From the NCBI GenBank assembly GCA_003563855.1, contig PWTM01000251.1, positions 1-53,844 of the forward strand: DNA of 53,844 nt. The letters run 5' to 3'. The notes beneath the pieces are model-generated. The model saw only the letters and a list, made by a program, of their open reading frames with translations, made no database searches and had not been told where the DNA came from. The position numbers were made by a program, and so were the translations under genes. The stretch is from PVC group bacterium. GTDB lineage: Bacteria > Verrucomicrobiota > Kiritimatiellia > PWTM01. This document shows positions 1-53,844 of this stretch, piece by piece. Positions within the stretch are counted from its first letter, which is position 1, and each line of letters opens with the position of its first letter.

Positions 1-1
1 C

Positions 2-235
2 GAGCGGACGCCCCTCCCGCGCCGCAGGCGCCCTGGAGTGCGGCGCCTCGGCGCCGCTCTGTCCGCCGCGGCTCGCCGCGGCGAGGGAAGAGCCCGCCCG
101 GTTTCCCTGTCCGACCGCCCGGCAACCCGGCTGTGCGGCGCGGCAAGCCGCGCCGCGGAAAGCGCGAGCAAGCTCGCGCAGTCCAGGGCGCCGCTTCGCG
201 GCGCGGGCCGGCCGCTCCAAAGCTTGGAAAGGGCG
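2..235 (+). repeat. Multi-hairpin intergenic repeat, family R1 (core GGAGTGCGGCG-N-CGCCGC)
   Basis: Bases 2-60 align to 23169-23227 (GAGCGGACGCCCYTCCCGCGCCGCAGGCGCCYTGGAGTGCGGCG...). Both copies continue as a chain of short GC hairpins ending AGTCCARRRGCGCCGCTKCGCGGCGCGGG. A third, inverted partial copy lies at 16553-16640. Confidence 0.7.
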
Positions 236-321
236 CGCTCATCCGTTTCCCAGTCTTGGAAGCCGTGGTTCGAGCCGGCGATCGAGGGCATCGTCCTCGT
301 CCTCAGCGAGCGAAGCGAGCG

Positions 322-410
322 GTCCTCGTCCTCGTCCTCGTCCTCGTCCGGGAGGATTCCGGGAAGATCGAGAACGAGGACGAAGGACGAGGACGAGGAC
401 GAGGATGGGG
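322..410. repeat. Hexamer-periodic hairpin, (GTCCTC)n arm / (GAGGAC)n arm ending GATGGGG (family H)
   Basis: Left arm GTCCTCGTCCTCGTCCTCGTCCTCGTCC (322-349), ~26-nt loop, right arm GAGGACGAAGGACGAGGACGAGGACGAGGATGGGG (376-410). Lies ~65 nt downstream of the ATPase gene stop. Confidence 0.8.
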
Positions 411-473
411 CACACGACCCCTCGCGCGGGGTTTGCGGTCAGGCCGCCCCCCCCTCCACCCGACACGCGGCGG

Positions 474-2174
474 TCACGTCCGGGCGGGGCGGGGCTTGCG
501 CGTCACGCGCACGAGTTCGTCCACGGACGTCACGCCATCCAGGACCAGGCGCCAGGCGCTTTCGCGCAGCGTGACCAGGCCGGCGCCGATCGCCTCGCGC
601 ATGAGCACGCCGCTGGGGACGCGGTTGACCATCAGCGAGCGGAGCGCGTCGGTCACTTCGAGCACTTCGAAGACGGCCTGCCGGCCCTGGTAGCCGGTAA
701 AGCGGCAGTACGGGCACCCGCGACCGCGACGGACGCGCGGTGGCTCCGTTCCCGCGGGGAGCAGCGTCTCGACTTCGGGCAGGAAGCTGGCGTCCAGCGG
801 CTCCTCTTCGCAGCAGGCTGCACAGACGCGGCGCAGAAGCCGCTGCGCGACGATGCCGTTGACGCTCGAGGCGACGAGATAGGGCTCCAGCCCCATATCC
901 ATCAGACGCGTGACCGCCGAACCCGAGTCGCCCGTGTGCAGCGTGCTGAACACGAGATGGCCGGTCAGCGCCGCGCTGGCGGCGATCTGGGCCGTTTCCC
1001 CGTCCCGGATTTCACCGACCAGCACGACGTCGGGATCGTGGCGAAGGACGGAGCGCAGCCCGGACGCGAAGGTGAAGCCGATCTCCGGCTGCACCTGGAG
1101 CTGAAGGATCCCCGGGATCTGGTATTCGACGGGGTCCTCGATCGTGATGATCTTCCGTTCGTCGGTATTGAGCTTGTCCAGCGCCGCGTAGAGACTCGTG
1201 GTCTTCCCGCTTCCGGTCGGGCCGGTGAAGAGCACCATGCCCGACGGCAGGCCCAGCAGGTCTTCGATCCGTTCGCGCTCCGCCTCCAGGCCCAGTTCGC
1301 GCAGGGCGATGAAGGTCGCCTTCCGGTTCAGGATCCGGAGGTCGAGGGCCTCGCCGTACCGGGAAGGAAGGACGGACACCCGGACATCGAACGGGTCGGG
1401 GCCGGAGCCGATATCGAACCGGCCGTCCTGCGGCATCCGCCGTTCGGCGATGTTGAGCTGGGCCATGATCTTCACGCTGGACACGATGGCGCGCCGGTAG
1501 TCGCCGATCCCCCGGGGAAGCGGAATCGGATAGAGCACCCCGTCGATCCGGTACCTCAACCGGAACCCCTCGTCGCCGGTCGGTTCGAGGTGGACATCCG
1601 TGGCATTGGACCGGATGGCGTCGCGCAGAACCTCGCGGACGAACGCCGGAATATCCGGCTGCGCCGGGGCGTCCGTCCCCGCGTGGCGCGGGCCTTCGGG
1701 AAGGTTCAGGTACCGGTCGACGCCCACCCCGTAGAAATGCTTGATGCTCTCTTCGATCTCGCGGCGGGTCGTCAACACCCAGGCGATCTCGTGCCCGAGC
1801 AGAACGCGGAGGTAGTCGGTTTCCTCTTCGTCCCGCAGGCGATCCGTCGCGAGCGTCAGCACCCCTGCGTCGAACTGCACGGGCATCGTACGGTAGTGGG
1901 CGACGGTGCGAACCGGAACCGCCTCGATCGCCGCGGGGGAGACCCGATCCCGCGCAATCCGGAGCACGGGAATCCCGCTGGCCTCGGAGAGAAGGTCCAG
2001 CAGGTCCGCTTCCTCCAGGCGGCCGCTTCGGAGAAGCAGCCGGTCCAGCGAGAGGCCCATGCGATCGGCTTCGGCGGTGAGCCGCCCGACTTCCTCGGGC
2101 GCCAGCCGCCCGCGCTCGACGAGCAGGGCGGCCAGGTCGGGCGGGGATGCAGGGAATCGGTCCGGCTCACTCAT
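474..2174 (-). CDS. GspE/PilB-family secretion / type IV pilus assembly ATPase
   Basis: 566-aa ORF. N-terminal T2SSE_N/MshEN-like domain, Walker A GPTGSGKTT, DVVLVGEIRD and TGHLVFSTLHT boxes, C-terminal tetra-Cys (CAACC...CPYC). Its ATG overlaps the upstream stop (ATGAGTGA). Confidence 0.93.
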   Translation of the reverse strand: MSEPDRFPASPPDLAALLVERGRLAPEEVGRLTAEADRMGLSLDRLLLRSGRLEEADLLDLLSEASGIPVLRIARDRVSPAAIEAVPVRTVAHYRTMPVQFDAGVLTLATDRLRDEEETDYLRVLLGHEIAWVLTTRREIEESIKHFYGVGVDRYLNLPEGPRHAGTDAPAQPDIPAFVREVLRDAIRSNATDVHLEPTGDEGFRLRYRIDGVLYPIPLPRGIGDYRRAIVSSVKIMAQLNIAERRMPQDGRFDIGSGPDPFDVRVSVLPSRYGEALDLRILNRKATFIALRELGLEAERERIEDLLGLPSGMVLFTGPTGSGKTTSLYAALDKLNTDERKIITIEDPVEYQIPGILQLQVQPEIGFTFASGLRSVLRHDPDVVLVGEIRDGETAQIAASAALTGHLVFSTLHTGDSGSAVTRLMDMGLEPYLVASSVNGIVAQRLLRRVCAACCEEEPLDASFLPEVETLLPAGTEPPRVRRGRGCPYCRFTGYQGRQAVFEVLEVTDALRSLMVNRVPSGVLMREAIGAGLVTLRESAWRLVLDGVTSVDELVRVTRKPRPART

Positions 2175-2784
2175 GGGCGCCCCCGGGGACGGACACCGGC
2201 GTGTCGCGCGGCAGCTCGTGCCGGGCGTCGCCGCGGCGCAGCGTCAGGGTCCGGGAATCGATCCGCTCGACCGCGACCGGCCCCAGCGTATCGCCTTCGG
2301 CGAGAAAGCGACTGTGCCCGGCATCGGCCCACTCCACGAGACCGAGCCTGCGGCCATCAGGGCGCACGAAGACACCGCGATAGACCAGGATGCCCGGTTC
2401 GGGTTCGGGCCCGGGCGGAACGGGTTCCGGTTCGGGTTCGGGTTCGGGCGGCGCAGGCGCCGGGGGGGGCGCCCACCAGGGCTCGCCGGCATCCGGTTCC
2501 GTCTCGAGCGCCGGGGCGTCCAGAATCCCTTCGGCCACGGCGCGTTCCAGGAACCGCGACGTAAACGGAACGACCTCCGGGTGCAGGGGCGGTGCGGGGG
2601 GGCGCGCGGCCGGCGGCTCGGGCTCCGGTCGATCCCGTTCCGCGAGACGGAGCGGGGGATGCGGCCGGACCGGCTGGCGGTCCAGCCACGGGCCAACCAT
2701 CAGCGCGGTAATGAGCACAAGCACCAGCAGGAAGAGCCACCGGGCGTCGACCCGGGAAAGGAAGGTCCAGGCGCGCGGGGTCAC
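2167..2784 (-). CDS. PilP/GspC-like small assembly protein (TM anchor, Pro/Glu-rich linker, C-terminal beta domain)
   Basis: GTG start at 2784 overlaps the upstream TGA (GTGA). 205 aa with one N-terminal TM (WLFLLVLVLITALMVGPWL), a PEPEPEP linker, and a C-terminal ~70-aa beta-rich domain. The 523-aa ORF in the track is an upstream over-extension. Confidence 0.6.
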   Translation of the reverse strand: MTPRAWTFLSRVDARWLFLLVLVLITALMVGPWLDRQPVRPHPPLRLAERDRPEPEPPAARPPAPPLHPEVVPFTSRFLERAVAEGILDAPALETEPDAGEPWWAPPPAPAPPEPEPEPEPVPPGPEPEPGILVYRGVFVRPDGRRLGLVEWADAGHSRFLAEGDTLGPVAVERIDSRTLTLRRGDARHELPRDTPVSVPGGAHE

Positions 2785-3665
2785 GGCGAATCCCCCTCGG
2801 GCAAATCCGGAACGATCTCCCCGTACAGGTCGGCACCCCAGCCGTCTTCGTCGTCGGTCACCTCCGTCTCCTCGGGCGGCGGTGTTTCCCGGAGTGCCAG
2901 CGCGACCACGCGGCTGTCCAGGCGGTCGTGCGATTCGGGGTCGGGAAGCCGGAGCCAGAAGGAGCGCAGGGCGAAGAACTCCCGCTCGTCGTCCAGCGCC
3001 CGGAGCAGGGCGCCGAAACGGTCGTACGAACCCGTGAAGCGCAGGTTGACCGGGTAGGCCGTCACGCCCGGACGATCGGCCGCCGCGTCGGGGAAGCTCA
3101 GCGGGTCCAGCGCTTCCACGTGGGTGATCTCGCGGATCCCCGTGTCGATGCCGCGCTCGAGCAGCAATACCGTGGAGGCCAGTTGCCAGAGCCGCATCCG
3201 GGCCTGCTCGGCCGAGGCGATCGTCTCGGCGATGCCCAGGTCCGCAGGAAGCTTCACGCCTCGCTCCTCGGCGATCCGACCCAGCCGGTCCCTCGCCTCG
3301 AAGAGCGTGACCTTGAAGTCGATGCGGCCTTCGACGCCCGAGGTCAGCACGTCGGAGAGCGTCCGGTCGTCGCGAAGCGTGCGGGCGCGCAGATGGATGC
3401 GTTCGCGCTCGGCGCGCATGCGTTCCGTGGTCGCCCGTTCGCGCTCGAGCAGGACCTCGAGCGGGACCTCGGCATAGCGTTCCGCATACCGGTCCAGCTC
3501 GGCCTGGAGCCGGTCGGCCTCGTCGGCGTGCCGCCTTCGATCGTGCTCGATGGGACGGAGCACCAGCAGGAACGTGGCCGGCGGCGCCAGCAGCAGGACC
3601 GCGAGGGCCGCCGCGATCCGTCGCCGGAGCGTGGTCACGGAGGGTGCGGTGGCGGGCGGCGTCAC
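2781..3665 (-). CDS. PilO-like pilus/secretion assembly protein
   Basis: GTG at 3665 overlaps the upstream TGA (GTGA). 294 aa with a TM (IAAALAVLLLAPPATFLLVL), a coiled-coil segment, and a C-terminal globular domain, in the expected position after PilM/N. The 804-aa ORF in the track is an over-extension. Confidence 0.6.
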   Translation of the reverse strand: MTPPATAPSVTTLRRRIAAALAVLLLAPPATFLLVLRPIEHDRRRHADEADRLQAELDRYAERYAEVPLEVLLERERATTERMRAERERIHLRARTLRDDRTLSDVLTSGVEGRIDFKVTLFEARDRLGRIAEERGVKLPADLGIAETIASAEQARMRLWQLASTVLLLERGIDTGIREITHVEALDPLSFPDAAADRPGVTAYPVNLRFTGSYDRFGALLRALDDEREFFALRSFWLRLPDPESHDRLDSRVVALALRETPPPEETEVTDDEDGWGADLYGEIVPDLPEGDSP

Positions 3666-5143
3666 GGGATGGCCGTCCTGATTTCGAGCGCGAAGAGGCG
3701 GGAGCCGAGGGGCGCCCACAGCCGGTCCCGGTCGGCATCCTGCCGGAGCCGGTCGTCGGCCAGCAGGTCGGCCTCCGCGATGAACGGGTAGCGGCGAAGA
3801 CGCTCGATCATTGCCCGCACGGTGGACAGGTCGTGCGCCGGCGTATAGCCCTCGATCACGAGGTGCTCGACCGGTGCGCCCCCCGCCGGGCCGGACCCCC
3901 GCCCGGCGGCCACCTGTCCCTCGGCCAGGTAGCGCTCGGCGTCCGCGGCGAGGATGATCCAGTCGTCCTCGTGCTTGGCCGACGCCACCGCCTCGAGCGC
4001 GCGCCGGACGACGTCGGCGCCGTGCACCGCGCCCCGAAGCGGGGCAATGCCCCGGCGCAGGGCGAGGTTCTCCGCCTGGCGCGCGAGGAAATCGCGCTCC
4101 AGGTCGGATTGCCGGTCCAGCCGTTCGCGGAGTTGACGTACCCGGCGCCGGTGGTACACCCGCGACCGGTGCACCCGGTAGACGGGAAGCGCCATGCCCA
4201 ACGCGGCACACGCCGCCGCGGCGATCCACCACGGCGCCTGCCGGCGGAGGGTCTGCTGTTCGCGCGCCGCCGCGGGGAACACGCTCAGGCCGATCGGTGC
4301 GCGCCCGAGGCTGGTGAGCGCACAGCCGAGCGCCGGCGTGAACCCGGGGCCGGCGCCCTTCCGGCGCGCCTCGGGGAGATCGGCGGCATCCAGGCATGGC
4401 GCGCCCGCGATCGACCCGATCCGCTCCCGCTCGGCCGCGGACCAGCGGCGTTCGCCGCAGACCACGACCGTCTGCGGGACCGCCCGGCGATCCGGCCAGA
4501 GCGAGCGGGCGAAGGCCAGGGCCGACGCCAGTTCCCGCGCCCAGCGCTTCCAGGCGTCGTTGTCCGGTTCGGCCGCACCGAATGCGCGAAGGCCGACCGG
4601 CAGACGCCGCGCCAGGAGCGGCACGCGGCCCCGGCCCAGGAAGGCGTCGGTCGATTCCGCGGTCACCCGAAGGCACAGCAGCGTGCCCCGGGTCCGCAAC
4701 TGGGCCGCCGCCCCGTTGTAGAGGGCCAGCGGCGCGGGCACGAGGTCCACCAGGTCCAGCCCCCGGACCCCGGCGTCGCGGAAGGCCGCCTCGACCGCTT
4801 CCGCGCGGGCCAGCGCGAAGAGCGCCGCGCGCAATCCTCCCATCCGGCGCTCGCGGCCCAGCGCGCGCACCGTCGCCACATCGCCGTTTCCGTCGAAATG
4901 CGCCGCCTGTTCCGCGAGGGTCTCGGCCGGATGCGCGCCGGGGCGGGGGGCGGCAGTCAGGACGCGCAGAAATACCTGCTCGCCCGAGAGACTCAGCGCG
5001 CAAGCGCCGCCCTCGGGGCCCTTTTCCGGAGACAACCGCCCCAAACCCCGGATCCTGGCACGGAACGGCCAGGGCCGCCTGCGAACGTACACCGACGCGC
5101 CGTCCTCGCCGTGGATGCCCACGATGCCGCGGCGCCGGCTCAT
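3662..5143 (-). CDS. PilM-PilN fusion-like protein (actin-like ATPase fold + TM + periplasmic domain)
   Basis: 493 aa. N-terminal PilM-like segments (IVGIHGEDGASVYV, LVDLVPAPLALYN), central TM (APWWIAAAACAALGMALPVY), coiled coil, and a C-terminal domain. Its ATG overlaps the secretin stop (ATGA). Confidence 0.7.
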   Translation of the reverse strand: MSRRRGIVGIHGEDGASVYVRRRPWPFRARIRGLGRLSPEKGPEGGACALSLSGEQVFLRVLTAAPRPGAHPAETLAEQAAHFDGNGDVATVRALGRERRMGGLRAALFALARAEAVEAAFRDAGVRGLDLVDLVPAPLALYNGAAAQLRTRGTLLCLRVTAESTDAFLGRGRVPLLARRLPVGLRAFGAAEPDNDAWKRWARELASALAFARSLWPDRRAVPQTVVVCGERRWSAAERERIGSIAGAPCLDAADLPEARRKGAGPGFTPALGCALTSLGRAPIGLSVFPAAAREQQTLRRQAPWWIAAAACAALGMALPVYRVHRSRVYHRRRVRQLRERLDRQSDLERDFLARQAENLALRRGIAPLRGAVHGADVVRRALEAVASAKHEDDWIILAADAERYLAEGQVAAGRGSGPAGGAPVEHLVIEGYTPAHDLSTVRAMIERLRRYPFIAEADLLADDRLRQDADRDRLWAPLGSRLFALEIRTAIP

Positions 5144-7125
5144 GGGTCGCCCTGGCCGTCCGCGTTCGACGGCCGCGCCGATGGCGCGCCTTCAATGATC
5201 ATCCCGCCCGCGCCGACGCGGTCCGGGGCGTCCGCCCTGGCGCGCAGCGATTCGCCGCGCTCCGAGAGCACCGTGGCGGTCACGAAGATCAACAGGTTCT
5301 TGTTCTGCTCCGTCTGCTCCGTTCGGCGGAACAGCGATCCGAGCAGCGGCAGGGAGCCAAGGACGGGCACCCGATGCCGCGTCTCCTGCGTGACGGTGTC
5401 GATCAGTCCGCCCAGGACCACCGTCTCTCCGCTCTCGACCACGACCTTGGTCTGCACCTCCCGGCGCGAGATGATGGGCAGCTTGGCGACGACCTGCCGG
5501 ATCGTCGCGCGATCCGGGTCCGGCGCCGTCGATTCGTCCTGGTAGTTGACGAACCCTTCCAGGCGGCTGATCGTCGGCGTCAACAGCAGGCTGATCGTGC
5601 GGAGGTCCGCGCCCACGCTGGGAACGGCGACGAGCGTGATGCCCAGCTCCTGCATCTCCGGCCGGCCCTTCGGGATCAGCGCGGTCACGGTATACCGGCG
5701 GTTGTCCGCGTCCACCAGGGCGAAGGCCTGCGCCTGGAATTCGTCGAAGTACAGCAGGTCCTCTCCGTCGCGCAGCTTGGCCGGGCTGTTGTTGACCGTG
5801 GTCACGCGCGGCACCGAGAGCGTACGGCTGCGGCCGGTGGCCTCGAGCGCGCGGAGCATCACGTCGAACTGCGGCTCGGTCAGGACCCCCGCGTACGTCA
5901 GGTTCACCCCCCAGGGCCCGGGCGGTCGGATCCGGCTGTCCGCTGCGGCATCTTCGCCGAACGGCGGGAACCGGGTCACTTCCCCTTCCCGGATCAGGGT
6001 TCTCGGTTCCCGTACGTCGGTTCCATCCTCCTGTGTCGTCCGCGTACGGGTCACCGCCAGATCGGTCCCCAGGATCCATTCGATCCCCAGCTCGCGCAGG
6101 TCCGCCGCCATCACCTCCATGAACCGCGCTTCGATCAGCACCTGGGGCGGCGTGGTATCCAGCGCCCGGACGATGCGGTCGATCAGCTCGAGGTTCTCGG
6201 CCGTGTTGCGGATGAAGAGCGTATGCGTGTTCCGGTCCAGGTGAACCCGTGCGCCCGGAACCTCGGGCACGAAGAGATCGAGGATCTCCTCGAGGTGCGA
6301 CCGCGTTTCGGGCAATACCGTCGCCTTCTGCGAGAGCATGGCCACGTGGCCCATGCCGCCCAGGGCGTCCAGGTCCCCGCCCCAGTCGGTCCCGTGCAGG
6401 GGCACGCCGCTCGACAGTCGGTAGATGCGGGTCTGGAGCAGCGCCCGCGCGTCCGCCGGATCGGCCGAGGTGACCCAGATCAGGTCCTGGCCGAAGGCGA
6501 AGCGCACGTTCAGTTCGCGGCCGATGTAGTCCAGCAGCTCCCGCACCGGGACCCGGTCGGCGCGGATGTTGACCCGCTCGGCGGCGCCCAGGCCGGATTC
6601 GGCGATGATGTTGGCGCCGGTATCGTCCGCCAGGGCGTCGATGATGGCGGAAAGCGACGCATCGCGCAGGTGCAGCGTGACCGGCCGGTTCAGCAGCGCG
6701 GAAACGGTGCCGTCCGGGATGATCGCCTCCCGCGGCCCGGGCCGGACCAGGCGTTCCAGGCCGAAGCTGTCCGGGATCCGCGCGCGTTCCGTCGCATCGA
6801 GCATGGCCCGCCGGTCCGTCTGCCGGGTCTCGCCGGCCAGCCGCTGGGCGCGCGCATCGAGGACCGCGTCGAGCACCTCGCGGCGCAGCGCCTCCAGCCC
6901 TTCCGGCTGCGGATCGATGCGCGAGAGGTCCAGGACCGCCGCGAGCGCCTCTTCGTAGCGCCCCGCCCGGTACCATGCGCGGGCTTCCTCGAGGGTCGCG
7001 TTCTCCGAGGCATCCGCCCCGCCCGCGATCCCGGGAAGACCGCTGCCCGCAAGCATCCCCGCCAGCGCCAGCGCGCACATCCGGGGAGAACTCCGACGTC
7101 GCAGACCGCGGAAGAACCTGTTCAT
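5140..7125 (-). CDS. Secretin (PilQ/GspD family) with N-terminal TPR-like segment
   Basis: Start taken at MNRFFRGL (ATG 7125) with signal peptide MCALALAGMLAGSG. N-domains are followed by a C-terminal secretin domain (ETVVLGGLI...VPVLGSLPLLGSLFRR...NLLIFVTATV). Confidence 0.9.
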   Translation of the reverse strand: MNRFFRGLRRRSSPRMCALALAGMLAGSGLPGIAGGADASENATLEEARAWYRAGRYEEALAAVLDLSRIDPQPEGLEALRREVLDAVLDARAQRLAGETRQTDRRAMLDATERARIPDSFGLERLVRPGPREAIIPDGTVSALLNRPVTLHLRDASLSAIIDALADDTGANIIAESGLGAAERVNIRADRVPVRELLDYIGRELNVRFAFGQDLIWVTSADPADARALLQTRIYRLSSGVPLHGTDWGGDLDALGGMGHVAMLSQKATVLPETRSHLEEILDLFVPEVPGARVHLDRNTHTLFIRNTAENLELIDRIVRALDTTPPQVLIEARFMEVMAADLRELGIEWILGTDLAVTRTRTTQEDGTDVREPRTLIREGEVTRFPPFGEDAAADSRIRPPGPWGVNLTYAGVLTEPQFDVMLRALEATGRSRTLSVPRVTTVNNSPAKLRDGEDLLYFDEFQAQAFALVDADNRRYTVTALIPKGRPEMQELGITLVAVPSVGADLRTISLLLTPTISRLEGFVNYQDESTAPDPDRATIRQVVAKLPIISRREVQTKVVVESGETVVLGGLIDTVTQETRHRVPVLGSLPLLGSLFRRTEQTEQNKNLLIFVTATVLSERGESLRARADAPDRVGAGGMIIEGAPSARPSNADGQGDP

Positions 7126-7196
7126 GCCTCGACCTCTTTCCTGTACAACGCGAATACCCGCTCCGCCCGACAAAGGCGTCTCGGAACCGAACAGCC

Positions 7197-7225
7197 ATCT
7201 TACGCAGACACCCCCGCGCGCGCAA
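7197..7225 (-). promoter_or_regulatory. Sigma70-like promoter of the secretin operon: TTGCGC-N17-TAAGAT
   Basis: Minus-strand read TTGCGC gcgcgggggtgtctgcg TAAGAT, ~72 nt upstream of the secretin ATG. Confidence 0.5.
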
Positions 7226-7244
7226 GCTGGCGCGGGAAGTGGAC

Positions 7245-7390
7245 TTTTCCCCACTTTTCGGCGTGCGGGGGTGATCTCCCGGGCGGCGTGGTGCGGCGGC
7301 CGTGCCGCTCGCGTCCGCGAAGGCCCCCGCCTTCGCCAAGGCTACGGCGGGCAAGCCGTGAGCGGCGTTGCGGCGGCGCGGCGCGGACAC
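7245..7390 (+). repeat. Promoter-proximal repeat, family R2 (copy 1)
   Basis: TTTTCCCCACTTTTCGGCGTGCGGGGGTGATCTCCCGGGCGGCGTGGTGCGGCGGCCGTGCCGCTCGCGTCCGCGAAGGCC...CCGTGAGCGGCGTTGCGGCGGCGCGGCGCGGACAC. Its reverse complement recurs at 16658-16773. This copy carries a ~29-nt insertion. Confidence 0.8.
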
Positions 7391-7408
7391 GAGTTCTGCG
7401 CCGCCGAC

Positions 7409-7469
7409 CGTCCTGCTCGTCCTCGTCCTTCGAGAACCGAGGACGAGGACGAGGACGAGGGACGAGGGA
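7409..7469. repeat. Hexamer-periodic hairpin (GTCCTC)/(GAGGAC), family H
   Basis: CGTCCTGCTCGTCCTCGTCC, loop ttcgagaacc, then GAGGACGAGGACGAGGACGAGGGACGAGGGA. The loop-arm junction CGAGAAC-GAGGAC is shared with the copy at 322-410. Confidence 0.8.
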
Positions 7470-7686
7470 AAGAGCCCGGGCCCCAATCGTCCACCGCTAT
7501 CGTCGCCCCCTATCGTCGCACGAAAGACACCCGCAAGGACCGGCCACGACAGGGAACCGAGCGCCAGCCCCGCGCGCTCGGGCGACGAGCGCGGACGACC
7601 CGCCTACGCGCTTCGCGCTTCGGCGCGGCAGGCGAGAGCGGGCGACGAGTACGAACTACGGACCACGAGAGCCTCCGCCCTTTTCC

Positions 7687-7717
7687 TTTCAGCGTTTCAG
7701 CATTTCAGCGTTTCAGC
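7687..7717. repeat. Heptamer tandem repeat (TTTCAGCR)x4
   Basis: TTTCAGCGTTTCAGCATTTCAGCGTTTCAGC. An inverted shorter copy, GCTGAAACGCTGAAAGG, lies at 16441-16457. The flanking ACTACGGACCACGAGAGCCTCC also recurs inverted at 16467-16488. Confidence 0.7.
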
Positions 7718-8108
7718 TTTTTCCCTCCTGGTCCGCCTCCGGCCCGGTCTCCGCGCGAATCCAGTCCAGGAATGCCGGCCAGCCGCCCGTGACGGGAAGC
7801 GCCACGATGCAGGGACAGTCGTACGGATGCAGGGCGCGGATTCGGTCGCGAAGCGACGCGAAGCTGGACACGACCGTCTTCGCGATCAGCGCCCACTCGT
7901 CCGCCGCCTCGATCTTCCCCTCCCAGCGGTAGACGGAGTGGATCGGGCCGAGGAGATTCACGCAGGCCGCGAGGCGCGCCTCGACGATTCGGTGCGCGAT
8001 CGCGCGGGCCGTCTCTTCGTCCGGAACCGTGCAGTAGACGAACTGCACATCGTCCGACTTCCGGTCATGAAAGGGCTGAATGTCGCATCGGAGTGAACCT
8101 GATTTCAT
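7713..8108 (-). CDS. cutA: Divalent-cation tolerance protein CutA
   Basis: Conserved CutA core (CTVPDEETARAIA...LAACVNL..SVYRWEGKIE...KT...HPYDCPCIVALPV). Start uncertain: ATG 8108 or in-frame GTG 8048 (111 aa). Confidence 0.85.
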   Translation of the reverse strand: MKSGSLRCDIQPFHDRKSDDVQFVYCTVPDEETARAIAHRIVEARLAACVNLLGPIHSVYRWEGKIEAADEWALIAKTVVSSFASLRDRIRALHPYDCPCIVALPVTGGWPAFLDWIRAETGPEADQEGKS

Positions 8109-8146
8109 CTTGAAGATTCTACGGGATGCGGGTAGGTTGACGCAAT

Positions 8147-8698
8147 ATGAACATGTACAACCATGGTGACGATGCGGGCGGGGCGGGCCTTCGCCGGGGC
8201 TTGGCTGCGGCCGCCGTGGCGGCGGCCTTTGGCTTGGCGGGGTGTGCCGTTCCGGCGGTCTACCGTCCCACGGACCCCGGCGCGCGGTACGATGCGCCGC
8301 ACCGGGAGCCGTACCGGGTCGAGATCGCGCCGGCCACGTCGCGCGTGATCCTGGGCGAGCCGGTCGTATTCCGCGTTCGCGTCGTCAACGGCGCCGAAAG
8401 CCCCGTCTGGATTCCGCGCGACCCCGCGGTGGTCCTGACCTGGATCTACCCGAGCGGAGTCCGCGACAACCTCGTCAAAGACCTTCCGGCGGCGGTCCAT
8501 TTCGGCCCCGGGGAGAGCCTCCAGCTCGGGCCGGGAGAGAGCATCGAGCGGATGGTCCGCGTGCGGACGGACGCCTTTCCGCGCCCGGGCCTGGTCGAAT
8601 TCCGCGCGGTGGTCAGCATCCCGCGCAACACCAACCCGGAGCTCGATCCGTTTCCGGGCGGGCGGTTCGTATCGAACGCCTACGGGGTGCAGGTCGCG

Positions 8699-8707
<9 letters not shown>
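8147..8707 (+). CDS. Hypothetical lipoprotein
   Basis: 186 aa with a signal peptide and lipobox (AAAFGLAGC). Non-repetitive composition. Its 3' end overlaps the alaS stop by 9 nt (convergent genes). Confidence 0.6.
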
Positions 8708-11323
<2,616 letters not shown>

Positions 11324-11378
11324 CACGCACCGTACTCCGCGCAGCGCCGACCTCGTGCCGGCCGCCGCAGGGCCGCGT

Positions 11379-11407
11379 ATTCTACGGTCCTCCGCGCCGC
11401 CCGGCAA
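11379..11407 (-). promoter_or_regulatory. Sigma70-like promoter of alaS: TTGCCG-N17-TAGAAT
   Basis: Minus-strand read TTGCCG ggcggcgcggaggaccg TAGAAT, 56 nt upstream of the alaS ATG. Confidence 0.55.
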
Positions 11408-11434
11408 TCGCGAACCGGGGCGCGAACCGGGGCG

Positions 11435-11745
11435 CCACGGGACAAGCCCGTGGGGGGCGGGCCCTGCTCGCGATGGTGGGAGCCGGGCGGCCATGACGGA
11501 CACACGCGTCCCCACGGCCTTGCGCCGTGGGGGGCGGAAAGTTGGTCTTCGGAGCGCGGCATGCCCTCGGGAAGAGCCCGGAGGAGAGCGCGGGGGCGGA
11601 CCTTCGTGCTGCCTGCGCTCTCTCTTGGGCTCTCTCTGAGGCGCGTTCGCCGGGCTCTTCTCTCAACCTTGCCTCCCCCACGGGGCAAGCCCGTGGGGGC
11701 CGGGCGGCATGGTGGCCGAGCCCATGGGGGGAGCCCGTGCTCGGG
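11435..11745. repeat. Cluster of CCCACGGG-N5-CCCGTGGG type hairpins plus GAAGAGCCCGGAGGAGAGCGC hairpin, family R3
   Basis: Hairpins at 11435-11455, 11510-11534 and 11675-11699. Segment 11571-11699 aligns (~80%) with 41107-41236 in the same orientation. Confidence 0.75.
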
Positions 11746-11761
11746 ATGGTCAACGACGCGG

Positions 11762-12601
11762 CTAGGCCGAAAGCCCCCGGTGCCAGACGTTCATGGATTC
11801 GAGCCGGCCGCAGATCTGCGTATTGTTCCAGAGCGTGCCGCCGAAGCGGTAGCCGGCGCGGGCGAAGGCGATGTTCATGCCGCGCGAGCGGGCGCGGGCA
11901 ATCGTGTACCCGGTGACGTACCCCTCGGCCGCGAGGTCGCGCTCCATGCGCGCGAGGAGCCGGGCGGCGAACCCGCGCCCGCGCGCCTCCGGGTGCGTGG
12001 CGAAATCCGTCAGCTCCGCCGCCTTCGCCTCGGCGTCCTTCTCGGCCGAGGCCAGCGCGAGCAGCCGGCCGCCTTCGCGGAGCCCGTAGTAGGCCACATG
12101 CCCCCGGAGCGTCTCGCGCAGGTAGTCCGGATCGTGGATCGGGAACGGGTAGGTCTCGAAGACCGCGCGGTAGAGCGCGGCCGCCTCGTCCGCGTCCTCC
12201 GCGCCCAGGCGTTCCGGTTCGGCGCCGTCGGGCGGGTCCGTCCGCGCGGCGGCGGCCCGCTCCTCCGCCGCGGCGAGGACCGCCTCGACCGCGGCCTGGT
12301 CCGCCCGCGCCCGCGCCGGGTCGGTGTAGAGCGCCATGAACAACGCCGGGGCGCGTCCCCGGTAGTAGCCGGGGACCCGGGCCTCTTCGGCATAGCCCGC
12401 GGAACGGAAAGCCCGGGCGCGCGCGGCGGGGACCTTGGCGAAGACCTTGCCGTACCCGCGCGCGCGGGCGAAGGAGGCGAGACGGTCCGGCAACTCGGGC
12501 AGGTCGGCCGGGTCCAGCCGCATCAGGTAGACGCGCGCGTTCGCGGGGCCGTGCTGGATGCGGGACCCGCCCAGCCGCTCGACGCGGTCGACGTCGGTCA
12601 C
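11762..12601 (-). CDS. ablB: Beta-lysine N6-acetyltransferase (GNAT, AblB-type)
   Basis: 279 aa from a GTG that overlaps the symporter stop (GTGA). N-terminal GGSRIQHGPANARVYLM motif typical of AblB-type proteins, plus a C-terminal GNAT core (ELTDFATHPEARGRGFAARLL). Clustered with a lysine 2,3-aminomutase. Confidence 0.8.
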   Translation of the reverse strand: MTDVDRVERLGGSRIQHGPANARVYLMRLDPADLPELPDRLASFARARGYGKVFAKVPAARARAFRSAGYAEEARVPGYYRGRAPALFMALYTDPARARADQAAVEAVLAAAEERAAAARTDPPDGAEPERLGAEDADEAAALYRAVFETYPFPIHDPDYLRETLRGHVAYYGLREGGRLLALASAEKDAEAKAAELTDFATHPEARGRGFAARLLARMERDLAAEGYVTGYTIARARSRGMNIAFARAGYRFGGTLWNNTQICGRLESMNVWHRGLSA

Positions 12602-14088
12602 GCGCCGTCCCCGGACGGCGCCGGCGCCGGGCGCGGCGGCGGCGGGGCGGTCAGCAGCGAGCCGGCGACGAAGACGACGGCGGAGGCCGCCATGCCGAAG
12701 ACCACGGGCGAGAGGCCGAGGTCGAAGAAGAACGCCTCCACCCCCGGCGACATCAGGCCGCGCGTCCACTGGATCAGGTTCGTCCCGATGCCCCCGACCA
12801 GCATGCCCAGCAGCGCGCCGATCGCGTTCGCCCGCTTCCAGAAGAACGCGCCCAGCGTCGGGACGAACAGCCCCGCCACCAGGAATCCGTAGGCGTCGAA
12901 CACCCCCTCGATGACCGTCCCGAGGCGGAACGCGTAGTAGACCGCCAGCAGCCCGAGCAGCAGCGTGACGACGTGCGAGACCCGGATCATCTTCCGGTGC
13001 GGCGCGCCCTTGAAGACATACCGGCCGAGGAAATCGCCCACGATGTTGCCCGACGACGCCACCAGGCAACTGTCCGCCGTCGACATGATCGCCGAGAAAT
13101 AGGCGGCGGCGACCACGCCCGTGATCCCGATCGGCAACACCTCGTTGATCAGCCGCGGCAGGCCGCGCTCGTTGCCGCCCTCGATCTCGATCAGCTCCGG
13201 GTAGAGCGCCCGCGCGCACATGCCCAGAAAGACCCCCATGAACGCCATCACCGGGTATTCGAAGAAGCCGGCAATGTACCAGGCCTTGCGCCCCTCCTTC
13301 ACGCCCTTGCAGGCGTACATGCGCTGGTAGAGCGTCATCCCCACCAGCCAGATCGGGACGATCAGCACCATCCAGTTGATGAAGGTGACCGCCTCGATGT
13401 TGCGCAGCGAGAAGAACTCGTCCGGCAGCGTGGCGCGCAGGGCCGACCAGCCGCCGACCTCGCGAAGCGCGAGCGGTATGGCGAGCACGATGAGGCCGAA
13501 GAGCAGGATCAGCCATTGGACAAAGTCGGTGTAGATCACGGCCTTGATCCCGCCCATGACGGTATAGGCCACGATGATGAACCCCATGGCGTAGAGGGAG
13601 AAGTGCATGGGATCCCAGCCGAACGGCGGGGCGCGGAACACGGTCTCCGAGGCCAGCGCGGCCCCGGCCTGGATCTGCGAGCCGGTGAACATCAGGTAGC
13701 CCACGGCCGAGATCAGCGCCGCCACCAGCGCCACGCGGCCGTCGTAGCGGTAGCGAAGGAAGTCGGGATAGGTCCGCATCCGGTGCGCCAGGTCCGGGCC
13801 CTTGATCCGGGGAATGACGAAGACCGCCGTCAGCCAGGCGCCGACCAGCCCGGTGAAAAGCAGCCAGGAGCCGGCCAGGCCCATGACGAACCCGAGCCCG
13901 CCCAGCCCGATCGAGAAGCCGCCGCCGACGTCGGTGGCCACGATCGAGAGGCCGAGCGCCGTGGGGGGGATGCGCCTTCCGCCAACGTAGTAGTCGTCCT
14001 CGTCGCGGTTGCGCCGGAAGTGATAGTAGCCGACGCCGAGGATGGCGCACATGTAGAGTCCGAAGATCAGGTAGTCCAACGCCTGCAT
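12598..14088 (-). CDS. Sodium:solute symporter family (SSF) transporter
   Basis: 496 aa, polytopic (~13 TM). N-terminus DYLIFGLYMCAILGVGYY...YYVGGRRIP is typical of the SSF family. Confidence 0.9.
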   Translation of the reverse strand: MQALDYLIFGLYMCAILGVGYYHFRRNRDEDDYYVGGRRIPPTALGLSIVATDVGGGFSIGLGGLGFVMGLAGSWLLFTGLVGAWLTAVFVIPRIKGPDLAHRMRTYPDFLRYRYDGRVALVAALISAVGYLMFTGSQIQAGAALASETVFRAPPFGWDPMHFSLYAMGFIIVAYTVMGGIKAVIYTDFVQWLILLFGLIVLAIPLALREVGGWSALRATLPDEFFSLRNIEAVTFINWMVLIVPIWLVGMTLYQRMYACKGVKEGRKAWYIAGFFEYPVMAFMGVFLGMCARALYPELIEIEGGNERGLPRLINEVLPIGITGVVAAAYFSAIMSTADSCLVASSGNIVGDFLGRYVFKGAPHRKMIRVSHVVTLLLGLLAVYYAFRLGTVIEGVFDAYGFLVAGLFVPTLGAFFWKRANAIGALLGMLVGGIGTNLIQWTRGLMSPGVEAFFFDLGLSPVVFGMAASAVVFVAGSLLTAPPPPRPAPAPSGDGA

Positions 14089-14131
14089 GGGAGGCCTCCT
14101 TTCGTTTCCCGCGGCCGGGGTCCGTGCCCGT

Positions 14132-15514
14132 CTACCCCTCGCCCGGCACGTCTTCCGCTTCGCCGGCCTCGGCGGGGTCCGCTTCGCCGGCGCCGTTCCC
14201 GGACCGGCGGCCGAGCCGCTCGTTCCCGGCCGGCACCAGCGAGACCGCGTCGTCGTGGTCGGCCAGCAGCCGCTCGATCCCGAGCGCCTGGTACTCCTCC
14301 GCGCCCTCGAGTCGCAGCGAGAGCCGGCACTCCTCGCAGTTGCGGTTGCAGAAGACCGGCCGGTACTGGTCCGGCTCCTTGTAGGTGGTAATCACGCCCT
14401 CGAAGTTGCGCAGCACGACCTTGTTCGTGTTCCAGGAGATCAGGTACTGCGGCATGACGGGGATCTTCCCGCCGCCGCCCGGCGCGTCGATGACGTACGT
14501 CGGCACCGCCAGCCCGCTCGTGTGGCCGATCAGGCTCTCGATAATCTCCATCCCCTTCCCGACCGGCGTACGGAAATGGCTCAGCCCTTCCGACATGTCG
14601 CACTGGTAGAGGTAGTAGGGGCGGACCCGGTTCTGGACGAGCCGGTGGACGAGCCGGCGCATGATCCGGGGGCAGTCGTTGACCCCGGCCAGCAGCACGG
14701 TCTGGTTCCCCAGCGGGATGCCGGCATCGGCCAGTCGCGCGAGGGCGCGGCGCGAGGAGGCCGTGATCTCGCGCGGGTGGTTGAAGTGCGTGTTGACCCA
14801 GAGCGGGTGGTGGCGCCGGAGCATGGCGACGAGTTCGTCGGTAATCCGGTAGGGAAGCACGACCGGCATGCGCGTGCCGATGCGCACGATCTCCACGTGC
14901 GGGATCGCGTCGAGTTCCGAGAGAATCCAGTCCAGGTAGCCGTCGGCGAGCATCAGCGGGTCGCCGCCGGAAAGCAGCACGTCGCGCACCACCGGCGTCC
15001 CACGGATGTAGTCGAGCCCTTCCTTCAGGGCGTCGCGGCCGGGGATGAAATCTCGGTCGCCGACCTTGCGCTTGCGCGTGCAGTGGCGGCAGTACATCGA
15101 GCAGACATTGCTGACCTGGAAGAGTACGCGGTCGGGATACCGGTGGGTGATGCCCGCCACCGGGCTGTCCTTGTCCTCGGCCAGCGGGTCGGCCATGTCG
15201 CCGGGCATGACCTCGAGCTCGGAGGCGCGCGGGAAGGCCTGCAGGAAGACCGGGTCGTTCGCGTAGTCCTTCGCATCGATCAGCGAGAGGTAGTAGGGCG
15301 TGATCGAGAGCGGAAACCGGGCCAGCGTGGCATCGAGCCGGCCGCGCTCGTGCGCGGAGAACCGGACGCCCAGCAACGCCTCGAAGGTCGGGATGTCCCG
15401 GATCGCGTGGCGCAACTGCCAGCGCCAGTCGCGCCAGCGCTCGCTCCCCCCGGTCTCGTCCAACCGATCCGCGATCGCGGCGCGGCGCTCTTCGTCGGCC
15501 AAGGTTGTAGGCAT
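14132..15514 (-). CDS. ablA: Lysine 2,3-aminomutase (radical SAM, KamA/AblA)
   Basis: Start taken at MPTTLADEE (ATG 15514). [12 protein letters not shown] radical-SAM cluster motif and the KamA-family core. Carries a ~45-aa acidic C-terminal tail. Confidence 0.93.
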
Positions 15515-15566
15515 AGTCAGTCCTTGCTTGTCCCTGCACGGTGTCTCGAAGCAGCGTGCAAGCCGT

Positions 15567-15595
15567 ATGATAGCCGCTGTTGTCGCGGACGTCAA
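15567..15595 (-). promoter_or_regulatory. Sigma70-like promoter of ablA cluster: TTGACG-N17-TATCAT
   Basis: Minus-strand read TTGACG tccgcgacaacagcggc TATCAT, 53 nt upstream of the ablA ATG. It is preceded by a weak hairpin CGGCC-TTCC-GGCCG followed by TCACATTTT (15599-15621), a possible hisB terminator. Confidence 0.6.
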
Positions 15596-15697
15596 CTGAA
15601 AATGTGACGGCCGGAAGGCCGGACCGCGCGGAGGCTCATGAGGCCAGCCCCCCCCCCGCGAGCGGTGATCGCCGCGGTTTGCCCACGCCGCCGGCGG

Positions 15698-16294
15698 TCA
15701 GATCACGCCCTTGCTCGAGGGCACATCGCGGACGCGCGGATCGCGGGCGGCGGCCGCGGCGAGCGCGCGGGCGACGCCCTTGAAGACCGCCTCGTAGGCG
15801 TGGTGGGGCTCGTGGCCGTAGAGGTGAGCGATGTGCAGGTTCATCCGGGCCTGCGTGACGAAGGCGCGGAAGAACTCCTCGATCAGCCCGAGGTCGAAGT
15901 CGCGGATCTTCCGCTTGCGGTTGGCGATCTCGTAGACCAGGTAGGGCCGCCCGCCGAGATCGATGGCGACCAGGGCGAGCGACTCGTCCATGGGCAGCAC
16001 GCTGTGGCCGTAGCGGGCGATGCCGCGCCGGTCGCCGAGCGCCGCGTTCAGCGCGTCGCCGAGCACGAGGCCGAGATCCTCGACGGTGTGATGGTAGTCG
16101 ACCGCCAGATCGCCCTCGGCGCGCACGTCGAGATCGAGCAGCGCATGCCGCGCGAGCAGCTCGAGCATGTGGTTCATGAACGGCATGCCGGTCTCAACCG
16201 CGGTGCGGGCCCGGCCGTCCAGGTTGAGCCGCACCCGGATGCGCGTTTCGCGCGTGGCGCGTTCGATCTCCGCGGTTCTCGACGGGTTCTTCAT
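15698..16294 (-). CDS. hisB: Imidazoleglycerol-phosphate dehydratase
   Basis: 198 aa from MKNPSRTAEIERATRET. Conserved IGPD motifs (MPFMNHMLE, DYHHTVEDLG, HHAYEAVFKG). Confidence 0.95.
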   Translation of the reverse strand: MKNPSRTAEIERATRETRIRVRLNLDGRARTAVETGMPFMNHMLELLARHALLDLDVRAEGDLAVDYHHTVEDLGLVLGDALNAALGDRRGIARYGHSVLPMDESLALVAIDLGGRPYLVYEIANRKRKIRDFDLGLIEEFFRAFVTQARMNLHIAHLYGHEPHHAYEAVFKGVARALAAAAARDPRVRDVPSSKGVI

Positions 16295-16480
16295 GATGCA
16301 CGTCCCCCGCCAACACCCTAGCCGCGCGCCCACCCCCGTGGCGAGGCCAAAGGCGGTCGGCGCGGCGGAGGACCTTCCCCTCTCTTCGCGGCGCGTCCTG
16401 CGGAACGTGCTGGAGTGGGATCGCTTGACATGAGGAAGAAGCTGAAACGCTGAAAGGGGAAGGCCGGAGGCCCTCGTGAT

Positions 16481-16551
16481 CCGTAGTCGTCGGCGTAGTC
16501 GTCCACCGGAAAGGGACGAGCCGGTCGACGACTACGGCTGACGACGGCGAC
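16481..16551. repeat. Hexamer-periodic hairpin (GTAGTC/GACTAC type), family H
   Basis: CCGTAGTCGTCGGCGTAGTCGTC, loop, then GTCGACGACTACGGCTGACGACGGCGAC. Confidence 0.7.
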
Positions 16552-16552
16552 A

Positions 16553-16640
16553 CCGCTTTCGCCTCACCAGCCACCGCGCGAACCTCGCCAACCGAAAGCG
16601 GCGTCGCCGGGCTTCGCCCTCTGCCGCCGCACTCCATATC
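16553..16640 (-). repeat. Family R1 partial copy (inverted)
   Basis: The reverse complement reads GGAGTGCGGCGGCAGAGGGCGAAGCCCGGCGACGCCGCTTTCGG..., the same core as at 40-60 and 23202-23226. Confidence 0.55.
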
Positions 16641-16657
16641 GCGTCACCCTTTTGGCA

Positions 16658-16773
16658 GTGTCCGCGCCGCGCCGCCGCAACGCCGCTCACGGGGCCTTCG
16701 CGGACGCGAGCGGCACGGCCTGCCGCACCACGCCGCCCGGGAGATCACCCCCGCACACCGAAAACTGGGGAAA
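16658..16773 (-). repeat. Promoter-proximal repeat, family R2 (copy 2, inverted)
   Basis: Reverse complement of 7245-7390 minus the ~29-nt insertion. Ends 31 nt upstream of the ctpA -35 box. Confidence 0.8.
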
Positions 16774-16804
16774 GCCCTCTGGGCGCGGGGCCGCCGCGCG
16801 GCGA

Positions 16805-16833
16805 TTGCCACGCGGCGGCCCGGACCGTATAGT
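16805..16833 (+). promoter_or_regulatory. Sigma70-like promoter of ctpA: TTGCCA-N17-TATAGT
   Basis: TTGCCA cgcggcggcccggaccg TATAGT, 36 nt upstream of the ctpA ATG. A GAGG RBS lies 6 nt before the ATG. Confidence 0.6.
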
Positions 16834-16868
16834 AGAGCGGTTCTTACCGGAACGAAACGAGGTGCGGC

Positions 16869-18158
16869 ATGGGCGGCTGGAACATGAGGCGATCCGTCAC
16901 GGGGGGCTTGCTGGCCCTCGCGCTGGCGATGAATCTCGCGGTCGGCGCCCGGATCCATGCGCAGGAGGCGGGCAACGATGACCGCGACGATCCGTACGAG
17001 CTGATCGCCGTCTTCACCCGCGTGGTCGAGCAGGTCCGCCGCGCCTACGTCGATACCGACCGCACCCGCTACCGCGAGCTGGTGCACGCGGCCTTGCGCG
17101 GGATGCTCCAGTCGCTCGACGAACACAGCCAGTTCATGGATGCCGACCAGTTCTCCGACCTTCAGGACGACACGGCCGGACAGTTCGGCGGGCTCGGCGT
17201 CGTGGTCGGCGTGCGCGAGAACGTGTTGACGATCGTGGCGCCGATGGAGAACACGCCCGGCTTCCGCGCCGGCCTGCTGGCGGGCGATCGCATCCTGGCG
17301 ATCGACGGCGAGGCGACCGAGGGGCTCTCGCTGAGCGATGCGGTCCGGAAGATGCGCGGCGAACCGGGTACGCGGATCGAGCTGCGGATCGGGCGCGAGG
17401 GCGCCGACGAGCCGTTCGATGTCGAGCTGGTCCGGGCGGTGATCAGCCCGCCCAGCGTGACCGACGCGCGGATGCTCGACGACGGGATCGGCTACCTGCG
17501 GATCGCCCAGTTCAACGAACCGGCCGCGGATGCGGTCGCCGATGCCATCCGCACGCTGCAGGGCGAGGGCATGCACGCGCTGGTGCTCGACCTTCGGAAC
17601 AATCCCGGCGGGCTGCTCCGCTCGGCGATCGAGGTCGCGCAGCACTTCCTTCCACGCGGGGCGCTCGTGGTGTACACGCAGGGACGCGACGAGCGGCAGC
17701 GGCAGACGTTCAACGCGCGCCGGACCGGCCGCTACCAGGATCTGCCCATGGTGATCCTGGTCAACCGGGGCACGGCCAGCGCCGCGGAGATCGTGGCCGG
17801 TGCGCTGCAGGACCACGGACGCGCGATGCTGATTGGCGAACAGACGTTTGGCAAGGGCTCGGTGCAGACGGTGCTGCCGCTTCAGGACGGTTCGGCCATC
17901 CGGCTGACGACGGCGCGGTACTACACGCCGGGCGAGCAGGTGATCGACGGGCGCGGCGTGGAGCCCGATGTCCGGGTCGTGATCGACCCCGAGACGTGGC
18001 TGGCGATCCAGCGCCGGCGCGCCGAGCGCGAGGGGGCTCCCCCGGGCGAGGACGAGCCGGCCGTGGACCCGGACGATCCGCAGCTCGAACGGGCCGTTGA
18101 CGTCCTGCGCGGGGTGCTGTTGTGGCGCGCGCAGAACGGCGGGGCTCCCGCCGGCTGA
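16869..18158 (+). CDS. ctpA: Carboxy-terminal processing peptidase (S41, PDZ-containing)
   Basis: 429 aa. Signal peptide, PDZ (GFRAGLLAGDRILAIDG), and S41 core (LDLRNNPGG...NRGTASAAEI...GKGSVQ). Confidence 0.93.
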   Translation: MGGWNMRRSVTGGLLALALAMNLAVGARIHAQEAGNDDRDDPYELIAVFTRVVEQVRRAYVDTDRTRYRELVHAALRGMLQSLDEHSQFMDADQFSDLQDDTAGQFGGLGVVVGVRENVLTIVAPMENTPGFRAGLLAGDRILAIDGEATEGLSLSDAVRKMRGEPGTRIELRIGREGADEPFDVELVRAVISPPSVTDARMLDDGIGYLRIAQFNEPAADAVADAIRTLQGEGMHALVLDLRNNPGGLLRSAIEVAQHFLPRGALVVYTQGRDERQRQTFNARRTGRYQDLPMVILVNRGTASAAEIVAGALQDHGRAMLIGEQTFGKGSVQTVLPLQDGSAIRLTTARYYTPGEQVIDGRGVEPDVRVVIDPETWLAIQRRRAEREGAPPGEDEPAVDPDDPQLERAVDVLRGVLLWRAQNGGAPAG

Positions 18159-18219
18159 ACGGCCTCGGGGCGCGGGACCGCGGCCGCCGCGAGGGTGCGC
18201 GGCCAGGGAGGAACAGGGC

Positions 18220-19890
18220 ATGGCGGATCGGATTCCCGCGAGCCAGCGGGCGGTGCAACTGGTCGGGCCGGACCGCCTGGTCCTGAACGAAGACAAGCCG
18301 GTGCCCGCGCCGGGCGAGCGCCAGGTCCTGTGCCGCGTGATCGTGGTCGGCCTCTGCTTCTCGGATCTGAAACTGCTCAAGCAGTTCTCGGAGCATGTCC
18401 GCAAGGCGCCCGTGGTGGCGGGGGTTCCGGACGAGGTGCTGGACGCGCTCCCGTCCTACGTGCCGGGCGAAGCGCCGACAGTGCCCGGTCACGAGCCGGT
18501 GGTCGAGATTGCCGCGGTCGGCCCCGGCGTAGAGCGCTTCCGTCCGGGCGAGCGATACTTCGTGCAGGCCGACTGGCGGTGGCTGAAGACCTCGACAGGA
18601 ACGAACGGAGCCTTCGGCTACAATTTCGAGGGGGCGTTGCAGGAATACGTACTGCTCGACGAACGGCTGCTCCTCTCGCCCGAGGGCGAGTCCATGCTGA
18701 TCCCGGCGCCCGCGGGCGCACGCGCCGCCTCCGCGTTCGCGCTGGTCGAGCCGTGGGCCTGCGTCGAGGACGCCTACCGGGTGCGTGAACGCCAGGGGCT
18801 GAAGCCGGACGGCCGGCGCCTGATCGTCGCGGACGCCGCGCCCGACGCGGCGCGGCTGCGGACCTTCCTCGAGGGACAGCCGGGGGGACGGCGGCCCGTC
18901 TGGTGCTCGACCCGGCCGCGCCCGGAGGGATTGGAGGCGGACGCCGTGCCGGACCTGGAGGCGCTGGGCGATGCCGTCTTCGACGACGTCCTGTACTTCG
19001 GCGCCGATCCCGCCACGGCGGAGGCGCTCTGGGCACACGGTGCGCCGGGCGCGCTCTTCCTCTTGCTGCGCGGCGCGACCGCCTTCGGCCGGCCGGTCCA
19101 GACCGACGTGGGCGGAGTCCACTACCGCGGCTATCGCCTGGCCGGCGCCGCGACGCTCGATCCGGCCGACGCGTTGGCGGCGATTCCGGAGACCGGCGAG
19201 CTGCGTCCCGACGACGTCGTGCACGTCGTCGGCGCCGGCGGCCCGATGGGCGTCATGCACGTCGTCCGTAACCTCTGCCAGGGCGTGCCCGGTGTTGCGG
19301 TGCATGCTTCGGACCTGAGCGACGCGCGCCTGGCCGCGCTGGAGCGGATCGCCGGACCGCTGGCCCGCGCGAACGGAACGGCCTTCCACCCGTTCAACCC
19401 GAAGACCGCTCCGCTGCGCCAGGCCGTCGACTACGCGGCGGTCATGGCCCCCGTTCCGGCGCTGGTCGCCGCCGCCGTCGCGGCCGCCGCGCCCCGCGGC
19501 ATCGTCAACATCTTCGCCGGCATCCCGCCGGGGCAGTGCGCACCGCTCGACCTCGACGCCTACGTCGAGCGGGGCCTCTACATGATCGGCACGAGCGGCT
19601 CGGTGATGGAGGACATGCGCATCGTGCTGGAAAAGGTCGAAGAAGGGCGGATGGACACGAACGTATCGGTGGCCGCGGTCAGCGGGCTGGACGGCGCGAT
19701 CGACGGCATCCGCCGGGTGGAACGCCAGGACATTGCCGGGAAGATCATGGTCTATCCCGGGTGCCGTGGCCTGGGGTTGACCCCGCTCGAACGCCTGGCC
19801 GATGCGGCGCCCGAGGCCGCCGCCGGGCTGCGCGAAGGCGTCTGGACCCGGGAAGCCGAGGATGCGCTGCGCGCCCGTTGGGAAGCGTGA
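18220..19890 (+). CDS. MDR (zinc-type alcohol dehydrogenase-like) family protein with a ~170-aa insertion
   Basis: Start at MADRIPASQ (ATG 18220, GGGAGGAA upstream). GroES-like N-domain (GLCFSDLK, GHEPV) and a Rossmann GAGGPMG only at ~aa 375. 556 aa, versus ~340 typical. Confidence 0.7.
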   Translation: MADRIPASQRAVQLVGPDRLVLNEDKPVPAPGERQVLCRVIVVGLCFSDLKLLKQFSEHVRKAPVVAGVPDEVLDALPSYVPGEAPTVPGHEPVVEIAAVGPGVERFRPGERYFVQADWRWLKTSTGTNGAFGYNFEGALQEYVLLDERLLLSPEGESMLIPAPAGARAASAFALVEPWACVEDAYRVRERQGLKPDGRRLIVADAAPDAARLRTFLEGQPGGRRPVWCSTRPRPEGLEADAVPDLEALGDAVFDDVLYFGADPATAEALWAHGAPGALFLLLRGATAFGRPVQTDVGGVHYRGYRLAGAATLDPADALAAIPETGELRPDDVVHVVGAGGPMGVMHVVRNLCQGVPGVAVHASDLSDARLAALERIAGPLARANGTAFHPFNPKTAPLRQAVDYAAVMAPVPALVAAAVAAAAPRGIVNIFAGIPPGQCAPLDLDAYVERGLYMIGTSGSVMEDMRIVLEKVEEGRMDTNVSVAAVSGLDGAIDGIRRVERQDIAGKIMVYPGCRGLGLTPLERLADAAPEAAAGLREGVWTREAEDALRARWEA

Positions 19891-19925
19891 CGGACCGGCC
19901 GAACCCGTGCGGGAGCAGGAACGCG

Positions 19926-20822
19926 ATGGCGGAGCACGGACTCGAGCTGCTGACGTGGACCTGGCCGCGACGTTCCTCGGACTACTGCCTCGTCGTCGAG
20001 CGCCCCAGGGGGGCGTGCCTTGCCGGCTGGTACGGCGTCGCCGACATGATCGGCCGGCCGGTCCGCCGCTACGGCTGGCGCGGCTACGTGCGCGCGATCG
20101 AACGACGGCTGCGCCGACGATTGCGCACCGCGGACCCGGCTACGGAGGCCGAGCACCAAGCCCTGTTGCGCGACGAGCTCGTGCGCCACGACGCCTACCT
20201 GCACGACATCCGCTCCCGGCATGACGACTCGGCCTTCGGTTTCTGCGTCTGCTTCGCCGCCGTGTACGGGCACGCCTGCCGGGTCTACAATCTCGGCGAT
20301 GCCCGGGCCTGGCGCCTGCGCCGGCAGGCGACGCCCGGCCGGAGGACGCCGGCCTTCGCGGCGCATGCGCTCACGCGCGACCACAACGGCGTCGACCAGC
20401 GACTCCGCGAGACCGGGAGTCCGACGGCCTTCTTCGGCAGCGAGCTGCTCGATCTGAGCCGGAAGCTGACCTGCTTTCTCGGGATCGGAGAGGCGGAAGC
20501 GGTCCACGCGGCGATCGACGAGTCGGGCGAAACCTTCACGCTCGAACCGAACGAATGCCTGCTGCTCGCCACGGACGGATTCTTCATGCCCATGATCCGC
20601 GAAGCGCTCGGCCTGAGCGAAGGCCTGACGCTGCAAAGCTTCTACCTCGAGGACTGGCTGGCCCAACTGCTGGCCCGCGAGGCGGACAATCTCAAGACCA
20701 CGCGGCCCTCCTGGTCGGACCTGGTTGGCGGACTCGTGGCCGAGGCCCGCGCCGGCGCCGCTCGCCATCCCGCCTACCGCGACGATATCGCCCTGCTCGC
20801 CCTGTACCGGGCGGGCGACTGA
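19926..20822 (+). CDS. PP2C-family phosphatase-like protein (divergent)
   Basis: 298 aa. Motifs appear in PP2C order: YGVADMIG (degenerate DGMGG), VYNLGDARAW, LTRDHN, LLLATDGFF, DDIALLAL. Confidence 0.65.
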   Translation: MAEHGLELLTWTWPRRSSDYCLVVERPRGACLAGWYGVADMIGRPVRRYGWRGYVRAIERRLRRRLRTADPATEAEHQALLRDELVRHDAYLHDIRSRHDDSAFGFCVCFAAVYGHACRVYNLGDARAWRLRRQATPGRRTPAFAAHALTRDHNGVDQRLRETGSPTAFFGSELLDLSRKLTCFLGIGEAEAVHAAIDESGETFTLEPNECLLLATDGFFMPMIREALGLSEGLTLQSFYLEDWLAQLLAREADNLKTTRPSWSDLVGGLVAEARAGAARHPAYRDDIALLALYRAGD

Positions 20823-20835
20823 ACCGGGAGCCGCC

Positions 20836-23139
20836 ATGGGCCGCGTCGAAGTTTCCGAGGGGTTGATCCGGTTCCTGGCCGGGCGGATGCGGGAGCGGGA
20901 CCTGCACGCCAGGCGCAGGCCGCTCCGGCACGAGGTAGGCGACCGGCTGCGCCTGGAGATCGAAGGCGTCTTTCCGCCCGTGCGCGGCACGGCCGAACTC
21001 GAGCTCGAGCGGTTTCTCGGCGGCGGTTTCGCCGGCCAGGTCTATCGCGCGCGGCTGCTTCGGCTCGAGCTCCCGGACGGAGCGTCGGTGCCCGGACTGC
21101 GCGAGGGCGACCGCTACGCGGTCAAGATCCTCGTCCCGCCCGGCCGCGGCGCGCGGCGCTTCCGCGATGCGCTCTTCTGGCTCGCCTTCCAGGGGCCGTT
21201 CAGCGCCCAGGTCAGCCGCGAGGCCTGTCGCAGCGGGCTGCTCTGGCAGCGCCTCTTCCGGCAGGTGGCCGCCCGTCGCTTCGGCCGGGATACGGCGGTC
21301 AAAGAGGTCTATGCCGCGTTCCACGATCCGGTCGTGGGCGCATGGGGCGAGATCACCGAATGGGTCGAAGGCCGGACCTGGCGGCTGGAATCCGATGCCG
21401 GGCTGCGCGGCCGCCGGCGCTGGCGGTCCACGGCGCCGGAAATGACCGGCAGCCCCGAGTACCTCGCCAAGCGCCGGTTCATGGATGCGCTGGTCCGGCT
21501 GATGCGCGAGATGGGGGCGCCGGAGTTCGCCCGCCAGTACACCTGGTGGACGATGAAGAGCCAGCCGAACGTGCTGAAGCGGACCGACGTCGACGAGCCC
21601 GGCCCCGGCGGCGGACTCTGCGCCATCGACTTCCGCGCCGGCCTCGCCCTGCTGCCCTTCCTGCCCATGAGCCCGGCGGACGTCGCGCTCGTGCTCGAGG
21701 GGCTCTTCCGGCGCCGGACCCTCGCGCAGTTCGACCGCTGCGACTTCGGCCGGCTGCGCGCCTTTCTCGCCGGCGATCCCGCATGGGCCGACCTGGCGCC
21801 CCTGGCGGACGCTTTCGAAGCGGCAGATCGCGCCTACCGCCGCTCGCTGCTCGACATCACGCATCACGGATTCCGGCTGGCGACCGACGCCGCGCTGCGG
21901 CGTGACGTGCGCGACGGCCTGATCGAGGGGTACCGGGCGAACGACCTTGTGGACGCCGATTTCGCCGGGCGCCTGCGCGACTCGCCGCTGCGCTTCGGCC
22001 TGTTCCGCGTCCTGGGCGCGGTCCCGCTCCTGGGCCGCCCGCTGCGCCGGTTCTGGGGCCACCGCGACTGGCGGCGGCACGTCGTCGCGCAATTCCGCTC
22101 GGTCCGCTACCTCCGCCTCGCCCTGCAGGCGCGCGCGGCGGCGGGCCTGGTGGAAGGGCTGCGCGCCGGGCGGATCGGCGAGAAGCGCGCGCGGGCGCTG
22201 GCCGACCGGCCCGTCCGGTTCCTCCTCGAGTGGCACACGCTCGGCCGCCTCCCCGCGGTCGGGGTGCACCGGGCGCTGGCCGAACCGGCCTGGGCGCTCG
22301 GGCGGATCGCGGACTTCTTCCGGTTCCTCCGGGACTTCCTCGTCTCCGCCGCCTTCCGCGAGGAATGGTTCCTCGACGAAATCGCCGCGGGCGTCGAGGG
22401 CGGGATGCTGACCGAACTCGAGGCCGACGAGATCCGCGGCCGGGTGCGCGATCCGTTCATCGTGAAGTACCTCAAGTGCCTCGGCGTGCACTTTGCGACG
22501 CTGCCGCTCACGCAGGTCGTCAGCCTGCTCGTCGGCGCGGCCGTGGCCGGTTGGCTCCTTGCCCGCGGCCGGGGCTGGGGCGAGGCGACCGTCGCCTTCG
22601 GGGCCGTGATGCTCTTCTTCCAGGTCTTCCCTGTCTCGCCCGGCTCGCTCGCGCGCGGCTTCTTCGTGGTCGGCCTGATGATCCGCGAGCGGAACCTGCG
22701 CGACTACGCCGTGGCCGCGCCGCTCTCGTTCGTGAAGTACATCGGCTACCTGGCGTTTCCCCTGCAGATGACGGCGACCTATCCGCGGCTCGCCCGGTTC
22801 ATGGCCGCGCGCTGGGCGACCCGCGCCGTGCATATCGTGCCGGTCTTCGGCGAGAAAGGCGCGCTGCTCGAACACGCCGTCTTCGACCTCTTCTTCAACG
22901 TCCCGCAGAAGATCGGGCGCTGGTTCCGGCCGCGGGCCGGCGCACTCCTGACCGCCTGGATGGTTCTCGGCGTGGCGCTCGGCGCGGCGCTCTCCCGGGG
23001 CTGCGCCGCCGGCGACGACCCGCCCAAGGACCTGCTGAACCTCTGGATCGCCGTCGTCGCGCTCTTCGTCCTGCCCCGCGCGCTCTTCCTCCCGCTGCTC
23101 CGTCGCCCGCGCGCGCCGACCGGCGCGCGCGAGAGCTGA
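20836..23139 (+). CDS. Membrane-anchored protein-kinase-like (ABC1/UbiB- or atypical-kinase-like) protein
   Basis: 767 aa from MGRVEVSEG, 14 nt after the PP2C stop. Gly-loop LGGGFAGQVY, YAVKIL lysine, SQPNVL and AIDF segments. Long helical middle region and ~6 C-terminal TM helices. Confidence 0.7.
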   Translation: MGRVEVSEGLIRFLAGRMRERDLHARRRPLRHEVGDRLRLEIEGVFPPVRGTAELELERFLGGGFAGQVYRARLLRLELPDGASVPGLREGDRYAVKILVPPGRGARRFRDALFWLAFQGPFSAQVSREACRSGLLWQRLFRQVAARRFGRDTAVKEVYAAFHDPVVGAWGEITEWVEGRTWRLESDAGLRGRRRWRSTAPEMTGSPEYLAKRRFMDALVRLMREMGAPEFARQYTWWTMKSQPNVLKRTDVDEPGPGGGLCAIDFRAGLALLPFLPMSPADVALVLEGLFRRRTLAQFDRCDFGRLRAFLAGDPAWADLAPLADAFEAADRAYRRSLLDITHHGFRLATDAALRRDVRDGLIEGYRANDLVDADFAGRLRDSPLRFGLFRVLGAVPLLGRPLRRFWGHRDWRRHVVAQFRSVRYLRLALQARAAAGLVEGLRAGRIGEKRARALADRPVRFLLEWHTLGRLPAVGVHRALAEPAWALGRIADFFRFLRDFLVSAAFREEWFLDEIAAGVEGGMLTELEADEIRGRVRDPFIVKYLKCLGVHFATLPLTQVVSLLVGAAVAGWLLARGRGWGEATVAFGAVMLFFQVFPVSPGSLARGFFVVGLMIRERNLRDYAVAAPLSFVKYIGYLAFPLQMTATYPRLARFMAARWATRAVHIVPVFGEKGALLEHAVFDLFFNVPQKIGRWFRPRAGALLTAWMVLGVALGAALSRGCAAGDDPPKDLLNLWIAVVALFVLPRALFLPLLRRPRAPTGARES

Positions 23140-23168
23140 GCGCCCGTCAGCTCACGAGCGGCTGACGC

Positions 23169-23324
23169 GAGCGGACGCCCTTCCCGCGCCGCAGGCGCCT
23201 TGGAGTGCGGCGACACGTCGCCGCTTTATTCCGCCGCGTCGCGACGCGGCGGGGGACGAAAGCGGCCTCGCGAGGCCGCAGTCCAAAAGCGCCGCTGCGC
23301 GGCGCGGGACCGGCGCGAGCCGCG
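23169..23324 (+). repeat. Family R1 multi-hairpin repeat (copy 2)
   Basis: See 2-235. Includes the palindrome GCGGCGACACGTCGCCGC. Confidence 0.7.
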
Positions 23325-23413
23325 ATGCCCGGCCCGTCGCGCGGGAGAGTGCCCCCCGCCGGAGCTTCCGTTCAACGTTCGACGCTCGCTCCCTCCAACC
23401 GCCCCGTTCCCAC

Positions 23414-23459
23414 CCCATTCTGCGTATTCTGCGTATTCTGTGGTTCCTCCTCCGCCCTC
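23414..23459 (+). repeat. 46-nt repeat CCCATTCTGCGTATTCTGCGTATTCTGTGGTTCCTCCTCCGCCCTC (family R5)
   Basis: Identical 46/46 to 45707-45752. Contains (TTCTGCGTA)x2. Confidence 0.9.
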
Positions 23460-23487
23460 GCCCTCCGGGCTACGGCGGACAGGCTAC

Positions 23488-23543
23488 GCCGACGACTACG
23501 GTTCACGACAGGAGGTCTTCAATCGTCCACCGTAGTCGTCGCC
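23488..23543. repeat. Hairpin GCCGACGACTACGG ... CCGTAGTCGTCGCC (family H)
   Basis: 13/14 complementary arms. The flank AATCGTCCACCG is shared with 7485-7496. Confidence 0.7.
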
Positions 23544-23611
23544 GTCGTCGTCGACCGGAGAGACCCAGGGGCGGAAACCGGCAAAGACCCACACTCGCGG
23601 CCACGGCCCGG

Positions 23612-24436
23612 TCACGGCGAGGGATGGTCCCCCGTCTTTCGGGGAGCGGCGCGGAAGATGGCGCGGTCGAGCAGGCCGTAGGCGTCGAAGCTGCGGCGGA
23701 CGGTCAGGGCGATGGCGAGGAAGACGGTGATCGCGGTCCCGGCGAAGATTGCGATCATGATCGCAATCTGGTACTTGATCGCCGTCATCGGGTCACCGCC
23801 GCCAAGGATGACGCCGGTCATCATGCCCGGCAACGCAACCAGCCCAATCGTCGCCATCGTCGCGACCGTCGGCCGCAGCGCCGCCTCGATCGCCTCGCGG
23901 AACCAGGGCCGCAGCGCCTCGCCCAGCCGCGCGCCCTGGGCCAGCGCGAGGTGGTGGGACTTCTCGGCGCGCGCGATGGACTCGTAGAACTGGCGCAGCC
24001 CGATGATGTCCGCGCGCAGGCAGTTGCCCAGGATCATCCCGCCGATCGGGATGACGTACTGGGCGTCCAGGATGCCGGGCCGGCGGAGGATCGGGCCGAC
24101 GAAGACCAGCACGGGGAGCGCCGTGCCGGCCAGCAGCGCGAGGAAGAGCGGGAGCGCGAAGCGGCGCGGCGCCAGGCGGCAGCCGCGCACGATCGAACCG
24201 TCGGCGACCAGCACCATCACGGTGAGCCAGGCAAGGTTCAGCAGGGGCCGGTTCAGCCGGAAGACGACTTGCAGGTAGAAGCCGACGAAGAGCAACTGCA
24301 CGGTCATCCGGACCACGGCGATCCCGCTCTCGCGGAGGATCGGCACACGCAGGAAGAGCAGGATCGCGAGCGGTGCGATCAGCAGCAGGTAGGCCGCGGC
24401 CATGCTCCCGAGCCCGAGATCGACGATGCCGTCCAT
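23612..24436 (-). CDS. fetB: FetB/YbbM-type (UPF0014) ABC exporter permease
   Basis: 274 aa, polytopic. Family-typical LRPTVATMATIGLVALPGMMTG..ILGG motif. Lies 3 nt downstream of the cognate ATPase gene. Confidence 0.85.
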   Translation of the reverse strand: MDGIVDLGLGSMAAAYLLLIAPLAILLFLRVPILRESGIAVVRMTVQLLFVGFYLQVVFRLNRPLLNLAWLTVMVLVADGSIVRGCRLAPRRFALPLFLALLAGTALPVLVFVGPILRRPGILDAQYVIPIGGMILGNCLRADIIGLRQFYESIARAEKSHHLALAQGARLGEALRPWFREAIEAALRPTVATMATIGLVALPGMMTGVILGGGDPMTAIKYQIAIMIAIFAGTAITVFLAIALTVRRSFDAYGLLDRAIFRAAPRKTGDHPSP

Positions 24437-24439
24437 GCG

Positions 24440-25078
24440 CTACCCCCTCCCCCCCGGCACCGTCACGACCCGACTCGCGAAGCGGCCCCAGGTTTCGTCG
24501 TGCGCAACGGCGAGCACGGTCGTCGACGCGTCGGCCGCAAACCCGTCCGTCACGCGTTTCCGGTTGTCCGCGTCGAGCGCGGAGGAGGCCTCGTCGAGCA
24601 GGACGATCGAGCGGTCGAGCAGGAGGGCCACGATGATCGCGAACCGTTGCTTCTCGCCGCCCGAGAGTGCGCTCGTCTCCTTCGCGAGCAGATCGGGCGC
24701 GAGGTGGAAGCGCTCGAGCAGCGCGGGCAGGCGGTCGAGGTTACCGCGCAGCGCGGCGTTCGCCCGGTAGCCGAACGGGCGCCGGACGGCCTCGCCGGCC
24801 GTACCGGGACCGAGATCCGGCTCCTGGGCGACGTAGGCCATGCGGCGCCGCAAGGCCCAGACGCTGCGCCCGTCCATCGGCTCGCCGAAGACGCGGACGC
24901 CGCCTTCGTCGGGCACCGCCAGGCCCATCGCGCACCGGAGCACGGTGCTCTTGCCGGTGCCCGAGGGGCCGGTCAGCACGACCTTCTCGCCCGGGTCCAG
25001 GCGCAGCGAGAAGCCGCGCAGGACCCAACGGCCGTCGAACCGGACGCCCAGCCCCTCGAGCTCAAGCGCCGCGCTCAC
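24440..25078 (-). CDS. fetA: FetA/YbbL-type ABC transporter ATP-binding protein
   Basis: 212 aa, GTG start. Walker A GPSGTGKST, signature LSGGEKQR, Walker B LLDEASSALD. Confidence 0.9.
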   Translation of the reverse strand: MSAALELEGLGVRFDGRWVLRGFSLRLDPGEKVVLTGPSGTGKSTVLRCAMGLAVPDEGGVRVFGEPMDGRSVWALRRRMAYVAQEPDLGPGTAGEAVRRPFGYRANAALRGNLDRLPALLERFHLAPDLLAKETSALSGGEKQRFAIIVALLLDRSIVLLDEASSALDADNRKRVTDGFAADASTTVLAVAHDETWGRFASRVVTVPGGRG

Positions 25079-25148
25079 CGGCCGGTCCCTTCGCCGCGCA
25101 GCGGGCGGGCGTCCATGTTGCGCAGGATACGGGGTTGCCGCACCGTGC

Positions 25149-26141
25149 TCACCTCCGGCGTAACGGGTAGAGAACCTGGAACGGAACGCGGATCTCTTCG
25201 CGCCCCTCCACGTCGGTCACGATCCGCAGGTGCTGTCCGTCGAGTTCCGCACGGGGGCGCAGGATGTCGACGCGGACCTGGTAGCCGCGGGGCCCGGCCT
25301 CCTCGACGCTTGCGCGGACGCCCTCGGGTGTCTCGACGCCGAGGATGCGGAACGCGGCGATGCGGCCCGGGCGCACGGAAACGAACCGGGTCACCGCGCC
25401 CCGCTCGCCGGCGGCGAGCACCATCTCCGCGGGCGACACGATGATCGGGTCGAGACGCCGGACCGCCAGCGGTACACGGTGTTCGGCGCCGTCGTCGGTG
25501 ACGATCCGCAGCTCCGCGCGCTGTGTCGCGGCGCCATCGAGCGGCGGGACGGTGCGCACCTGCACGCGGTAGTGGCGGTCCGGCGCGACCTCTTCGACGT
25601 TCACCGCGAAACGGGGCGAGTCGGTCCGCGCGTCCACGACGCGGCCGGGCCGGTCCGGCGCGAACGTGACGTCGACCGCGGCCTCGGCGCGGTCTTCGCT
25701 GTCGCCCGCGTCGAGCGTGAGGGCCGGCGGCTCGATGGCGACGGGCGGCGCGATTTCGCCGCGGAAGCCGAGCCGCAGCTCGGGGTTCGCCGGGTCGTCG
25801 GAGAGCACGAGAATCCAGGCCTCGACCGGGCCGCGCAGGCCGCGCAGCGGGAGGGTGGCCTGCAGCTCCGTCGCTTCGCCCGGTGCAAGGCGCCGGGCGC
25901 CGAGCGCCGTCTCGGCGCCGTCGTAGAGCGCGCGCACGTCGACGATCTCCAGCGGCGCCGCGCCGGCGTTGCGGAGCGCGAACGCGTGGCGGATCCGGCC
26001 GGCGCCCGGCGCCCGGCGGCCGAAGTCCAGCACCGGCGCCTCGCAGACGAGGCGCGGCGCTTCGCCCGGCGCGGCCGCCGCCAGCAGGAGCGCGGCGGCG
26101 CAGGGCGCGAGGCGCTCAGGCCAGCTTCGAGAAACGCGCAT
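25149..26141 (-). CDS. Secreted DUF1573-like / Ig-fold repeat protein
   Basis: 330 aa. Signal peptide, then repeated beta-rich ~100-aa modules. The first resembles DUF1573 (VLDFGRR....FALRNAGAAPLEI). Overlaps the rhaB 3' end by 26 nt. Confidence 0.55.
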   Translation of the reverse strand: MRVSRSWPERLAPCAAALLLAAAAPGEAPRLVCEAPVLDFGRRAPGAGRIRHAFALRNAGAAPLEIVDVRALYDGAETALGARRLAPGEATELQATLPLRGLRGPVEAWILVLSDDPANPELRLGFRGEIAPPVAIEPPALTLDAGDSEDRAEAAVDVTFAPDRPGRVVDARTDSPRFAVNVEEVAPDRHYRVQVRTVPPLDGAATQRAELRIVTDDGAEHRVPLAVRRLDPIIVSPAEMVLAAGERGAVTRFVSVRPGRIAAFRILGVETPEGVRASVEEAGPRGYQVRVDILRPRAELDGQHLRIVTDVEGREEIRVPFQVLYPLRRR

Positions 26142-27606
26142 AGGCTTCGGCCCAGGCGGACTCGTCGCGCGGCTCGAAGACGCGGCGCTCGAAGGAGCGC
26201 GCCACGAGCGCGCGGCCCTCGGCGAGCGACCGGATCCGGCGGCGCGCGAGCAGTTGCATGAGGATATTGCCGGCCGCCGTCGCCTCGACAGGGCCGGCGA
26301 CGACCGGCCGGCCGATGGCGTCCGCGGTGAACTGGTTGAGCAGCGCGTTGCGCGACCCGCCGCCGACGATGTGCAGCGTCTCGATGCGTCCGCCGTGAAA
26401 CGCCTCGAGCTGGTCGAAGACGCGGCGGTAGGCGAGGGCGAGGCTTTCGAACACGACCCGCGCGATGTCGCCGCGCTCCCCGGGCGGACGCTGCCCCGTG
26501 CGGCGGCACCAGGCGCGGATGCGCTCGGGCATGCGGCCCGGCGCGAGGAACGCGGAGTCCAACGGATCGATCGCGGCCTGGAACGGCGCGGCCTTCGACG
26601 CCAGGCGGGTGATCCGGTCGTAGGACAGCTCGGTCCCGCCGTCCTCGACCTGCCAGGCGCGGCGGCATTCCTGGAGGATCCAGAGCCCCATGATGTTCTT
26701 CAGCAGCCGGTTGGTCCCGCAGACGCCGCCCTCGTTGGTCATGTTGGAGGCGAGCGTGCGCTGGTCGATGCGCGGGCGGTCCGTCTCGATGCCCATCAGC
26801 GACCAGGTGCCGGAGCTCAGGTAGGCGAACGGCCCGGCGGCGGCATCGGCCGGGACCGCGGCGACGGCGGACGCGGTGTCGTGGGAGCCGGGCGCGACGA
26901 CGGCGCAGCGCGCGAGGCCGGTTTCGTCGGCGACGCCCGGGCGGAGCGCGCCCAGCTTCGTCCCGGCCTCGACGACCTCGGCGAAGAGCCCCGCGGGGAT
27001 GCCCAGCTCGCGCAGCAGGGCGCGGGCCGGCGCCTTCCGCCGCGGATCGAAGCACTGGCTCGTGCTGGCGATCGTCCACTCGTTGCAGCGGCGGCCGGTC
27101 AGCCAGTAGTGAAAGAGGTCGGGCATGAAGAGCAGCGTACGCGCCGCATCCAGCTCGGGCGCGCGGGCCCGGGCCAGCGCGAGAAGCTGGTAGAGCGTGT
27201 TGATCTCCATGAACTGGAGGCCGGTCCGGCGGTAGATGCGTTCGCGGCGGGCCTTCCGGAAGGCCCGCTCGAGCATCCCGGCGGTGCGCCCGTCGCGGTA
27301 GTGAACCGGGTTGGCCAGCAGCGCGCCGCGCCGGTCGAGCAGGCCGAAGTCCACCCCCCAGGTGTCGACGCCGAGGCTGACCACGCGGCGGCCGTGCGCC
27401 CGGGCGGCGCGCGCGAGTCCGGCGGTCATTTCCCGGTAGAGCCGGAGCGCATCCCAATGCAGCGCGTCGGGCAGCGCGACCGGCTCGTTCGGGAACCGGT
27501 GCGCTTCCTCGAGCCGCAGGTGCTTGCCGTCGAAAAGCCCGGCCATCACCCGCCCGCTCTCCGCTCCGAAATCGGCCGCCAGGTACACTTCGCTGCGATC
27601 TGCCAT
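26116..27606 (-). CDS. rhaB: Rhamnulokinase (FGGY family)
   Basis: 496 aa from MADRSEVYLAADFGAESGR. FGGY sugar kinase motifs (DTWGVDFGLL, GSHDTASA, HIVGGGSRN). The 926-aa ORF in the track is an over-extension through repeat DNA. Confidence 0.88.
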   Translation of the reverse strand: MADRSEVYLAADFGAESGRVMAGLFDGKHLRLEEAHRFPNEPVALPDALHWDALRLYREMTAGLARAARAHGRRVVSLGVDTWGVDFGLLDRRGALLANPVHYRDGRTAGMLERAFRKARRERIYRRTGLQFMEINTLYQLLALARARAPELDAARTLLFMPDLFHYWLTGRRCNEWTIASTSQCFDPRRKAPARALLRELGIPAGLFAEVVEAGTKLGALRPGVADETGLARCAVVAPGSHDTASAVAAVPADAAAGPFAYLSSGTWSLMGIETDRPRIDQRTLASNMTNEGGVCGTNRLLKNIMGLWILQECRRAWQVEDGGTELSYDRITRLASKAAPFQAAIDPLDSAFLAPGRMPERIRAWCRRTGQRPPGERGDIARVVFESLALAYRRVFDQLEAFHGGRIETLHIVGGGSRNALLNQFTADAIGRPVVAGPVEATAAGNILMQLLARRRIRSLAEGRALVARSFERRVFEPRDESAWAEAYARFSKLA

Positions 27607-27637
27607 GGTCCCGTCCTCCGTGCTGCGATGCGGAGTC

Positions 27638-27666
27638 AGTCTACCGCACCCGCCCGCCGCCGGGAA
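27638..27666 (-). promoter_or_regulatory. Possible promoter of rhaB: TTCCCG-N17-TAGACT
   Basis: Good -10 and weak -35. A GGAGGA RBS lies 7 nt before the ATG. Confidence 0.35.
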
Positions 27667-27762
27667 GCCTGCCGGGAAGACAGGATCGCGGCGCGGCGGA
27701 GAAGGCGCGCGGTGCGGAAGATGAGGGCGGAACCGCGAATGGACGCGAATGGATGGGGGAAA

Positions 27763-27907
27763 GACAACGATTTCGACAACGATCGCGACAATGATGGGGA
27801 GCCGGGAATCCTTGTCGAGATCATTGTCGAAGAGCGGATGGAGTCGAAGCAGGCGCGAGGGGGGCCGAAGACAACGATTTCGACAATGATCCCGACAACG
27901 ATGGGGA
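27763..27907. repeat. Two (GAC-AAC-GAT-NNN)n arms ending GATGGGGA plus an intervening complementary arm (family H)
   Basis: GACAACGATTTCGACAACGATCGCGACAATGATGGGGA (27763-27800). Left arm CTTGTCGAGATCATTGTCGAAG (27811-27832). GACAACGATTTCGACAATGATCCCGACAACGATGGGGA (27870-27907). Confidence 0.8.
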
Positions 27908-27916
27908 GCGCATCTC

Positions 27917-27989
27917 CTGCTCGTCCTCGTCGTCGTCCTCGTCCTCGATCTCGATCTTCTCCGGGCTCTTCCCGATCGAGGACGAGGAC
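27917..27989. repeat. Hexamer-periodic hairpin (GTCCTC)/(GAGGAC), family H
   Basis: Perfect 16-bp stem: GTCCTCGTCCTCGATC ... GATCGAGGACGAGGAC, with a 23-nt loop. Confidence 0.85.
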
Positions 27990-28070
27990 TGGGCAGGACC
28001 GCGACGGCCGGCGCCGTAGGGGCGGCCCCCCGTGGCCGCCCGAAGGACGGCGGGGGGCGAGGGGCAGGGA

Positions 28071-28303
28071 GACGGCGCAAGCCTCGTAGTCCTAGTCGTA
28101 GTCGCAATCGTAGTCGGGGTGGCGCGGAGGCTGGGGGGGAGGAGTCGAAGACTACGATTGGGACTAGGACTGCGACTACGATGAGGGGACGGCGCAAGCC
28201 TCGTAGTCGCAATCGTAGTCGCAATCCTAGTCGGGATGGCGCGGAGACGGGTAGGGAGAGGCGAGGACTACGATTGGGACTAGGACTGCGACTACGATGG
28301 GGA
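28071..28303. repeat. Tandem duplication (2 x ~117 bp) of a GTAGTC/GACTAC hairpin unit, family H
   Basis: Unit 1 is 28071-28189 and unit 2 is 28188-28303. Each reads GACGGCGCAAGCCT, a CGTAGTC...-type left arm, loop, then GACTACGATTGGGACTAGGACTGCGACTACGATG(A)GGGGA. The array ends 36 nt from the MATE stop. Confidence 0.85.
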
Positions 28304-28339
28304 GGCGTCCGGTCACCGTTAGCGCATCCAGCAACCGGC

Positions 28340-29722
28340 TCAGACCTCCCGCCGCTGCCAGCGGCCGGTTTCGAACCAGGCGGTGACGAGCACCGCGTGT
28401 ACGGCGATGGCGAGGACCATGGCCCACCAGATGCCGTCGAGCCGCCCGTCGGGACCGCGCGAGGCGAACACGGCAAGCGGGAGCTGCACGCCCCAGAGGC
28501 TGATGACGGTGGCGACCATCGGCCAGAACGTGTCGCCCGCGCCCTGCAGACTGCGGCCGAGGATAATGGCGGGGGCGGCGAGCAGGTACGAAGGCGCGAC
28601 GATGCGCAGCAGCCGCACGCCGATGCGGATGACCTCGGGATCGTCGTTGAAGACGCCGATGACGGCCGGCGCATAGACGACGACGCCGAGCGCGGCCACG
28701 GCGATGAACGCCGCATCGTAGCCGGTCGCCAGCCAGGCGGCGCGGCGCGCGCGCCTGGGCCGGCCGGCCCCGAGGCACTGGCCGACGATCGTCGCCGACG
28801 CCGCGCCGAGCACGAAGGCGGGCATGAGGAAGACCATGAAGCAGCGCCAGGCCGTCCCGTAGGCGGCCACGGCCGCCGTGCCGAAACCGGCGACAAGCCG
28901 CATAAGGACCAGCGAGACGAGGCTGCGCGCGAGCATCTGGCCGGAGCCCGGAAGGCCGATGCGGACGATGCGCCCGAGCTGCCGGGCGTCCGGCCGCCAG
29001 AGGCGCGCGCGGAGCCGGACCCGCGCGCGGCGCCGGTGCAGGTGCGCCACTAGGCCGATCGCGGCTACGGCCTGGGCCAGCACGGTCGCCCACGCCGCGC
29101 CGCGCACGCCCAGCTCCGGGAACGGGCCGATGCCGAAGATCAGCAGCGGGTCCAGCCCTATGTTGAGCACGGCGGCCGTGGCCATGAAGGCCATCGGCCG
29201 GACCGTGTCGCCCGCCCCCTGAAGCGCCGCGTTCCCGACGAAGAGCAGGTTCATCGTGAAGCTGCCGGCCAGCAGGATGCGCAGGTAGTGCCCGCCCTCG
29301 TCCGCGACCTCGGGCGCGGCGTCGAGCAGGACCAGCACGCTGCGCGAGAAGACCGCGCCGATGCCGGCCGTGACCGCGCCCACGAGCAGGGCGAGCAGGA
29401 GCGACTGGCCGGCGACGCGGCCCGCTTCCCACGGGCGTCCGGCGCCGACCGAGCGGGCGACGAGCGCGATCGTCCCGGCGGAGAGCCCCATGATCGCGGG
29501 GAAGACCATCATCATCACGGCCCCGCCCATCGCGACGGCGGCCAGCGCGGCGGGTCCGAGCCGGCCCACCCAGAAGAGGTCGATCACGCTCTGCGCGTTC
29601 TGCAGCAGCGCGCTGACGAGCATCGGCCAGGCCAGCCCCAAGATGGCGGGCCCGAGGGGTCCGTCGATCAGCGGCCGGCCGGCCTCGGGCGACGGCCGGT
29701 CAGAGCTCGACGTAGAAGCCAA
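28340..29722 (-). CDS. MATE family efflux transporter
   Basis: 460 aa, 12 TM. N-terminus ILGLAWPMLVSALLQNAQSVIDLFWVGRLG is typical of MATE. Only an in-frame TTG start is available (29722), and it overlaps the serA 3' end by 23 nt. Confidence 0.88.
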   Translation of the reverse strand: MASTSSSDRPSPEAGRPLIDGPLGPAILGLAWPMLVSALLQNAQSVIDLFWVGRLGPAALAAVAMGGAVMMMVFPAIMGLSAGTIALVARSVGAGRPWEAGRVAGQSLLLALLVGAVTAGIGAVFSRSVLVLLDAAPEVADEGGHYLRILLAGSFTMNLLFVGNAALQGAGDTVRPMAFMATAAVLNIGLDPLLIFGIGPFPELGVRGAAWATVLAQAVAAIGLVAHLHRRRARVRLRARLWRPDARQLGRIVRIGLPGSGQMLARSLVSLVLMRLVAGFGTAAVAAYGTAWRCFMVFLMPAFVLGAASATIVGQCLGAGRPRRARRAAWLATGYDAAFIAVAALGVVVYAPAVIGVFNDDPEVIRIGVRLLRIVAPSYLLAAPAIILGRSLQGAGDTFWPMVATVISLWGVQLPLAVFASRGPDGRLDGIWWAMVLAIAVHAVLVTAWFETGRWQRREV

Positions 29723-31277
29723 TCTCGGCCTCGATCTCCCGCGCCGTCGCCTCGACCGTGGCGGCCGGGACCGGCTGGTTGACCTTGAAGATGGCGCAGG
29801 AGAACCGTCCCTGCGAATCGTGCGGGTTGCGCACGTCGTCGATGTTGATTCCCGCTTCGGCCATCGCGGCGCCGATCCGGCCGATCACCCCCGGCCGGTC
29901 GCGGTAGACGAAGGCGACGGTATGGCCCGTCGGCTCGAAGTAGAGTTTGTCGAAGTCGTTGATCCGCGCCACCATCAGGTTGCCCTCGGCCACGGTACCG
30001 CGCACGCTCGCGCGCCGGAGCTTCCCGCCGCCCAGCCCGGCGACGAGGTCGATCGTCAGCGAGTTGTGGAACCCCTTGTGCTCGTCCGTCTCGCGGTCGG
30101 TGTACTCGATACCCGCCTCGCGCAGGGCGCGGCGGGCCGCCGCGTGGTCCGAGGCGCGATCGAACGAGGGATCGAGCGCCGCGACGATGGGCACGAGCAG
30201 CCACTCGGCGTAGGGCTTGAGCGAGCCGTAGAAGCTGGTCTCCACCAGCTCGAGCTGGGCGCCGCGGCCCACCACCTGGCGGGCCAGCTTCGTGAGCGTG
30301 AAGGCCAGTTCGCCGAAGGCCGGATCGAGCCCCTCGGGGATGTCGCGGTTGACGACGTAGCTGGCGATGCCCATGTCGTCGTACTCGATGAGCTGCTCGG
30401 CGGCCCGGCGCGCGGCGTTCTCGTTGGCCTCGCGGGTGCTCGCGCCCAGGTGCGGCACCATCAGGTCGGCGATATCGGCCACCGATTTCGGCCCCGCCGC
30501 ATCCTTCGGATAGACGTCGTTGAGAAAGCGCAGTGACTTCGCGGCCCGGGCCTCGCGCAGCGCCGCCTCGTCCACGATGCCCGCGCGCGCGCAGTTGACC
30601 AGCGTGGCGCCGGGCTTCATCCGGCCGAGCAGCTCGGCGCCGACCAGGCCGCGCGTCTCCTCGGTCTCGGGCAGGTGGAGCGTGACGAAATCGCTCTCGG
30701 CGAAGAGCGTCGGGAGATCGACCATGCGCACGCTCCACGCCTCGGCGCGGTCCTCGGCGACGAACGGGTCGTGGCCCAGCAGCGTGACCTCGAACCCCGC
30801 GAGACGGCGGGCGACCAGGCGGCCGATGGCGCCGAGCCCGAGGATGCCGACGGTCTTCCCGGCCAGCTCGCGCCCCATGAAGGCGCTCTTCTCCCAGCGG
30901 CCGGCCCGGCAGGAGGCGTCGGCCTTCACGAGGTGCCGCGCGTCGGCCAGCATCAGGGCGACGACTTCCTCGGCCACCGCATTGGCGTTCGCCCCGGGCG
31001 TGTTCATCACGTCGATGCCCCGCCGCCGCGCGTGGCGCGTATCGATCGTGTTCACGCCGGCGCCGGCGCGGAGCACCACCTTGAGCGCCGGCAGCGCATC
31101 GAGGACTTCCGCGGTAATCGGCTCGCTGCGCACGATCAGGGCATAGGCGTCCGGATGCGCGGCGGCGAGGGCGGGCAGCCCGGTGTCCGCATCCTGGACG
31201 ACCGTGTAGCCGCCGTGCGCCTCGAGCAGCGTCCGCGCGACGGCATCGAGCTTCGTGGGGATCAGCACCTTCCGCAT
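29700..31277 (-). CDS. serA: D-3-phosphoglycerate dehydrogenase (long form with ASB and ACT domains)
   Basis: 525 aa from MRKVLIPTKLD. NAD-binding GILGLGAIGRLVA, catalytic HLGAST, and a C-terminal ACT-like domain (VFVYRDRPGVIGRIGAAMAEAGINI). Confidence 0.92.
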   Translation of the reverse strand: MRKVLIPTKLDAVARTLLEAHGGYTVVQDADTGLPALAAAHPDAYALIVRSEPITAEVLDALPALKVVLRAGAGVNTIDTRHARRRGIDVMNTPGANANAVAEEVVALMLADARHLVKADASCRAGRWEKSAFMGRELAGKTVGILGLGAIGRLVARRLAGFEVTLLGHDPFVAEDRAEAWSVRMVDLPTLFAESDFVTLHLPETEETRGLVGAELLGRMKPGATLVNCARAGIVDEAALREARAAKSLRFLNDVYPKDAAGPKSVADIADLMVPHLGASTREANENAARRAAEQLIEYDDMGIASYVVNRDIPEGLDPAFGELAFTLTKLARQVVGRGAQLELVETSFYGSLKPYAEWLLVPIVAALDPSFDRASDHAAARRALREAGIEYTDRETDEHKGFHNSLTIDLVAGLGGGKLRRASVRGTVAEGNLMVARINDFDKLYFEPTGHTVAFVYRDRPGVIGRIGAAMAEAGINIDDVRNPHDSQGRFSCAIFKVNQPVPAATVEATAREIEAEIGFYVEL

Positions 31278-31279
31278 CG

Positions 31280-32980
31280 TCAGACCTCGGGATCGAGCGC
31301 CTCGATCCTGGCGCCCAGCGCGTAGTCGCGGTTCATCCGCGCGCGCGGGAGCATCCCGTCGATGAACCGGGCGGCGACCTTGCGCTTGTAGTCCCAGCGT
31401 TCCGCCTGCCGCAGCAGCAGGTAGGCGGCATAGACGTCGACGAACAGGTCGGTCGCGTGGGCGGCCACCAGCTCCCGGTAGGCGGCGTCCTTCTCCTTCA
31501 GAAACGCCAGCGTTTCGGTCAGCAGCGCGCGGGCCTCGCCGACGCGCGTCCGCAGGGCGGCGAGCTCCTCGTCCGGCGCCTCGCGCGCGGCCTCGGTCTC
31601 GATCAGCGCGTCGAGGTCGCCCCGGACGAGCCGCGGGACCGCCCAGTTGACCTGGATCTGCGAGGTGCCCTCGTAGATATTCGTGATCCGCACGTCGCGG
31701 TAGAGGCGCTCGACCGGGTAATCCTTCATGAACCCGTTGCCGCCGTGGATCTGGATGCTGTCGTAGCAGACGCGGTTGGCGACCTCGGTCGTGAAGTATT
31801 TCGCGATCGGCGTGAGGGCTTCGGCGACCCGCCCGTAGCGGCGCGTCTCCTCGCGCAGGCCGCGGGCCTCGGCGCCCTGGTGCAGGTCGACAATCTCGCT
31901 GGTGGCGTAGAGCAGCGCGCGGGCGGCCTCCGTCTGGACGCGCATGTTGGCCAGCATCGCGGCGACCTGCGGGAACTCGCGGATCGGGCGGCCGAACTGC
32001 TCGCGCTCGCGCGCGTAGCGCTCGGCCTCGAGCAGCGCGGCCTGCGCGATGCCCTGGGCCTGCGCGCCGATCGCCAGCCGGGCGGCGAGCATCAGCCAGG
32101 CCGTGTACCGGGCCAGCCCCATGCCGCGGGTTCCGATCAGCCAGGCCGGGCACTCGTCGAAGACCAGCTCGCAGGTGGGCGAGCCGTGGATGCCGAGCTT
32201 GTTCTCGATGCGGCGCACGCGCACCCGGTCGCATTTCTCGACGAGGAAGAAGCTCAGCCCGCGGCCGCCGCCTTTCTTCGCGGGGTCCTCGCTGCGGGCC
32301 AGGACGAGGATCACGTCGCCGCACCCGTTCGTGATGAAGCGCTTCGCGCCGCTGATCGTCCAAGCGCCGGTCACGGGGTCGGGCTTCGCGGCGAGCCCGC
32401 CCTGCGCGCGGGTCTGCACGGCGGCCAGGTCGCTGCCGGCGTCGGGCTCCGTCAGCGCCATGGCGCCCGTGAACTCGCCCGTGCTCATGCGCGGCAGGTA
32501 CTGCGCCTTCAGCTCGTCGGTGGCGAAGTGCGCGATCGTCGCCGCGATCCCGCCCTGGAGGCCGAAGAAGTTCATCAGCGAGGCGTCGGCCTGCGAGACG
32601 ATCTCGATCGCCGCCGTATAGACCGTCTCGGGGAACCCGAGCCCGCCGTACTCGCGCGGCGTGGTCATGCCCATCAACTGCGCGTCGCGCAGGTCCTTGA
32701 GGTTGCGCTCGAGGCCCTCGGGGAAGACGACCGTGCCGTTCTCGAAGCGGCAGCCGATCGTGTCGACCTCCTCGGCGCGCGGGGCGAACCGGTTGGCCGC
32801 GATCTCGCCGACCGGGTCTTCGAGCAGCCCGAGGTAGGCGGCCTTGGCCTCCTCGGCGTCTTCGAACGGGCAGTCCTCCGCGCCCGGCTGCTCCTTGAGC
32901 GCGACGATGGCCGGCCAGTCGAGCATCGATTCCATGATGAACTTCAGGTCGCGGTTCTCGGTGTAGAAATTGGCGGGCAT
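31280..32980 (-). CDS. Acyl-CoA dehydrogenase (long, ~566 aa form)
   Basis: Start at MPANFYTEN (ATG 32980, GGAGAAG RBS). ACAD motifs (ALTEPDAGSD, GGNGFMKDYPVERLYRD). Stop lies 2 nt before the serA ATG. Confidence 0.92.
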   Translation of the reverse strand: MPANFYTENRDLKFIMESMLDWPAIVALKEQPGAEDCPFEDAEEAKAAYLGLLEDPVGEIAANRFAPRAEEVDTIGCRFENGTVVFPEGLERNLKDLRDAQLMGMTTPREYGGLGFPETVYTAAIEIVSQADASLMNFFGLQGGIAATIAHFATDELKAQYLPRMSTGEFTGAMALTEPDAGSDLAAVQTRAQGGLAAKPDPVTGAWTISGAKRFITNGCGDVILVLARSEDPAKKGGGRGLSFFLVEKCDRVRVRRIENKLGIHGSPTCELVFDECPAWLIGTRGMGLARYTAWLMLAARLAIGAQAQGIAQAALLEAERYAREREQFGRPIREFPQVAAMLANMRVQTEAARALLYATSEIVDLHQGAEARGLREETRRYGRVAEALTPIAKYFTTEVANRVCYDSIQIHGGNGFMKDYPVERLYRDVRITNIYEGTSQIQVNWAVPRLVRGDLDALIETEAAREAPDEELAALRTRVGEARALLTETLAFLKEKDAAYRELVAAHATDLFVDVYAAYLLLRQAERWDYKRKVAARFIDGMLPRARMNRDYALGARIEALDPEV

Positions 32981-33000
32981 GTTGCTTCTCCTTCGGGGTT

Positions 33001-33471
33001 TCAGTCCTTCGGCAGGCGTTTTGAGAACTCGAACGGCCGGGCTGCGCCAAGCCGGATGCGGGTGAAATCGGGATGCGCCGGATTGAGCAGGTAGTTGCGC
33101 TCGTCCGGCGAAAGGGCGCTCGGCACGCTCAGTACCGCGGTCCGTCCCTCCCGGACCCATGCGTCGCCCAGGTCCCGGGTCGCATTGATCGGCACGTCGT
33201 CGTTCCATCCGGCCGGAAGCTGCGCCTTGCCCAGGGTTTCGCAGAGCGCCTCGTCGAAACGCGCGGTCCGGAAACAGTACCGGCGGGACAGGATGTCACG
33301 CGATTCCAGGTGCACCAGCATCTCCAGGATGGCGAGCGAGAGGGTTGCGCTCGAATAGACCATGCGCGTGCCTTTCGCGTTCCAGCGGCCGCCGAAAAGC
33401 CGGGCGCCCTCCCCGTCGAAGCCCGCGTCCGCCTGCTCCTGCCGTACGATGCGAAAGGCGCATACGGTCAC
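33001..33471 (-). CDS. RES-domain toxin (RES-Xre type II TA; NAD+-targeting family)
   Basis: 156 aa from a GTG that overlaps the antitoxin stop (GTGA). RES signature order R (GGRWN), E (LAILEMLVH), S (AVLSVPSAL). Confidence 0.85.
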   Translation of the reverse strand: MTVCAFRIVRQEQADAGFDGEGARLFGGRWNAKGTRMVYSSATLSLAILEMLVHLESRDILSRRYCFRTARFDEALCETLGKAQLPAGWNDDVPINATRDLGDAWVREGRTAVLSVPSALSPDERNYLLNPAHPDFTRIRLGAARPFEFSKRLPKD

Positions 33472-34016
33472 GCATAGACCCCGTGCTCGATGCGCCCCAG
33501 GAGGTCTTCCACCTCCCGCGCGCCCACCTCGGATTCGCAGAACTCCAGCGGACTCCTGCCGCCCAGCGCCCGCTTGGGCGCCGCGAACCAGCGGCGCGCC
33601 TCGTCCCGGTCGCCCAGAACCTCGAGCGTCTTGTGAAACAGGGCGCTGACCCGGAAGAGCCGCTCCGACTCGGCGGCGCGCAGCGTCCGCCGCCGGGCGA
33701 GCGTGCGCGGCGAAATGTCGAGCAGGCGGGACATCGATTGGCGATTGACCCCGATCAGGTCCGTAACCTTCCGGATGCTGTGGGTCGGCAACCCGCGGTC
33801 GAGGCCTTCGACCACGGTGCGAAGGCTGGCACGGTCCATCGAGCGGAAGAGCCGTCGCTCCCCGACGAGATTGGCATAGGTGGACACCAGGCTGCGGGGC
33901 GGGCGCTCCGGATCCTCCAGCGCGAACCAGCACGCGCGGAGCGACCGCTGCGGGATCTCGGACCAATCCTTCACGAACCCCACCCGTACCGAGGAGTCTG
34001 CGGCATGCGTTGTCAT
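33468..34016 (-). CDS. Xre-type antitoxin with C-terminal DUF2384-like domain
   Basis: 182 aa. HTH segment (IRKVTDLIGVNRQSMSRLL) and a C-terminal RWFAAPKRALGGRSPLEF...EVEDLLGRIEHGV, typical of RES-neutralising antitoxins. An internal start (MDRASL) cannot be excluded. Confidence 0.8.
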   Translation of the reverse strand: MTTHAADSSVRVGFVKDWSEIPQRSLRACWFALEDPERPPRSLVSTYANLVGERRLFRSMDRASLRTVVEGLDRGLPTHSIRKVTDLIGVNRQSMSRLLDISPRTLARRRTLRAAESERLFRVSALFHKTLEVLGDRDEARRWFAAPKRALGGRSPLEFCESEVGAREVEDLLGRIEHGVYA

Positions 34017-34023
34017 ATGGCAG

Positions 34024-34053
34024 AACCTAGCATGACAGACGGCCCCTGGTCAA
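34024..34053 (-). promoter_or_regulatory. Possible internal promoter for the TA pair: TTGACC-N18-TAGGTT, 7 nt before the ATG (leaderless?)
   Basis: Minus-strand read TTGACC aggggccgtctgtcatgc TAGGTT ctgccat ATG. Confidence 0.4.
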
Positions 34054-34081
34054 GCGGCACGGAAGCCGGCGCCGGAACGGC

Positions 34082-35050
34082 TCAGGCGGAGAGCAGTTGC
34101 GTCAGCTTGGGCACGACGGTCCGCAGGTCGCCGACCAGCTTGTAGTGGGCGACGCGGAAGATCGGCGCGTTGGCGTCCGTGTTGATGGCCACGATCGTAC
34201 CCGCGTCCATCATCCCGACGCGGTGCTGGACCGCGCCGCTGATGCCGCAGGCGATGTAGAGGTCGGGCCGGACCGTCGCGCCGGTCTGCCCGATCTGGTG
34301 GTCGGCCGGCAACCAGCCGGCGTCGACGACGGCGCGCGTGGCGCCCAGCTCGGCGCCGAGCGCCTCGGCGAGCGCGCGCACGAGGGCGAGCCCCTCGGCG
34401 CTGCCGACGCCGGCGCCGACGGCGACGATCGTCTTCGCGTCCTTGAGGTTGACCGTCCGCTTCGCCACGTCGCGACGCAGCACGCGGGCGCTGCCGGGCG
34501 CCGGAGCCGGCTCGAGCGCCAGCGGCTCGGGCGCGCCCGTCCGGGCGGGGTCGGGAGCCGGCGCCGCAAAGGCGCCGTCGCGCAACGTGGCCACGACGGG
34601 GCCGTCGGCGGCCGGGGCGAAGTGCGTCAGGACCTTGCGGTCGAACCCGGCGCGGCTCAAGCGCGGTCCGCCCTCGCCGGCCGCCGCCGCGTCGGCGTCG
34701 AGCACGCAGGCGGCGCCGAGCGCGGCGGCCGTTGCGCTGGCCAGGTCGTTGCCGACGGTCGAGGCCGGCAGCAGCACGAGCCCGGCATCGGCGGCGCGGA
34801 CCGCCGCCTCGAGCGCCTGCCGGAACGGTCCGGCCGTGTAGGCGGCCAGCGCGGCGTCCTCGCAGAGGAGCACGCGGTCCGCCCCGGCGGCGAAGAGGGC
34901 CGGCGCCTGGTCCGCGACCGCGGCGCCCGCGAGCAGCGCGCAGACCTGCCCGCCCTCGCCGGCCAGCGCGCGCGCCGCGCCGAGGCAGGCCAGGCTGCCG
35001 TCGTGCAGCGCCCCGTCGTCCACTTCCGCAAATACGAGTACGTGGGCCAT
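34082..35050 (-). CDS. etfA: Electron transfer flavoprotein alpha subunit
   Basis: 322 aa. C-terminal FAD-binding motif ([15 protein letters not shown]). Confidence 0.93.
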
Positions 35051-35053
35051 CGG

Positions 35054-35851
35054 TCAGTCCCCCTTTCGAACGGCGTCGAGCATCGCCTTGAGTGCCGCGC
35101 TGTCCTCGACGTCCACCTCGCGCGAGGCGATCGCGCGCGGCGGGATCGTCTCCATGCCGGCGATGCGCGTGCGCACCGCCGCGGCCGGGTCGGCCGCGCC
35201 CGCCGCCTCCGGCGTCAGCGTCGGGATCTCGGCCTTCTTCATCTTGAGCTTCAGCATCGCCTTGGCGCTGCGCGGCGTGCGCGGGTCGTCCTCGAGCAGC
35301 GCGACGCCCATCGCGAGCACGGCCGGGCAGCGGACCTCGACGAATTCGTACCCCATCTCGACCGCCCGCTTGGCCACGGCGCGGCCGTCGCCGAATTCCT
35401 CGATCGCATCGACCCAGCTCACGCCCTCGACCCCGAGCGCGGCCGCGAGGTGCGCGCCCAGCAGCGCGTTCTCGTTGTCGGTCACCGCCGTTCCCGTCAG
35501 GACGAGGTCCGCGCCGCCCGCCTGCCGGATGGCGCCCGCGGCCAGCGCGGCCAGCGCGGCGTCGTCGAGCGCCGCGGGATCGGCCTCGACGCGGAGCGCG
35601 GCGTCGACGCCGCGGTAGAGCGCCTCGCGCAGGACATCGACGTCGCGCGGCGGGCCGACCGAGACGGCCGTGACCTTCGCCCCGTGCGCGTCCTTGAGCC
35701 GCAGCGCGGCCTCGAGCGCGTTCAGGTCCTCCGGCTCGAACCGCGTGGCCAGCGCCCCCGGCTTGAGCGCGCCGGACTCGTCCAGCGGGCTCGAGACCAG
35801 GTCGCGCGTGTCCCAGACCTCGCGCACCACCACCATCACGTTGCCTGCCAT
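35054..35851 (-). CDS. etfB: Electron transfer flavoprotein beta subunit
   Basis: 265 aa with the EtfB fold pattern (VVVREVWD...DLNALEAALRLK). Lies 3 nt upstream of etfA. Confidence 0.92.
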   Translation of the reverse strand: MAGNVMVVVREVWDTRDLVSSPLDESGALKPGALATRFEPEDLNALEAALRLKDAHGAKVTAVSVGPPRDVDVLREALYRGVDAALRVEADPAALDDAALAALAAGAIRQAGGADLVLTGTAVTDNENALLGAHLAAALGVEGVSWVDAIEEFGDGRAVAKRAVEMGYEFVEVRCPAVLAMGVALLEDDPRTPRSAKAMLKLKMKKAEIPTLTPEAAGAADPAAAVRTRIAGMETIPPRAIASREVDVEDSAALKAMLDAVRKGD

Positions 35852-35876
35852 GCCTCGCTCCTCCCCTTCCTGCCGC

Positions 35877-36179
35877 TCAACCGAAGCGGTACTTCACGCC
35901 CCGCCCGCCTTCCGGGTACTTCCACTCGATCCCGTCGAACGGGCATGCCTTGCGGCAGGTGCCGCACTCGAGGCAGTTCTCGTGCGAGACCGCCACCTTC
36001 TTCGGATCGTTCGGGTCCGCCTTGTAGACCTCCGCCGGGCAGACGACGAGGCAGACCCGGTCCTTGCAGGTCGCGCAAACGGCCTGGTCGACCACGATGT
36101 GCGGGTGGGCCGCGTCCGGCTCGTACTTCGTGCGGTAGAGCTTGTCGGCCAGCGTCATCTTCTCGGGTGCGTCCGTCAT
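35877..36179 (-). CDS. fixX: FixX-type ferredoxin-like protein
   Basis: 100 aa from MTDAPEKM. Cys clusters CATCKDRVCLVVCP and CLECGTCRKACP. Confidence 0.85.
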   Translation of the reverse strand: MTDAPEKMTLADKLYRTKYEPDAAHPHIVVDQAVCATCKDRVCLVVCPAEVYKADPNDPKKVAVSHENCLECGTCRKACPFDGIEWKYPEGGRGVKYRFG

Positions 36180-36202
36180 CGTCTTCCCTTCCGCCGGGCC
36201 GC

Positions 36203-37531
36203 TCAGGCCAGGTGCCGCGCGCGGACCGCGTCGCGCAGGAACCGCCACTTGGGCAGGCCGCGCAGGAACGCGCGGATCGCCTCGCGCTGCGTCTTCGACT
36301 TGGTGCGCTCCGACACGGTGAAGAAGTCCGTCAGCAGCCGGTTCACCTTGCGCGGGTAGAGACCGAGCAGGTCCGGCGAGCGTTCGAGCACGACGGGGAC
36401 CTTGCGGTACTTCTTGAGGTCCTTCATCACGATGCCGCCGCGCAGCTTCTCGGCGTAGCCGGCCAGCACGGCCGCGGAGGCGTCCTTCCGCCCGTGCGCC
36501 TCGACCGCGGTCTCGCCGGCCAGCCGGCCCGACTCCATCGCGTGGTTCGTGCCTTCCTTGTAGAGCGACATATTGACCAGCCCGGCCGCGTCGCCGGCGA
36601 TCATGACCCCGTGGCCCGACACGTCGCCGACCGCGTCATAGCCGCCCTCCGGGATCATGTGGGCCGAGTACTCCAGCAGCTCCGCGCCCTGGATGCGGCG
36701 CCGGACGAGCGGGTGCGCCTTGAGCCGTTCGAGCACGTCGTTCGGGCTGAGCCCCGCCTTCGTCAGCGAACCGATCCGGGCGGCAAATCCGAGGTGGAGC
36801 GACTCGCGCGCCGTGTAGAGGAAGCCGCCGCCAATGAGCCCGTCGAATGGGGCGCCGAAGAAGTCGATCGCCGCGCCCTGGCCGTCCTCGAGGTCGAACC
36901 GGTCCTCGATCCGCTCCTTGGGAAGGCTAAGGATCTCCTTCGCACCGATGGCGAAGTCCTGCTCAACCCGTCCGCCGCGCAGCTTCAGCGCCGCCCGGGC
37001 GCGCTCGGTGACGAGGCAGTTCGCCCCGTCGGCGAGGATGACCGTGTCGGCGTAAAAGACCTCGTCGCCGGCGATGCGCACCCCGCAGACCTTCGTCTCG
37101 CCGCCGGAGGTCTCGGTGACGAGATCCTCGACGACCATACCCTCGATCAGGTTCACCCCGGCCTCCTCGGCCTGCGCGGCATACCAGCGGTCGAAGGCCG
37201 AGCGGTGGACGATGAAGGTGTGGTTGAAGGGGGGGCGGGCCCAGGCCTCGGCGCCGAAATCCAGCGCCATGTGCTCCTCCGGGGCGAGGAAGACCAGCGA
37301 GCGGCGGGCGACGCATCGCTCGATCGGCGCCTTCTCGTAGAAGCCGGGCATCAGCCGCTCGAGCACGGTGCCGTAGAGCAGGCCGCCGACGTTCTTCGCG
37401 CCGGCGTACTCGCCGCGCTCGACGAGCATGACCTCGAGCCCGGCGCGGGCCATGGTCAGCGCAGCCGTGAGCCCGGCGGGCCCCCCGCCGACCACGATCG
37501 CATCCATCTTTACGCTGTCGTCCGACGCCAT
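36203..37531 (-). CDS. fixC: FixC / ETF-quinone oxidoreductase-like FAD-dependent oxidoreductase
   Basis: 442 aa. N-terminal DAIVVGGGPAGLTAA dinucleotide-binding motif. Synteny with fixX-etfBA. Confidence 0.9.
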   Translation of the reverse strand: MASDDSVKMDAIVVGGGPAGLTAALTMARAGLEVMLVERGEYAGAKNVGGLLYGTVLERLMPGFYEKAPIERCVARRSLVFLAPEEHMALDFGAEAWARPPFNHTFIVHRSAFDRWYAAQAEEAGVNLIEGMVVEDLVTETSGGETKVCGVRIAGDEVFYADTVILADGANCLVTERARAALKLRGGRVEQDFAIGAKEILSLPKERIEDRFDLEDGQGAAIDFFGAPFDGLIGGGFLYTARESLHLGFAARIGSLTKAGLSPNDVLERLKAHPLVRRRIQGAELLEYSAHMIPEGGYDAVGDVSGHGVMIAGDAAGLVNMSLYKEGTNHAMESGRLAGETAVEAHGRKDASAAVLAGYAEKLRGGIVMKDLKKYRKVPVVLERSPDLLGLYPRKVNRLLTDFFTVSERTKSKTQREAIRAFLRGLPKWRFLRDAVRARHLA

Positions 37532-37567
37532 AGTCCGTCCGCCTGCTCCCCGCCGTGGAAAGCGCGA

Positions 37568-37598
37568 AGTATAGGCGTCGGCAGGGTCCGGGTGTCAA
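37568..37598 (-). promoter_or_regulatory. Possible promoter of fixC operon: TTGACA-N19-TATACT
   Basis: Minus-strand read TTGACA cccggaccctgccgacgcc TATACT, 37 nt upstream of the fixC ATG. The spacer is long. Confidence 0.4.
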
Positions 37599-37651
37599 GC
37601 GCGGGATGCGCACCCGCGGCTTGTCTTTGCGAGGCGGCACGCTGTATTTCT

Positions 37652-37680
37652 TTGTCATGTCCGTGCGGGGCTACAAGAAT
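37652..37680 (+). promoter_or_regulatory. Possible promoter of rimK-like operon: TTGTCA-N17-AAGAAT
   Basis: TTGTCA tgtccgtgcggggctac AAGAAT, divergent from the fixC promoter. Confidence 0.4.
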
Positions 37681-37715
37681 ATGCCGGCTTGAGCGGCGGA
37701 GGGCGGGAACGGCCG

Positions 37716-39185
37716 GTGAATATCCTCGTGGTGGTGAACCGGCGCGAGGACTGGCGCCTCGAGGTGGACGGGGTGTCGGTGGTCGCCGCCCAGGACTACG
37801 TGACCGACCCGGCCTACTCGGACGTGGCGAACACGCGCGTCTTCAACCTCTGCCGCTCCTACCGGTACCAGAGCCTCGGGTACTACGTGTCGCTGCTGGC
37901 CACGGCGCGCGGGCACAAGCCGATCCCCAGCGTGACGGCGATCCAGGACATGAAGTCCCAGGCGATGGCCCGACTGGTGTCGGACGACCTGGACGACCGC
38001 ATCCAGCAGTGCCTGGCCCACACGCCCTCGGACCGGCTTGCGCTGCACGTCTATTTCGGCCGGACCCCGGCGGCCCGGTACGAGCGGTTGACGCGGGAGC
38101 TGTTCAACCTCTTCCAGGCGCCGTTCCTTCGGGCGCAATTCCAGCGCAACGGGGACGGGGAATGGACCCTGCAATCCGTCCGTCCGCTGCCGGCGGGGGA
38201 GATTCCGGACGCCCACCGGGACCTCGTGACCGAGGCGGCCCGACGGTACTTCTCGCGCGGGCGCTTCCGCACCCGCCGCCGGTCGCCGCCGCGCTGCGCC
38301 CTGGCGATTCTCTGGAACCCGGCCGAGCGCGACCGGCCCTCCAACGACCGGGCGCTGGAGCGATTCGAACGCGCGGCCGAGCGACTGGGCATGGAGACCG
38401 AGCGGATCACGCGCGACGACTATGCCCGGCTCGCGGAGTTCGACGCCCTCTTCATCCGCGAGACGACAAGCGTGACCCACCACACGTACCGGTTTGCGCG
38501 GCGCGCGGAGGCCGAGGGGCTCGTCGTCATGGACGACCCGCCGTCCATCGAGCGCTGCACGAACAAGGTCTACCTGGCCGAGCTTCTCGACCGCCACGAC
38601 GTGCCGACCCCGCGCACGCTGATCGTCTCGAGCGCACGGGTCAAGCGGATCATCCCCGAGCTGGGCCTCCCGGTCGTGCTCAAGCAGCCCGACAGCTCGT
38701 TCTCGCAGGGGGTCGTCAAGGCGGACGACGAGGAAACGCTGCGCGCGGCGGTCGGGCGCCTGCTCGACCGCTCCGACCTGGTGGTGGCGCAGGAGTTCAT
38801 CGCCACGCCGTTCGACTGGCGCATCGGCGTGCTGGACCGCACGCCGCTCTATGCCTGCAAGTACTACATGGCGCGGCGGCACTGGCAGGTCATCGACCGT
38901 TCCGGCGCGCGCGCGAACAGCGGCCGGTCGGAATGCCTTCGCGTCGAGGACGCGCCGCCGGCCGTGGTGCGGACGGCGCTGCGCGCGGCCAACCTGGTCG
39001 GCGACGGGTTTTACGGGGTGGACCTCAAGCAGCGGGGCCGGCGCTGCTGCGTGATCGAAGTCAACGATAACCCGAGCATCGATGCGGGCGTCGAGGACGC
39101 GGTGCTCAAGGGCGAGCTGTACCGCCGGGTGATGGAGGTCTTCCTGGAGCGCGTGGAACGCCGCCGGCTCGGGACGGCGCGATGA
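37716..39185 (+). CDS. RimK-like ATP-grasp ligase with N-terminal RLAN-type domain
   Basis: About 489 aa. N-terminal half resembles the RimK-like ATP-grasp N-terminal (RLAN) domain (YQSLGYYVSLLA..RGH). C-terminal ATP-grasp (LPVVLKQPDSSFSQGV...GVDLK...VIEVNDNP). Start ambiguous: GTG 37716 or TTG 37689. Confidence 0.82.
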   Translation: MNILVVVNRREDWRLEVDGVSVVAAQDYVTDPAYSDVANTRVFNLCRSYRYQSLGYYVSLLATARGHKPIPSVTAIQDMKSQAMARLVSDDLDDRIQQCLAHTPSDRLALHVYFGRTPAARYERLTRELFNLFQAPFLRAQFQRNGDGEWTLQSVRPLPAGEIPDAHRDLVTEAARRYFSRGRFRTRRRSPPRCALAILWNPAERDRPSNDRALERFERAAERLGMETERITRDDYARLAEFDALFIRETTSVTHHTYRFARRAEAEGLVVMDDPPSIERCTNKVYLAELLDRHDVPTPRTLIVSSARVKRIIPELGLPVVLKQPDSSFSQGVVKADDEETLRAAVGRLLDRSDLVVAQEFIATPFDWRIGVLDRTPLYACKYYMARRHWQVIDRSGARANSGRSECLRVEDAPPAVVRTALRAANLVGDGFYGVDLKQRGRRCCVIEVNDNPSIDAGVEDAVLKGELYRRVMEVFLERVERRRLGTAR

Positions 39186-40174
39186 GTTCGGGTGGGACCG
39201 CGCGGCCGACGCTGGTGCTCCTCGGCGGGGTGTTCGCCTGTTCGACCGCGGTGATCATGATCAAGGCGAGCGCGACGCATGCCTTCGCGCTGTCCGCCTT
39301 CCGGTTGCTTGTCGCCGGGATCGCGCTGCTTCCGCTCTTCCTGCGCGCCTGGCGGCGGCATCGCGCGCAGGTCACCCCGCGCGACCTGGCCCGCGCATTG
39401 CTGCCCGGCGCCTTCCTCGCGCTGCACTTCATCACGTGGACGATCGGCGCCCGGCTGACGCTGGCGGCGAACGCCTCGCTGATCGTGAACATGGTCCCGG
39501 TGGCGATGCCGCTGCTGCTGCACACCATGCTCGGCGAGGCCATCAGCCGCGGGGAGCGGCGCGGCACCGCGCTGGCGATGGCCGGCGTCATCGTGCTGGG
39601 CGCCTCCGCGGCGCGGGTGAGCCTGACGACACTGGCGGGCGACGCGATCTGCCTGCTCTCGATGCTGCTCTTCGCGGTCTACCTCATTTTCGGCCGGATC
39701 AACCGCCATCTGCCCAGCATCTGGCTTTACGTGGTCCCGCTCTACCTCGGCGCCGGGCTCATCTGCCTGGTCGTCGCGCTTCCGTTTACGCCGGTTTTCC
39801 AACCGTACCCGGTGCGCGAGATCGCGCTACTGCTCGGGCTGGGCCTGGTCCCGACGGTGCTGGGCCACTCGGCGCTGATGCGCGCGATGAAGGCCCTGCC
39901 CCCGCAGCGGGTCGCCATCCTGAACCTCGGGCAGTTCGTCTTCGGCGCGCTGCTGGCCTGGTGGTTCTTCCACGAGGTTCCCGGTCCGCTCTTCTATGCC
40001 GCGACCGTGCTGCTCCTCGGCGGCGCCGTCACGGCCATCCGCGCCTCGGTCCCGCCGCCCACGGATCATGGCGGCATCGACGGTCCGTCCGGCGGATCGG
40101 GGCGCCGGTCAAGCACGCGGCGGAGCATGGGCGGGACCTCCACGTCCGGATCCAGCGCCTGCGCGCGGCGATAG
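39182..40174 (+). CDS. EamA/DMT family transporter
   Basis: 330 aa, 10 TM. ATG overlaps the rimK-like stop (ATGA). The last ~35 aa are Ser/Arg-rich and overlap the convergent gene. Confidence 0.82.
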   Translation: MSSGGTARPTLVLLGGVFACSTAVIMIKASATHAFALSAFRLLVAGIALLPLFLRAWRRHRAQVTPRDLARALLPGAFLALHFITWTIGARLTLAANASLIVNMVPVAMPLLLHTMLGEAISRGERRGTALAMAGVIVLGASAARVSLTTLAGDAICLLSMLLFAVYLIFGRINRHLPSIWLYVVPLYLGAGLICLVVALPFTPVFQPYPVREIALLLGLGLVPTVLGHSALMRAMKALPPQRVAILNLGQFVFGALLAWWFFHEVPGPLFYAATVLLLGGAVTAIRASVPPPTDHGGIDGPSGGSGRRSSTRRSMGGTSTSGSSACARR

Positions 40175-40473
40175 AGGCGCAGCGTCTCCTCGAACGAGAG
40201 ACCGTGATCGATCGCGGCCCAATCGGCATAGACGCGGGCGAGGAACGACCGGATGCGCGCCGCGCGCTCGGTGTCCGCATCGCCCTCCGCCTCGAGCACG
40301 GCCTCGAGGGTTTCCGCCGCCGCTTCGAAGCGCTGCTCGTTGTAGAGGGCGATCGCTTCGTTCTCGCGGGCCAGGAGGTCCTGCTCGGTCCGGATCCACT
40401 GCACGGCGCGCCAGGCGCCGAAGGCCAGCGCGGCGATCAGCGCGACCCGGAAGAGGTTGACCAACTGGCGCAA
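40066..40473 (-). CDS. Small membrane-anchored helical (TPR-like) protein
   Basis: 135 aa. TTG start with AAGGAG RBS 6 nt upstream. N-terminal TM (LFRVALIAALAFGAW). Confidence 0.55.
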   Translation of the reverse strand: MRQLVNLFRVALIAALAFGAWRAVQWIRTEQDLLARENEAIALYNEQRFEAAAETLEAVLEAEGDADTERAARIRSFLARVYADWAAIDHGLSFEETLRLYRRAQALDPDVEVPPMLRRVLDRRPDPPDGPSMPP

Positions 40474-40519
40474 ACGTTGCTCCTTGGGTGCGGTGGGGGA
40501 TCGGGGGGAATACGAGGGG

Positions 40520-40981
40520 CTACTTCTCGGCCCAGTTGCGCAGCTCGCGCTTGATCTTCTCCTCGAGCTTGCTCCCGAGTTCTTCCCATTCCGTGTCCTT
40601 CTTTCCGGACTCGTCGAGCCAGGCGCGGATGCTGCGGCGTACCCGTTCCTCCATGCGCGACCCGATCTCCTCCCATTCCTTCGCCTCGGGCGACTTCGCC
40701 CTGCGCACGCGGCAGGCCCGCGAGCGGCCGCAGCCGCCGAAGGCGATGGCCGCGCCGAGGACGAAGCCGAGGTTATAGAGCGGGCCGGCGTTGTTCGCCT
40801 CGTAGATGCCCACGCCGTCCGTGAACAGGCTCACGATGAAGGCGAAGAAACAGATCAGCCCGTGCCAGAGTCCGGCCCAGAATCCCGCGGGCGCATCGAC
40901 AAACCGTTCGTTCCCCGCCGCGCAGCCGGCCGCGATCAGCAGGACGGCGAGCAGCGATCCACCCAGGAGCAGTTTCTTCAT
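40520..40981 (-). CDS. Hypothetical lipoprotein/membrane protein with duplicated C-terminal charged motif
   Basis: 153 aa from MKKLLLGGSLLAVLLIAAGC (lipobox). Two hydrophobic segments, then EWEEIGSRMEERVRR / EWEELGSKLEEKIKR repeats. Confidence 0.65.
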   Translation of the reverse strand: MKKLLLGGSLLAVLLIAAGCAAGNERFVDAPAGFWAGLWHGLICFFAFIVSLFTDGVGIYEANNAGPLYNLGFVLGAAIAFGGCGRSRACRVRRAKSPEAKEWEEIGSRMEERVRRSIRAWLDESGKKDTEWEELGSKLEEKIKRELRNWAEK

Positions 40982-41106
40982 CCTCTTCTCCCCCGTATCG
41001 CATTCGTGCGGCGCCGGTCCCGCGCCGGCGGTCCGGCGCCAAGCGCACGGCGGGAGTCTAGCCGAAGAATCCGCGAGGCTCAATCGTTCGGCGTTGGGTG
41101 CCAGCG

Positions 41107-41330
41107 GAAGAGCCCGGAGAGGAGCGCGGGAGGACCATGGGTCTGCCTGCGCTCTCCTTCGGGCTCTTCCCTCTTTCGGGAAAGCGCGCTCGGGGCTTTC
41201 CCAACCTTTCTCCCCCACGGGGCGAGCCCGTGGGGGCCGGCCCCGTTCGCGTAGCCCGTGGCAAGCCCGTGGGGGTCGACCGGGCGACGCCTGCTCTCGC
41301 GCAGCCCGGGGCAAGCCCGTCGGGGGGCGG
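41107..41330. repeat. Family R3 repeat cluster (copy 2)
   Basis: GGAAGAGCCCGGAGAGGAGCGC...GCGCTCTCCTTCGGGCTCTTCC hairpin, then CCCCACGGGGCGAGCCCGTGGGGG and two degenerate copies. Aligns to 11571-11699. Confidence 0.75.
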
Positions 41331-41340
41331 GGAGCGGCCG

Positions 41341-41364
41341 GCCCGCACCGATGGCGGTGCGGGC
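41341..41364 (-). terminator. Perfect 10-bp GC hairpin downstream of the Whirly-like gene
   Basis: GCCCGCACCG atgg CGGTGCGGGC, 29 nt after the stop. No U-tract, so terminator function is inferred only. Confidence 0.4.
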
Positions 41365-41392
41365 CGGGTTCGTCCGCGGCGCAGGCCGGCCT

Positions 41393-41944
41393 TCAGCGCC
41401 CGGCGGGAGCGGATTCGAGGCTCCCGTGGTAGACCATGAAGAAGAGGCCGCTCTGGAAGACGCAGCGCAGGCCGAGGGCCTCCGCCTCGGAGAGCAGCAG
41501 GCGTCCGCGGAAGAGCTGCTCGCCACCCTTGGTCTTCTTCGAGAGGCCAACCCCGATGCCGCCCCGCTCGGCGTCCCGCCGGACGTCGATCAGGGTATTG
41601 GCGCCGCCGTTCTCGTGGTAGATGCCGTTGGCGCGCGCGCCGCCGGCCCGCTCCTTGCGGCCTTCGAGCACGAGCAGGATCTCGCAGATGTCGGCGAAGT
41701 CCAGCTTCACGGTCGCACGGTTCTGCCAGTCGAAGCGGGCCGGCCCGCGGCCGCGCTCCTCGGACGGCTTCTGCCGGGCCATCTCGAGGAAGAAGCAGTC
41801 GTAGCGGTCGTCGCGCCGGCGGCTGAGCCGGAGCTCGAGCCGCAGCGCAGTGCCGCTGCCCTCCCGGTTCGGATGATAGAGCGTCAGCCGGCCGGGGTAG
41901 GGTCCCGTTGGCTCGCGCCGGGTCTCTTCGGTTGCGGTCTTCAT
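41393..41944 (-). CDS. Hypothetical protein, Whirly-fold-like ssDNA-binding candidate
   Basis: 183 aa, ATG with GGAAAGGAAA RBS, 43 nt downstream of ssb. Segment order ALRLEL...FFLEMA...FDWQNRATVKLDFADICEILLVLEG...IYHE...IGVGLS...LLLSEAEALGL parallels plant Whirly (ALTVEP..LLLQFAP..YDWSRKQVFSLSVTEIG..L..FFHDP..FFNLSV..IPITRAEFAVL). Confidence 0.6.
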   Translation of the reverse strand: MKTATEETRREPTGPYPGRLTLYHPNREGSGTALRLELRLSRRRDDRYDCFFLEMARQKPSEERGRGPARFDWQNRATVKLDFADICEILLVLEGRKERAGGARANGIYHENGGANTLIDVRRDAERGGIGVGLSKKTKGGEQLFRGRLLLSEAEALGLRCVFQSGLFFMVYHGSLESAPAGR

Positions 41945-41987
41945 GGCGGGTTTCCTTTCCTGTATTGAGGGATTGGCCTTCGGCGGG

Positions 41988-42380
41988 TCAGAACGGCATC
42001 GCCGTTTCGGCCTCGGCCGCCGGCGCCGCGTCGGTCGCGGCCGCCTCGCGCGGCCGGCCGAGGAAGTGGACGCGATCCGCCCGCACGCGGAGGCGCTGGC
42101 GGTTCTCGCCCTGCTCGGTCTGCCAGCGGTCGAGCTGCAGTCGGCCCTCGACGAAGACCGGCCGGCCCTTGGCCAGGAACTGGCCGCAGGCTTCGGCCTG
42201 CCGGCCCCAGGTGACGATATCGGCGAAGCAGGTCGTCTCGACCGACTCGCCTTCCTTGTTGCGGTAGCGCTCGGTGACGGCCAGGCCGAGGTCGCAGACC
42301 GTCTGCCCCGAGGGCGTCTGCTTCACCTGCGGGTCGCGCGTCAGGTTCCCCAGCAGCATCACGCGGTTGATTCCAGTCAT
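41988..42380 (-). CDS. ssb: Single-stranded DNA-binding protein
   Basis: 130 aa. OB-fold N-terminus (INRVMLLGNLTRDPQ...TCFADIVTWGRQAE) and a short C-terminal tail ending MPF. GGAGAAGGAA RBS. Confidence 0.92.
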   Translation of the reverse strand: MTGINRVMLLGNLTRDPQVKQTPSGQTVCDLGLAVTERYRNKEGESVETTCFADIVTWGRQAEACGQFLAKGRPVFVEGRLQLDRWQTEQGENRQRLRVRADRVHFLGRPREAAATDAAPAAEAETAMPF

Positions 42381-42666
42381 GGTTCCTTCTCCTGTTCTTC
42401 GGACCGCCGTTCATCGGCGGCCCTACCCCAAGAGAAGGAACGAACCCCGCACTTTTCCGAAGATTGCGGAAAGCGGCCGCCTAAACTGTTCCTTTGCAAT
42501 GAATAGCGACACTAACTCTCGGACGGCTTTCGGCGGTCTTTCAGGGCCTCCGGTGCAGACGGGTCCGGTGGCAGGCGCGCGGCCGATCCCGGAATCGGGC
42601 ATGCGGCCGGGGCAAGGGACAGGTGGCCCCGTCCTTTTTCTCTGTCCCGCGATCCTCGCCTCTCTA

Positions 42667-42808
42667 CGGCGGTCACCGACCGCCGCTACAGGATCGCGGG
42701 GACGAGAAAGGCACGAGACGGCTGTAGCCGCGGTCGATGACCGCGGTCATAGGGGGGGGCGAAGATCGCGGAAAGGATAAAGGCCGCGGTCAACGACCGC
42801 GGCTACAG
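42667..42808. repeat. Three spaced palindromes CSGCGGTC-N3-GACCGCSG
   Basis: CGGCGGTCaccGACCGCCG (42667-42685), CCGCGGTCgatGACCGCGG (42728-42746), CCGCGGTCaacGACCGCGG (42784-42802). Extended flanks are CTGTAGCC / GGCTACAG. Centres lie 61 and 56 bp apart. Confidence 0.85.
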
Positions 42809-43543
42809 ATGGCGGTTCCCCGGCCTTCCGCGGCGCTTCTCGTGGGCATCCGTCCGGTAGGTCGCGCGCGGTTCGGCGGCGATCGGCAGCGCGGCGTCGC
42901 GGGGGATGGGATATTCGAGCGCGTCGGCTGGCGCGGCGGCCGCGCGGACGGGCACGCCGAGACCGTCGAAGAGCGCGCGCTCTTCCTCGATATACGCATG
43001 GCGCGGGTCGCAGGGGTGACGAAGCGACGGGCCGGCCCGCGGGGCGAGGTCGGCCGGCAGGTCGAGGCCGTCATCCCGGACGCGGACGAGGCGGAGCGCC
43101 GCCCTTCGGTCGGCCGCGCGCAGCCTGCCGACGGGCCAGGCGCGTTCGAGGGCGACCCGCGGCATGCGCCGCGCGTTCCAGCAGCAGAGGACGAGCAGCG
43201 GCGTCGGGGCCAGCGCGGTCCGCCACTCGCCGGGTGTGGCGGGGACGGGGAACCGGCCGAACGGGGCGGCGATCACGGAGGGATCGTCGGGATCGCTCTC
43301 GATCACCGCGACGTAGCAGGGCCGTTCGCAGGCCGCCGGGGTATCGGGGCGCAGCAGCCGGATCTCGCCGATGCGGACGGGCTGCCGGCGGCCGCGCTGC
43401 GGTCGGGGCGGCGGACGCCCGGCGGGGGCGTCCGTCGGCGGCGGATCGGCGCGCCATGCGCGCAGCCAGGCCTCGAGCGCCGCCCGCTCTTCCGAGGCGG
43501 CGGGCTTCGTTCCCGGTCGGGTTCGGGGCAGGCGGGGACTCAT
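42803..43543 (-). CDS. Hypothetical protein (246 aa), translationally coupled to upstream sigma-like gene
   Basis: ATG overlaps the upstream TGA (ATGA). Non-repetitive sequence. The central segment GEIRLL...YVAVIE...VIAAPFG...LVLCCWNAR...VGRL loosely follows PemK/MazF-like motif order (weak). Confidence 0.55.
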   Translation of the reverse strand: MSPRLPRTRPGTKPAASEERAALEAWLRAWRADPPPTDAPAGRPPPRPQRGRRQPVRIGEIRLLRPDTPAACERPCYVAVIESDPDDPSVIAAPFGRFPVPATPGEWRTALAPTPLLVLCCWNARRMPRVALERAWPVGRLRAADRRAALRLVRVRDDGLDLPADLAPRAGPSLRHPCDPRHAYIEEERALFDGLGVPVRAAAAPADALEYPIPRDAALPIAAEPRATYRTDAHEKRRGRPGNRHL

Positions 43544-44508
43544 ACGCGATGCATCCTTCGTCCGCGCCTGGCGCGGGTGGCGGTGGGCGCGTGGGGTTCG
43601 GACCGCGAGGGTCCCGGGCGACCGGCGGGCACGGGTTCCGGCGCGGCCGGCCGGGGCGCGGGTGCGGGCTCGATCGGGCGGAAGCGCCGGCCAAAGAGCG
43701 CGGCGCAACCGCGTTCCGAGCCGGCCCAGTCGGCGGCCTGGACGGTCAGCCGGCCGAGCGTGTGGCGGGCGAGGACGAGGAGCGCGTCGGACGTCTCCGC
43801 CGGGTAGTCGGCGCGCAGGCGGGCGGCGAGGCGTTCGAGCGCGGCGCGGTAGGCGGCGTGGAGCGCGCTCCTGCCACAGCGGGCCGCCCGCAGGACGGGC
43901 GGGCGGTCGAGCGGCCAGCCGCGCCCGCGCGCCGCGAGGGCGACGCGCTCGCGGCGGTCGAGGTCCGGCCAGTGCCGCGCGGCCTGGCGGTCGGCGATCT
44001 CCATGAACTCCCGGTCCGCAGCCTCGTCGAACGGGGTCTCCTCCGCGGGCAGGAGATCCTCGGCAGTCAGCGTGCCGTCGCCGGCCGGGCGGAGCGGCGC
44101 CTGGAGGGAGCGGAAGCGCGGGTCGGGCGCCTCCCGCGCGAGGTAGGCGCGGACCACGTCGCGCATCAGCAGCGTGGCGCCGAAGGCGAGCGCCGCGGCC
44201 GGCGGCTGATCGCAGCCGCGCGCCCAGGCGAAGAGCCAGGCCTTGTAGCGTTTGCCGCGCCGGCCGCGGCCGGCGGCCAGGTGGGTTTCGAACCGGTGCC
44301 AGCATTCCGCGGGGGCCGGCACCGGAACATCGGGCGCCGCGCACCGGCGGCAGCAGGCGCGGAATCGTGCACCCGCGAAATCGCGCAGCGACTCCGCGGT
44401 CTCGGGCGGACAGCGGGCGAGGGAGCAACGCCGCCGCCAGCGCGCCCAGTCGACCAGCCGGACGCCGCGACGTTCCGGCTCAGCGGCGATCTCGGCCGTG
44501 CCCGTCAT
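43540..44508 (-). CDS. Hypothetical protein, divergent ECF sigma-factor-like
   Basis: 322 aa from MTGTAEIAAEP (ATG 44508, GGAGG RBS 5 nt upstream). Region-2-like KAWLFAWA...ATLLMRDVVRAYL and region-4-like LDRRERVALAAR...SALHAAYRAALERL. Assignment is tentative. Confidence 0.5.
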   Translation of the reverse strand: MTGTAEIAAEPERRGVRLVDWARWRRRCSLARCPPETAESLRDFAGARFRACCRRCAAPDVPVPAPAECWHRFETHLAAGRGRRGKRYKAWLFAWARGCDQPPAAALAFGATLLMRDVVRAYLAREAPDPRFRSLQAPLRPAGDGTLTAEDLLPAEETPFDEAADREFMEIADRQAARHWPDLDRRERVALAARGRGWPLDRPPVLRAARCGRSALHAAYRAALERLAARLRADYPAETSDALLVLARHTLGRLTVQAADWAGSERGCAALFGRRFRPIEPAPAPRPAAPEPVPAGRPGPSRSEPHAPTATRARRGRRMHRV

Positions 44509-44730
44509 GCCGCCTCCGATCTCGCTGTTGGGTGTGAACGTGACAGCGCGGGTGAGCGCGAGACGGAGGGGGAGCCGGCGGGGTGCGGCAGGCCGTGCCA
44601 CTCGCGTCCGAGATGTCCATCCCCGGCTCCTTGTCGGATTCCTGGCGGTTTCTCCGAAGGAAGCGAATTTCGGCCTTTCGGAGAATGGACCTGTCCACGA
44701 AAGGCAGGCGGCACTCCCCGCCCCACTGCC

Positions 44731-45417
44731 CTACCGACCCGCGTTGATCAACTCGGCCAGACGCCTTGCTTCCGCTTCCGTAAAGACTCCCATGATTTCC
44801 GCACGGCCTCCGGGGATCTCCGTACGAATCTCCGGCGCGGTGACCAGTCGTCCTTCGAGAATGATGGCCAGTTGCCGGCCTCGCTCGTTTTCGGCATTCA
44901 GGGAACCCCCGGGCGCATGGTTCCGGGTAAGCTCCGCGAACTGCCGTCGCCCCTCGCGGGTGAACCGGACTTCGATCACCGGCTGGCCAAGGACGTTGTT
45001 CCCAACCGCTGCGGCGCTGACCGCGGCGCCGGTCAACTGCACTTCCGTCTCGACGAAGTAAGGCACGAAGGCCGTGGTGCCGTCATCCTGCTGTTGCGGT
45101 TCCAGCATGAGCTCCGTGGATCCCGGTTCAGCCAGCGGAGGGTGCGGGAGGTGGAGGTCTTCGCGGGGCGCGTCGTCCGCGACCGCCTCGTCGGCCTTCA
45201 CGAGGACGCGGTTGTGCGAATGCCACCGGTAGCCGGGGGGCGCCTTGCCCTCGGCACGGAGGCGCGCTACCCAGCTATCGCTCTCCCGGTGGACAAGGCG
45301 GAAAACCAGCACGGCGTCGGCAGGCGCCGGGTCCGGATCGTCGTCCGGAAGCGGCCGGCCGCAACCGGTCAGCGAAAAACCCGCAATCGCGAGTAGGACC
45401 CACACCGTGTCCCTCAT
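44731..45417 (-). CDS. Lipoprotein with SecD P1-head-like domain
   Basis: 228 aa from MRDTVWVLLAIAGFSLTGC (lipobox). C-terminal GQPVIEVRFT..GRRQFAELT...LAIILEGRLVTAPEIRTEIPGGRAEIMGVFTEAEARRLAELI resembles the SecD periplasmic head. Confidence 0.65.
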   Translation of the reverse strand: MRDTVWVLLAIAGFSLTGCGRPLPDDDPDPAPADAVLVFRLVHRESDSWVARLRAEGKAPPGYRWHSHNRVLVKADEAVADDAPREDLHLPHPPLAEPGSTELMLEPQQQDDGTTAFVPYFVETEVQLTGAAVSAAAVGNNVLGQPVIEVRFTREGRRQFAELTRNHAPGGSLNAENERGRQLAIILEGRLVTAPEIRTEIPGGRAEIMGVFTEAEARRLAELINAGR

Positions 45418-45706
45418 TTGACCCCTTCCTCCTCGTTTCGCGAGCGCGCTCCCTCTTCTGCGAGAGCGTCGTCCGTGTGCTCTCCGCGCGAGTCCCTGCC
45501 GGCCTTCCGTGCAGACCAAGGGGAACGCTAGAAGCAGCAGGGCCGGGGGTCAAGCCATGGGGTGCCATGGGGTGCCTGAGCTTTCCCCCGGTCTTTCGCC
45601 CCAGCGGGTTCCCGCGCCCGCTTCGTGGACGCCGGACACCGGACGCCGGACGCCGTGAGTCCGTGGCGAGCGTGGGGCTGCAGCGCGGGACGGTCCCCTG
45701 TCTTCC

Positions 45707-45752
45707 CCCATTCTGCGTATTCTGCGTATTCTGTGGTTCCTCCTCCGCCCTC
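45707..45752 (+). repeat. Family R5 46-nt repeat (copy 2)
   Basis: Identical to 23414-23459. Confidence 0.9.
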
Positions 45753-45799
45753 TGCCCCTACGCCCTCCGCCCCATCGCGATCGCCATCGTACCCCGCGG

Positions 45800-46837
45800 T
45801 CAATCGATCAGCGGGCTTTCGCGGCGGTGGGCGAGGCGCCAGTCGGCGAGGGGGCGGAAGCGGGCCAGGTCCTCGAAGCCGGTCATGGAGCCCAGCGTGA
45901 CGCGCACGCCCGCCTCGCGGAGGACGGCGACCGGGTTGAGACCGCCCATCACGAGCAGGCCGGTCCGGCCGCCGGTAATCGGGATGTCGAGGAGCGGCTG
46001 GTCCGGCCGGCCGGTCGTCAGCAGGGCCGAGAGATCGAGCCGCTGGAGCCGCCGGGCAATCCGGTGCAGATCGGGCATCGCCGCCGAAGGCGCCTCGCGC
46101 AGGCTGGCGCCGACGAGCCCGTCCCCCGTGCGCGCGCAGGCGCCGACCGACGTAAGGCCGGCGCGCATGAAGGCATCGAGCGGATCGAAGGTCGTGCCCC
46201 GGTACTCGATCAGCTCGACGAACCGCAGTGGCCGGCGATCGCGCATCTCGAGCAGACCGCCGAAGCGGGAAGTGACGGGAATCCCGGCCTTCAGCAGCGC
46301 GCCGTTGAGCGTCACACTGCACACCGTGGCCAGCCCCGCGCGGCCTTCGGGCACGCCGTGGCCGGCGATGCGCTCGCCGGGGCCGGCGACAACGATGCGG
46401 CGGCCCATGCCGAGGCCGGCCCGGAACGCCGGCTCCATCAGCGCCAGCGCGCGCGGAAGGTCCGACGCGTCGAGCCAGGCAACGTTCACGATCACCGAGC
46501 CGGTTCCGCGCCGCAGGTCGAGATCCATCCGATACGCCAGGTCGTCCATGCGCGCGGCGACGAACCCCATCTTCTGGAATACGTCTCCCCGGGCCAGCTC
46601 GTCGCGTCCGCGCTCCGTCAGCGCCCGTCCCCGGCGCCGGCTGACCAACCGGGTCAGGCCCGCTCGGTCGAGCGCCGCGAGGTGGTAACGGATGGCGCGG
46701 GGTTGAAGATCGATGCCCCTGGACGCGACCGCCTCGGCGATGCGCACCGCACCGGCCGACCCTTCGAGTTCGGCCAGCGCCATCAGAACGGCGCGACGCG
46801 CCCGCCTCGCGCGCGATCCCCCATCCGTCTTCGCCAC
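45800..46837 (-). CDS. nrpR: NrpR-type nitrogen regulatory repressor (wHTH + one DUF128/NRD domain)
   Basis: 345 aa, GTG start with GGAGGTGGAG RBS. N-terminal wHTH (AIRYHLAALDRAGL) followed by an NRD-like domain (TERGRDEL...GSVIVNVAWLD...). Divergent from gdhA. Confidence 0.72.
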   Translation of the reverse strand: MAKTDGGSRARRARRAVLMALAELEGSAGAVRIAEAVASRGIDLQPRAIRYHLAALDRAGLTRLVSRRRGRALTERGRDELARGDVFQKMGFVAARMDDLAYRMDLDLRRGTGSVIVNVAWLDASDLPRALALMEPAFRAGLGMGRRIVVAGPGERIAGHGVPEGRAGLATVCSVTLNGALLKAGIPVTSRFGGLLEMRDRRPLRFVELIEYRGTTFDPLDAFMRAGLTSVGACARTGDGLVGASLREAPSAAMPDLHRIARRLQRLDLSALLTTGRPDQPLLDIPITGGRTGLLVMGGLNPVAVLREAGVRVTLGSMTGFEDLARFRPLADWRLAHRRESPLID

Positions 46838-46873
46838 AGCTCCACCTCCCCCCGCACGTGCCCTGCCGCGCGA

Positions 46874-46886
46874 ATCCTGCCAGGAT
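46874..46886. promoter_or_regulatory. Perfect 6-1-6 palindrome ATCCTG-C-CAGGAT in the nrpR/gdhA intergenic region
   Basis: 37 nt upstream of the nrpR start. The half-site AATCCTGCC repeats at 46901-46909. CTTCCTGG occurs as a direct repeat at 47003-47010 and 47017-47024. Confidence 0.3.
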
Positions 46887-47102
46887 GCATCTCAAAAGGC
46901 AATCCTGCCTATTCGTGCTCGTTAAGGGTGGGTATCGCTGCTTCCTTGATTTTTTGCACTAATCTTTCGCCCTGATCTCCTCGCCGAGCTCAGCGAACTG
47001 CCCTTCCTGGCTGATGCTTCCTGGGATACAGAGAGCGTCGGCGAGTCCTACCCTGGGAATCCGCAGCGCACTCGCACCGGGTCCTTACGGACACCTTTCT
47101 TC

Positions 47103-47131
47103 TGGACGCAATCCTTCGGAGCATCTAAAGT
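47103..47131 (+). promoter_or_regulatory. Possible gdhA promoter: TGGACG-N17-TAAAGT
   Basis: TGGACG caatccttcggagcatc TAAAGT, ~86 nt upstream of the gdhA ATG, in a locally lower-GC (~55%) spacer. Confidence 0.4.
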
Positions 47132-47156
47132 ACGGCAACGCGTTGCCCACGGGTGA

Positions 47157-48554
<1,398 letters not shown>

Positions 48555-48581
48555 GGCGGGGTCCCGCGCGAACCATGCGCG

Positions 48582-51392
48582 TCAGTGGGGCGCGTCGGCG
48601 CGCCGGAGCCGGAGGCGCGCGGGCGCCTCGGCAGGCGCGGCGCGCAGCCGGCCGTCCTCGCGCACGAGCACGGGCGCGGGCAGCTCGACGCCGTCGGGCA
48701 TGCGCCAGGCTTCCACGTGGGGATCCGGCCCGAGCCCGAACGGGTCGCCTTCGAGCGCCCAGCCTTCGCGTCCGTCGAAATCGAAGACCTCGACGGCGCC
48801 GGGCTGGCGTGGATCGCGGCGCAGGACGACGGCGCCGGCGGTCCGGAGACCGCCGGAGCGGCCCGGCCGGCCGCGCCCGTCGCGGTAGCGGAGGTCCGGG
48901 GTCACGGCCGCATCAAACCGCCCTTCCCCGTCCGCCGCGGAGAGCGCGAGAACCCCCTCGCCGCGCGCGATCCAGCCGGAGGGCGGGAGGCGGTAGGTCT
49001 CGCCGGCCACGCGCACGGTCCAGTCGCCGGCGGAGGCCAGGTTGACCCAGAGTTCGAGGCCGCCCGCGTAGCGGACGTAGAGCCGCTCGCCCGCGCCCGG
49101 CGCCCGCGGGGGGTCGTCGAGGAAGGCGAGCCGCTCGACCGGCCGGCCGGCGCGTGCGCGCGCAACCACGCCGGCCGCATAGTAGAGCCGGGCGACCCGC
49201 GCCGCGCCGTAGCGCAGCGGCGGGGTGCGAAGCGCCAGGCCGTAGGCGAGTTGCACGGCGATGTAGCGGTCGAGCGCCGCGTCGGCGTTGGGATGGTCCG
49301 GGTGGGTGGCCACCGCGGCTTCGAGCGGACCGGCACCGATGCCGACGCCGTACGGGCGGAGCGCCTGCTGCGCCATCTCGGGCCACGCCGGCCCGTGGAA
49401 GAGGCGTTGCCCGCGCGCGGCGCTCACGACCCAGCCGTCGAGCGCGCCGGCGTAGGCGGAAACGTGGCGATCGTCCCCGATGCGGAGCGCGCCCGTAAAC
49501 TCGGCCCAGTCCTGGAGCTGCCCGGCGAGGGCCTCGTAACCGGCGAGGAATCCGCCCGCCCCGGGCGCACGGGCATCGTAGTTGGTGAAGGCCCACGGGG
49601 ACAGGGCGGTAAGCTGCGCCTCGACCACGGGCAGGTCGAAAGCGCGGCCCTCGTCCGCCAGGCGGGCCCGGGCGTCCGCGCGTACGGCCGGGCGCGCGAG
49701 GCGATACCGGCCCGGCGCGCTCCCGGGCATCCAGTGGCCGGCGGACGTCCGTCGCAGATCGTCGCGCGACCAGCGCGCATCGGCCGGCGCAATCTCGTCC
49801 TGCGCGAGCGTCCGGCACAGCGGGGCCTCCCCTCCCGGACACGCGGTTCCGATGCGGAACCATTCGTCCATGCCGAACGCGGCGAACCGCGCCTCCGGGT
49901 CCGCCGCCTCCGGCGCGGCATCCGGGCCCAACCACGGTCGTGACTCGACGGCGGCGTTCTGTCCGCCGTCCGCCGGCGCCCACGGCGGCGTCGGAAGGAC
50001 CGCCGCCGGGCTTTCGCCGAGCGTCAAGACCGCCCGTTCGCGCAGCCACGGCCGGCGCCCGTCCGTCGCCGGCCGGTAGACGTGGACGGCCCCGCCGGAG
50101 GCGCCTTCGGCGCGCTCGATCCCCGATGCCCCGGAGACCGAGACGTCGGCCGCGAGGGCGACGAACAGCGCGCCGGCATGCCCGGCGTAGGCGCGGGCGT
50201 AGCGAACGGGGATCGCCTCCGGATCGTCGTCGAGAAACGGCGCGGGCGTCGGGACGAAATCCCCGCGCAGGCCGCCGAGCCGGACCGCTTCGACATCGCG
50301 GCCGCCCCGGAGCGTGACGACCAGCGAAGCGCCCTCGAGCGCGAAGCGCTGTTCACGCCCGCCGGGCCAGGCCCAGACGACCGCCGAGGGACCGTCCGGG
50401 TAGGCTGCGGGCGGACCGGCTTCGGCGGGTTCCACATCCAGCCCGGCCCACGCGCCGACCTCCCGGCCGTTCCAGAGCAGGGCGACCGCCCGGCCGCCGG
50501 CCGGCGGCGGCACGCGGTAGGCGGCGGTCCCGGCGCCGGTTCGCGCTTCGAGGGTCCAGCTTCCATCGGGCTCCCGATGGCGCGCATGGCGCGGCGGGGG
50601 ATCGGGCGGGCGCGGGACGCCACCGGCAGGGTCGCGGCCGGGCGGCGGGAGCTCGGGCGGGTGGCCGAGCTGCTCATAGAGGGGCGTCCGGCGGGTTCGA
50701 CCCGGCAGGCGCCAGCCGGGCACGAGCGGCACACGGCATTCGGGGTAGAAGGCGATGGGCTCGACCGTCAGAATGGCCGAAGCGGGCCAGCCCGAAACCT
50801 CGATACCGGTCCAGCGAAAGGGAAAACGCGCCTCCTCGAGGAACGTGTGGCCGAGGTTGCGGTGCAGGAGCACGGCTTCGCCGTCCGGCGAGACCGGCAC
50901 GCCGTCGAGCGGGATGCGCAGCGGTTGGCCGTCGGCATCTTCGAGCACGAGCGCGATCGCAAACGTCGCAGCCGCTTCCGGGTCGGGCGCGGCCAGGCCG
51001 AGTCCGATTTCGACCGTGTCGAAGGGCTCGGCCAGCAGGATCGGCGCGGTCGGCCGCAGGCGGAGCCGGTCGGCCGACGCCGCGCCGCGCACCTCCCAGC
51101 GCCCGTGCCAGGCGCCGTCGGCATCTGCGGCGCGGCGGAAGGCGGTTTCGACGCCGGCCGGCGCTTCGACGGACCAGTCGCCGCGGCGATCGAAGCGCAC
51201 CTGGGCTTCGCGCAGGTCGTCCCAGCCGCGCGCCGGCGCGTCCGGATCGAACCGCCCGGTTCCGGGCGCTTCGTCCCAGCCGACGCCCGAGGGCAGGCTT
51301 GCGGGCCTGGGCATCATGCACCCGGCCGCCAGGAGCAGGCACGTCAACCCAGCCGCAGCCGCGCGGGCACCCCCCGCGCGCGCGCGCCTCAC
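48582..51392 (-). CDS. Large (936 aa) lipoprotein of unknown function
   Basis: GTG at 51392 overlaps the gtrA stop (GTGA). Signal peptide with lipobox (GLTCLLLAAGC). Non-repetitive, with no motif I can assign. Confidence 0.7.
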   Translation of the reverse strand: MRRARAGGARAAAAGLTCLLLAAGCMMPRPASLPSGVGWDEAPGTGRFDPDAPARGWDDLREAQVRFDRRGDWSVEAPAGVETAFRRAADADGAWHGRWEVRGAASADRLRLRPTAPILLAEPFDTVEIGLGLAAPDPEAAATFAIALVLEDADGQPLRIPLDGVPVSPDGEAVLLHRNLGHTFLEEARFPFRWTGIEVSGWPASAILTVEPIAFYPECRVPLVPGWRLPGRTRRTPLYEQLGHPPELPPPGRDPAGGVPRPPDPPPRHARHREPDGSWTLEARTGAGTAAYRVPPPAGGRAVALLWNGREVGAWAGLDVEPAEAGPPAAYPDGPSAVVWAWPGGREQRFALEGASLVVTLRGGRDVEAVRLGGLRGDFVPTPAPFLDDDPEAIPVRYARAYAGHAGALFVALAADVSVSGASGIERAEGASGGAVHVYRPATDGRRPWLRERAVLTLGESPAAVLPTPPWAPADGGQNAAVESRPWLGPDAAPEAADPEARFAAFGMDEWFRIGTACPGGEAPLCRTLAQDEIAPADARWSRDDLRRTSAGHWMPGSAPGRYRLARPAVRADARARLADEGRAFDLPVVEAQLTALSPWAFTNYDARAPGAGGFLAGYEALAGQLQDWAEFTGALRIGDDRHVSAYAGALDGWVVSAARGQRLFHGPAWPEMAQQALRPYGVGIGAGPLEAAVATHPDHPNADAALDRYIAVQLAYGLALRTPPLRYGAARVARLYYAAGVVARARAGRPVERLAFLDDPPRAPGAGERLYVRYAGGLELWVNLASAGDWTVRVAGETYRLPPSGWIARGEGVLALSAADGEGRFDAAVTPDLRYRDGRGRPGRSGGLRTAGAVVLRRDPRQPGAVEVFDFDGREGWALEGDPFGLGPDPHVEAWRMPDGVELPAPVLVREDGRLRAAPAEAPARLRLRRADAPH

Positions 51393-51892
51393 CGCTTGAA
51401 TATCCAGACCTTGCGGCATACGAAGTTCACCAGCGCCGCGCTCACGATGTTGGCGCCGTACGAGAGGGTGGTCGAAAGACCGAACGCGGAGATCAGCACC
51501 CAGCCGGCCGCGGTGCCGACCATCCAACTGAAGACGGAGACGACGTAGAAGAGCGTCAGTTCGACCGCCCGGCGATGGCGGCCCGCGCGGAAGACCCAGC
51601 GGATGTTGAGCAGGTACGCGGCGAAGTTGGAGGCCACGAAGGCGAGGCCGCGGTTGATCGCGAAGTTGCGCGCGCGCACGGCGACGTCGAGGGCCGGGAG
51701 CTCGACCCCGAGCAGCCGGACCAGGGGATCTCCGGCGCCCAGCGCGGGAATCAGACGCCAGGCGAACGCGTAGAAGACGGCCATGTCGACGACCGTCGCG
51801 GCCACGCCGCAGAGGGCGTAGCGGACGAACTGGCCGGGGGTGCCGTCCCGGAGAAGCCGCTGCGCCCACCGCGTGAGGCGTTCCAGGATCAT
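51389..51892 (-). CDS. gtrA: GtrA-family membrane protein
   Basis: 167 aa from MILERLTRW. GQFVRYALCGVAATVVDMAVFY and four TM segments typical of GtrA-like proteins. Confidence 0.82.
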   Translation of the reverse strand: MILERLTRWAQRLLRDGTPGQFVRYALCGVAATVVDMAVFYAFAWRLIPALGAGDPLVRLLGVELPALDVAVRARNFAINRGLAFVASNFAAYLLNIRWVFRAGRHRRAVELTLFYVVSVFSWMVGTAAGWVLISAFGLSTTLSYGANIVSAALVNFVCRKVWIFKR

Positions 51893-51920
51893 CGTCGCGC
51901 GCTTTCGCCCAGCGGGTTTC

Positions 51921-53844
51921 TCACGCTTCGCCCCGGATCCAGGCGCGCACCTCCGGGGGCAGGGGTCGGATCGCGGCGATCCGGGCCGGGCGCGTTCCGT
52001 GTTCGGTCGGGAGGTGGACCTCCTCGCCCACCCCGCGCCCGAGCAGGGCGCGGGCAAGGTCGGTCTCGCTCGAAACGATCCGCAACGCCTCGTCCCGGTC
52101 CCAGACGCCGAGCAGGTGCACGACGGTCGGCGGCGCATCGCCGTCCGTCGTCAGTTCGACGGCGCAACCGGCCGCGACGCGGTCGGCCGGCGACCCGTCG
52201 AAATCGCTGGGCACGACCGACTGCAACTGCTCTTCGAGCTCGGCCTGGCGCCGCATGAGCACCGTCTGCATCTCCTTGGCGGCCTTGTACTCGAAATTCT
52301 CGCGCAAGTCCCCGTAGCTGCGGGCGACGCCGATTTCGCGGCTGTTGCGGGGAATCTCCTCGCGTACCAGCCGTTCGAGCTGGGCCTGCCGCTCGCGGTA
52401 GCTGCGCGTCGAGGTGCGCGGCTTCTCGGCCGCCACCGGGGTAGCCGAGACGGCCTCGGCCAGGGCCTCTTCGAGTTCCGGGAACCGCTTGACCAGCAGC
52501 CCGGCGAGCGCCTGCCGTTCGAGGATGGGCCAGGCCGGACTCTCGCGGACACGCAGGATGACCTCGCGGCGCTGGCGCGCGTCGAGTCGTTCCATCCACG
52601 CGCCCATCCACTCGACCCGCCCCACGCGGTCGCGCAGCGCGTTCTGCGCCCGGAGCCGGTCGCCGCTCTGCTCGCGTTCGAGCGCCGCGAGCACGTGGCG
52701 GAGCCAGTCGATCGGCGCGTCCGTGCACCAGGCCGCCTGGCGGTCGGGATGCTTGACCAGCCAGAGCAGCGCTTCCGGCGCCTCGTCCACGCGCGTGATG
52801 AGGTCGCGGACCTCGGCGGCGGCCTCGGCCTCGCGCCCCTCGCCGAGCAGCAGGTCCATCGCCTCGGCGAACGCCGTCATCTCCATCTGCGGCAGCAGCG
52901 CCGGAAGGCGGTCGAGAAAGGCGGCGCCGAGGCGGCGGTGAAGCAGCGCGAGGAACGGGCGGACCTCGCGGGCGGGCAACGCGCGGCTGGCGGGAAGAAA
53001 GAGCGCCGGCTCGGCGAAGCGCCGGGTCCATTCGTCGACATCGACCTGCGGCCCGTCGACGCCGCAGGCCTCCGCCAGCAGCACCGCGCGAGCCGTGCGC
53101 GCCGGCGTCCGGCGGCCGGAGCCGCGGATGACGAAGGCCAGGCGTTCGGCCAGGGCGGTCCGGGCCTCCGCGTCGGCCTCTTCGGGCCGGACCGCCTCGC
53201 GCCACTCGACCACGCGCGTGAGGATCGTGTCCATGTCGCGCTCGGCGCCCAGCGCGGCGCGCCAGGCGGGACCGAAGTCCTCCGCGCGGTCGCGCAGGGC
53301 CATCGGCTCGGTCCGCCGCGCGGGGAGCGCCACGAGCGGGTCCTTTTTCAGCTCCTTGCGCGCCGCCTCCCAGAACCGCTTCCAGTCCCCGGGCTCGACG
53401 AACCGGGGCGAGAGCTGCTCCTGGAGAATGGCCGCGGGCATCGGGCCGAAGCTCCGGAGCGCGAGCCGGACGAGGGCCGCGGGATCGCCGGCGACCATCG
53501 CGGCGATGGTTTCCGGCTCGCGGTGGCTTCGGGCCAGCAGGTGCTCTTCGTCAAGGATCTGCAGCGACTGCGCCGCGTAGGTGCGGGCCATGCGGTGGCC
53601 GGCCCGCCGTTCGAAATCGACTTCCACCCGGCGCTCGAAGTGATCGTTGCCGCGGACGACGCCGAAGCCCCAGGTCTTGTCGTAGCAGAGGCAGCCCTCG
53701 TCGAGCTGGAGGAGGACGCGCAGGCGGCGGACGGCCTCGCGCGCGGGAACCTCGTCGTCAAAGCCGGCGTCGGCCAGGTAAGCCTGCCGGCGGCGGTCCG
53801 GTCCGACGATCGCGCGCGCCTCGGTGCGCGCGTCGACCGGGGGC
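51921..53844 (-). CDS. Gre-factor C-terminal-domain protein with long N-terminal extension (5' end outside window)
   Basis: The frame stays open to the window edge (upstream codons read ...DEGCLCYDKTWGFGVVRGNDHFERRVEVDFE). C-terminus GDLRENFEYKAAKEMQ... followed by a GreA/B FKBP-like domain. Confidence 0.78.
   Translation of the reverse strand, partial: PPVDARTEARAIVGPDRRRQAYLADAGFDDEVPAREAVRRLRVLLQLDEGCLCYDKTWGFGVVRGNDHFERRVEVDFERRAGHRMARTYAAQSLQILDEEHLLARSHREPETIAAMVAGDPAALVRLALRSFGPMPAAILQEQLSPRFVEPGDWKRFWEAARKELKKDPLVALPARRTEPMALRDRAEDFGPAWRAALGAERDMDTILTRVVEWREAVRPEEADAEARTALAERLAFVIRGSGRRTPARTARAVLLAEACGVDGPQVDVDEWTRRFAEPALFLPASRALPAREVRPFLALLHRRLGAAFLDRLPALLPQMEMTAFAEAMDLLLGEGREAEAAAEVRDLITRVDEAPEALLWLVKHPDRQAAWCTDAPIDWLRHVLAALEREQSGDRLRAQNALRDRVGRVEWMGAWMERLDARQRREVILRVRESPAWPILERQALAGLLVKRFPELEEALAEAVSATPVAAEKPRTSTRSYRERQAQLERLVREEIPRNSREIGVARSYGDLRENFEYKAAKEMQTVLMRRQAELEEQLQSVVPSDFDGSPADRVAAGCAVELTTDGDAPPTVVHLLGVWDRDEALRIVSSETDLARALLGRGVGEEVHLPTEHGTRPARIAAIRPLPPEVRAWIRGEA

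Follow-up and report, generated by a model that had tools for sequence, protein, structure and literature searches.

A spacer of 733 nt (27607-28339) separates the stop of a MatE (MATE) gene from the start of an FGGY kinase gene, rhaB, in the DNA analysed here, a single stretch of 53,844 nt hereafter termed the window. Both genes are carried by the minus strand, so that the spacer falls within a pair of genes read in the same direction, and its measured size agrees with the approximately 730 bp given in an earlier note on this DNA. The window DNA is found in soda- and salt-lake metagenomes, and in the only metatranscriptome of these samples the organism is barely present. The earlier note had described the spacer as a chain of five hairpin units with six-base-periodic arms; this observation as a whole was partly confirmed by our analysis, being largely real with some details overstated.

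Anatomy of the spacer hairpins

Besides four right arms and the three left arms that match them, the spacer contains an inverted GTCCTC hairpin and a REP-like hairpin tagged with GTAG (Table 1). The right arms match the pattern (GAYNNN)5GATG from positions 27763, 27870, 28150 and 28266, against 0.00 matches expected from 100 shuffles. All five units had been reported to end in GATG(A)GGGA and to possess a complementary left arm. Three right arms indeed end in GATGGGGA and one in GATGAGGGGA, but unit 3 lacks this terminus and is inverted, as judged from the alignment of its reverse complement, loop included, with the unit at 319-413. Likewise, three left arms are 88-92% complementary to their own right arms, but unit 1 is without one, its best upstream complement reaching 9/18. 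The left arms have two equally good partners, namely the right arm on either side, and the alternative hairpins span 27758-27836 or 27808-27907 and 28146-28236 or 28201-28303, respectively. The arms measure 16-32 nt, the loops 23-47 nt and the whole units 75-117 nt. Units 4 and 5 correspond to the tandem duplication of about 117 bp noticed previously: they are indeed spaced by 116-117 nt, but the identity between them reaches only 85-86%.

Table 1. Genes bordering the spacer, repeat units within it and related hairpins found elsewhere in the window.
Feature	Coordinates	Strand	Description
GTCCTC/GAGGAC hairpin	319-413	+	ends GAGGATGGGGC; 83% identical to L202 1539-1607
GTCCTC/GAGGAC hairpin, short loop	7410-7469	+	further copy
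GACGACTACGG-type hairpin, 12-nt period	16481-16551	.	further copy, related type
GACGACTACGG-type hairpin	23484-23557	+	83% identical over 75 nt to the L162 hairpins flanking a double PF05635 gene
FGGY kinase / rhamnulokinase (rhaB) gene	26116-27606	-	homologues named rhamnulokinase
Unit 1	27763-27800	+	GACAAC-type right arm, GATGGGGA end at 27793; pairs with 27808-27831 over a 12-nt loop
Unit 2	27808-27907	+	left arm 27808-27831, purine-rich loop, right arm 27879-27902, GATGGGGA 27900-27907; 92% complementary
Unit 3	27917-27989	-	GTCCTC/GAGGAC hairpin, opposite orientation to the other units, without GATGGGGA end
REP-like hairpin, GTAG-tagged, GC-rich	~28012-28045	+	GTAGGGGCGGCC..GGCCGCCC; separate repeat family
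Unit 4	28072-28189	+	ACGGCGCAAGCC, left arm 28084-28115, G-rich loop, GACTAC-type right arm 28150-28181, GATGAGGGGA 28180-28189
Unit 5	28189-28303	+	tandem copy of unit 4; left arm 28201-28232, right arm 28266-28297, GATGGGGA 28296-28303
MatE (MATE) gene	28340-29722	-	PF01554

The six-base periodicity required a correction. GAY does recur every 6 nt along the right arms, but the true period determined by TRF is 12 nt (GACWACGATNNN; GACAACGATCGC, GACTACGACTGC), with a 12-nt word that reads GACWAC-GATNNN and of which the terminal GATGGG is the second half in the last 12-mer. The statement that the arms differ completely between units did not hold: the GACAAC and GACTAC right arms are identical at 28/38 positions (74%) and are related variants written with a small hexamer vocabulary. 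Their main difference is the choice of A or T as fourth base of the GACWAC words, with a matching change in the corresponding left arms (GTTGTC versus GTAGTC). Single mismatches in the stems recur at fixed hexamer positions and are mostly C.C, G.G or T.T oppositions, not wobble pairs. Folding, which the earlier note had suggested for both RNA and DNA, showed all units to be far more stable than their shuffled controls, with z-scores of -2.4 to -7.9 for RNA on both strands and of -2.4 to -6.7 for DNA. A coding reading of the arms as Asp-X repeats was ruled out for the window by the in-frame TAG of the GACTAC arm and by the rare A-ending codons that it would use despite a window G+C content of 72%.

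Copies elsewhere in the window and copy number

Related hairpins were found at several other places in the window (Table 1). All window copies are intergenic; the gaps that they occupy are co-directional, convergent and divergent, and the copies are present in both orientations. The metagenome contig depth, 11-12 over the unique flanks, rises to 400-600 over 27770-27910 and to 450-500 over 28146-28239. The depth over the units thus represents about 35-50 times that of the flanks in the four soda- or salt-lake metagenomes holding the organism, a value that sums all organisms of a sample at 85% likeness and is to be read as a proxy for copy number and not as a count. The REP-like hairpin shows a comparable contig depth of about 510, versus about 11 in its flanks, and the metagenome contigs end at the repeats. 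We conclude that the units represent a palindromic repeat, non-coding and dispersed in many copies. We detected neither a target-site duplication nor an empty site nor a presence/absence polymorphism for the hairpin units, and all the places returned by the multi-locus comparison P0318 were the same locus in different samples.

Related hairpins in other organisms

Scanning metagenomes with a pattern describing the arm only returned two groups of sequences. The first comprises at least 25 or so long non-coding hairpins, hosted by contigs of 55-74% G+C, in which the left arm is complementary at 23-31 of 32 positions; the second consists of coding repeats without an upstream complement (12-19/32). 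Among the matches listed by a contig scan with (GAYNNN)5GATGGGG, most were coding repeats rich in Asp, from Myxococcota and other groups. The informative ones in this list were limited to loci L034 and L095, and the genome of the window itself is absent from it. L034, from a Verrucomicrobiota MAG, carries a 121-nt unit in tandem that contains (GATNNN)5GATGGGGC and lacks a complementary arm.

Within the non-coding hairpins, a subgroup with a 12-nt period (L126, L148, L176, L177, L202 and L230, from at least six metagenomes) carries the right-arm tail GATGGGAG, GATGGGAA or GATGGAAG. A CCGG often follows a few bases past the tail in the copies of other organisms, likewise in the window (GATGGGGAGCCGGG, GATGGGGAGGCGTCCGG). 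The proposal that the units share a terminus was therefore upheld, since a GATGGG(G)A(G) end recurs in the copies of other organisms though the search pattern did not require it. The two termini are asymmetric in L126, L162 and L202, where GGGTTCAGGGTTCAGATC is found at the 5' side versus GATGGGAG at the 3' side. Arm length varies widely among copies, and the right arm is far longer than the left one in L181 and L217. It is to be noted that heptamer arrays adjoin the hexamer hairpins, with TTTCAGC as the repeated word in the window and CTGAACC in L126, L162 and L202.

The earlier note had also suggested a search for compensatory changes. For ten terminus-bearing hairpins from eight sources, the covariation score was 0.221 versus 0.101 for shuffled data, with 0/500 shuffles reaching 0.221, in a test that leans towards pairing as the left arm was taken as the best complement and a synthetic loop was used to join the arms. 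When the ten hairpins are aligned in register, 91.9% of the cells pair and 6/21 pairs are altered on both sides, whereas slid structures collapse. Pairing is thus kept despite changes on both arms, in agreement with the view that the units are a structured repeat family and not the product of ordinary duplication. The further suggestion that structure is under selection fared less well. The covariation speaks in its favour, but the mismatches, being mostly C.C, G.G or T.T and not wobble pairs, do not point to selection acting on a single RNA strand. Neither the counts of wobble pairs nor the sense and antisense duplex energies separate RNA from DNA, and concerted change at the DNA level would equally account for the apparent compensation between arms.

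The closest two relatives of RhaB (67% identity) are encoded at loci where the rhaB-DUF1573 synteny is kept and a different gene stands upstream of rhaB. The regions upstream of rhaB are short and hairpin-free in both relatives, and no periodic hairpin was detected in the 21 kb and 13 kb scanned around them, whereas the same scan finds several in the window. The hairpins are therefore not conserved regulators of rhaB.

Hexamer-periodic stems enclose PF05635 genes

Small genes of the PF05635 family, named "23S rRNA intervening sequence protein", were present in six loci that had been fetched by DNA pattern alone (L037, L095, L162, L180, L193 and L231), a link that the earlier note had missed. 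They were identified with Pfam in L162, L231, L193, L180 and L095 and with an HMM built from homologues in L037. In 5/6 of these loci, hexamer arrays adjoin the gene on one side or on both; in L037, no hexamer array was found within 300 nt of it. Conversely, a homologue search with the L231 protein produced 2,978 matches, most of them on contigs of 0.5-3 kb, and complementary hexamer arrays enclose 7/7 of the PF05635 genes approached in this gene-first direction (L241-L243 and L246-L249). The hexamers differ across these loci (GTGCAC/GTCCAC, GATCAA/GATCAC, GTGAAC/GTTCAC, GTGGAC/GTCCAC) and the ACG/CGT phase is common to all. Many homologues bear called extensions that are translated arrays, of the VDVDVD, VHVNVN or RARSRA kinds, and in L193, L180 and L242 the PF05635 ORF extends into the right arm, which it reads in the GAY-NNN frame, producing tails such as DDDYDNDNDNE.

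Several of these loci bring together gene-carrying stems and solo hairpins. In L193, GTTGTC and GACAAC arms bracket the PF05635 gene, and at a distance of 200 nt the same pair of arms forms a solo hairpin. The double PF05635 gene of L162 is preceded, at about 90 nt on its upstream side, by a GACAAC-GATNNN hairpin that carries a GATGTGAGCCGG tail; a second double gene, in L250, is flanked by hairpins like those of L162. Both L162 and L250 contain decayed PF05635 gene 3' ends followed by a hairpin, which indicates that the module of gene plus hairpin is a repeated one that degenerates towards solo hairpins. The identity between the window hairpin at 23484-23557 and the hairpins on both sides of the L162 double gene includes the loop; direct homology to gene-flanking hairpins concerns this GACGACTACGG family, whereas the GACAAC and GACTAC units are linked to them by shared grammar and co-occurrence. 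Using an HMM derived from 120 homologues, no PF05635 ORF or remnant was detected in the 53.8-kb window (best E = 3.5).

PF05635 was the only cargo encountered inside hairpins, and none of the 250 loci contains a transposase within a hairpin; an ISL3 gene stands next to the PF05635 cassette of L243, outside it. The stems around PF05635 genes are slightly more stable on the sense strand of the gene in 6/9 cassettes, an excess that is not significant. A comparable arrangement has been described in Coxiella, where a 28-bp stem of terminal inverted repeats surrounds the S23p ORF of an rRNA intervening sequence (IVS) and is cut mid-stem by RNase III, and where mobility was only hypothesised (PMC4990558). 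PF05635 proteins assemble into pentameric rings, and nucleic-acid binding is known for their Avd relatives (PMC10053308).

Origin of the spacer units

As the same stem design surrounds PF05635 genes in many bacteria, the spacer units are probably gene-less selfish hairpin elements. On balance we lean, by no wide measure, towards regarding them as selfish or neutral IVS-like elements of the PF05635-stem design class, without a specific role for rhaB or the MATE gene. The arms are written in six-base words, NNN-RTC on the left and GAY-NNN on the right, with a conserved tail GATGGG(G)AG..CCGG following the right arm in the subfamily of the spacer units, and the spacer hairpins would fall into the same design class as the long stems around PF05635 (Avd-like four-helix-bundle) genes. 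Gene-less copies may relate to the gene-carrying forms as ORF-less rRNA intervening sequences or MITEs do to theirs, and would have built up in the intergenic DNA of the lineage as selfish or neutral elements. Their arms would evolve by slippage, gain, loss or shuffling of hexamer words, and the matching between arms may be kept by inter-arm copying (quasi-palindrome template switching), by selection for pairing, or by both. In a transcript, RNase III would be expected to cut the imperfect stems, as it does in rRNA intervening sequences.

Several other explanations address the same observations. The hairpins could serve the host as RNA, in the MATE-rhaB transcript and at other operon borders, as RNase III sites, 3'-end stabilisers or insulators. 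Such a role, which is compatible with a selfish origin, would be consistent with the strong folds on both strands, with the slightly stabler sense-strand stems of the PF05635 cassettes, with the RNase III cleavage of similar stems in rRNA intervening sequences and with the two possible partners of each left arm, whose alternative pairings might act as a switch. We nevertheless judge it unlikely, given that the hairpins are missing at rhaB in the nearest relatives, that copies occupy convergent, divergent and co-directional gaps in both orientations, that the stem mismatches are mostly not wobble pairs and that the sense-strand excess falls short of significance. Lower still is the credence that we give to an unusual REP/BIME family, in which single-stranded DNA hairpins would be moved by a RAYT (TnpA-REP) tyrosine transposase, with TCCCCATC, the complement of GATGGGGA, as the 5' tag and the alternating arms as a BIME-like array. 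The copies are extragenic, numerous, clustered and alternating, they bear a conserved unpaired tag at one end only and their termini are asymmetric and non-inverted (GGGTTCAGGGTTCAGATC versus GATGGGAG). In addition, a canonical GTAG-tagged REP-like hairpin resides in the same spacer, Opitutus terrae (Verrucomicrobia) is reported to be rich in GTAG REPs (PMC3733652), and GTAG occurs in every second hexamer of the GACTAC-type left arms. It is, however, missing from the GACAAC and GTCCTC types, the units (75-117 bp, with arms of 16-32 bp and loops of 23-47 nt) carry a different tag, and no ORF of the size of a tyrosine transposase stood out, by size, in the GC3-filtered ORF list of the window.

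Classical MITEs, which would derive by internal deletion from a DDE transposon with hexamer microsatellites as terminal inverted repeats, appear very unlikely to us. The units are in the fitting size range, non-coding and dispersed, with the variable arm length exemplified by L181 and L217, but the flanks of units 2, 4 and 5 show no target-site duplication, the GGGGAG found after each right arm belonging to the unit itself; the termini are asymmetric and no matching transposase was found within the hairpins of the 250 loci, the ISL3 gene of L243 lying outside the cassette that it adjoins. Finally, the periodic GAC/GAT words could constitute a binding array for a putative protein, for example a ring-shaped one binding RNA or DNA, that would contact one word per 6 or 12 bases, the hairpin being secondary. 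A constant trinucleotide with variable neighbours, the L034 array devoid of a complementary arm, the pentameric PF05635 rings and the nucleic-acid-binding Avd relatives (PMC10053308) agree with such an array, which we hold to be highly improbable: complementarity and covariation indicate that pairing matters, and the constant trinucleotide varies by locus (GAC, CAG, ACG).

The preferred reading, gene-less IVS-like elements, can be extended into a broader proposal that we put forward tentatively and with more doubt than conviction. Hexamer-periodic stems and PF05635 genes would form a single unrecognised class of mobile hairpins distributed over many phyla, with rRNA intervening sequences as copies landed in rRNA and solo hairpins as gene-less derivatives. 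Within such a class, the six-base words of the arms would be recognised by the ring-shaped Avd-like protein. As reverse transcriptases are partners of Avd relatives, the spread of the element might involve an RNA intermediate.

Where rRNA intervening sequences come from and whether they move have been open questions since the 1990s, as has the role of the widespread free-standing "four helix bundle" genes of PF05635. Both would become testable if the six-base-periodic stem is truly a signature of IVS/PF05635 elements. These repeats also have practical consequences: they break short-read assemblies, PF05635 homologues being found mostly on such short contigs of 0.5-3 kb, their arrays generate spurious ORFs with VDVDVD or RARSRA extensions, and the hairpins inflate the intergenic spacers of PVC-group genomes.

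Comparison with known systems

The earlier note had recognised no known family in these repeats, and for RNA families this was borne out: an Rfam scan of 27000-29000 gave no match above the gathering score, the best being mir-5881 with 20.8 bits versus a gathering score of 87, and returned microRNA look-alikes only, with no rRNA match. No account of hairpin arms with a six-base period was encountered in the searchable literature, in which papers on hexanucleotide stem-loops dealt with REPs or MITEs, none with periodic arms, and the arm sequences themselves were encountered as primers only.

REPs are imperfect palindromes of 20-40 bp with stems of 8-9 bp, loops of 4-5 nt and a GTAG or CGTC tag (PMC3733652). 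The spacer units resemble REPs and BIMEs by their abundance, extragenic location, alternating clusters, unpaired tag at one end and asymmetric termini. They differ in being three to five times longer, with long purine-rich loops and a periodic arm grammar, and their tag is TCCCCATC/GATGGGGA instead of GTAG or CGTC, GTAG serving as a tag only on the hairpin at about 28012-28045.

With the rRNA intervening sequences of Leptospira, Coxiella and Salmonella, the units share a long imperfect stem made of complementary ends, in the loop of which a PF05635 gene can be present, as well as a sporadic distribution and a suspected selfish or mobile origin. ORF-less rRNA intervening sequences have a short loop and a length of about 100 nt. 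The likeness extends to the hexamer-periodic stems that contain PF05635 in L193, L231, L241-L243 and L246-L249, the window copies being gene-less. In contrast to rRNA intervening sequences, the spacer units are situated between protein-coding genes and not in helix 25 or 45 of 23S rRNA, their arms consist of six-base words with mismatches at fixed positions, and they occur in chains and at high copy number.

Prokaryotic MITEs and the Rickettsia palindromic elements (RPE) are likewise small non-coding palindromes that spread within a lineage and vary in arm length, whereas no target-site duplication was visible at spacer units 2, 4 and 5 and no matching transposase was found within the hairpins of the 250 loci, and each whole unit is one hairpin made of short-period arrays. 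Finally, intergenic arrays of direct heptamers of the TAACTGA type have reportedly been described by MacGregor in 2015. Like the units studied here, they are short-period simple-sequence arrays filling intergenic gaps in several phyla, but they are composed of direct 7-mers without a complementary arm, whereas the hexamer arrays of the spacer units face a complementary partner with which they form a hairpin.

Periodic arms in other genomes

A tandem non-coding unit from a Verrucomicrobiota MAG (locus L034) terminates in (GATNNN)5GATGGGGC and has no complementary left arm; a periodic arm with its tail is therefore possible in the absence of a hairpin. At a second MAG locus, L095, a gene for a PF05635 homologue ("23S rRNA intervening sequence protein") is followed by a hairpin with (NNNCTG)n/(CAGNNN)n arms; next comes an (ATCGTC)/(GACGAT) hairpin terminating in GAGGATGGGGTGA. 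The constant trinucleotide is quite different here, with the six-base period still present. Most PF05635 homologues (proteins P0001-P0120 and P0241-P0360) are carried by contigs of only 0.5-3 kb, and in many of them the called protein is lengthened at its N or C terminus by stretches such as VDVDVDVD, VHVNVN, RARSRARS or DQDQDQD, which are translated flanking arrays. PF05635-associated elements thus break assemblies and mislead gene callers.

Coordinates of repeats and periodic elements in the window and in compared loci
Feature	Locus	Position	Strand
Tandem 121-nt non-coding unit	L034 (JBJOII010000009.1)	2480-2637	minus
PF05635 gene and two hairpins	L095 (MAG 'bacterium Ust_16', JAAESQ010001524.1)
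Heptamer array TTTCAGC	window	7687-7717; 16441-16457
Heptamer array CTGAACC	L126, L162, L202
Repeat ..CTTCGCC..GGCTACGGCG.GACAGG.TA.C..	window	7320-7360; 23450-23490
Same repeat	L250	upstream hairpin loop
Same repeat	L202	1430-1500
Purine-rich stretch (..GAATGGACGCGAATGGATGGGGGAAA)	window	27680-27762
GTAG-tagged GC-rich hairpin, GTAGGGGCGGCC CCCCGT GGCCGCCC	window	28012-28045

Repeat families in the window

Heptamer direct arrays directly adjoin six-base-periodic hairpins in the window and in three metagenome loci (L126, L162 and L202), and the two array types, both of short period, apparently go hand in hand. A further repeat, containing CTTCGCC, is common to the window and to loci with double PF05635 genes; these organisms therefore have an entire set of intergenic repeat families in common.

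A DUF1573 gene follows rhaB (rhamnulokinase) in three of three loci, namely the window and those of its closest RhaB relatives (L244 and L245). The gene upstream of rhaB is different in each, so that the junction between the MATE gene and rhaB is lineage-specific.

Within the MATE-rhaB spacer, the purine-rich stretch immediately ahead of hairpin unit 1 is similar to the loops of other units and displays a raised metagenome depth of ~138, a sum over all organisms rather than a copy number. It may be the leftover loop of a unit whose left arm was lost. The hairpin between units 3 and 4 reaches a depth of ~510 as compared to ~11 in its flanks, again summed over all organisms in metagenome contigs and not a copy number, and has the appearance of a canonical GTAG super-family REP.

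Follow-up and report, generated by a model that had tools for sequence, protein, structure and literature searches.

Plant Whirly proteins are homotetramers, the so-called whirligig, built through the C-terminal helices of their subunits. These tetramers bind single-stranded DNA (ssDNA) in organelle repair (PMC3245945, PMC7549692). Binding is non-specific and runs along the edges of the β-sheets, and microhomology-mediated rearrangements are suppressed (PMC7549692, PMC3245945). Reviews call Whirly plant-specific (PMC9070903, PMC11712025).

The same tetrameric fold is put to use on RNA by MRP1/2 and phage ChmC (PMC11077065). The Trypanosoma brucei proteins MRP1 and MRP2 (2GIA, 2GID and 2GJE; PF09387) assemble as a heterotetramer whose function in kinetoplastid mitochondria is to anneal guide RNA to mRNA. 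ChmC of the jumbo (chimalli-) phages is a homotetramer of the Whirly fold from the prokaryotic world that binds single-stranded nucleic acid, both ssRNA and ssDNA (PMC11077065). It differs from the protein described here in its β3-α repeats, in having no detectable sequence similarity to Whirly, and in its disordered condensate-forming tail, its RNA preference and its part in phage mRNA handling (PMC11077065).

The PC4/Whirly superfold is also known in bacteria and phages (PMC3575825, PMC3764826, bioRxiv 10.1101/2023.08.10.552793, PMC12065111, PMC11077065). YdbC/DUF2128, SP_0782, Borrelia Bpur and the N-terminal sPC4/Whirly domains of Shedu and Menshen all have this superfold, in which β4-α units pair into a curved sheet, and all bind single-stranded nucleic acid. 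They differ from the protein described here in consisting of PUR repeats or of units half its size that form dimers (type II), and the papers we read on them report neither sequence-level Whirly homology nor an ssb operon. Our literature search turned up neither a family of bacterial proteins homologous to plant Whirly at the sequence level nor a description of an ssb-whirly operon. The sequence-only reading of the DNA analysed here had regarded Whirly as essentially plant or organellar, with no characterised bacterial member known. As far as the searched literature goes this stands, but it needs a qualification for the databases: in precomputed Pfam matches, and in a UniProt phage entry named 'Whirly transcription factor', a few bacterial and phage proteins are already labelled Whirly automatically.

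Here we describe a bacterial gene that follows a canonical ssb and is probably co-transcribed with it. Its product is a distant homologue of plant Whirly, and we consider it likely to be an accessory ssDNA-binding tetramer that works beside SSB in repair or recombination.

Organization of the ssb-whirly locus

The window, the whole 53,844-nt stretch of DNA that was analysed, contains an ssb gene (41988–42380, 130 aa) followed by an ORF of 183 aa with an ATG start (41393–41944). These two genes, and all other features given below, are on the minus strand. The upstream product is unambiguously a canonical bacterial SSB by its sequence, matching Pfam PF00436 (112.6 bits, E 1.1e-32) and TIGR00621 (129 bits, E 2e-37). 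Its OB fold spans residues 4–107; the short tail beyond it has ...AMPF as its last residues. A hydrophobic ...PF tip is typical of canonical bacterial SSBs, and the C-terminal tip (M/L/I/R)PF is common to the SSBs of relatives. No second ssb was found elsewhere in the window.

The 183-aa ORF is a real gene. Its GC3 of 0.91 is like that of the neighbouring genes. A word-indexed search with the protein returned 151 homologues at E ≤ 1e-3, and an exhaustive search returned 787 representatives of clusters at 50% identity, 442 of them at E ≤ 1e-10. Mean column identity across a 40-sequence alignment of the family is 41%. The spacer between the two genes (41945–41987) is 43 nt long, and a Shine-Dalgarno-like AGGAAAGGAAA (41951–41961) stands 6 nt ahead of the whirly ATG; both were read from the sequence. 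This confirms the layout given in the sequence-only reading, an ssb gene and a 183-aa ORF separated by 43 nt, the second with its own ribosome-binding site, in its coordinates, its gap and AGGAAAGGAAA. A terminator scan of the spacer found none.

A perfect, GC-rich hairpin with a 13-bp stem and a 4-nt loop (41338–41350 / 41355–41367) lies 26 nt past the whirly stop codon. It was detected by repeat search and RNA folding and has no U/T-tail. The 81-nt stretch that holds it folds at −47.9 kcal/mol (z = −2.1 versus shuffles). The hairpin probably marks the 3' end of a bicistronic ssb-whirly unit. It had earlier been described as a perfect closing stem of 10 bp (41341–41364); the stem is indeed perfect, but its length is 13 bp.

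At the other end of the unit, a bipartite motif, CGGAAA followed after about 10 nt by TCGTT(T/C)C, is conserved upstream of ssb (42437–42459). As CGGAAA-N10-TCGTTTC with fixed spacing it occurs in about 28 of 41 loci, 52–88 nt before the ssb ATG, and may serve the ssb-whirly unit as promoter or operator. The ssb leader contains a 9-bp stem-loop (42401–42423), and most relatives have a stem-loop at the same place. These leader stem-loops, 3' of the CGGAAA motif, differ in sequence between loci (mean z −1.19; 13 of 25 with z < −1.5). We infer a bicistronic ssb-whirly transcript, for which the motif would act as promoter or operator, the leader stem-loop would form in the 5' region and the 13-bp hairpin would set the end.

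Two further genes lie on the 5' side of ssb. The nearer, g246 (42803–43543, 246 aa), adjoins ssb/whirly in 27 loci and has no match in Pfam, PADLOC or PHROG or among PDB sequences. The second, g353 (43540–44511, about 323 aa, with an ORF that extends to 44601), adjoins ssb/whirly in 30 loci, either co-directionally or divergently. It has no Pfam, PDB-sequence, PHROG or PADLOC match and no significant fold match (model pLDDT 70.9). The protein is all-helical, with sub-threshold sigma-factor matches in several members, and by sequence it may be a very divergent member of the sigma-70 family. A terminator scan placed a terminator-like hairpin, its tail T-rich, where g246, the 5' neighbour of ssb, ends (42783–42803). 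The count of such hairpins in the region is not above that of shuffles, and this one is only suggestive of a separation between the g246/g353 gene pair and ssb-whirly.

The signals ahead of ssb raise the question of regulation by the whirly product itself. The protein could be a transcription factor or a nucleoid-associated protein, like plant-nuclear PBF-2 or Borrelia Bpur, that for example autoregulates the ssb operon through the upstream motif. The conserved motif and the leader hairpin at ssb would suit such a role, and the first description of plant Whirly was as a transcription factor (PMC9070903). We nevertheless hold this to be highly unlikely. Nothing links the whirly protein to the CGGAAA motif, the sigma-like g353 is a more obvious candidate regulator, and ssDNA binding by Whirly is sequence-nonspecific (PMC7549692).

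Distribution and gene neighbourhood

Scanning species-representative genomes yielded 72 loci, each from a metagenome-assembled genome of an uncultured organism. Loci with a taxon label belong to Kiritimatiellia, Lentisphaerae/Victivallales, Verrucomicrobiota or the 'PVC group', with the exception of one that was binned as Neomarinimicrobiota. The window itself matches a contig of GCA_003567235.1.

The main clade comprises 62 loci at 42% identity or above, and 58 of these have enough upstream sequence to be tested. In 41 of the 58 (71%) the gene immediately upstream is ssb, on the same strand, and the median distance between the two is about 92 nt; the remaining loci, about 29%, have no adjacent ssb. 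The proximity to ssb that had been noticed in the window is conserved across PVC bacteria. An ERCC4+HhH nuclease gene is part of the cluster at five main-clade loci, at one of which it sits between ssb and whirly.

Ten loci form a distant clade (30–39% identity) from gut and rumen Kiritimatiellae, where ssb is never adjacent. In nine of the ten, whirly lies between the gene of a ComM/YifB-type AAA+ helicase and a YraN/UPF0102 endonuclease-like gene. Proteins of this ComM/YraN-linked subfamily are mildly acidic (pI about 5.8). All recurrent identifiable neighbours of whirly, namely ssb, the ERCC4 nuclease, ComM and YraN, are DNA-metabolism genes. A genome scan with relative P0263, run for placing the distant subfamilies, gave two partial matches, both spurious.

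We also sampled 79 further ssb loci from PVC bacteria and other phyla. Only three of them, none new to the set, have whirly within 2.5 kb. The sampled SSBs resemble the window SSB about as closely as the Whirly-linked SSBs resemble each other. Because of this equal similarity, the comparison suggests that the linked ssb is an ordinary housekeeping gene and not a specialised paralogue.

Phages often carry ssb, and the window SSB matches phrog_44 at E 6.9e-40. The best viral fold match of the whirly product is a phage protein labelled Whirly, and one member of a related subfamily lies on a phage-like 185-kb contig. The pair might accordingly be read as the remnant of a mobile element or prophage that carried its own accessory SSB module, an option also raised in the sequence-only reading. 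The surroundings of the locus speak against it. GC (0.70–0.72) and GC3 (0.91–0.93) equal the window average, and the flanking genes are housekeeping ones (SecDF, EamA, RimK-like, ETF/FixC). No tRNA or Rfam element was found in the window, PADLOC returned no matches, and a search of IMG/VR with family patterns found no member. The pair is also present, with its flanking genes conserved, in species-level genomes of several classes. With native composition, housekeeping neighbours and neither a PADLOC nor an IMG/VR match, a mobile origin of the pair is very improbable, and a reading as a defence system was rejected on the same grounds.

Sequence homology to plant Whirly

The window protein alone gave no relevant match in Pfam (E ≤ 1), in NCBIfam or among PDB sequences (phmmer), and a narrow profile (A1) found no match among PDB sequences. 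The relationship to Whirly surfaced only through a broadened profile (A2), hhalign and structure. Relatives of the window protein are more informative. The Pfam Whirly model PF08536 is matched at E < 1 by 27 of 40 relatives, and among those tested P0038, P0046, P0080 and P0260 score 25.8–34.9 bits, above the 23-bit gathering score. An HMM profile of 90 family members matches potato StWhy2 among PDB sequences at E 5e-4. The remaining PDB matches of this profile, at E 0.07–1, are Whirly, MRP1/2 and two weak pilus-assembly entries. Relative P0260 matches StWhy2 on its own at E 8.5e-5; a homologue search with P0260 returned one relative only.

Comparison of profiles strengthens the match. The family profile aligns in hhalign with a set of four plant Whirly sequences from the PDB at 96.3% probability (E 1.5e-9, 129 columns), and a narrower 40-sequence profile does so at 80.8%. 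The sequence-only reading had seen the conserved segments in the order known from plant Whirly, and the profile alignments reproduce this order. The bacterial FDW-x-x-K/R aligns with plant YDW-x-K-K/R, 'KLdFaDiCEiL' with plant 'sLSvTEIGsL', and 'LSEAEAlGL' with plant 'iTrAEFAVL'. Identity to plant Whirly in structural alignments is about 15–18%.

Three prokaryotic subfamilies were compared in the same way. Alignments against the main clade have E 2e-38 and 1.6e-45, and those against plant Whirly E 5e-9 to 4e-5 (hhalign). Because the subfamilies are far closer to each other than any of them is to plants, these alignments place them in one prokaryotic family, to which plant Whirly is a distant relative.

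Similarity to MRP1/2 is much fainter at this level. Pfam MRP (PF09387) has weak matches in five of 40 relatives, the best at E 0.0089 and far below the gathering score, and the similarity of MRP1/2 to the family profile is marginal (E 0.07–0.17). Membership in the MRP1/2 family was rejected: scores fall below the PF09387 threshold, and the locus has a single gene copy while MRP1 and MRP2 are two paralogues.

Predicted fold

The AF2 model of the 183-aa protein, a monomer prediction, has a pLDDT of 88.6 and a pTM of 0.82. About 18 residues at the N-terminus are disordered. The remainder has the topology β4-α-β4-α, with strands at 19–24, 32–39, 50–58 and 77–81 and a helix at 83–93, then strands at 107–112, 115–123, 130–138 and 143–151 and a helix at 153–176. 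This is the tandem β-β-β-β-α repeat of Whirly, a fold with two antiparallel sheets. The C-terminal helix (153–176) is long, conserved and amphipathic.

Foldseek against the PDB gave 17 matches at E ≤ 1e-3, every one of them plant Whirly or T. brucei MRP1/2 (probability 1.0, TM 0.54–0.76). The Whirly matches are 4koo, 3n1h, 4koq, 1l3a, 4kop and 3r9y/z, which cover WHY1/2/3, StWhy2 and PBF-2. MRP1/2 is represented by 2gid, 2gje and 2gia, with 2gid_A at rank 2 (E 2.9e-6), and fits the model no less well than Whirly (E about 3e-6 to 2e-5). PUR-alpha appears only at E ≥ 1.8e-3 (TM 0.33–0.37), with noise beneath it, and the top 50 PDB matches include no PC4 or YdbC entry. An assignment to PUR-alpha or PC4 type II was rejected on these two grounds. 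A comparison with Whirly structures in the PDB had been proposed along with the Whirly-like reading; it yields the doubled β4-α unit and assigns no different fold. Fold and profile evidence together support the reading of the product as a true but distant bacterial homologue of plant Whirly.

With two RNA-handling proteins among the users of this fold, RNA binding is the main rival to an ssDNA function. The product could be mainly an RNA-binding matchmaker or mRNA-handling factor, like MRP1/2 or ChmC, and its linkage to ssb a matter of shared regulation. The high rank of 2gid_A and the weak Pfam MRP matches in five of 40 relatives would fit, as would the preference of ChmC, a Whirly-fold tetramer, for ssRNA (PMC11077065). 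Yet the sequence-level similarity is to plant Whirly and not to MRP, and every recurrent neighbour (ssb, ERCC4 nuclease, ComM, YraN) is a DNA-metabolism gene. We therefore regard a mainly RNA-directed role as unlikely and favour ssDNA as the substrate.

Comparison with plant Whirly

The bacterial protein has its fold in common with plant Whirly (StWhy1/p24-PBF-2 1L3A, StWhy2 3N1H, AtWHY1/2/3 4KOO/4KOP/4KOQ; PF08536), with TM up to 0.76. The two also share the F/YDW-x-x-K/R motif, the 'AEA/AEF' helix, the A-A/x-L strand, a similar length and a basic pI. The pI is 9.6 for the window protein, 8.8 for the family median and 9.1 for the plant Whirly domain. Several Arg/Lys and aromatic residues are conserved in the family. 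The His of the plant FFHDP motif corresponds to H110, which is conserved in the bacterial protein within an F-H motif. A setting in DNA repair and recombination is a further likeness.

The differences are equally clear. The bacterial protein has neither a transit peptide nor the acidic C-terminal tail of plant Whirly. It is bacterial (PVC), not organellar, and is encoded in a predicted operon with ssb. Four invariant residues of the bacterial family, Y23, H24, C50 and C87, are clade-specific.

A further difference concerns higher-order assembly. Plant Whirly's KGKAAL motif is absent. Its place is taken by G29-S30-G31-T32-A33-L34, with the family pattern G-S/T-G-x-A-L, and G31 is invariant in 90 family members. 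The second Lys of KGKAAL is K67 of StWhy2, as seen from the 3R9Y and 3N1H sequences. This residue is needed for 24-mer assembly, cooperative binding of long ssDNA and protection from DNA damage in planta (PMC3245945). With Gly in place of the K67 equivalent, the bacterial protein is unlikely to assemble into the plant-type 24-mer. KGKAAL is also missing from green-algal Whirly-like proteins (PMC9070903), which makes the motif a mark of land-plant Whirly and not of the fold family.

Discussion

The gene order, the homology and the neighbourhood suggest a working model. The whirly gene would be the downstream member of a bicistronic unit whose first gene is the cell's canonical ssb. Its product, a protein of the type-I PC4-like fold, would most likely assemble into a homotetramer, by analogy with plant Whirly, MRP1/2 and ChmC. 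On a basic β-sheet surface, this tetramer would bind single-stranded nucleic acid irrespective of sequence. In the cell it would be an accessory to SSB, working with it on the ssDNA that arises during repair and recombination; one example would be the protection of resected ends against spurious annealing.

A more speculative proposal concerns origins, and we put it forward tentatively, as a possibility with the odds against it. The PVC family, possibly also phage-borne, could be the prokaryotic root of plant Whirly. SSB and Whirly would then be an ancestral ssDNA-handling pair that Archaeplastida inherited or acquired by horizontal transfer, and in these bacteria the pair together with the sigma-like g353 and g246 may constitute a dedicated module for DNA damage or recombination.

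The label 'plant-specific' is challenged by a large family of bacterial proteins that are homologous to Whirly at the sequence level. The family bears on two standing questions, the evolutionary origin of Whirly and its division of labour with organellar SSBs. For the first, the family provides a prokaryotic outgroup for Whirly evolution. For the second, it offers a simple system for asking what SSB gains on ssDNA from a Whirly tetramer, and it does so with a natural variant that lacks the Lys that drives 24-mer formation. A 'hypothetical protein' that is widespread in Kiritimatiellota, Lentisphaerota and Verrucomicrobiota can now be given a likely function. In many of these genomes whirly is firmly tied to the canonical ssb; elsewhere it stands beside nuclease or helicase genes.

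A conserved gene pair adjoins ssb and whirly

A conserved feature of the ssb/whirly neighbourhood is a pair of genes without annotation, which we call g246 and g353. In the window both lie upstream of ssb on the minus strand, g246 at 42803-43543 and g353 at 43540-44511/44601. The pair adjoins ssb/whirly in 27-30 PVC loci (for example L013:3077-4835 and L009:722-2331) and occurs in two arrangements, either upstream and co-directional, as in the window, or divergent from ssb. At L016 and L063 it abuts whirly without ssb, and at L084 it abuts ssb without whirly.

The g353 product is all-helical and carries an HTH-like segment, 'RERxALxARxxGLSL...AGCxKSxL'. Several members give sub-threshold sigma-70/ECF matches (TIGR02937, 8.9e-4; Sig-70_plancto1, 1.2e-3; SigK, three times), and a fold search with g353 returned no significant match. 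For g246 there were zero database matches; the motifs PGEW, LRVLCxWN and GPPLxHPLDPRH are strongly conserved in it.

Five loci (L009:3950-4609, L023, L024, L025 and L058) also encode, within or adjoining the ssb-whirly cluster, an XPF/Mus81-like nuclease of about 219 aa with ERCC4 and helix-hairpin-helix domains. Downstream of the ssb-whirly unit, two minus-strand window genes (40066-40473 and 40520-40981) encode a membrane-anchored TPR-like protein of 135 aa and a predicted lipoprotein of 153 aa, whose signal peptide ends LIAAGC. Among the fetched loci these were found only in L001, a contig identical to the window.

Other contexts of the Whirly-like family

In gut and rumen Kiritimatiellae, one Whirly-like subfamily (L066-L075) is divergent and mildly acidic, with a pI of about 5.8. 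Its gene is sandwiched in 9 of 10 loci (for example L066:4390-7009) between comM/yifB, encoding a Mg-chelatase-like AAA+ helicase, and yraN, encoding a UPF0102 endonuclease-like protein. The Victivallales MAG CAYLXP01 has two Whirly-like copies on separate contigs (L050 and L051), neither adjoining ssb.

By hhalign, the subfamily nearest to plants (95.9%, 26% identity) is a Lys-rich one whose proteins are short, about 155-165 aa (P0256-P0266), and terminate in ...GW, like plant Whirly. One member (L158:8001-8483) lies on a 185-kb contig, JAXOUH010049148.1 of GCA_034680565.1, where tightly packed, co-directional genes include phage-type matches: a DNA polymerase exonuclease subunit, a homing endonuclease and DUF1508. 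Among viral proteins, the one whose fold best matches the AlphaFold2 model of the window protein is the UniProt entry 'Whirly transcription factor [uncultured Caudovirales phage]'. In P0140, a giant protein of 4191 aa, 28 separate stretches match family profile positions 111-150; either P0140 consists of repeated beta-hairpin-like units or the matches are an artefact of its composition.

A bipartite motif and stem-loop precede ssb

Common to many loci is a bipartite motif with a stem-loop upstream of ssb (window 42401-42459, minus strand). About 28 of 41 loci carry the motif, (T-rich)-CGGAAA-N10-TCGTTTCTTTA, 52-88 nt 5' of ssb; it takes the equivalent position in L009, L023, L026, L031-L034, L038, L045, L060 and others. 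It does not match standard sigma-70 or ECF promoter spacing. The stem-loop that follows varies in sequence between loci. For ssb, the motif and stem-loop together may provide a promoter/operator and a structured 5' leader.
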